A DNA stretch of 29,042 bases from a virus (lineage: Duplodnaviria > Heunggongvirae > Uroviricota > Caudoviricetes), in IMG/VR virus record IMGVR_UViG_3300029911_000006; one strand, written 5' to 3'. The notes beneath the pieces were generated by a model. The model ran no database searches, was not told where the DNA came from, and worked only from the letters and a program-made list of their open reading frames with translations. Numbering within the stretch: position 1 is the first letter of the stretch; every line of letters begins with the position of its first letter. Both the position numbers and the translations under genes were made by a program. This document shows positions 1 through 29,042 of the stretch, in pieces.

Positions 1-59
1 ACTCGCTGACCGAGACGAATCTCTTCCAGCAGGGCCACGGCTTGTTCTAGTGGAGTCAT
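1..59 (-). CDS. N-terminal 19 codons (MTPLEQAVALLEEIRLGQR...) of a gene that runs past the window start
   Basis: ATG at 57-59 on minus; open to the window edge; begins 2 nt after the stop of the 62-265 gene. Confidence 0.25.
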   Translation of the reverse strand, partial: MTPLEQAVALLEEIRLGQR

Positions 60-61
60 AA

Positions 62-265
62 TCACCAAGGGAACTTCTGGCCGGTTTTCACGGTCACAAT
101 CGCACCGACAATGACCAGCACAATCATGAACACGAGGAAAGCGTTGTCACCAACTACCTCCCAAAACTTAACCCACCCACTAATCGGGGGTCTGTTCAGC
201 TTCGCCAACTCCAGTTCATGCTCCCGCTTCTCCTGCTCGTTCTGCAACTCGTTATCATCCATCAT
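62..265 (-). CDS. small membrane protein (67 aa, one TM helix)
   Basis: ORF track; hydrophobic stretch FLVFMIVLVIVGAIVTV. Confidence 0.4.
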   Translation of the reverse strand: MMDDNELQNEQEKREHELELAKLNRPPISGWVKFWEVVGDNAFLVFMIVLVIVGAIVTVKTGQKFPW

Positions 266-515
266 GCTGTACGTCCTCAGTTAAAATTCGGTTGATGTCC
301 TTCTCGTCAATGTCCAGCAGGTAGCCATCCGGCAGCTTCACCTGATAGTCATAGGGGAGAGACCCGTTGGGGTTCAATGTCCCATCCGATGCCTTCATAA
401 TCTCCACTGGCTCATCACCATGAACCATACCATGCGAGACCAGCGTGAGATAGTTCAGACTACCGTATCCTCGTTCGTAGCGCAAGACTACCTTGTCGCC
501 AACATTACGCAGCAT
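255..515 (-). CDS. hypothetical protein (about 86 aa if it starts at the internal ATG MLRNVGD)
   Basis: Track ORF 255-545 begins with GTG. The internal ATG at 515 has a GAGGAAG RBS 6 nt upstream. Confidence 0.4.
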   Translation of the reverse strand: MLRNVGDKVVLRYERGYGSLNYLTLVSHGMVHGDEPVEIMKASDGTLNPNGSLPYDYQVKLPDGYLLDIDEKDINRILTEDVQHDG

Positions 516-541
516 TCTTCTTCCTCTTCTTCTCGGTTGGG

Positions 542-664
542 TCACTCGTTGTGCAGGAACTCGAACAGGAGACGGTACCCGGTCTCTTCCTGCTCAGGCG
601 TGGTGATGTCGTAGCAGAGAACGTTGGGGCCGGTCTTCCGGTTGCCGTACATGAGAATCTTCAT
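542..664 (-). CDS. small hypothetical protein (about 40 aa, MKILMYGNRKTGPNVLCYDITTPEQEETGYRLLFEFLHNE)
   Basis: ATGA start/stop overlap with the 661-1398 gene; absent from the ORF track because it is under 60 aa. Confidence 0.3.
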   Translation of the reverse strand: MKILMYGNRKTGPNVLCYDITTPEQEETGYRLLFEFLHNE

Positions 665-1398
665 TTCGCCGCCTTCACCTTCTTCGACTTCGAACATTGA
701 GGGTTGATGCACACCGTTTCGTACTGGTTCTTGCTCACGCCCTTCACGCCACGCTTGACCAGACGCTCTCCCATTTCAGCGAGGCAGGTCTTGCACCACT
801 CTTCCTCAGGCACAGGCTTATCAGGGATGCCAGCAACCATCTTGTGGAACTTGTACGCCTTGCAGTAGCCTCCACCGTTGCTGTTAGATGGCTCTCCCAA
901 GTCGTGCATGTAAGGCGGAACGTCCGTCCGTCCATCCCGGCGAACGAGTTGGAAGGGGGTTCCCTTGGCACAATACTCGCACGCCTCATTGATACGCTGC
1001 TTCAGAGGTTTCTTGGCCTCGACAGCGGCTTTCTCCCGTGCTTCCTTGTCCCTCCAGAATTCATGGTTACGCATGTCGAAGTAGTGTTCAATTTCCTTCG
1101 TCGCGACCGAGACATTGTAGCCCATCCAACGCTCCGTCTCGTTGTCCAACTCCCGCTGCTTATCCGGGCGGAACTTCAGGAAGCCCCTCTTGTCGTAGCT
1201 GTAGACTTCGTTGCGAGGCACAGGCCGTGCAGAAATAGAATGCGTCCGCTTGTCAACGATGATGATTTCGATGGGACTGTCACCGTCGCAATCGCGAGGA
1301 ATCATCTGCTCACGCAGGGCAAAGACCTTCTTCTCGAAAGCCTTGAACACCTTCGGGTCGATGTCACCCCAACTCGATACTGATTTCGCCTTCGCCAT
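661..1398 (-). CDS. hypothetical protein, 245 aa, Cys-rich C-terminus (CEYC...CKTC...CINPQC)
   Basis: ORF track; TAATG overlap with the upstream small gene. Confidence 0.55.
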   Translation of the reverse strand: MAKAKSVSSWGDIDPKVFKAFEKKVFALREQMIPRDCDGDSPIEIIIVDKRTHSISARPVPRNEVYSYDKRGFLKFRPDKQRELDNETERWMGYNVSVATKEIEHYFDMRNHEFWRDKEAREKAAVEAKKPLKQRINEACEYCAKGTPFQLVRRDGRTDVPPYMHDLGEPSNSNGGGYCKAYKFHKMVAGIPDKPVPEEEWCKTCLAEMGERLVKRGVKGVSKNQYETVCINPQCSKSKKVKAAK

Positions 1399-1562
1399 TA
1401 CTGGGCTCCCGGAAATACGTGATGGTAGAACTTCACTGCTTGGATAGCGGCACGTGCAGCATCATCAGCGAGACCAAGTTCCGCATACTTCACGGCCCAC
1501 TTTGAGTGCTGCCACGAGTTGCGAATGGCCTTGCGTTGCCACGGTTGTAGTCCCTTGGGCAT
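1398..1562 (-). CDS. small hypothetical protein (54 aa, MPKGLQPWQRKAIRNSWQHSKWAVKYAELGLADDAARAAIQAVKFYHHVFPGAQ)
   Basis: ATG 1560-1562 overlaps the stop of the 1562-1807 ORF; TAATG junction with the 661-1398 gene. Confidence 0.3.
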   Translation of the reverse strand: MPKGLQPWQRKAIRNSWQHSKWAVKYAELGLADDAARAAIQAVKFYHHVFPGAQ

Positions 1563-1795
1563 CATATCCGCAGACCTAATGCTTTCTTGTCATCGTCGGA
1601 CAGCTTGTCGAGAGCGGCTTGCCGACGTGTAGCTTGAGCCACCCCCTCGGAACCGTCGCTACCCCAAGCATCCTTACCCTTCACTGACAGGGCAGCATCG
1701 GCCTCACGGACGAAGTAGGCTACGTGAACGGAGTGACCCTTACCTTCGTTTGAGTCCGAGTTGATAAGCGATTCGTATACGTTGAACTCTTTCAT
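1562..1795 (-). CDS. hypothetical protein (77 aa from MKEFNVYESL)
   Basis: ORF track 1562-1807; the second ATG has a GGAAAGGG RBS. Confidence 0.45.
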   Translation of the reverse strand: MKEFNVYESLINSDSNEGKGHSVHVAYFVREADAALSVKGKDAWGSDGSEGVAQATRRQAALDKLSDDDKKALGLRI

Positions 1796-1985
1796 ATCCC
1801 TTTCCAATCCAGCCCTGAGGCTCCTTCGGGATAAACCACAAAATCAGCAAACCGACAATTCCGATACATGTAGCAATCCACCGTTTTTTATCAGTGTCGG
1901 CCCATGTAACAAACTGCCACGGCAAGCTGAATGCCGAAAGAAACGACAAGACTACAATCAACCCATAAATGTCATCGAGGGTCAT
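1740..1985 (-). CDS. small membrane protein (two predicted TM helices), start at MTLDDIYG
   Basis: Internal ATG of track ORF 1740-2048; ATGA overlap with the 1982-2185 gene. Confidence 0.4.
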   Translation of the reverse strand: MTLDDIYGLIVVLSFLSAFSLPWQFVTWADTDKKRWIATCIGIVGLLILWFIPKEPQGWIGKGYERVQRIRIAYQLGLKRR

Positions 1986-2185
1986 CCAATATCCTTGCAG
2001 TCGGGGCACAGGTCGAGTAGAATGCCGTCTTTTATAACGACAGCCCACCCGCGTTCCTTGGCCTCGACCCTGAGAGCAGGGATGGATACTTCGTCAGCGA
2101 ACCGTAGTCCGCCCGGTGAAACCTCACCGCAGTCTCCATCGCATTTCAGTTCGACCCAGCGTCGTGCGCTCATGTCAGTATCCAA
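1982..2185 (-). CDS. hypothetical protein, 67 aa, CxxxC...CxxC zinc-ribbon-like
   Basis: ORF track; CDGDCGEV ... CPDC. Confidence 0.4.
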   Translation of the reverse strand: MDTDMSARRWVELKCDGDCGEVSPGGLRFADEVSIPALRVEAKERGWAVVIKDGILLDLCPDCKDIG

Positions 2186-2588
2186 TCATCTTGGCAGGAA
2201 CCTCTTCCGGCTCCCACACGTCAATGTCACGCACCCATGAGGAACCATAAGCACGCGACTCCACGGTGTAGAAGGCACCGTTGATGCTGGTCTCGTAACC
2301 GCTGGTGACGGCCTTGTGCATGATTCCGGTCGCTACGTCACGGAAGACCACTGGAGTGTAGTTGGGGAGAATGCGGCCATCCTTCGTGTGGAAGGGACGC
2401 TTGATTGCGAAGTTCTTGCTGGCCGGGGCACTGGAGGAGTAGTAGTTGACGAGACGCTCGAAGTAGACCCGTGCCTTCAGGGGCTTCCAGCGAATGAAAA
2501 GGACGAAGGCATACAGGATAATCATCGCGGCTGAACCAAAGCCGACGAGGTATCCCGAACAGTAGCGGTCTGCACCATAGTCAATCAT
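2175..2588 (-). CDS. membrane-anchored hypothetical protein, 137 aa
   Basis: ORF track; N-terminal TM segment; no SD; TATACT sits 6 nt upstream of the ATG (leaderless-type promoter). Confidence 0.5.
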   Translation of the reverse strand: MIDYGADRYCSGYLVGFGSAAMIILYAFVLFIRWKPLKARVYFERLVNYYSSSAPASKNFAIKRPFHTKDGRILPNYTPVVFRDVATGIMHKAVTSGYETSINGAFYTVESRAYGSSWVRDIDVWEPEEVPAKMIGY

Positions 2589-2594
2589 GGCTAG

Positions 2595-2625
2595 AGTATA
2601 CCGGAGTCTAGTGCATCTTGAACAA
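2595..2625 (-). promoter_or_regulatory. promoter-like element TTGTTC-N19-GGTATACT, 6 nt upstream of the ATG of the 2175-2588 gene
   Basis: -10 at 2595-2600 and -35 at 2620-2625 on minus, with an AT-rich tract upstream; member of a recurring motif family. Confidence 0.4.
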
Positions 2626-2645
2626 TAAATTTAGAAAATTTTCAC

Positions 2646-2843
2646 TCAGCCCACTGTGACATTGACAACTCGGTTGTTTTCAATGCTTAGGTTGAGACGT
2701 AAAGGGTCGTAGTCACGAGTCACAATGAGGGCTCGGCCATCGACTTTGGTCACCCGGCTGGAGTATCCGTACCCCATGATTTGGTTCCGGGCATCATCCA
2801 GTGACAGACCGATGAACTTGGAAGGGTCAACGGCCAGAATCAC
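2646..2843 (-). CDS. hypothetical protein, 65 aa
   Basis: ORF track. Confidence 0.35.
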   Translation of the reverse strand: MILAVDPSKFIGLSLDDARNQIMGYGYSSRVTKVDGRALIVTRDYDPLRLNLSIENNRVVNVTVG

Positions 2844-2901
2844 TTTTTCTTCTTGGCCTTCGGTTTCTCAGGCTTGGTCAGCTTTTTGATTTCATGCTTC
2901 T

Positions 2902-3051
2902 TCATACGATTTCTCCAAAGAGACGCCTTAGGTATCCCCTGCGTACACCCCAGTCCAACCACAGTTGTTCAAGGTTTCGAATCCTGCCACGCATCCAGTC
3001 AGGCACTACCGGCGAGTCATCGCCAGCGGCCACACGGAGCAGCCACAACAT
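2902..3051 (-). CDS. small W-rich hypothetical protein; possibly the C-terminal part of a frameshifted gene that starts at 3126
   Basis: Track ORF 2902-3114. A 19-codon ORF (MSDHVEAILRAQAWERAKG) begins at the MazG stop and ends at a GGG run, where a -1 nt change would fuse the two frames. Confidence 0.3.
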   Translation of the reverse strand: MLWLLRVAAGDDSPVVPDWMRGRIRNLEQLWLDWGVRRGYLRRLFGEIV

Positions 3052-3126
3052 CTCATGCCCACTCTTCTTATCCCTTGGCACGTTCCCATGCCTGAGCCCG
3101 GAGGATAGCTTCAACGTGGTCGCTCA

Positions 3127-3537
3127 TTAGCGGTCGTCTCCTGAGCCATGGACAACGCCACGCTCCTGCCGGGACTGAAGCTTGGCGACGTTCGTCTCTC
3201 CGCAGTCCTGAAGCGTGTAGCCAAGTTCCTTCATTCCGGCTGCGATGTACCAGAACACATCGCCGAATTCTTTCTTGAAGTTCAGGCGGATTTCTTCGGG
3301 CCACTCCTTGGGATTTGAGCCCCACTCCACGCCATTGTCACGGAGGAGCTTGCCCATCTTCTCGCAGATTTCCCCGGCTTCACCGGCCAGCTTGAAGAGG
3401 ACGTAGCAGAAGCCTTGGAATTCCCCCTGACCTTTATACAGGGCGGTCTCGACTGCGAGGTTCTGATAGTTGTTGAGAGTAGGTTCGAGGTGGAGGAGTG
3501 TAGCTCGGTCGGTATAGTCGTAAGTGTATTCGCTCAT
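3127..3537 (-). CDS. mazG: MazG-like nucleoside triphosphate pyrophosphohydrolase
   Basis: 136 aa; EExGE-type motifs (LAGEAGEICEKMGKLLRD ... EFGDVFWYIAAGMKELG) typical of phage MazG. Confidence 0.65.
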   Translation of the reverse strand: MSEYTYDYTDRATLLHLEPTLNNYQNLAVETALYKGQGEFQGFCYVLFKLAGEAGEICEKMGKLLRDNGVEWGSNPKEWPEEIRLNFKKEFGDVFWYIAAGMKELGYTLQDCGETNVAKLQSRQERGVVHGSGDDR

Positions 3538-3638
3538 GCAGAGTAATACTGAGAAAATTTTGGTAGTGGGGGAGGGTTATATATTGTCGGGGTAAAAACT
3601 TATTGAACTACGTAGGTCTTATACAGGAGCCCTACACC

Positions 3639-4322
3639 ATGACACTCGTAACCCTCATTTGTTCGAAATGTGGTAAAGAATTCGAAAGACCACTGAAAAC
3701 TCACAACCGTAATTTACGTTTAGGCTACACGACGGCCCAGTGCAGTGCGACCTGTCAAGTGGAACACCTCCGCCCAAAACCATGTGAACATTGTGGAAAC
3801 ACCACAACTAATCCAAGATTTTGTTCATCTAGATGTAATGCTTTAGCTACCTCCAAGTTCAAACCAAAACGGCCAAAACTTGGTCATTGCCGAGTATGTG
3901 GTGACTCAATCAGTAGCCAGAGAGTGTATTGCAAGACTTGTAGAAAACTAGCGGTTTCCAATTCTAAAGATTGGTCGGGGGTGACATTAGGGGAATTACG
4001 TATCAAAAGAAAAGCTAATGGGGACGCTACTGTTTGGGCACACGCCAAAAGGGTGTTTTTCGCCTCCCCTCTACCGAAAGAATGTTGGATATGCGGATAC
4101 TTTAAGCATATCGACGTGTGTCACATCAAGCCTGTGGCTGGGTTTGCGGATGCCACACTTATCTGTGAGATAAATAACCTGAAAAACCTAATGGGTCTTT
4201 GTCGTAATCATCATTGGGAGTTCGATCATGGACAGCTATCCAAAGAGGATAAAGAAAAATTGGTACTCCCGGTAGGATTCGAACCTACGTCTTGCTCTAA
4301 TCTGGAGCTAAACCGGTTATAA
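3639..4322 (+). CDS. HNH homing endonuclease
   Basis: CHIKPVAGF ... NLMGLCRNHHWEFDHG HNH motif with several CxxC pairs; AGGAG RBS before the ATG at 3639; AT-rich relative to its flanks; 3' end overlaps a tRNA on the opposite strand. Confidence 0.8.
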   Translation: MTLVTLICSKCGKEFERPLKTHNRNLRLGYTTAQCSATCQVEHLRPKPCEHCGNTTTNPRFCSSRCNALATSKFKPKRPKLGHCRVCGDSISSQRVYCKTCRKLAVSNSKDWSGVTLGELRIKRKANGDATVWAHAKRVFFASPLPKECWICGYFKHIDVCHIKPVAGFADATLICEINNLKNLMGLCRNHHWEFDHGQLSKEDKEKLVLPVGFEPTSCSNLELNRL

Positions 4323-4356
4323 GGCGGTTGCGTTAGACCACTACGCTACGGGAGCC
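4261..4356 (-). tRNA. atypical long (type II-like) tRNA, probable anticodon UAU (AUA reader); identity uncertain
   Basis: GTAGG-TTCGAAT-CCTAC T-arm, 7-bp acceptor with encoded CCA, 4-bp D-arm with GG, anticodon stem ACCGC/CCGGT with loop CTTATAA, 23-nt variable region. Confidence 0.5.
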
Positions 4357-4365
4357 TAAGCTTTT

Positions 4366-4452
4366 TGGTAGCGGCGGAGGGATTCGAACCCTCATGCCCC
4401 GAAGGGCCAGAGATTTTAAGTCTCCTGTGTATACCGTTCCAGCCACGCCGCC
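4366..4452 (-). tRNA. tRNA-Leu (anticodon UAA)
   Basis: Acceptor GGCGGCG/CGCCGCT; anticodon stem GGAGA/TCTCT with loop CTTAAAA; long variable arm; GAGGG-TTCGAAT-CCCTC; CCA encoded. Confidence 0.8.
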
Positions 4453-4504
4453 ATATTTATTCAATTGGAGTTGGGTATTCGTAAGCGGGTTGTGAAAGCG
4501 GTGT

Positions 4505-4765
4505 TCATTCTTTGAATCCTGTCCTTGTGCGTAGTGGAATCGACTTCGGTTGCGGCGGGTTCTCCACCACATGCTTGAGCCGCTCAGCGAACTCAGCTTC
4601 GTACTCTACTTCAGCTTCCTTGACCTTAGCCAATAACTCAGGGTCACTCGGCTCAGTCTTCACATAGGCGGCGAGAAGCTTGAGGAACTTTGTCCTCGCT
4701 TCCTTCACCGGCTCGTAGCTGTTCAACTGATCTACTTGCTCATCGGAAATTTGGCCTTCGTTCAT
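4505..4765 (-). CDS. hypothetical acidic protein, 86 aa
   Basis: ORF track; lies between tRNA genes. Confidence 0.45.
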   Translation of the reverse strand: MNEGQISDEQVDQLNSYEPVKEARTKFLKLLAAYVKTEPSDPELLAKVKEAEVEYEAEFAERLKHVVENPPQPKSIPLRTRTGFKE

Positions 4766-4793
4766 CTAACCCAATACTCCCAATTTGAAATGT

Positions 4794-4870
4794 TGGTGCG
4801 CCCTCTCGGGCTTGAACCGAGAACCCCCGCGTTATGAGCACGTCGCTCTGACCAATTGAGCTAAGGGCAC
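4794..4870 (-). tRNA. tRNA-Met (anticodon CAU; elongator type, or Ile2 if lysidinylated)
   Basis: GTGCCCT acceptor with G1-C72; loop CTCATAA; CTCGG-TTCAAGC-CCGAG T-arm; CCA encoded. Confidence 0.8.
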
Positions 4871-5046
4871 TAATCTTCATCATACTCGAAATACCCGGCC
4901 ACGTTACAAATGGCTTCGATGAACTCGTAAGCGTTCTCAATCACCCGGTCGGACTGGTACACCGCTTCAGAGCACACAATCTTCTGGTCAGCGATGAACT
5001 TCTCAGCGATTTGTAGAACTCTTTCAGCCTTCTCTTCGCGGGTCAT
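4870..5046 (-). CDS. small hypothetical protein (58 aa, MTREEKAERVLQIAEKFIADQKIVCSEAVYQSDRVIENAYEFIEAICNVAGYFEYDED)
   Basis: Found by manual translation; TTGAAC-N18-TTTATA lies 7 nt upstream of the ATG. Confidence 0.35.
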   Translation of the reverse strand: MTREEKAERVLQIAEKFIADQKIVCSEAVYQSDRVIENAYEFIEAICNVAGYFEYDED

Positions 5047-5206
5047 ACGTTCCTATAAACATGCACATCCGGTCAGGGTTCAATCCACGTCGCCTTGCGG
5101 CAGTTCCCCGTACCCAACTGAGGGTTCTTCTCACCAGAAAGCCAAGTACCCGTCGATGCTTGGTAGTATCAGTCTTGCCTGACTGCTTCACGGCGTATGT
5201 ACAAAC

Positions 5207-5299
5207 TGGAGGAAGGTGTCGGATTCGAACCCACGGTGCCTATCACTAGGACACTCTAGTTTTCAAGACTAGCGCAATCGACCGCTCTGCCAACCTTCC
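5207..5299 (-). tRNA. tRNA-Ser (anticodon UGA)
   Basis: Acceptor GGAAGGT/ACCTTCC; D-stem GCAG/TTGC; anticodon stem CTAGT/ACTAG with loop CTTGAAA; long variable arm; U73; CCA encoded; one G-G mismatch in the T-stem. Confidence 0.7.
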
Positions 5300-5307
5300 C
5301 AAACTTT

Positions 5308-5486
5308 TATTTCCTAGTGTAGACAATGCTCAACTGCGGGTCATTGTCCTTGACAACTGCCATCAAGAGCCCACCGTACCTGCTCTTGTAATACTTGACT
5401 GCCTTCGTATCCGAAGGGAACTCCTGTGCTGGAATCTGCTCATTGAACAGATGACCGTCGCACTCGGGATAGTACAGTTCGCTCAT
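5308..5486 (-). CDS. small hypothetical protein (59 aa, MSELYYPECDGHLFNEQIPAQEF...)
   Basis: Found by manual translation between tRNA genes. Confidence 0.3.
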
Positions 5487-5506
5487 GCAATACCTTTCAT
5501 AAATTT

Positions 5507-5594
5507 TGGCGGAGGCGGAGGGAGTTCAACCCCCAAGTCCTTGCGGAACGTCCCGTTTCGAGCGGGGTGGGCTTAGCACATGCCCAACGCCTCC
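5507..5594 (-). tRNA. tRNA-Ser (anticodon CGA)
   Basis: Acceptor GGAGGCG/CGCCTCC; D-stem GGGC/GCCC; loop CTCGAAA; long variable arm; G73; CCA encoded; unusual T-loop TTGAACT. Confidence 0.6.
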
Positions 5595-5599
5595 AATTT

Positions 5600-5685
5600 T
5601 GGCGGAGAGTCCGGGGGTCGAACCCGGTCAACCTTGCGGTTGTACAGTTTAGCAAACTGCTGCATTACCGTCCTGCCCACTCTCC
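5600..5685 (-). tRNA. tRNA-Ser (anticodon GCU)
   Basis: Acceptor GGAGAGT/ACTCTCC; anticodon stem GCAGT/ACTGT with loop TTGCTAA; 16-nt variable arm; CCGGG-TTCGACC-CCCGG T-arm; G73; CCA encoded; G at position 8. Confidence 0.7.
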
Positions 5686-5691
5686 AAACTT

Positions 5692-5913
5692 TTACGAACC
5701 ACCGAACCGTTCGAGCTTCTTCACCATGGCATCCAATTCGATGCCCCTCAGGAACTCGGGCCGGTTGGCCTGAACCGTCAGACCACAGCACTCACAGGTG
5801 CTGCTCTTCCGGTCGTACCCTGCTGCAACCTCACCAATCAATCGTGCCGCTTGCAACAGCTTCGCTGCGTTGTGCTCGGCCTCAGTGGCCTTGCGAATGT
5901 GTGTCATGCTCAT
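5692..5913 (-). CDS. hypothetical protein, 73 aa (MSMTHIRKATEAEHNAAKLL...CECCG...)
   Basis: Internal ATG of track ORF 5692-5991, with a GGAGG RBS 7 nt upstream. Confidence 0.45.
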   Translation of the reverse strand: MSMTHIRKATEAEHNAAKLLQAARLIGEVAAGYDRKSSTCECCGLTVQANRPEFLRGIELDAMVKKLERFGGS

Positions 5914-6029
5914 AAATGCCTCCTGTTGGTACATACGCTGGGGGCGGCTTAGAATTAACCCCTCACTTGTATATGTCCAGCTTTCAGGCAATATGAGCGG
6001 CTGACCTCACATTTATTTTGGCGTTGAAC

Positions 6030-6479
6030 TTAATTCTGATACAACTTGATTTCAAACGGCGGGACTTCCATCTTCCCGTATGGCTTGAACTCATCAAATC
6101 TGTGCTCCCCCGGCTTGGCCTCAACAAAGTAGCCAATCGTCTCCGGGTATACCTGCCCAAACTTCTCACGCATGTACGTGAACCGCTTCTTCTCCGCGTC
6201 CCACCGGGCTACTGTGGCGTTGCGGCACTTCCCGTGGTAGTACGCTTCGTGCTCAAGTTCCTCCAGCGGTACCATCGGCATCCCCGGCTTATGCTTCTCC
6301 GGTGTCGGACACTCCAGATAGCAGTTACCCTCTCGGACATAGGCATCAGCCTCTTCACGTGGAGTACCCCTGCCCACCATACGTTCCGCGACCGCTTCGG
6401 CTTCCTTACCGAAGACCCGCTCAGCACCACACTGCACACAAATCTTCCACTGTACATCCACGTACGTATCGAACTTCAT
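6030..6479 (-). CDS. hypothetical protein, 149 aa
   Basis: ORF track; GAAAGG RBS; a tRNA 3'-half remnant lies just upstream. Confidence 0.55.
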   Translation of the reverse strand: MKFDTYVDVQWKICVQCGAERVFGKEAEAVAERMVGRGTPREEADAYVREGNCYLECPTPEKHKPGMPMVPLEELEHEAYYHGKCRNATVARWDAEKKRFTYMREKFGQVYPETIGYFVEAKPGEHRFDEFKPYGKMEVPPFEIKLYQN

Positions 6480-6486
6480 GCAAACC

Positions 6487-6512
6487 TTTCTGTGCTGGAT
6501 TCGAACCAGCGG
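6487..6512 (-). other. tRNA 3'-fragment (GCTGG-TTCGAAT-CCAGC T-arm plus a 7-nt acceptor-like strand) with no matching 5' half
   Basis: Canonical T-arm read on minus; no complementary 5' acceptor strand or anticodon arm could be built from the downstream 80 nt. Confidence 0.3.
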
Positions 6513-6605
6513 TACCCCGGTACTTCGTGCTATGACACTTCCCGAAGAACTTCATCATAGTTAGGTTTAAGCCGCTCACCCAACAGTAAAGTAAAGCTTA
6601 CAAGT

Positions 6606-6695
6606 TGGCGGAGAAAGAGGGATTCGAACCCTCGATACCCTTGCGAGTATGCCACCTTTCCAAGGTGGTGCAATCGACCACTCTGCCATCTCTCC
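6606..6695 (-). tRNA. tRNA-Ser (anticodon GGA)
   Basis: Acceptor GGAGAGA/TTTCTCC; D-stem GCAG/TTGC; anticodon stem CCACC/GGTGG with loop TTGGAAA; long variable arm; GAGGG-TTCGAAT-CCCTC; G73; CCA encoded. Confidence 0.8.
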
Positions 6696-6696
6696 A

Positions 6697-6727
6697 AAAC
6701 TAAAAAGCCACCCGAGTTGGGCGGCTT
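6697..6727 (-). terminator. rho-independent terminator immediately 5' of tRNA-Ser(GGA): AGCCGCCC-AACUC-GGGUGGCU followed by UUUUUAGUUUU
   Basis: 8-bp GC-rich stem with a 5-nt loop and a U-tract, read on the minus strand. Confidence 0.6.
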
Positions 6728-6766
6728 TGGTATCTTGCTGAAGTCTGTGTTTACTTATCCACAGTA

Positions 6767-6844
6767 TCAAACGTTCACCACGCCGCCGCCAGTCCATGAA
6801 CTGGATGAGGTAGAGCTTGACGATATGGATAACGTGTTCTTCAT
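6767..6844 (-). CDS. 25-codon Ser-rich leader peptide MKNTLSISSSSTSSSSWTGGGVVNV
   Basis: Leaderless ATG 6 nt downstream of TATTAT. Nine Ser codons use all six Ser codons (TCC, TCG, TCA, AGC, TCT, AGT); also ATA and TTA. The stop lies 40 nt before the terminator. Confidence 0.4.
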   Translation of the reverse strand: MKNTLSISSSSTSSSSWTGGGVVNV

Positions 6845-13721: not shown

Positions 13722-14396
13722 ATGGAGACGGGAACCCCAGAAGCGTTGATGGCACGGGATTTCGAGAGCATGTTCGCTCCCGCTGACCTGCACCCGGACT
13801 TGGCCGCATACCTCGTCAAGGGGCCACCCTTCGACATGCTGCAACATCCGTTGGTCTACTCTGTACCATATCACGAAGTGATGAACAATCACCACAACCA
13901 ACGGTACGAAATGTTGAAGGCCGATGCGGAGAAAGCTTTGAAGGAAGGACGAGCATTCCATTACGTCTTCCAGTACGAGCGCCCGTATCGGCTTAACGCT
14001 CTGTGTGATTATCTCGACAGGAAGACCCTCAAGGACGGGGACTACTGGGACCTGCTGGGGGCGGTGTGGACGGATTCGGAAAATTGCTGGCAGAACCTAG
14101 AAATCTGGAAGCGGTTGCTGAGGTCGAAGCGGAGCCAGAAGTTCCGCTTCATGGATGAGACAGAGCGGAAGGCCCTGAAGGAACTCCCGGCTGAGTTTAC
14201 CGTATACCGTGGATGCGTTCGCGGTCTGAATGAAGAGGGGTTGTCGTGGACGCTCAATAAAGACAAAGCTGAATGGTTCTCCCAGCGATGGAGAAGGAAA
14301 GACGAGACCGCAATCGTACTCACGAAGACCGTGAGCCGGAAGCAAGTGTTCGCCTATCTGTTAGGACGTGGGGAAAGTGAAGTGATTATACTCTGA
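13722..14396 (+). CDS. hypothetical W-rich protein, 224 aa (lone plus-strand gene)
   Basis: ORF track; fills a 730-nt gap that has no plausible minus-strand ORF; its 3' end overlaps the convergent 14386-15885 gene by 11 nt. Confidence 0.45.
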   Translation: METGTPEALMARDFESMFAPADLHPDLAAYLVKGPPFDMLQHPLVYSVPYHEVMNNHHNQRYEMLKADAEKALKEGRAFHYVFQYERPYRLNALCDYLDRKTLKDGDYWDLLGAVWTDSENCWQNLEIWKRLLRSKRSQKFRFMDETERKALKELPAEFTVYRGCVRGLNEEGLSWTLNKDKAEWFSQRWRRKDETAIVLTKTVSRKQVFAYLLGRGESEVIIL

Positions 14397-15885
14397 CCAG
14401 CTTGCCCGTGAGTTCCAAGCCGGGGAGAGCCGCCTTAATCTTGAGAGCCATCGCACGCGAGTAGAGGACAGCCTTAGCCTTGTTGGTGGTAAGGTGAATC
14501 TTACCGCCCTTATTGTCCACGCCGGAGACGTAAGCCACTGACGCCTTCTTGAGCTTGGTTGCATCCACCTGAATGGCGTACTTCATCGAAGCATACTTCG
14601 CTTCGAACTTCGGCCACACATCGCCCAGCATTACACTGCCGTCCGGGGACTGGCGAGAGTAGAAGAGAGCGAAGTCAGCGGCCTTACCGTCATCCACCTT
14701 TTGAACATTGTGTGCCCACATCTTGGCGTTATCCATAACTGACTTACGCCGTTCCGCGTCCGGCTTGATGTCATTCTGGCGACGGTCGAAGTCGAACAGA
14801 CCACCATACTTCTTGGCCTCAGCAACTTCCTTATCGAAGAAGGACTTGATGAAGTCCTGCAACATCTGCTCGTAACTTGCGTCAGCGGAGAGTGTGCTTT
14901 CGATGCTGTCCAGCCCAGCCCAGAAGGATTCAGCCTCATCCCCCTGAAGGTGCTTGGTAGCGTTGGCCGGGGAGATGAGAACCACGTCGTTCCCACTCGC
15001 TTCATAGTCGTACTGCTTCGGTGCGGTGGTGGACATGTCGAAGGCAAGCTTGGGTTTCTTTTTGCGAAGGAGGGCGTTCTTGGTATGAGCGAGTACGCCC
15101 ATCTCTTTGAGAGGGCCAGCCTTGTCTTCTTCGGTGAACTCGCGGTCGTGCTTGACTGGCGTCGGATGCAGGTTGCTCAGAGTCTGCCACAGTTCTTCGG
15201 AGTCCTGTCCCTGCTGTACCAACTCTCCGCCGCGTTCGACAAGGAAATAGGGCTCAGGACCTTCGTGAATCATGACCTGAATGTCGGACTTGATGGGGTG
15301 GCAGTACACGGTGTCTTCCCACTCAGTGTCGGCTTCCTCGTCAATCACGTAACCCAGCTTTTTCAGGATGTCAACCCACTGGTCTTCGGCAAAGACAGCG
15401 GTCTTGGCGGATGCGGTCTGCTCGATGCCCATGGTTTTGAGCAACTCGGCGTCATGGACGGTGGGCTCGTACATATCCTTCGGCGGCTGGGGTTCACCCT
15501 TCTCCGTACCAGCCTGATAGATGTAGCCGTCATCGCCGACGTAGAGGTCTACGTTGCCAAACTTCTCGGATACCTTGGTAAGCTCGTCGCCATGCTTCGG
15601 CCAGTCGCCATCCCAAAAACCGGCACCGTGACCGACGCGGGTGAGCCAGAAGTCGTGACCGGCCTGATGTAGTCCCTCGCCTTCATCTTCAATCAGGGCT
15701 CCGCACTGTTGCTGGAACTCCTGACAATCCTTCACCATAGCCTCAAGGGACTCAGGGGCGATGTCGTCAAGGCTGTATTTGTCGAGGGGCTGGTCTTGGT
15801 CGTCGGTCGATGACCACAGGGCGGCTTCGATGTAAGCACTGGTGAACTCATCCAGATTGGGGGAGGCTACTTTTGACTGGGACAT
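14386..15885 (-). CDS. hypothetical acidic protein, 499 aa
   Basis: ORF track; AGGAAG RBS 6 nt upstream. Confidence 0.7.
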   Translation of the reverse strand: MSQSKVASPNLDEFTSAYIEAALWSSTDDQDQPLDKYSLDDIAPESLEAMVKDCQEFQQQCGALIEDEGEGLHQAGHDFWLTRVGHGAGFWDGDWPKHGDELTKVSEKFGNVDLYVGDDGYIYQAGTEKGEPQPPKDMYEPTVHDAELLKTMGIEQTASAKTAVFAEDQWVDILKKLGYVIDEEADTEWEDTVYCHPIKSDIQVMIHEGPEPYFLVERGGELVQQGQDSEELWQTLSNLHPTPVKHDREFTEEDKAGPLKEMGVLAHTKNALLRKKKPKLAFDMSTTAPKQYDYEASGNDVVLISPANATKHLQGDEAESFWAGLDSIESTLSADASYEQMLQDFIKSFFDKEVAEAKKYGGLFDFDRRQNDIKPDAERRKSVMDNAKMWAHNVQKVDDGKAADFALFYSRQSPDGSVMLGDVWPKFEAKYASMKYAIQVDATKLKKASVAYVSGVDNKGGKIHLTTNKAKAVLYSRAMALKIKAALPGLELTGKLVRV

Positions 15886-16097
15886 TGGGCTTCCTTATAG
15901 AGAAAAATACGTCTATAAAGGGAGCCCGAAGCTACTTTTTCTCTACGAGATGATTGAATGCCCCGCCAGTCGGAGGTTGCGACAACGCACGTGTAGGCGT
16001 TGACTCTCACGATGGAGAGACGGGTGGTCTCAGGGTCTGGATGCGGTTCCAGTACAACTGGAACTACGTATGCGTGGCTGTTGCTATCTGCCATAAC

Positions 16098-16439
16098 TCA
16101 CTTCACTTTCTTGGGGAGAAACTTGATGGTGACTTCAACGTCGTCACCCTCCTCAGCGGCCTCTTCAGTCGCACGGGATACCGCCAACGTCATAGACGGT
16201 GCATTACCCAGTAACGTCGATGAGGAGTCGTAGCTTTGAATGTCTATAGTCCCGCCGTCTTTGTTCTTACTCACAATCCAAACCTTGTAAGGGATGGTGA
16301 TGACTTCGGGAGGAGCCGGGGCTACATTGTTGGAGTTGGTTATGCTGGGTCTCAACACGGCGTAACCGAACTCAAATGCACTCAGGCAGAGGACAAGGAA
16401 TACAGGCACGCCAATCGCCATGTACTTTACTCTAATCAT
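16098..16439 (-). CDS. membrane-anchored or secreted hypothetical protein, 113 aa
   Basis: ORF track; hydrophobic N-terminus; AAGGAG RBS. Confidence 0.55.
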   Translation of the reverse strand: MIRVKYMAIGVPVFLVLCLSAFEFGYAVLRPSITNSNNVAPAPPEVITIPYKVWIVSKNKDGGTIDIQSYDSSSTLLGNAPSMTLAVSRATEEAAEEGDDVEVTIKFLPKKVK

Positions 16440-16479
16440 GAATGTCTCCTTGACAGGAGTCTATCATAAAAGTTGGAGT

Positions 16480-16508
16480 TTTCTACAAATTAGTTTCACC
16501 CAAGTCAA
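16480..16508 (-). promoter_or_regulatory. sigma70-like promoter TTGACT-N17-TAGAAA upstream of the 16098-16439 gene
   Basis: -35 at 16503-16508 and -10 at 16480-16485 on minus, inside a 283-nt intergenic region. Confidence 0.35.
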
Positions 16509-16722
16509 CCCCACACCAGTACAGAGTTGCAGCCGGGTGTTCTTCGGTTGCGTACTCTACTGTAATCGTAGAGGGTGGAAGGGGGTTCTGACATGAGAGC
16601 CAATAACCGTCATGCTGGGTGTACGTGTTGCTCCTGTCATCGGTCACTGAGGGCTTCCTCCGCGTCTACTAGGAAGTAGTCGCTAGGGGGAGGCCCAGCC
16701 GCGTTGATGACAACGAGATAGC

Positions 16723-17688
16723 TCACTTGACAAGTGCCTTCTTTACATTGGCTTTGAATTCCTCGAACAGGGGTTCAGGCTCAGGTTTGTTTTTCAAGTT
16801 CAAGGTGTTGATTTTGTCCTTCATGCTTCTCATCTGTTCCAAATCCGATTCGAATAGTCCCTTGCGACCGGGATTGAGAGAAGAAGCAAGAGCGTGGAAC
16901 TTGAGAGCAACTTCGGCCTGTTCCGATTTCACGATGAGCAAGGGGGCAACCAACTTAGCTACCTCCGCTGCTGCTGCGTGACTCCACACTAATGCCCATG
17001 CTGTCGCATGTTTGTCGGTCGCCTTGCGAGTCTGCATCACAGAGCCCCCGAATCTAGCCTGAATGGTTTCTAACAACCCCTTGTTGGTGTTGTAGACATA
17101 GCTCCTAAGGTAGTAGGACTCTTTACGCTTTTCTTCCCTCTTCACAATGGTTATGGAGCCCTCTGCATCAATCATAGCGGCCAGATAAGCCGAAGTCATT
17201 TGAGAAGCTACCTCCGCATTTATGCCACGAAGCTTCAACCAACCAATCTCTCTCTGAGAGAGGGCCGGTGGAGGGGGGTCTCCCGGAGACCAAGGGTTAA
17301 TATGGTCAGCGAGGTTGTTGAAGGACTTGCTACGATACCCGGTGGATACCCATATACCCATTTGGAGGGCGTTCAATAGATTCCATATAGCTTGGGGGAG
17401 ATGGGCTTCTGAACGGTCGCCTTCTCTGTAACGTTCGATGTGACGAAGGGCTGAACCTAATAGGTCGCCAATTTTCATCCCATTTTCCCAGTTGCGGTCG
17501 TCCCCATTTCCAGTCTTGCTCCGACCTTTATTACCAGCCTCATAAATACAGCTAACAAGGGCTAAAGCCTGACTAGGCATCCACTCGGGGGCACCCTTAC
17601 CTGTACGACTGTCACGTTGAGCACCACCTTCGTAAATGGTCTCACCAGCAGCACTCTTCTTGAACCCTACATCTAAAGTATCGCTCAT
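16723..17688 (-). CDS. 321-aa protein: unknown N-terminal domain fused to a C-terminal LAGLIDADG-type homing-endonuclease-like domain
   Basis: YLAAMIDAEGSITIV motif at about residue 170, followed by about 110 residues of the expected size, including LLETIQARFGGSV. Confidence 0.55.
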   Translation of the reverse strand: MSDTLDVGFKKSAAGETIYEGGAQRDSRTGKGAPEWMPSQALALVSCIYEAGNKGRSKTGNGDDRNWENGMKIGDLLGSALRHIERYREGDRSEAHLPQAIWNLLNALQMGIWVSTGYRSKSFNNLADHINPWSPGDPPPPALSQREIGWLKLRGINAEVASQMTSAYLAAMIDAEGSITIVKREEKRKESYYLRSYVYNTNKGLLETIQARFGGSVMQTRKATDKHATAWALVWSHAAAAEVAKLVAPLLIVKSEQAEVALKFHALASSLNPGRKGLFESDLEQMRSMKDKINTLNLKNKPEPEPLFEEFKANVKKALVK

Positions 17689-17700
17689 GCAGGATAATAC

Positions 17701-18156
17701 TTACTTCTGGTGGATAAGAATCGTACCATTCTGCACTTCGATGACGGGATTGGTAATGACCGTGGAACCAGTGGAGGCAACTGGGGCTGAAGTTACTGCT
17801 ACCGGGGTCTTAGCGGCCTGTACGGGGATTGCCATCTTCTGCACGGCGACGATGTAGCGACTGCCGCTGTCCGATGAGATAGGAGTCCAGAAGTAGTCTC
17901 GGTACTGTACCTTGACTTCGTACTGCCCGTTGAGAGCATCCTTCAACTGAGCGTACACTGCGTCGTCGGTGACCGTGCCATTCAGAGGCGTGGTGGAGAA
18001 GGAGCCGGAGCCGCCGTTCATGCCGCCACGGACAATCTCAACTTCGTTGGTCGTGTTGAGTACGCCTTCCTGCGATACCTTGATGACAGAGCCGACCTTC
18101 TCGCCGTTGCCGACAAGATGGGTGCAGCCAGTGAGGGCGAGGGCGGACGTGAGCAA
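17701..18156 (-). CDS. putative lipoprotein (LALTGC lipobox); the true N-terminus probably starts at ATG 18184 in another frame
   Basis: Track ORF starts at TTG 18156. A strong AGGAG-ATG at 18184 encodes MNRRIATSSIA in the -1 frame, which would complete a signal peptide. Confidence 0.5.
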   Translation of the reverse strand: MLTSALALTGCTHLVGNGEKVGSVIKVSQEGVLNTTNEVEIVRGGMNGGSGSFSTTPLNGTVTDDAVYAQLKDALNGQYEVKVQYRDYFWTPISSDSGSRYIVAVQKMAIPVQAAKTPVAVTSAPVASTGSTVITNPVIEVQNGTILIHQK

Positions 18157-18185
18157 TACTGCTTGTTGCGATGCGACGGTTCATG

Positions 18186-18401
18186 TTATCTCCTGTATTC
18201 GACAGCGGTCAGGTAGTACCGGCTGTCATCGAAATCCTTGACGTTCCCGATTTGCGTGTTGGGGCTAACCTCCGATGAGACCTGTGCTTGGTGTGGGAGT
18301 CCCTTCCTTTCAAGGTAACCCCGCACCGCATACAGAATCTCATCCTCAGCCACAGTACACATCGGGACTTCAACTTCGAGCGTGATTCGTTTGACCTTCA
18401 T
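18186..18401 (-). CDS. hypothetical protein, 71 aa
   Basis: ORF track; AAGGAA RBS. Confidence 0.4.
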   Translation of the reverse strand: MKVKRITLEVEVPMCTVAEDEILYAVRGYLERKGLPHQAQVSSEVSPNTQIGNVKDFDDSRYYLTAVEYRR

Positions 18402-19026
18402 GAATTTCCTTTTGGTGTTGAACCAACCGTTTAGCCCAAGCTAGGAACTCCACCACTGTCATGGTGCTCTTCGCTATGTTACAGAACTTGCAACAACTGA
18501 CCACGTTATCAACGGAATATGCTCCCTCGCTATCAATTCGGTCGAGCCCATTGATAACTATCCAAGCCTTATCCCATCTCTCTCTACTTACCTCAGTCAC
18601 CCCTCCAGCCGCTCTACCCCCGTTATGGAAAATTTTACCGTTGTACCTTTGACAGGGGGCTGAACCACAGTACCCACAATCTCTGTATATAAACCCACAG
18701 AAATCGTCAAGGGTTATATCGAACCGGATACCTCTAGTCTTAGCAGAGGATTTTGTACGGGAGAAAAGGTACGTTTCTGACGCTTGGGCTGGTGCGTGGG
18801 TGGGTTTAACCCCGTAAGCGCGATCTTTGTACCGCATACACCCACATGACTTCCGACGACCCGTAACTATGTTTCCTGTGGCTTCTTCAAAAGTGACGCC
18901 ACAGACACAGCTACATACCCATAGTTGCCGGAGATGCCCACCCTTACTTTCCCTTTTACCCCCCTTAGTCAGCACGTCAAAATGACCGTGCTTTGTGGCG
19001 GTTAAATCAATAAACTCCCTTTTCAT
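18370..19026 (-). CDS. HNH homing endonuclease (second copy, different subfamily)
   Basis: NGLDRIDSEGAYSVDNVVSCCKFCNIAKSTM HNH/AP2-type motif; AT-rich; GAGGT RBS. Confidence 0.75.
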   Translation of the reverse strand: MKREFIDLTATKHGHFDVLTKGGKRESKGGHLRQLWVCSCVCGVTFEEATGNIVTGRRKSCGCMRYKDRAYGVKPTHAPAQASETYLFSRTKSSAKTRGIRFDITLDDFCGFIYRDCGYCGSAPCQRYNGKIFHNGGRAAGGVTEVSRERWDKAWIVINGLDRIDSEGAYSVDNVVSCCKFCNIAKSTMTVVEFLAWAKRLVQHQKEIHEGQTNHARS

Positions 19027-19028
19027 GT

Positions 19029-19072
19029 GTACCTCGAATATGGCATTCTTACTAACTAATAAAGAATGCCAT
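19029..19072 (-). promoter_or_regulatory. perfect 16-bp inverted repeat (CGAATATGGCATTCTT / AAGAATGCCATATTCG, 12-nt loop) directly upstream of the HNH RBS
   Basis: Seen directly in the sequence; no U-tract follows it, so it is not a simple terminator. Confidence 0.5.
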
Positions 19073-19083
19073 ATTCGTAAAAC

Positions 19084-19668
19084 TTACTTACGTAGATTAA
19101 GTGCATCTGCTTTATGCGTATTAAAATCCTGTTGTGTCTTGTCCGAGGTCAGGATAGCATACTTGTCTTCGGCACCATCAGGCACACCGCACTGGATGTG
19201 AGGGTAGCTACCGATGGTGTTATAGAACCGGCCAGAGGTCGTCGCCTTCAGCATGAGACCATAGCTCTGCTTCTCGCTGATAAGTTTCGTCTGCGAGGCT
19301 TCGAAGGTCGAGTGGAAGGACTCAATCTGCTCCTGCACCTTGCGGTACAGAGAGGCATCAATCTGCGGGTTGGATTCCTTGATGAACTGAAGCGTAGCCT
19401 GAGAGCCGTTGGCTCCGTAGCGGCCAGTCAGGGCACCCTGCCAGACCTTCTGCATGTCGTCACGGTAGTTCTCCGGCACCTGTGCCGTCTCCATGACTTG
19501 CTTCCAGCCGTTGTCGTAGACGTTCTTCATCTGTTGATACTGGGCCGGGATGTCCACTTCGAAGTGGTTGGCGTCGTTCGAGAAGCTGATGTAGCCGCCG
19601 ACTAGCATGACGCCAAACAGGACGAACACGCCGACGATAGACAGGACGATGATAGTTCCCTTCTTCAT
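19084..19668 (-). CDS. membrane-anchored hypothetical protein (194 aa from MKKGTIIVLSIVGVFVLF)
   Basis: Internal ATG of track ORF 19084-19749 with a strong AGGAG RBS 7 nt upstream; one N-terminal TM helix. Confidence 0.55.
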   Translation of the reverse strand: MKKGTIIVLSIVGVFVLFGVMLVGGYISFSNDANHFEVDIPAQYQQMKNVYDNGWKQVMETAQVPENYRDDMQKVWQGALTGRYGANGSQATLQFIKESNPQIDASLYRKVQEQIESFHSTFEASQTKLISEKQSYGLMLKATTSGRFYNTIGSYPHIQCGVPDGAEDKYAILTSDKTQQDFNTHKADALNLRK

Positions 19669-19678
19669 TTTGAATCTC

Positions 19679-20797
19679 CTAGTACCGCGAGTTGTACGAT
19701 GACGAGTCATCGGTGATGTCGTTTTTGACTGACCATATAGCCAGCCCAATGCTGAGCAGCACGGAAATGATAAAGCTGACCCACAGCGAAGTTCCTGAAG
19801 GCTGGAAGCTACGCATGAGGTACTTCATATCCTTCATGTGCATCCTCACGAACTTGTTCTGCACCGTGGTTGCGATGGTCTTGACAATCGCGTCCCGCTG
19901 GTCGAGTGTGCCGATTTCCTCGATGCTATCCTTGAGAACAATCTTCAGGTCGGAGTTGGTAGACCACGACATTACATCGGCGAACTCCACCTTGTGACCA
20001 TCCTTCGACCCGATGACAACCGTCACGTCGTTCTTCTTGCCGCCCATCCACTTATCCTTGAGGGCCAGCATATACGAGGCGTCGTCGGTGGGGACGAAGA
20101 TGAGTATGACGTTGACCTGCTTGGACGGGCCGAGCAACTTGTTCACGTTGTTCGCCAACAGCCAGTTCCACGTATTCATGTCGATGTTGGGCACGCCCAT
20201 GTTCACCACAGCGTCGTGGCTGTAATAGTCGTACACCGTGTCCGGGTATGGGGGCAGCATCGCGGCGAACTTCACCACGTCGCCCTTAGTGCCGAGCAGA
20301 ACGCTGTCGGGGTTGGCACGGATGTAGTTCGTGAAGGTGTGCTGAGAAGAAAAGGGCTGGCCGGGGTAAACGGCGTCCCAACGCTTGGGCTCGATGAGGC
20401 CCTGACGGTCTTCGCGGTCGATGTCGATGGCCTCTCCGGTCGTGGCATGGACTGTCCAGTCCACGTCGAACGCATGTTCATAGCACGTCGAGCAGTGGCG
20501 GTTGCCCTTGCTGTCAGTGTAGCAGTTGCAGTCGTAGGAGTGAGAGCACGACACAACATCGCGTGTGCGGGAGGTCACCTGACCGTTCCAAATCTCAGTG
20601 TCCGTGGTACTGGAGTTGTAGGCCACCGCGAGACAAATGCCGACGCACACCGCGACGACGCCTAGCTGCCCGAGAAACTCATAGATGGTCACCTTGCCCT
20701 TGAAGAAGAACAAAGCACCCAACGCGATGATGAGAGGAACGCACATCAGCATCAGAAAATCAAGCATTGGAGTCCGCTTTCTTGGTTGTATCGTCAT
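19679..20797 (-). CDS. membrane protein with N- and C-terminal TM segments, 372 aa
   Basis: ORF track. Confidence 0.55.
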   Translation of the reverse strand: MTIQPRKRTPMLDFLMLMCVPLIIALGALFFFKGKVTIYEFLGQLGVVAVCVGICLAVAYNSSTTDTEIWNGQVTSRTRDVVSCSHSYDCNCYTDSKGNRHCSTCYEHAFDVDWTVHATTGEAIDIDREDRQGLIEPKRWDAVYPGQPFSSQHTFTNYIRANPDSVLLGTKGDVVKFAAMLPPYPDTVYDYYSHDAVVNMGVPNIDMNTWNWLLANNVNKLLGPSKQVNVILIFVPTDDASYMLALKDKWMGGKKNDVTVVIGSKDGHKVEFADVMSWSTNSDLKIVLKDSIEEIGTLDQRDAIVKTIATTVQNKFVRMHMKDMKYLMRSFQPSGTSLWVSFIISVLLSIGLAIWSVKNDITDDSSSYNSRY

Positions 20798-20804
20798 TCT
20801 CCCA

Positions 20805-21068
20805 ATGACGGGGAATCATGTCCCGCAGATAGCTACGCTTGCGGGTGAAGATCGGGGTCTTCTCGTCAATCTGCCAAGTGCCTCGCTGGAGGACGGCAAG
20901 GGCAAGAGGGAGGGCTACGTTGCGTGCATCAAGAGCCTCAATCGAGGATACGAACTTAACAACGTTCAATGGGTCTACAAACCCATCAATAACATGAAGT
21001 GGAAGCTACCACAAGACGAGTTCACTCGCCTTTGTCGCTTGGTGGTGGCTAATTCAAGTCAGCGATGA
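20805..21068 (+). CDS. possible small plus-strand protein (87 aa, MTGNHVPQIATLAGEDRG...)
   Basis: Fills a 250-nt gap; the alternative minus-strand ORF 20760-20969 starts at TTG and overlaps its neighbour; no RBS. Confidence 0.25.
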   Translation: MTGNHVPQIATLAGEDRGLLVNLPSASLEDGKGKREGYVACIKSLNRGYELNNVQWVYKPINNMKWKLPQDEFTRLCRLVVANSSQR

Positions 21069-21279
21069 GACGATGGCAGGGGTAACCCTTGTACGTGCTG
21101 GAGTAAATAAACTTGTCCAGTTCAGCCGGGGGCGTGAGTTCCACAACACCTTTGGATAGACGGGCAATTCCATGGTTAGGGGGGACGGACGCTACTCTAC
21201 TGCCCTTCTTCCCGGCCTTGGTGTAAATGTACGGCACTTCATTCTGAACGATGATAGCCCCTGCTCTCAGTTGTGTCAT
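21049..21279 (-). CDS. hypothetical protein (77 aa from MTQLRAGAI)
   Basis: Internal ATG of track ORF 21049-21444 with an AGGAAG RBS; a TTGTCC-N19-GGTATACT promoter-like element lies 27 nt upstream. Confidence 0.45.
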   Translation of the reverse strand: MTQLRAGAIIVQNEVPYIYTKAGKKGSRVASVPPNHGIARLSKGVVELTPPAELDKFIYSSTYKGYPCHRLIADLN

Positions 21280-21320
21280 TGTCTTCCTTTCATGGCTCAC
21301 CCTCTTGTCGATACACACTG

Positions 21321-21351
21321 AGTATACCGGACAAGAGGGCGTTTTGGACAA
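21321..21351 (-). promoter_or_regulatory. promoter-like element TTGTCC-N19-GGTATACT
   Basis: -10 at 21321-21326 and -35 at 21346-21351 on minus. Confidence 0.35.
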
Positions 21352-21365
21352 CATTTTGAAATATT

Positions 21366-22244
21366 TTAGAGTTCCCTGAACTCCCGCTTCAATTGGGCCA
21401 CGAACGCCATGAAATTCGGGGTCAAAGTGATGTCCGGATGCCACGCAAGGTCAAGGTCAATCAGGTTATAGCTCTTGACAATGTGGGTGCCGGGGATGTT
21501 AGTCCCGTCCGGGTTCTTGTCATGGCCGAGCATCCATACCGTATCCGCAACTGCACACCCCGCCGTCACATCGTGAGTGACGATGATGATGGTGTTAAGT
21601 TCATCAAGATTTGCTATCTTCTGAATGAGTTGAGCCGCCTTCTCCAGTGCGATGGGATCGAGACCAGAGAATGGCTCGTCCATCAAAATGAAGTGGTTAT
21701 TGCACAGAACCTGCTGGATGATGGCGATGCGTTGACGCTGACCACCGGATAAGCTGGCCGGGTAGTCATTGACCTTATCAGCCAACTCGAACTCTGTGAG
21801 GTAGGCCATGATTTCATCATGAGCCTGTGCGGTCGTCTTGCCGTTACGCTTCGCCGCCAGCATCAGGTTGCCCATGACAGTGCGGTGAGGGAACAGCGGG
21901 TAGCTCTGAGCCACAACACCAACGTCTCCCGCATGAACCGCACAACGTTCCTTGGTGCATCCTTCCCGACCGCAGTTGCAGTTGTTGATGTAGACGATAC
22001 CGCTGTTGGGTTTGTTGAGTCCAGCAATGGTGCGGAACAGTTGAGTCTTACCATAACCTGAAGGCCCGAGGAGAGCGACTACTTGGCCTTTGACGAAGGG
22101 CTTACCCGTGGACGGGTCGATGTGTGTGCATTTGATGTCTTTAATGTTTGCATTGACGTTGACCAGCACTGGGTGGTCGTAAGACACGTTGATATTCTCG
22201 ATGGTCAGTAGTGCCTGACCGAGTGTGTAGTCCATGCTTGACAT
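21366..22244 (-). CDS. ABC transporter ATP-binding protein (NitT/TauT-like), with a Cys-rich insert after the Walker A motif
   Basis: GPSGYGKT Walker A, LSGGQRQR signature, ILMDEP Walker B, THD H-loop; insert NNCNCGREGCTKERC. Confidence 0.85.
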   Translation of the reverse strand: MSSMDYTLGQALLTIENINVSYDHPVLVNVNANIKDIKCTHIDPSTGKPFVKGQVVALLGPSGYGKTQLFRTIAGLNKPNSGIVYINNCNCGREGCTKERCAVHAGDVGVVAQSYPLFPHRTVMGNLMLAAKRNGKTTAQAHDEIMAYLTEFELADKVNDYPASLSGGQRQRIAIIQQVLCNNHFILMDEPFSGLDPIALEKAAQLIQKIANLDELNTIIIVTHDVTAGCAVADTVWMLGHDKNPDGTNIPGTHIVKSYNLIDLDLAWHPDITLTPNFMAFVAQLKREFREL

Positions 22245-22247
22245 ATA

Positions 22248-29042: not shown

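Follow-up and report, generated by a model that had tools for sequence, protein, structure and literature searches.

Seven tRNA genes lie together on the minus strand of this phage DNA (29,042 nucleotides in all, referred to below as the window), four of them serine isoacceptors, and the locus raises the question of why these four share one place and how the block is expressed. The answer that we consider probable is that the seven genes open a large tRNA array as its first regulated block, and that ribosome-mediated attenuation switches on phage tRNA genes when their cognate codons are decoded slowly. We found no earlier description of such a codon-sensing switch for phage tRNA genes.

In the 29-kb window, ARAGORN finds seven tRNA genes and no others, each of them where a previous, sequence-only reading had placed them; the four Ser anticodons that it had named (UGA, CGA, GCU and GGA) are recovered, and each of the seven sequences ends in an encoded CCA, as it had stated. 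With the Rfam tRNA model RF00005 (gathering cut-off 29 bits), six of the seven score above the cut-off, at 44–59 bits, and Ser-CGA falls below it. The best Rfam match of Ser-CGA is tRNA-Sec (23.8 bits); its T loop is UUGAACU and its D loop has no GG. Among five orthologues, 98.3% of cells are paired, compensatory changes are found in 15 of 24 pairs, and the tertiary 19–56 pair covaries (G-C, C-G, A-U); Ser-CGA is thus, despite its low score, still under constraint as a tRNA. The T stem of Ser-UGA contains a single G-G mismatch, and a T-arm-like remnant lies at 6494–6523.

The UAU tRNA is indeed atypical and long: at 95 nt it has a variable arm of 23 nt (4-bp stem, 7-nt loop) and a 94-nt core without G1, and the uppermost position of its anticodon stem is a C-C mismatch. 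It reads the codon AUA. Full-length relatives with 76% identity are present in the Lactobacillus phages LpeD and Semele, and the stem of the variable arm covaries among relatives of this type. The gene reported as Met(CAU) does have the anticodon CAU, but it is probably a lysidine-type tRNA-Ile2 reading AUA: a comparison with 5,426 E. coli genomes matched it solely to prophage genes annotated by PGAP as tRNA-Ile with anticodon CAT, it has the pairs C4-G69 and C5-G68, and in related phages its place is occupied by either a CAU or a UAU tRNA.

The flanking HNH endonuclease gene was correctly recognized (Pfam HNH_2, E = 2.8e-7); the gene and the tRNA block are convergent, and the last 62 nt at the 3′ end of the gene are antisense to the UAU tRNA. 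The interspersed small ORFs include real genes, for example the conserved 86-aa ORF. The 149-aa ORF has a homologue in the related phage L001, upstream of Ser-UGA.

Table 1. Coordinates of the tRNA block, its upstream region and neighbouring genes (positions in the window).
Feature	Position	Strand	Description	Basis
Sigma-70-like promoter	6851-6878	-	-35 TTCACT, 16-nt spacer, -10 TATTAT	consensus scan
Leader ORF	6767-6844	-	MKNTLSISSSSTSSSSWTGGGVVNV; 25 codons + stop	
Small hairpin	6789-6804	-	UCCAGU-UCAU-GGACUG; 6 bp UCCAGU/GGACUG, loop UCAU	fold
Predicted antiterminator, 5′ strand	6780-6787	-	GGCGGCGU; leader codons 20-22; partner is terminator 5′ arm	
Intrinsic terminator	6696-6728	-	AAAGCCGCCC-AACUC-GGGUGGCUUU, then U tract	terminator scan
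tRNA-Ser(GGA)	6606-6695	-	90 nt, discriminator G73, CCA end	ARAGORN; Rfam 56.9 bits
149-aa ORF	6030-6479	-	no assigned function	ORF list; called gene on all metagenome copies
73-aa ORF	5692-5913	-	no assigned function	called gene, metagenome copies (L002 13414-13635, mapped to window)
tRNA-Ser(GCU)	5600-5685	-	86 nt, G73, CCA end	ARAGORN; Rfam 45.4 bits
tRNA-Ser(CGA)	5507-5594	-	88 nt, G73, CCA end, atypical	ARAGORN; below Rfam cut-off
59-aa ORF	5307-5486	-	no assigned function	homologue after Ser-CGA in L001
tRNA-Ser(UGA)	5207-5299	-	93 nt, discriminator U73, CCA end	ARAGORN; Rfam 51.0 bits
58-aa ORF	4870-5046	-	no assigned function	ORF list and metagenome gene calls
CAU tRNA	4794-4870	-	CCA end	ARAGORN (label Met)
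86-aa ORF	4505-4765	-	conserved, no assigned function	51-73% identity in L001, L008, L009
tRNA-Leu(UAA)	4366-4452	-	87 nt, A73, CCA end	ARAGORN; Rfam 44.2 bits
UAU tRNA	4261-4355	-	95 nt, A73, CCA end	ARAGORN; Rfam 58.6 bits
HNH endonuclease gene	ORF 3603-4322; called gene 3639-4322	+	227 aa on ENA contigs	

Upstream of the block, the A of the leader ATG is the seventh base downstream of the -10 element (6 nt between), and the transcript is predicted to be leaderless. The leader contains nine Ser codons, in the order TCC TCG TCA AGC TCT TCA TCC AGT TCA, with all six kinds represented, together with one TTA (Leu) and one ATA (Ile), which are rare codons (0.4% and 0.65% of codons, respectively). 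As judged from the sequence, this content corresponds to the decoding repertoire of the seven downstream tRNAs (four for Ser, Leu-UAA, and the UAU and CAU tRNAs for AUA). The leader stands alone in 58 kb read in six frames: no other window of 12 codons has 11 or more from the set read by the block.

The terminator stem has 10 pairs, 6 of them G-C by the terminator scan, and a hairpin energy of -16.4 kcal/mol; the hairpins as a set lie between -16 and -18 kcal/mol, a magnitude comparable to that of the E. coli trp attenuator. Some 5 nt separate the end of the terminator from tRNA-Ser(GGA), an arrangement repeated in all relatives. Since this gap leaves no room for a promoter, the tRNAs depend on read-through. 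The consensus scan, which picked up promoter and terminator independently, predicted no second minus-strand terminator between 7500 and 4000.

In folds of RNA that ends before the 3′ arm of the terminator, the terminator 5′ arm pairs with leader codons ~19–22 in all six phages that have this leader. The helix so formed shares 7–8 nt with the terminator across the six phages (7 nt with the terminator stem in this one), and in these folds antiterminator and terminator are mutually exclusive. The closing helix of the antiterminator is short, 6–8 bp, and covaries across phages (GGCGGC:GCCGCC, GGUGGC:GCCACC, GACGGC:GCCGUC, AGGCGGC:GCCGCCU); the amino acid encoded by its leader strand varies (G, R, D), with the pairing kept. 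The folds also show the antiterminator to be lost once the ribosome footprint extends to the last Ser codon or to the stop codon. In equilibrium folds the full-length leader adopts the terminator form in every case; the model hinges on co-transcriptional kinetics. The antiterminator also forms in folds without any ribosome. In the trp leader, 1:2 pairing enforces termination without translation, whereas the phage leader has no clear counterpart of this pairing; the default state of the phage leader may therefore be ON. A small hairpin overlaps the last Ser codons of the leader and is stronger, with covariation, in relatives (CGUCCAG/CUGGACG in L008 and L016, CGUCUAG/CUAGACG in L009); it is possible that it acts as an RNA-polymerase pause hairpin.

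Leader translation, termination and regulated read-through are the steps that we infer from this arrangement. Transcription would start at the host-type promoter, giving a transcript that opens directly with the 25-codon leader ORF. With fast decoding, the ribosome would reach the stop codon and cover GGCGGCGU, the terminator hairpin would form, and transcription would stop. When a cognate charged tRNA is scarce, slow decoding of any one of these codons would cause the ribosome to stall early in the Ser run, leaving GGCGGCGU free to pair with the terminator 5′ arm; with the antiterminator formed, RNA polymerase would run on into the tRNA genes.

The leader architecture is found in six phages, namely this one and L001, L008, L009, L010 and L016, and in the latter five the promoter-region motif ACTTTCG..GTATTAT occurs at the same position. 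The elements themselves, their order and conservation, the codon match and the covariation are read directly from these sequences. The Ser runs, with 8–11 Ser codons each, differ from one another in their choice of synonymous Ser codons. ATA is present in all six leaders, and a UAU or CAU tRNA in five of the six blocks, the L010 contig ending before that region. TTA occurs in four leaders, and the blocks of all four include Leu-UAA. The L009 leader has no TTA, and no Leu-UAA tRNA was found in that phage within 10 kb on either side of the ligase gene; the L001 leader lacks TTA despite a Leu-UAA tRNA 3.6 kb further on. The tRNA order GGA-GCU-CGA-UGA is kept in L008 and L009, whose DNA ligases are 72–78% identical, while L001, L010 and L016 have three Ser tRNAs and Leu-UAA, with a UAU or CAU tRNA in two of them. 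The six Ser-type leaders share descent and should not be counted as six separate cases; what counts as independent is the two or three compensatory changes, along with the two or three types of leader. A link between the tRNA cluster and an upstream Ser-sensing leader had been listed among several possible reasons for the Ser genes, and it is strongly supported by the codon match, the conserved architecture and the covarying antiterminator.

The block is part of a much longer array: a 26-kb stretch of the same genome contains at least 24 tRNA genes. A near-copy metagenome contig (99.98% identity to the window) carries 17 further tRNA genes, starting 9.9 kb downstream: Trp, His, four Arg, three Asn, two Gln, four Lys and another CAU tRNA, with a complete Arg set (CCG, ACG, UCU, CCU). 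One gene of this phage is carried on a 432-kb contig, and the source of the array is an uncultured giant phage. Since the array continues with a complete Arg set and multiple copies of Asn, Gln and Lys, serine is not singled out, and the strong Ser bias previously seen in a small cluster is an effect of the window edge.

Matched leaders also appear to serve other tRNA blocks, for Lys/Gln/Asn/Arg/Met/Trp/His and for Leu/Tyr. In the same genome, the next block (Trp, His, Arg, Asn, Gln-CUG, Lys and the CAU tRNA) is preceded by a leader, MTLKQTNSKRGMWQQHNRR..., and then a terminator. Every Gln codon of this leader is CAG, matching tRNA-Gln(CUG), and the leader is conserved in L009; its codon set is broad, at ~25% of all codons, and two further sites in the 58 kb equal its enrichment of 13/16. 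A block of two Tyr and four Leu tRNAs likewise has a leader, MNRLSNNSNLSLSLYYLLS..., followed by a terminator.

It could be argued that the block is an ordinary constitutive part of a giant phage's tRNA complement, topping up or replacing the host pool for codon-usage compensation or against host tRNA decay in infection, and that the presence of the Ser-rich ORF and the hairpin is incidental, the ORF being a small protein gene and the hairpin its leaky terminator. Giant phages rich in tRNA genes are well known, and the full Ser and Arg sets nearby, the chance Ser-rich stretches present in off-frames of this DNA and the plain terminator of the equilibrium fold would all agree with this explanation. 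We nevertheless consider it unlikely. The position of the terminator in every relative makes read-through necessary; the Ser run survives many synonymous changes, and the tail of the leader changes amino acids but keeps its RNA pairing; both rare codons, TTA and ATA, are in the leader; and in two more leader types the codons fit the tRNA block that each precedes. Codon-usage compensation, also proposed in the sequence-only reading, finds weak support, with each of the six Ser codons accounting for 12–23% of phage Ser usage and Ser for 6.7% of residues. Ser-CGA, Arg-CCG, Gln-CUG and Lys-CUU are C34 tRNAs that read G-ending codons only, a pattern unlike the usual supplementation of rare A/U-ending codons.

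A serine-specific counter-defence, in which the four isoacceptors replace tRNA-Ser inactivated by the host or resist the attack, is in our view improbable. Candidate effectors would be nucleotidyltransferases of the MenT3/AbiEii type, directed at the long variable arm, or VapC-type nucleases, directed at the Ser anticodon loops. Systems that target tRNA-Ser do exist: MenT3 attacks it via the variable loop (PMC11541572), AbiEii, a toxin of abortive infection, is reported to have a likely preference for class II tRNAs (bioRxiv 10.64898/2026.01.19.700257), and VapCs cleave Ser tRNAs, which mycobacteriophages avoid carrying (PMC10264068). Genes of the RNA-repair type are found close by, namely RlaP and Tpt1/KptA in this phage and, in relatives, Thg1-like and RNA ligase genes, and a device that senses slow Ser decoding would make a good trigger for a response of this kind. 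However, the Arg set is just as complete and Lys, Asn and Gln each have several copies, the anticodon loops of all four Ser tRNAs are canonical (CUUGAAA, CUCGAAA, UUGCUAA, UUGGAAA) with no evasion mutation visible, and the ordinary CCA end is kept throughout.

That some or all of the genes are decaying, functionless pseudogenes carried by homing endonucleases is very hard to believe, since the low Rfam score of Ser-CGA, the mismatches in Ser-UGA and the UAU tRNA, the T-arm-like remnant and the HNH genes inside or beside clusters stand against six clear Rfam scores, the compensatory and tertiary covariation of the Ser-CGA lineage and a block that remains syntenic across phages whose proteins are only 50–80% identical, all pointing to genuine tRNAs under selection.

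Under the attenuation model, the four Ser isoacceptors would sit together because one Ser-codon sensor is common to them all. Where stalling results from amino-acid starvation and not from a shortage of tRNA, extra tRNA is no help. If the model is correct, the phage would possess a demand-controlled and self-limiting supply of exactly those tRNAs that are in short supply.

The seven minus-strand tRNA genes of the sequence-only reading are recovered by ARAGORN with the same coordinates, and an encoded CCA is present at the 3' end of all seven. The anticodons GGA, GCU, CGA and UGA were found among them, which bears out the claim of four serine isoacceptors. With these anticodons, long variable arms with stems of 4–6 bp, and a discriminator G73 in three of the four (U73 in Ser-UGA), the four genes appear to encode bacterial class II tRNA-Ser; their anticodon loops are canonical, and tRNA-Ser(UGA) is 76–84% identical to tRNA-Ser genes of T4-like phages. 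The small ORFs said to be interspersed in the cluster are called as genes on every metagenome copy. An 86-aa ORF has 51–73% identity in three relatives; as a single protein query against IMG/VR it gave no match, and in a metagenome scan it was found at two loci only. The HNH endonuclease gene reported to flank the cluster is also present, as an ORF with an HNH_2 domain (E = 2.8e-7) that overlaps the UAU tRNA at its 3' end in antisense orientation.

Positions of the features described in the text (L017 and L021, metagenome loci of the same phage genome as the window; L009, related phage; L049, L144 and L163, further loci)
Feature	Locus	Position	Strand	Remark
HNH_2 ORF	window	3603–4322	+
tRNA UAU (Ile-UAU)	window	4261–4355	−	ARAGORN; 95 nt, long variable arm
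tRNA-Leu-UAA	window	4366–4452	−	ARAGORN
tRNA CAU	window	4794–4870	−	ARAGORN
tRNA-Ser-UGA	window	5207–5299	−	ARAGORN
tRNA-Ser-CGA	window	5507–5594	−	ARAGORN
tRNA-Ser-GCU	window	5600–5685	−	ARAGORN
tRNA-Ser-GGA	window	6606–6695	−	ARAGORN; starts at 6695, directly 3' of terminator
Terminator	window	6728–6696	−	10-bp G+C-rich hairpin and U tract
Leader ORF	window	ATG at 6844, stop 6769–6767	−	25 codons, MKNTLSISSSSTSSSSWTGGGVVNV
Promoter	window	6878–6851	−	sigma-70-like, TTCACT-16 nt-TATTAT
Ligase body	window	7452–9326	−	624 aa
GIY-YIG endonuclease and ART-PolyVal ADP-ribosyltransferase	window	9356–9994, 10273–11055	+	between the ligase parts
Ligase N-terminal Ia domain	window	11809–12201	−	130-aa ORF, 2.5 kb upstream of body
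HD_4 gene	window	13072–13653	−
321-aa protein	window	16723–17688	−
RlaP and RNA 2'-phosphotransferase	L021	3924–4910 and 16874–17395		just outside window
Second leader unit	L021	6560–6862		MTLKQTNSKRGMWQQHNRR..., ~9.5 kb beyond window start
Second leader homologue	L009	20985–21202
Third leader type	L144	2713–3130	−	MNRLSNNSNLSLSLYYLLS..., related lineage
Third leader type	L049	12854–13035		related lineage
Short ORF MNIMRPFTMIRPCMPTVHEGMDFVL	L163	2700–2904		265-kb phage contig
tRNA-Arg-CCG	L017	16300–16389		90 nt, long variable arm
tRNA-Arg-ACG	L017	16676–16764		89 nt, long variable arm
tRNA-Asn-GUU	L017	18240–18330		91 nt, long variable arm
tRNA-Lys-CUU	L017	18625–18711		87 nt, long variable arm

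In an Rfam search with permissive filters, six of the seven tRNAs score 44.2–58.6 bits against RF00005 (gathering score 29 bits). Ser-CGA stays below this cut-off, its top match being tRNA-Sec with 23.8 bits, and it has a UUGAACU T loop and a D loop lacking GG. A pseudogene is ruled out by the compensatory changes and the tertiary covariation seen across orthologues: when five orthologues are aligned, standard pairs occupy 98.3% of the pair cells and both sides have changed in 15 of 24 pairs, slid controls pairing at only 34–53%, while the 19–56 pair varies between G-C (three phages), C-G (the window) and A-U (the related phage L008). In another relative (L010, 20928–21023) a body of the same lineage (D arm TTGG.ACATGTGGCAAG) carries the anticodon UGA, an apparent C34-to-U34 switch. 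A Ser(GGA)-like tRNA with a shortened T arm (GGGGTTCCCC), missed by ARAGORN, lies directly 3' of the leader and terminator of the related phage L001 (16480–16565) and is either degenerate or unusual. In the window, a T-arm-like sequence (GCTGG TTCGAAT CCAGC, 6494–6523, minus strand, within 6480–6560) follows a variable-arm-like hairpin a short way upstream of a 149-aa ORF; it is probably what is left of a class II tRNA that has decayed.

The CAU tRNA, called as Met, looks like a lysidine-type tRNA-Ile2. In E. coli it matches, in 82 genomes (76% identity, E = 0.2), only prophage genes annotated as tRNA-Ile with a CAT anticodon, with no tRNA-Met among them, and it carries C4-G69 and C5-G68, which we take to be TilS determinants. 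CAU and UAU tRNAs interchange at this position among relatives, and the CAU tRNA probably decodes AUA. The UAU tRNA has a variable arm of 23 nt. Full-length relatives with 76% identity are found in the Lactobacillus phages LpeD and Semele, and the variable-arm stem covaries among the three copies (GCUC/GAGC versus ACACU/AGUGU); an exact-pattern scan of IMG/VR for this tRNA gave no match. A 7-nt anticodon loop (U33, UAU, A37), common to the Lactobacillus phage relatives, is the simplest description, and a suppressor or a 9-nt loop was rejected in its favour. The idea of a mobile tRNA-HNH unit was also dropped, as homology between the window HNH and those beside the long UAU tRNAs of the Lactobacillus phages is unsupported (E = 0.32 in one case, and no more than a weak Cys-rich match at 8e-5 in the second). 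Long variable arms normally occur in Leu, Ser and Tyr tRNAs only; here they are found in five tRNAs with class-I anticodons, one in the window and four in L017.

The phage has no cultured relative at the DNA level: positions 3500–7500 gave no megablast match among 50,697 cultured phage records, and distant blastn searches matched individual tRNAs only; metagenome contigs are its sole source. The window carries phage-like genes for an NAD-dependent DNA ligase, MazG, HNH and GIY-YIG endonucleases and a dATP/dGTP diphosphohydrolase-like domain. More than 20 metagenome contigs carry the identical ligase, another gene close by in this genome (cluster member P0241) lies on a contig of 431,749 bp, and ligases with 50–72% identity lie on contigs of 405–463 kb, placing the window in a giant phage of an uncultured clade. 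L017, which is 99.98% identical to window 1–10265 and runs past the window start, together with L021 adds 17 tRNA genes on the same strand, the first 9.9 kb downstream of the UAU tRNA: Trp, His, Arg-CCG, -ACG, -UCU and -CCU, three Asn, an odd 69-nt gene, two Gln-CUG, three Lys-CUU, Lys-UUU and a second CAU tRNA. The Arg set is thus complete with four isoacceptors, and the isoacceptors of the array are sorted by amino acid. The strong serine bias that had been seen in a small cluster is therefore a window-edge effect; four of the seven tRNAs are Ser because the window happens to include only the Ser block of a larger array. A Ser-rich proteome was rejected as the reason for the Ser tRNAs, since serine makes up an unremarkable 6.7% of residues, and Ser codon usage is not skewed, the six codons each accounting for 12–23%.

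Several other genes in and near the window are of note. The DNA ligase is split, with its N-terminal Ia domain encoded as a separate ORF; relatives have a single ligase of 700–740 aa, and that of L001 is broken elsewhere by an opposite-strand 323-aa ORF. The 321-aa protein combines a dATP/dGTP diphosphohydrolase N-terminal domain with an HNH endonuclease-like C-terminal part, and in relatives the former stands alone (150–208 aa). An HD_4 (RelA/SpoT-type hydrolase) gene in the window, RlaP and an RNA 2'-phosphotransferase (Tpt1/KptA family) just outside it, and a Thg1-like enzyme and RNA ligase added upstream of the ligase in L008, L009 and the further locus L014 suggest functions in tRNA/RNA repair and alarmone control.

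The order GGA-GCU-CGA-UGA is also found in L008 and L009; three Ser tRNAs and Leu-UAA are kept in L001, L010 and L016, the first and last of which also keep a UAU or CAU tRNA. This distribution indicates that the Ser group is an old, conserved unit. In L014, whose ligase is 51% identical, there is no tRNA within 10 kb of the ligase because the gene order is rearranged.

A scan for Ser-rich frames, and inspection of 400 nt 5' of the first tRNA of every relative, revealed a short leader ORF between a promoter and a terminator 5' of the Ser block. The A of the leader ATG is the seventh base 3' of the −10 element, which makes a leaderless transcript probable. A promoter would not fit between the hairpin and the first tRNA, and the tRNAs would therefore be transcribed by read-through only. 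Codons 6–16 include nine Ser codons (TCC TCG TCA AGC TCT TCA TCC AGT TCA) of all six kinds, so that every one of the four isoacceptors would be called upon. The two codons adjoining the Ser run are TTA and ATA, which this phage seldom uses (0.40% and 0.65% of codons) and whose decoders make up the rest of the block (Leu-UAA, UAU and probably CAU). A scan of six frames over 58 kb finds 11 or more codons of the block's set among 12 consecutive ones in the leader alone. The arrangement resembles an attenuator: a short ORF dense in putative regulatory codons lies between the promoter and the presumably regulated genes, a predicted intrinsic terminator separates this ORF from the tRNAs, and the downstream genes supply what the codons would sense, which here is tRNA and not an amino acid. 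In Rfam, none of the leader families (His, Leu, Thr, Trp, Phe and others) reaches its gathering score, the sole leader match being Phe_leader over the terminator (23.8 bits against 55 needed, E = 0.85). An exact-pattern scan of IMG/VR with the first 24 nt of the leader gave no match; a 14-base promoter pattern gave at least 120, mostly by chance, of which L049 alone was useful.

The same promoter-leader-terminator unit precedes the Ser block in five relatives, with leader peptides MKNTLSISTSSSSSSSSGRGG... (L008), MKNTLSISTSSSSSSSSTGRGG... (L016), MNNTSTISSISSSSSSSRRDG... (L009), MKRNYSSTSLSSSSISGRGG... (L010) and MKNMISISSSSSSSSTSGWDG... (L001). The Ser runs of the six leaders are distinguished by synonymous Ser codons. 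ATA is present in all six, and a UAU or CAU tRNA in five of the six blocks, the L010 contig stopping before that position. TTA occurs in four leaders, each with Leu-UAA in its block; the L009 leader lacks TTA, and no Leu-UAA is found within 10 kb on either side of its ligase gene. The exception is L001, in which the leader has no TTA, yet a Leu-UAA tRNA lies 3.6 kb away. The link between the Ser tRNAs and an upstream Ser-sensing leader, suggested in the sequence-only reading, is supported by the codon match, by the conserved unit and by a covarying RNA helix.

At equilibrium the full leader always folds into the terminator, which is expected and says little on a kinetic switch. Leaders were therefore folded only up to the terminator loop, and also with the ribosome footprint as a constraint. 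Since MAFFT alignments of the leaders misplace L008 and L010 at indels, the 'broken' pairs reported by RNAalifold are alignment errors, and helix pairs were counted from per-sequence folds. In the truncated folds of all six phages, the 5' arm of the terminator pairs with leader codons ~19–22; the domain closed by this antiterminator helix has −21 to −29 kcal/mol, and the helix has 7–8 nt in common with the terminator stem, the terminator hairpins themselves having −16 to −18 kcal/mol. In the constrained folds the antiterminator stays with the footprint on early or middle Ser codons and is gone with the footprint at the last Ser codon or at the stop codon. The antiterminator is thus predicted to exclude the terminator and to be blocked by a ribosome at the stop codon, as in an attenuator, and an exclusive antiterminator is predicted in the six Ser-type leaders and in three leaders of other types. 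The folds show no 1:2 pairing by which an untranslated leader would sequester the antiterminator strand: without a ribosome, the antiterminator forms in all of them, and the upstream hairpin leaves out the antiterminator strand.

The helix (antiterminator strand : terminator 5' arm) reads GGCGGC : GCCGCC in the window, GGUGGC : GCCACC in L008 and L016, GACGGC : GCCGUC in L009 and L001, and AGGCGGC : GCCGCCU in L010. Compensatory changes are thus seen at two positions, and the pairing is kept while the encoded residues vary (G, R, D), which points to selection on the antiterminator RNA. Covariation is also seen in a hairpin formed over the final Ser codons (CGUCCAG/CUGGACG versus CGUCUAG/CUAGACG); by analogy, this is where a pause hairpin would sit.

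A second leader in the same genome has a similar promoter, the ORF MTLKQTNSKRGMWQQHNRRSTGLCLSHGRVKIT and a terminator, and is located 5' of the Trp-His-Arg-Asn-Gln-Lys-CAU block. Its antiterminator is GGGUCUGU:ACAGACCC. Thirteen of 16 consecutive codons are readable by its block, and all three Gln codons are CAG, matching tRNA-Gln(CUG); this enrichment is less exclusive than that of the Ser leader, two other places in 58 kb reaching it. L009 has a homologous second leader 5' of its Trp tRNA. A third leader type (MNRLSNNSNLSLSLYYLLS...), from a related lineage, contains the Leu codons CTG, CTA, TTG and CTT and the Tyr codons TAT and TAC, and is followed by a terminator, with an antiterminator, 5' of two Tyr tRNAs and Leu-CAG, -CAA, -GAG and -UAG; as the L049 contig stops inside the terminator, with the tRNAs out of view, its 82% relative L144 was used instead. 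The same codon logic between leader and block holds in two blocks besides that of Ser. A weaker case is a short ORF in the more distant L163, MNIMRPFTMIRPCMPTVHEGMDFVL, with the codons CCA, CCG, CCT, four ATG, TTT and TTC, upstream of Pro-UGG, Pro-CGG, Pro-GGG, two CAU tRNAs and Phe; no clean terminator was found after it.

The best-supported reading is that the Ser block is under ribosome-mediated transcription attenuation, applied to tRNA genes. It draws on the set of elements and their order, their conservation, the codon match and the covariation, all of which are seen in the sequences. We infer that the leader is translated, that transcription terminates behind it and that this termination is regulated: slow decoding of the block's own codons would let RNA polymerase pass the terminator, and this passage would yield more of exactly those tRNAs. 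Attenuation would explain why four Ser isoacceptors stand together, because they share one sensor, why the leader uses every Ser codon, and why the decoders of UUA and AUA accompany those of Ser. Rare-codon compensation in its simple form, one of the reasons offered earlier for the tRNAs, suits UUA and AUA, but the C34 tRNAs, as decoders of G-ending codons only, do not agree with it.

Defence against a system that targets tRNA-Ser, also first raised in the sequence-only reading, would fit a demand sensor. Systems attacking tRNA-Ser exist (PMC11541572; PMC10264068) and RNA-repair-type genes lie nearby; however, serine is not special in this genome, and the Ser tRNAs have canonical anticodon loops and CCA ends. 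As in phage tRNAs assigned to counter-defence (PMC10264068), copies of the toxin-attacked families Ser, Arg, Lys and Asn are present, but that model rests on anticodon-loop changes that block cleavage, whereas the hallmark here is regulation and not sequence evasion. It is possible, if rather unlikely, that the leaders are attack sensors, the blocks being mostly off until ribosomes stall on the blocks' own codons and then replacing depleted families. Stalling would set in once a host abortive-infection nuclease or nucleotidyltransferase, or host shut-off by the phage, removes tRNA families, and the phage would switch on replacements for just those families. That the long-armed tRNAs with class-I anticodons are reshaped copies escaping such enzymes is speculation. 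If true, the leaders would form an inducible, family-specific anti-defence circuit built from an attenuator.

Attenuation of tRNA genes as proposed here can be compared with the attenuators of the trp, his, leu, thr, ilv and pheA leaders of E. coli and Salmonella (reviewed in PMC1183508). Common to both are the promoter, the short ORF with a run of regulatory codons, the intrinsic terminator, an antiterminator that competes for the terminator 5' arm and a small hairpin at the position of the pause hairpin, and the mixed leaders parallel the multi-amino-acid leaders thr (Thr, Ile) and ilv (Ile, Leu, Val). In contrast to the biosynthetic systems, the phage leader would control tRNAs rather than enzymes, adjusting decoding capacity and not amino-acid supply; with all six synonymous codons the Ser leader could report each isoacceptor, and the transcript is apparently leaderless, with no evident 1:2 pairing to enforce termination without translation. 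The pheM leader attenuator controls the pheST (phenylalanyl-tRNA synthetase) operon of E. coli, and is likewise a leader-peptide attenuator over a translation component, working by decoding of the cognate codon; it concerns one synthetase and one amino acid on a bacterial chromosome, whereas here there are tRNA genes in several codon-matched blocks of a phage.

Mycobacterial leaderless polycysteine short ORFs are Cys-responsive attenuators (bioRxiv 10.1101/834739), and there too decoding is sensed at the head of an operon by a leaderless short ORF in which codons of one class form a run. They precede cysteine-metabolism genes, and their effect is described mainly for translation and operon expression (bioRxiv 10.1101/834739), while the phage has an explicit terminator/antiterminator pair before tRNA genes. 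T-box riboswitches (PMC2879506) also respond by antitermination to the state of a specific tRNA and have translation-related targets, but they bind uncharged tRNA directly via a specifier codon, without a leader ORF; no T-box-like element was found in the Rfam search. Clustered tRNAs with encoded CCA are shared with the T4 tRNA region containing SegB (PMC2988022) and with giant-phage complements. Interspersed small ORFs and HNH or GIY-YIG endonuclease genes are a further likeness to such clusters. To our knowledge, no codon-matched leader with terminator and antiterminator has been described before the blocks of such phage tRNA clusters, and full-text searches gave no account of tRNA genes or phage tRNA arrays being controlled by a leader peptide, which, given the incomplete coverage of the searches, is absence of evidence only. 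The differences from known attenuators thus lie in the tRNA targets, the use of all synonymous codons and the family of codon-matched leaders in one phage.

The reasons for phage tRNA genes have been debated for decades; those put forward include codon compensation, making up for decay of the host pool, and escape from defences that target tRNA. If arrays are gated by leaders that mirror their codons, the tRNAs would be made when decoding of those codons is limiting, and the purpose of phage tRNAs would turn from a correlative into a testable question. Promoter, matched short ORF, terminator and tRNA would then form a signature with which other giant phages and mobile elements could be scanned, and the compact, modular design may be reusable as a synthetic sensor of codon-specific decoding capacity. 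Attenuation of this kind would account for the grouping of isoacceptors by amino acid in arrays, and would extend the reach of classical attenuation from amino-acid supply to tRNA supply.

Follow-up and report, generated by a model that had tools for sequence, protein, structure and literature searches.

The window analysed here, a 29,042-nucleotide stretch of DNA from a virus of the Caudoviricetes (IMG/VR record IMGVR_UViG_3300029911_000006), contains a tRNA gene that combines a UAU anticodon with a long variable region. Which codon does such a tRNA read, with which amino acid is it charged, and what might the additional arm be for?

The gene and its relatives

That the site harbours a real, if atypical, tRNA, as an initial annotation had it, is borne out by ARAGORN, which calls a tRNA-Ile with anticodon tat, and by the Rfam model RF00005 (58.6 bits, E 1.9e-10, the top tRNA of the window); both calls are well above threshold, the curated gathering score for membership of RF00005 being 29 bits. 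The Rfam match is full length (model positions 1-71) and treats the extra arm as an insertion. With its encoded CCA the gene measures 95 nt (92 nt without), rather than the 93 nt first given. It lies on the minus strand, a point on which the initial annotation was silent. In the RNA sense, the 5' part reads GCUCCCG UA GCGU AGUGGUCUA ACGC A ACCGC CUUAUAA CCGGU UUA and the 3' part GCUC CAGAUUA GAGC AAGAC GUAGG UUCGAAU CCUAC CGGGAGU A CCA. The 7-bp acceptor with its G1·U72 pair, A73 and CCA, the 4-bp D stem with GG and the canonical T arm are all present as described, and G15 pairs with C48 (position 4289) to form the Levitt pair (Table 1).

Two elements deserve closer attention. The anticodon arm can indeed be drawn in two ways, either with a C31·C39 mismatch and a 7-nt loop or as an AACCG/CGGUU stem with a 9-nt loop, the latter being the MFE fold of the single sequence. 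The variable region, at 23 nt with a 4-bp stem rather than the 4-5-nt loop of a type I tRNA, had also been recognised; what had been overlooked is that its stem closes a 7-nt loop centred on GAU.

Table 1. Coordinates of the two-armed tRNA gene, its parts and the other tRNA genes of the cluster
Feature	Position	Strand	Basis or remark
Two-armed tRNA-Ile(UAU) gene	4261..4355	minus	95 nt including encoded CCA (92 without)
Acceptor 3' strand CGGGAGU, A73 (4264), encoded CCA (4261-4263)	4261..4271	minus	sequence; A73 in relatives
T arm GUAGG-UUCGAAU-CCUAC, canonical	4272..4288	minus	Rfam, covariation
3' linker AAGAC, length of a normal 5-nt variable loop; last base C48	4289..4293	minus	15:48 covariation
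Second, anticodon-arm-like hairpin: stem GCUC/GAGC, 7-nt loop CAGAUUA	4294..4308	minus	covarying stem, conserved loop
GAU triplet, loop positions 3-5 of second hairpin	4300..4302	minus	equals anticodon of major tRNA-Ile
5' linker UUA, between both arms	4309..4311	minus	family parse
Decoding anticodon arm ACCGC-CUUAUAA-CCGGU, C31·C39 mismatch	4312..4328	minus	ARAGORN, Rfam, fold
Anticodon UAU, reads AUA	4319..4321	minus	ARAGORN
D arm, 4-bp stem GCGU/ACGC, loop AGUGGUCUA, type-I-like, with GG	4330..4346	minus	stem covariation
Acceptor stem 5' strand GCUCCCG, G1·U72 wobble on top	4349..4355	minus	pairs with 4265-4271
tRNA-Leu-UAA	4366-4452	minus	ARAGORN; 10 nt upstream of the Ile gene
tRNA-Met-CAU	4794-4870	minus	ARAGORN
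tRNA-Ser-UGA	5207-5299	minus	ARAGORN
tRNA-Ser-CGA	5507-5594	minus	ARAGORN
tRNA-Ser-GCU	5600-5685	minus	ARAGORN
tRNA-Ser-GGA	6606-6695	minus	ARAGORN

The remainder of the co-oriented tRNA cluster occupies 4366..6695 on the same strand, and a scan of the cluster for promoters and terminators yielded nothing above shuffles. In the closest relative of the window phage (L252) the tRNA repertoire is similar, with three Ser tRNAs, Leu-UAA and an Ile-UAU of plain type I. By megablast, no close relatives of the cluster were found in INPHARED; a search of IMG/VR for near-identical copies of the gene by exact 15-mer returned only chance matches outside tRNAs, and a 30-nt pattern had 0 matches in metagenomes. 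The nearest relative of the tRNA itself is identical at 77 of 95 positions. At that distance, and judged from the sequences compared, the C31·C39 mismatch is private to the window copy.

The gene belongs to a family that numbers 159 unique sequences, collected from some 200 loci of viral, metagenomic and MAG origin, to which the Lactobacillus phages LpeD, Lpa804, ENFP1 and 3-521 are to be added. Its members come from phages in marine and freshwater samples rich in Proteobacteria as well as from Acidobacteriota. It has apparently gone undescribed so far: two-armed genes are currently annotated as plain 'tRNA-Ile' or not at all (in LpeD and Lpa804 the tRNA site is left without a feature), and the full-text articles searched contained no description of a variable arm with a GAU loop. 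Note that the family was found by sequence patterns that all require GGTTCGAATCC, so that the statistics come from a biased slice.

Is the second hairpin a genuine part of the molecule? In an alignment of 54 diverse relatives, standard pairs make up 97.8% of pair cells, compared with 66% when shuffled and 34-48% when slid; compensatory (double) changes occur in 23 of 26 pairs over five helices, including all seven pairs of the acceptor, and RNAalifold independently recovers the same five arms. All 54 relatives retain both A73 and the 15:48 pair (A-U in 44, G-C in 10). G1·U72 is found in 46% of the family against a background of 12.8%. The decoding loop has 7 nt, with a pyrimidine at 32, U33 in 154/156, UAU in 156/156 and A37 in 155/156, and UAU is also invariant in scans that left the anticodon unspecified.

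The second hairpin consists of a 4-5-bp stem and a 7-nt loop with the consensus Y-A-GAU-N-N. GAU occupies loop positions 3-5 in 155/156 sequences in a parse that was anchored on GAU and controlled by a central-triplet tally (an unanchored parse chose registers like UUAG/UUAG with the loop CGCCAGA). The first loop position is always a pyrimidine (156/156), the second, equivalent to 33, is A in 152/156, the sixth is U37 in 135/156 and the seventh, equivalent to A38, is A in 140/156. In the stem, the equivalent of the 29:41 pair is C-G in 150/156 and the adjacent pairs vary. The 3' linker has 5 nt (101/156) or 6 nt (49/156), and the 5' linker 2, 4 or 5 nt, or 0 nt in a compact subtype that has a tetraloop D arm, a long anticodon stem and a 7/5 fold.

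UAU and GAU travel together. When only the variable and T arms were fixed, about 107 of 120 viral matches belonged to the family, the sole new relatives also being UAU, and in metagenomes the same scan gave UAU in 27/27. Conversely, a scan blind to the variable loop (TTATA, T arm and ACCA fixed) recovered 111 unique long-arm UAU tRNAs, of which 108 have a GAU-type hairpin and 107 have GAU at positions 3-5, with varying flanks. The UAU decoding loop and the GAU arm are thus associated exclusively, co-occurring in every case found.

Isoleucine at AUA

Although a UAU anticodon suggests isoleucine, a long variable region would be expected if the tRNA were instead a class II molecule charged by LeuRS or SerRS, so that Leu or Ser is inserted at AUA as deliberate or tolerated mistranslation. 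Neither enzyme relies on the anticodon, and A73 is the main bacterial Leu determinant. There is also precedent, in that nematode nev-tRNAs are charged with Leu (PMC3333845, PMC4300185) and UAU is a predominant anticodon of allo-tRNAs (PMC5389517). The codons themselves argue otherwise. In homologous ORFs of family loci, ATA aligns to I (43%), V (16%) and L (14%), resembling ATT and ATC, and the best-fitting amino-acid profile is that of Ile. ATA therefore behaves as an isoleucine codon, and not as a Leu or Ser codon, in family-bearing phages. The architecture points the same way: the D arm, with its 4-bp stem, resembles that of type I tRNAs, the branch is 7/5 rather than 8/4, and A73 differs from the G73 or U73 of the same phages' Ser tRNAs. 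The 7-nt loop and 5-6-nt 3' linker likewise differ from those of the Ser, Leu and Tyr tRNAs at these loci, whose most frequent loop length is 4 nt and whose 3' linkers most often measure 1, 1 and 3 nt, respectively. Finally, neither LeuRS nor SerRS accounts for the invariant GAU and C-G pair. We consider charging by either enzyme very unlikely.

The substitution profile also bears on the idea, raised by the initial annotation, that the 9-nt loop CCUUAUAAC marks an ochre suppressor or quadruplet decoder. The AACCG/CGGUU fold of the window copy speaks in its favour, yet relatives keep the 7-nt loop with 31:39 paired in 139/156, which confines the 9-nt drawing to the window copy, and ATA reads as Ile in family loci with no sign of recoding. 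The long ORFs from which the window's codon table was compiled are uninterrupted. Suppression or quadruplet decoding hence earns next to no credence, and in-frame stops are not supported either, given the Ile profile of ATA codons.

Reading of AUA, in contrast, remains the most likely function: the UAU anticodon stands as first called, in a canonical 7-nt loop, CUUAUAA, with U33 and A37. The window uses ATA sparingly, at 5.7 per 1000 codons in long ORFs. Family arrays are also organised as if the two-armed tRNA filled a single slot: 54 of 56 large arrays hold it just once, and 43 also carry a normal Ile(GAU). In 13 of 52 arrays the co-resident tRNA-Ile(GAU) has the most similar body, compared with about 2.6 expected by chance. 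From its sequence, the window gene most likely specifies a working elongator tRNA for the rare codon AUA, predicted to be charged with Ile.

The GAU arm and its candidate reader

What, then, is the second arm? At positions 32, 34-36 and 38 its loop is that of a genuine Ile(GAU) anticodon loop; only 33 and 37 depart from it. Among genuine tRNAs of the same loci, C29-G41 is present in 65% of those with Ile(GAU), 25% of those with CAU, no more than 23% of those with any other anticodon and 12% overall; even in the family's true (UAU) anticodon stem its frequency is only 45%. The published list of IleRS determinants includes C29-G41 and the whole anticodon (PMC9976931). In the window, the arm GCUC-CAGAUUA-GAGC has a 7-nt loop with GAU at 34-36, Y32, A38 and, at 4307:4295, C29-G41. 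When the arm is excised in silico, 153/156 sequences become callable type I Ile-UAU tRNAs; excising the UAU arm instead leaves a callable type I Ile-GAU in 109/156. By these features, the long arm mimics the anticodon arm that the major tRNA-Ile(GAU) carries. Being conserved and always paired with UAU, it removes the grounds for calling the tRNA ambiguous in identity or its architecture a poor fit to Ile.

Why should an AUA decoder carry such an arm? E. coli IleRS charges tRNA-Ile(UAU) inefficiently, and M. mobile needed R865 in its IleRS (PMC3575796). We propose that the two-armed design exists because host IleRS charges UAU-anticodon tRNAs poorly. An unconverted UAU anticodon would read AUA independently of the host lysidine enzyme TilS; host IleRS would recognise the GAU arm and charge the tRNA with Ile, and the true UAU arm would decode on the ribosome. 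The second arm would accordingly have kept what IleRS reads (G34-A35-U36, Y32, A38 and C29-G41) and lost the U33 and purine 37 that the ribosome requires. The molecule may be pictured as two overlapping cloverleaves, with the UAU arm 1 nt past the D stem and the GAU arm separated from the T stem by what would be a normal 5-6-nt variable loop; from this spacing, either arm could stack under the D stem. That the tRNA decodes AUA without help from TilS, and owes to its extra arm those IleRS anticodon-arm determinants which a UAU anticodon lacks, seems to us evenly poised. The fuller version is more tentative and falls somewhat short of an even chance: a natural tRNA with two anticodon arms, uncoupling identity (a GAU arm, disabled for decoding by A33 and U37, offered to IleRS) from decoding (the UAU arm, offered to the ribosome), possibly by a stacking switch, and thereby giving the phage an AUA decoder independent of both host and TilS.

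The same geometry might suggest that both arms decode by a stacking switch, UAU reading AUA and GAU reading AUU/AUC, so that one tRNA serves all Ile codons. The distance of each arm to one of its neighbours is canonical, the 3' linker is as long as a normal variable loop, and the type I Ile(GAU) obtained by excising the UAU arm fits as well. Against this, a loop with A33 and U37 lacks the near-universal U33 and purine 37, and most large arrays already possess a normal tRNA-Ile(GAU), making dual decoding highly improbable.

Returning to charging via the GAU arm, we infer that IleRS is the reader and that the arm finds a route to the enzyme's anticodon-binding site, and several observations sit uneasily with this. 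With the acceptor end of a standard L-shaped tRNA in the active site, the anticodon-binding domain of IleRS is out of reach for a short variable arm, so that the model requires alternative arm stacking or a new binding mode, both hypothetical. The second arm has only four Watson-Crick pairs plus a non-canonical fifth. Moreover, t6A37, a positive determinant for bacterial IleRS, is impossible on U37. An L. plantarum 'tRNA-Ile(UAU)-like RNA' is reportedly left uncharged by that species' own IleRS, which would also count against the model if that RNA belonged to the family. Nor is the arm indispensable, since the closest relative of the window phage does with a plain UAU tRNA.

The conservation of A at loop position 2 (96%) likewise exceeds what recognition by IleRS alone needs, and could indicate a different reader: an anticodon nuclease or other tRNA-targeting defence, for which the arm would be an uncleavable decoy, or a modification enzyme, with AUA still read as Ile. 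Enzymes that need a canonical loop would act poorly on an arm with A33 and U37, and pressure on Ile anticodon loops is suggested by 12 of 68 genuine phage tRNA-Ile(GAU) genes of the same loci, which have C33 and not U33. A decoy could, however, stand alone or in any tRNA, whereas this arm is found only with UAU, the sole Ile decoder with a known charging problem. In addition, the triplet, A38 and C29-G41 coincide with the published IleRS determinant set, and we know of no nuclease specific for tRNA-Ile(GAU). A reader other than IleRS is therefore unlikely. Whatever the reader, it is more likely to be host-borne, since no phage-encoded partner recurs near the gene: no protein family occurs in more than 23 of 196 loci, the most recurrent neighbours being HNH endonucleases (23/196 and 18/196).

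A role outside translation, as a tRNA-like regulatory or sponge RNA that titrates IleRS, for instance, or acts on T-box leaders with an AUC specifier, would make use of the exposed GAU loop, which could pair with such a specifier. When six allo-tRNA(UAU) species were given a CUA anticodon, they showed no activity in E. coli, and non-translational roles have been suggested (PMC5389517, Mukai et al.). Yet purifying selection maintains the fully canonical decoding loop together with the T arm, the Levitt pair, A73 and the encoded CCA, and the tRNA is kept as a single copy per array in the AUA slot. T-box leaders are mainly a feature of Firmicutes and cannot be the general target of a family that also occurs in Proteobacteria-rich samples and Acidobacteriota. 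We judge a role outside translation to be quite improbable.

Two further candidates were set aside. The loop contains a possible RNase E site (AG↓AUU; consensus RN↓WUU), but G is invariant where the consensus has N, the link to UAU is left unexplained, and Lactobacillus phages retain the motif although their hosts are not known to possess RNase E, so that it cannot serve as the general explanation. Inspection revealed no convincing complementarity of the variable-arm loop to the anticodon, T or D loop.

If the arm is read by IleRS, phages would have arrived at a natural solution to a problem of code engineering, namely how to change the anticodon where the synthetase uses it as the main identity mark. 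The tRNA would represent a new architecture, with five arms of which two are anticodon-type, and would explain how an AUA decoder brought in by a phage can function immediately where the host IleRS rejects UAU. Because the system is present in cultured Lactobacillus phages and their hosts, these ideas are directly testable.

Comparison with known systems

Most phages and bacteria decode AUA with tRNA-Ile2(CAU), converted to LAU by TilS, and the two-armed tRNA occupies the same slot. The former is frequently encoded by phages with a higher ATA usage than their host (PMC10688831). It requires lysidine for both Ile identity and codon specificity; the two-armed family, we propose, requires neither C34 nor TilS. 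Comparable too are the tRNA-Ile2 species with unmodified UAU of M. mobile, a B. subtilis tilS-deletion suppressor and L. casei, which also read AUA without lysidine, with a canonical loop, A73 and insertion of Ile (PMC3575796, PMC3919564). M. mobile-type tRNA-Ile2(UAU) is, however, an ordinary type I molecule with a 4-5-nt variable loop, as opposed to the extra GAU arm found here, and charging was fixed on the side of the enzyme (IleRS R865), whereas a phage-borne, host-agnostic family would have fixed it on the side of the tRNA. The latter would constitute a fourth bacterial strategy for decoding AUA, besides lysidine, ava2C and adaptation of IleRS and ribosome.

With class II tRNAs (Leu, Ser, bacterial Tyr) the family shares a long variable hairpin and a total length of about 85-95 nt, but neither their geometry nor the Ser discriminator (G73/U73). 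At the same loci, class II arms have 3-5-nt loops, a 5' linker of 0-1 nt and a 3' linker of 1-3 nt; in the two-armed family the loop is always 7 nt long and includes the invariant GAU, the C-G pair is fixed, the 3' linker has 5-6 nt and the D arm is of type I. Class II tRNAs typically have 3-bp D stems, and their variable arms are not known to conserve a loop sequence.

Two other groups join a variable arm to UAU. The nematode nev-tRNA-Ile(UAU) likewise falls outside the Leu/Ser rule (PMC3333845, PMC4300185), but it is eukaryotic, tRNA-Leu-like and Leu-charged in vitro, with no anticodon-mimic loop reported, whereas ATA means Ile in family phages. The allo-tRNA(UAU)s and irregular tRNA polycistrons of Acidobacteria also combine a long variable arm, UAU and phage tRNA clusters (Mukai et al. 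2016, PMC5389517), and the compact subtype even shares its tetraloop D arm and long anticodon stem with them. Allo-tRNAs, however, have an 8/4 or 9/3 branch and mostly G73 or U73, implying Ser. The 7/5 branch of the two-armed family, a 7-bp acceptor and 5-bp T stem in which each pair covaries or is invariant, and its A73 set it apart from the allo-tRNA description.

The arm itself has parallels outside tRNA. In the E. coli thrS operator and in yeast aaRS mRNAs, an anticodon-like hairpin is recognised by the cognate synthetase under tRNA identity rules (PMC9976931). Those mimics are regulatory mRNA elements; that of the two-armed family sits inside a tRNA, where we propose that it confers aminoacylation identity.

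The window tRNA gene and the anatomy of its family

The window gene is a tRNA: ARAGORN calls it tRNA-Ile(UAU), and it scores 58.6 bits against the Rfam tRNA model, more than any other tRNA of the window, with about 20 nt of its variable region handled as an insertion. The features listed in the initial annotation all stand, namely the acceptor with its G1.U72, A73 and gene-encoded CCA, the 4-bp D stem, the well-formed T arm, the mismatch C31.C39 and the 23-nt variable region containing a 4-bp stem; the alternative drawing with a 9-nt anticodon loop is likewise recovered by a single-sequence minimum free energy fold. What that description missed was the strand, which it left unstated, and the 7-nt loop of the variable hairpin, CAGAUUA. 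All seven ARAGORN tRNAs of the window lie on the minus strand, and four of them exceed the gathering threshold in a whole-window Rfam scan. The repertoire is unusual: four of the seven are Ser isoacceptors, the others being Leu-UAA, Met-CAU and Ile-UAU. An HNH endonuclease ORF covers, in antisense, the last 62 nt of the tRNA-Ile(UAU) gene at its 3' end.

Coordinates of features in the window and in the collected viral, metagenomic and MAG loci (L-numbers)
Locus	Position	Strand	Feature	Basis or remark
Window	4355..4261	minus	tRNA-Ile(UAU)	ARAGORN, Rfam tRNA model
Window	4794-4870	minus	tRNA-Met(CAU)	ARAGORN; below Rfam gathering threshold
Window	5507-5594	minus	tRNA-Ser(CGA)	ARAGORN; below Rfam gathering threshold
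Window	5600-5685	minus	tRNA-Ser(GCU)	ARAGORN; below Rfam gathering threshold
Window	3603-4322	plus	HNH endonuclease ORF	PHROG 1271, E 7e-11
L252	17881-17959	plus	plain type I tRNA-Ile(UAU)	79 nt; 11-nt D loop
L049	6404-6477		G34U type I tRNA	
L090	408-479		G34U type I tRNA	
L111	5562-5635		tRNA-Ile(GAU)	C33
L037	9161-9234		tRNA-Ile(GAU)	C33
L072	10874-10950		tRNA-Ile(GAU)	C33
L140	283-356		tRNA-Ile(GAU)	C33
L249	5593-5668		tRNA-Ile(GAU)	C33
L161	1006-1080		irregular tRNA-Phe(GAA)	
L172	5648-5722		irregular tRNA-Phe(GAA)	
L173	2428-2499		irregular tRNA-Phe(GAA)	
L178	2335-2409		irregular tRNA-Phe(GAA)	
L012	5801-5889		class-II-like tRNA	
L024	307-394		class-II-like tRNA	
L051	5873-5958		class-II-like tRNA	
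L102	1769-1851		class-II-like tRNA	
L154	2054-2136		class-II-like tRNA	
L194	7079-7165		class-II-like tRNA	
L244	3241-3326		class-II-like tRNA	

The gene belongs to a family of UAU tRNAs with a second, GAU-loop hairpin in the variable region (159 unique sequences, 197 loci). The decoding loop is Y32, U33 (154/156), UAU (156/156) and A37 (155/156). The second hairpin has a stem of 4 bp in 123, 5 bp in 22 and 3 bp in 11 of 156 members, its would-be fifth pair being mostly non-canonical, and a loop of 7 nt in every one; the 5' linker measures 2, 4 or 5 nt, the 3' linker 5 nt in 101 and 6 nt in 49. Covariation analysis of a 54-sequence alignment supports all five helices: pairing holds in 97.8% of cells, against 66% in shuffles and 34-48% with partners slid, and 23 of 26 pairs have changed on both sides. 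The tertiary 15:48 pair is kept in 54/54 (A-U 44, G-C 10), A73 is without exception, and RNAalifold independently predicts the same structure. A second scaffold, the compact body plan, combines a tetraloop D arm with a linker of 1 nt and an anticodon stem of 7 bp; because its UAU loop, GAU hairpin and 5-6-nt linker are those of the other members, this combination has been selected across unrelated scaffolds. The G1.U72 wobble atop the acceptor (4355 and 4265 in the window) is enriched in the family, at 46% against 12.8% of other tRNAs at the same loci, and is present in both plans.

Extent of the family and content of the second loop

Distant BLAST matches place the same design, long arm included, in the Lactobacillus Herelleviridae phages LpeD and Lpa804, and ENFP1 and 3-521 have it as well; two of the four phage records carry a plain 'tRNA-Ile' annotation, and the LpeD and Lpa804 sites are unannotated. 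A structured pattern (TTATA ... CAGATTA ... GGTTCGAATCC) has at least 120 matches in IMG/VR and matches 45 GTDB genomes, chiefly Pyrinomonadaceae and Blastocatellia MAGs, where copies sit within arrays of 20-26 tRNAs. These Acidobacteriota arrays (L139-L179) are dense and lie on large contigs (3.37 Mb for L161), and their family members share a lineage-specific C1-G72 acceptor.

Does the association between the two loops merely reflect the search pattern? With V loop and T arm fixed, about 107 of the 120 viral matches listed belonged to the same UAU family; among these listed matches there were a few new relatives, also UAU, and the remainder were unrelated chance matches. With V arm and T arm fixed, 27/27 metagenomic matches were UAU tRNAs. 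Conversely, fixing TTATA, the T arm and ACCA and leaving the V loop free yielded 111 unique long-arm UAU tRNAs, of which 108 could be parsed for a GAU-type hairpin; GAU occupied loop positions 3-5 in 107 of these and GAC in the other. The loops include CAGAUUA (79), CAGAUAA (7), UAGAUGA (4) and UAGAUUG (4), as well as CCGAUUA, CUGAUUA and UAGAUAG. No comparable arm with any other anticodon was found among the ~2,200 tRNAs of the collected loci. Rare members (L184, UGGACGA; L213, GAGACUC) have GAC, a valine anticodon, at the second-loop centre and keep the UAU anticodon.

We compared 156 second arms with 68 unique genuine tRNA-Ile(GAU) genes from the same loci.

Second arm and tRNA-Ile(GAU) anticodon arm, by position
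Position	Second arm (n = 156)	tRNA-Ile(GAU) (n = 68)
32	C 138, U 18	C 40, U 27, A 1
33	A 152	U 56, C 12
34-36	GAU 155	GAU 68
37	U 135	A 65
38	A 140	A 64
29:41	C-G 150	C-G 44 (65%)

The two agree at Y32, GAU and A38 but not at 33 and 37, the two positions on which ribosomal decoding depends. A38 is a determinant for E. coli isoleucyl-tRNA synthetase (IleRS). Counted from the loop, the 29:41 equivalent is nearly fixed, and flanking pairs vary freely; among the other anticodons at these loci, C29-G41 reaches 25% for CAU, whose tRNAs include Ile2, and no more than 23% for the rest; the overall figure is 12%, and the family's own anticodon stems have the pair in only 45%. E. coli IleRS determinants include the complete anticodon and C29-G41 (PMC9976931). 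When the GAU hairpin is removed in silico, 153/156 are still called as type I tRNA-Ile(UAU); removal of the UAU arm instead gives type I tRNA-Ile(GAU) in 109/156. Read in this way, the two-armed tRNA amounts to a pair of overlapping cloverleaves.

C33 replaces the near-universal U33 in 12/68 genuine phage/array tRNA-Ile(GAU) genes (also noted for L131-L133, L287 and L299), and the two-armed family has it too in one lineage from the human gut (loop CCUAUAC). In Pyrinomonadaceae arrays, irregular tRNA-Phe(GAA) genes located some 0.5 kb away from the two-armed one contain CAGAUUA within an oversized D loop without GG, and a non-canonical T loop (UGCGAUA).

Probable isoleucine identity and a possible mechanism

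Alignment of 2,519 pairs of homologous ORFs, drawn from loci with a family member, places I (43%), V (16%) and L (14%) opposite ATA codons, a profile close to that of ATT/ATC, unlike those of Leu, Ser, Tyr, Val and Met codons, and best fitted by Ile. In the window ATA is a minor codon (5.7 in every 1000, and 11% of those for Ile), and the two ATA codons of its NAD-dependent ligase stand opposite F and V in the E. coli enzyme LigA. Exactly one family member is present in 54/56 large arrays, and 43 also have a normal Ile(GAU); the number of CAU tRNAs per array is 0-3, two being the commonest. Co-resident tRNA-Ile(GAU) is closest in acceptor stem, discriminator and D stem in 13/52 arrays, with ~2.6 expected by chance. 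The closest relative of the window phage, L252, shares 79% identity with it in the ligase and has much the same set of tRNAs: three Ser, Leu-UAA and Ile-UAU. There, a plain UAU tRNA lies in the Ser/Leu/Ile cluster; both AUA-decoder designs therefore occur within one phage group. The slot is that of an AUA decoder, and the extra arm is accessory. Next to the two-armed tRNA in L049 and L090 lies a type I tRNA that differs by G34U alone from the tRNA-Ile(GAU) of a neighbouring contig (L111), as if the anticodon had switched naturally from GAU to UAU.

Why should an AUA decoder carry a second arm? A UAU tRNA does without the lysidine enzyme TilS, at the cost of the determinant at position 34, either G34 or lysidine-34. 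The IleRS of E. coli is inefficient at charging tRNA-Ile(UAU), and in M. mobile a specific IleRS residue is needed for this tRNA (PMC3575796). Because the arm reproduces the IleRS determinant set and occurs only with UAU, the most economical explanation is that it would restore IleRS recognition. Either arm could stack under the D stem, since each is canonically spaced from one neighbour, so that the GAU arm might take the anticodon position on IleRS and the UAU arm on the ribosome. Among the neighbours of the gene, no protein family is seen in more than 23 of 196 loci, which points to a host factor as the arm's reader; the most recurrent neighbours are HNH endonucleases (23 and 18 of 196 loci), one of which adjoins the two-armed tRNA of LpeD. 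Note that the IleRS proposal faces difficulties in geometry, in the strongly conserved A33 and in a mimic without t6A37. There is a substantial chance that this is a genuinely new identity mechanism.

Comparison with known tRNA types

The type II architecture suggested in the initial annotation does not survive comparison: in the Ser, Leu and Tyr tRNAs found at these loci, V-arm loops measure 3-5 nt and 3' linkers 1-3 nt, against 7 nt and 5-6 nt in the family, and the two-armed tRNA lacks the defining features tested for class II Leu/Ser/Tyr tRNAs. Class-II-like tRNAs bearing anticodons for Trp, Thr, Lys, Gly, Glu, Pro or Met are also present in the phage arrays (the tabulated loci and others); tetraloops (GCAA, GAAA, UUCG) cap their long arms, and none has a cognate-anticodon loop. 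In the freely accessible papers covered, no variable arm of a tRNA is described as mimicking a cognate anticodon; parallels in them are nematode nev-tRNA-Ile(UAU), allo-tRNA(UAU) and anticodon mimics within mRNAs that bind synthetases. Allo-tRNAs have an 8/4 or 9/3 branch, whereas the two-armed tRNA is 7/5 with A73, and it also departs from type I tRNA-Ile(UAU) in the defining feature tested.
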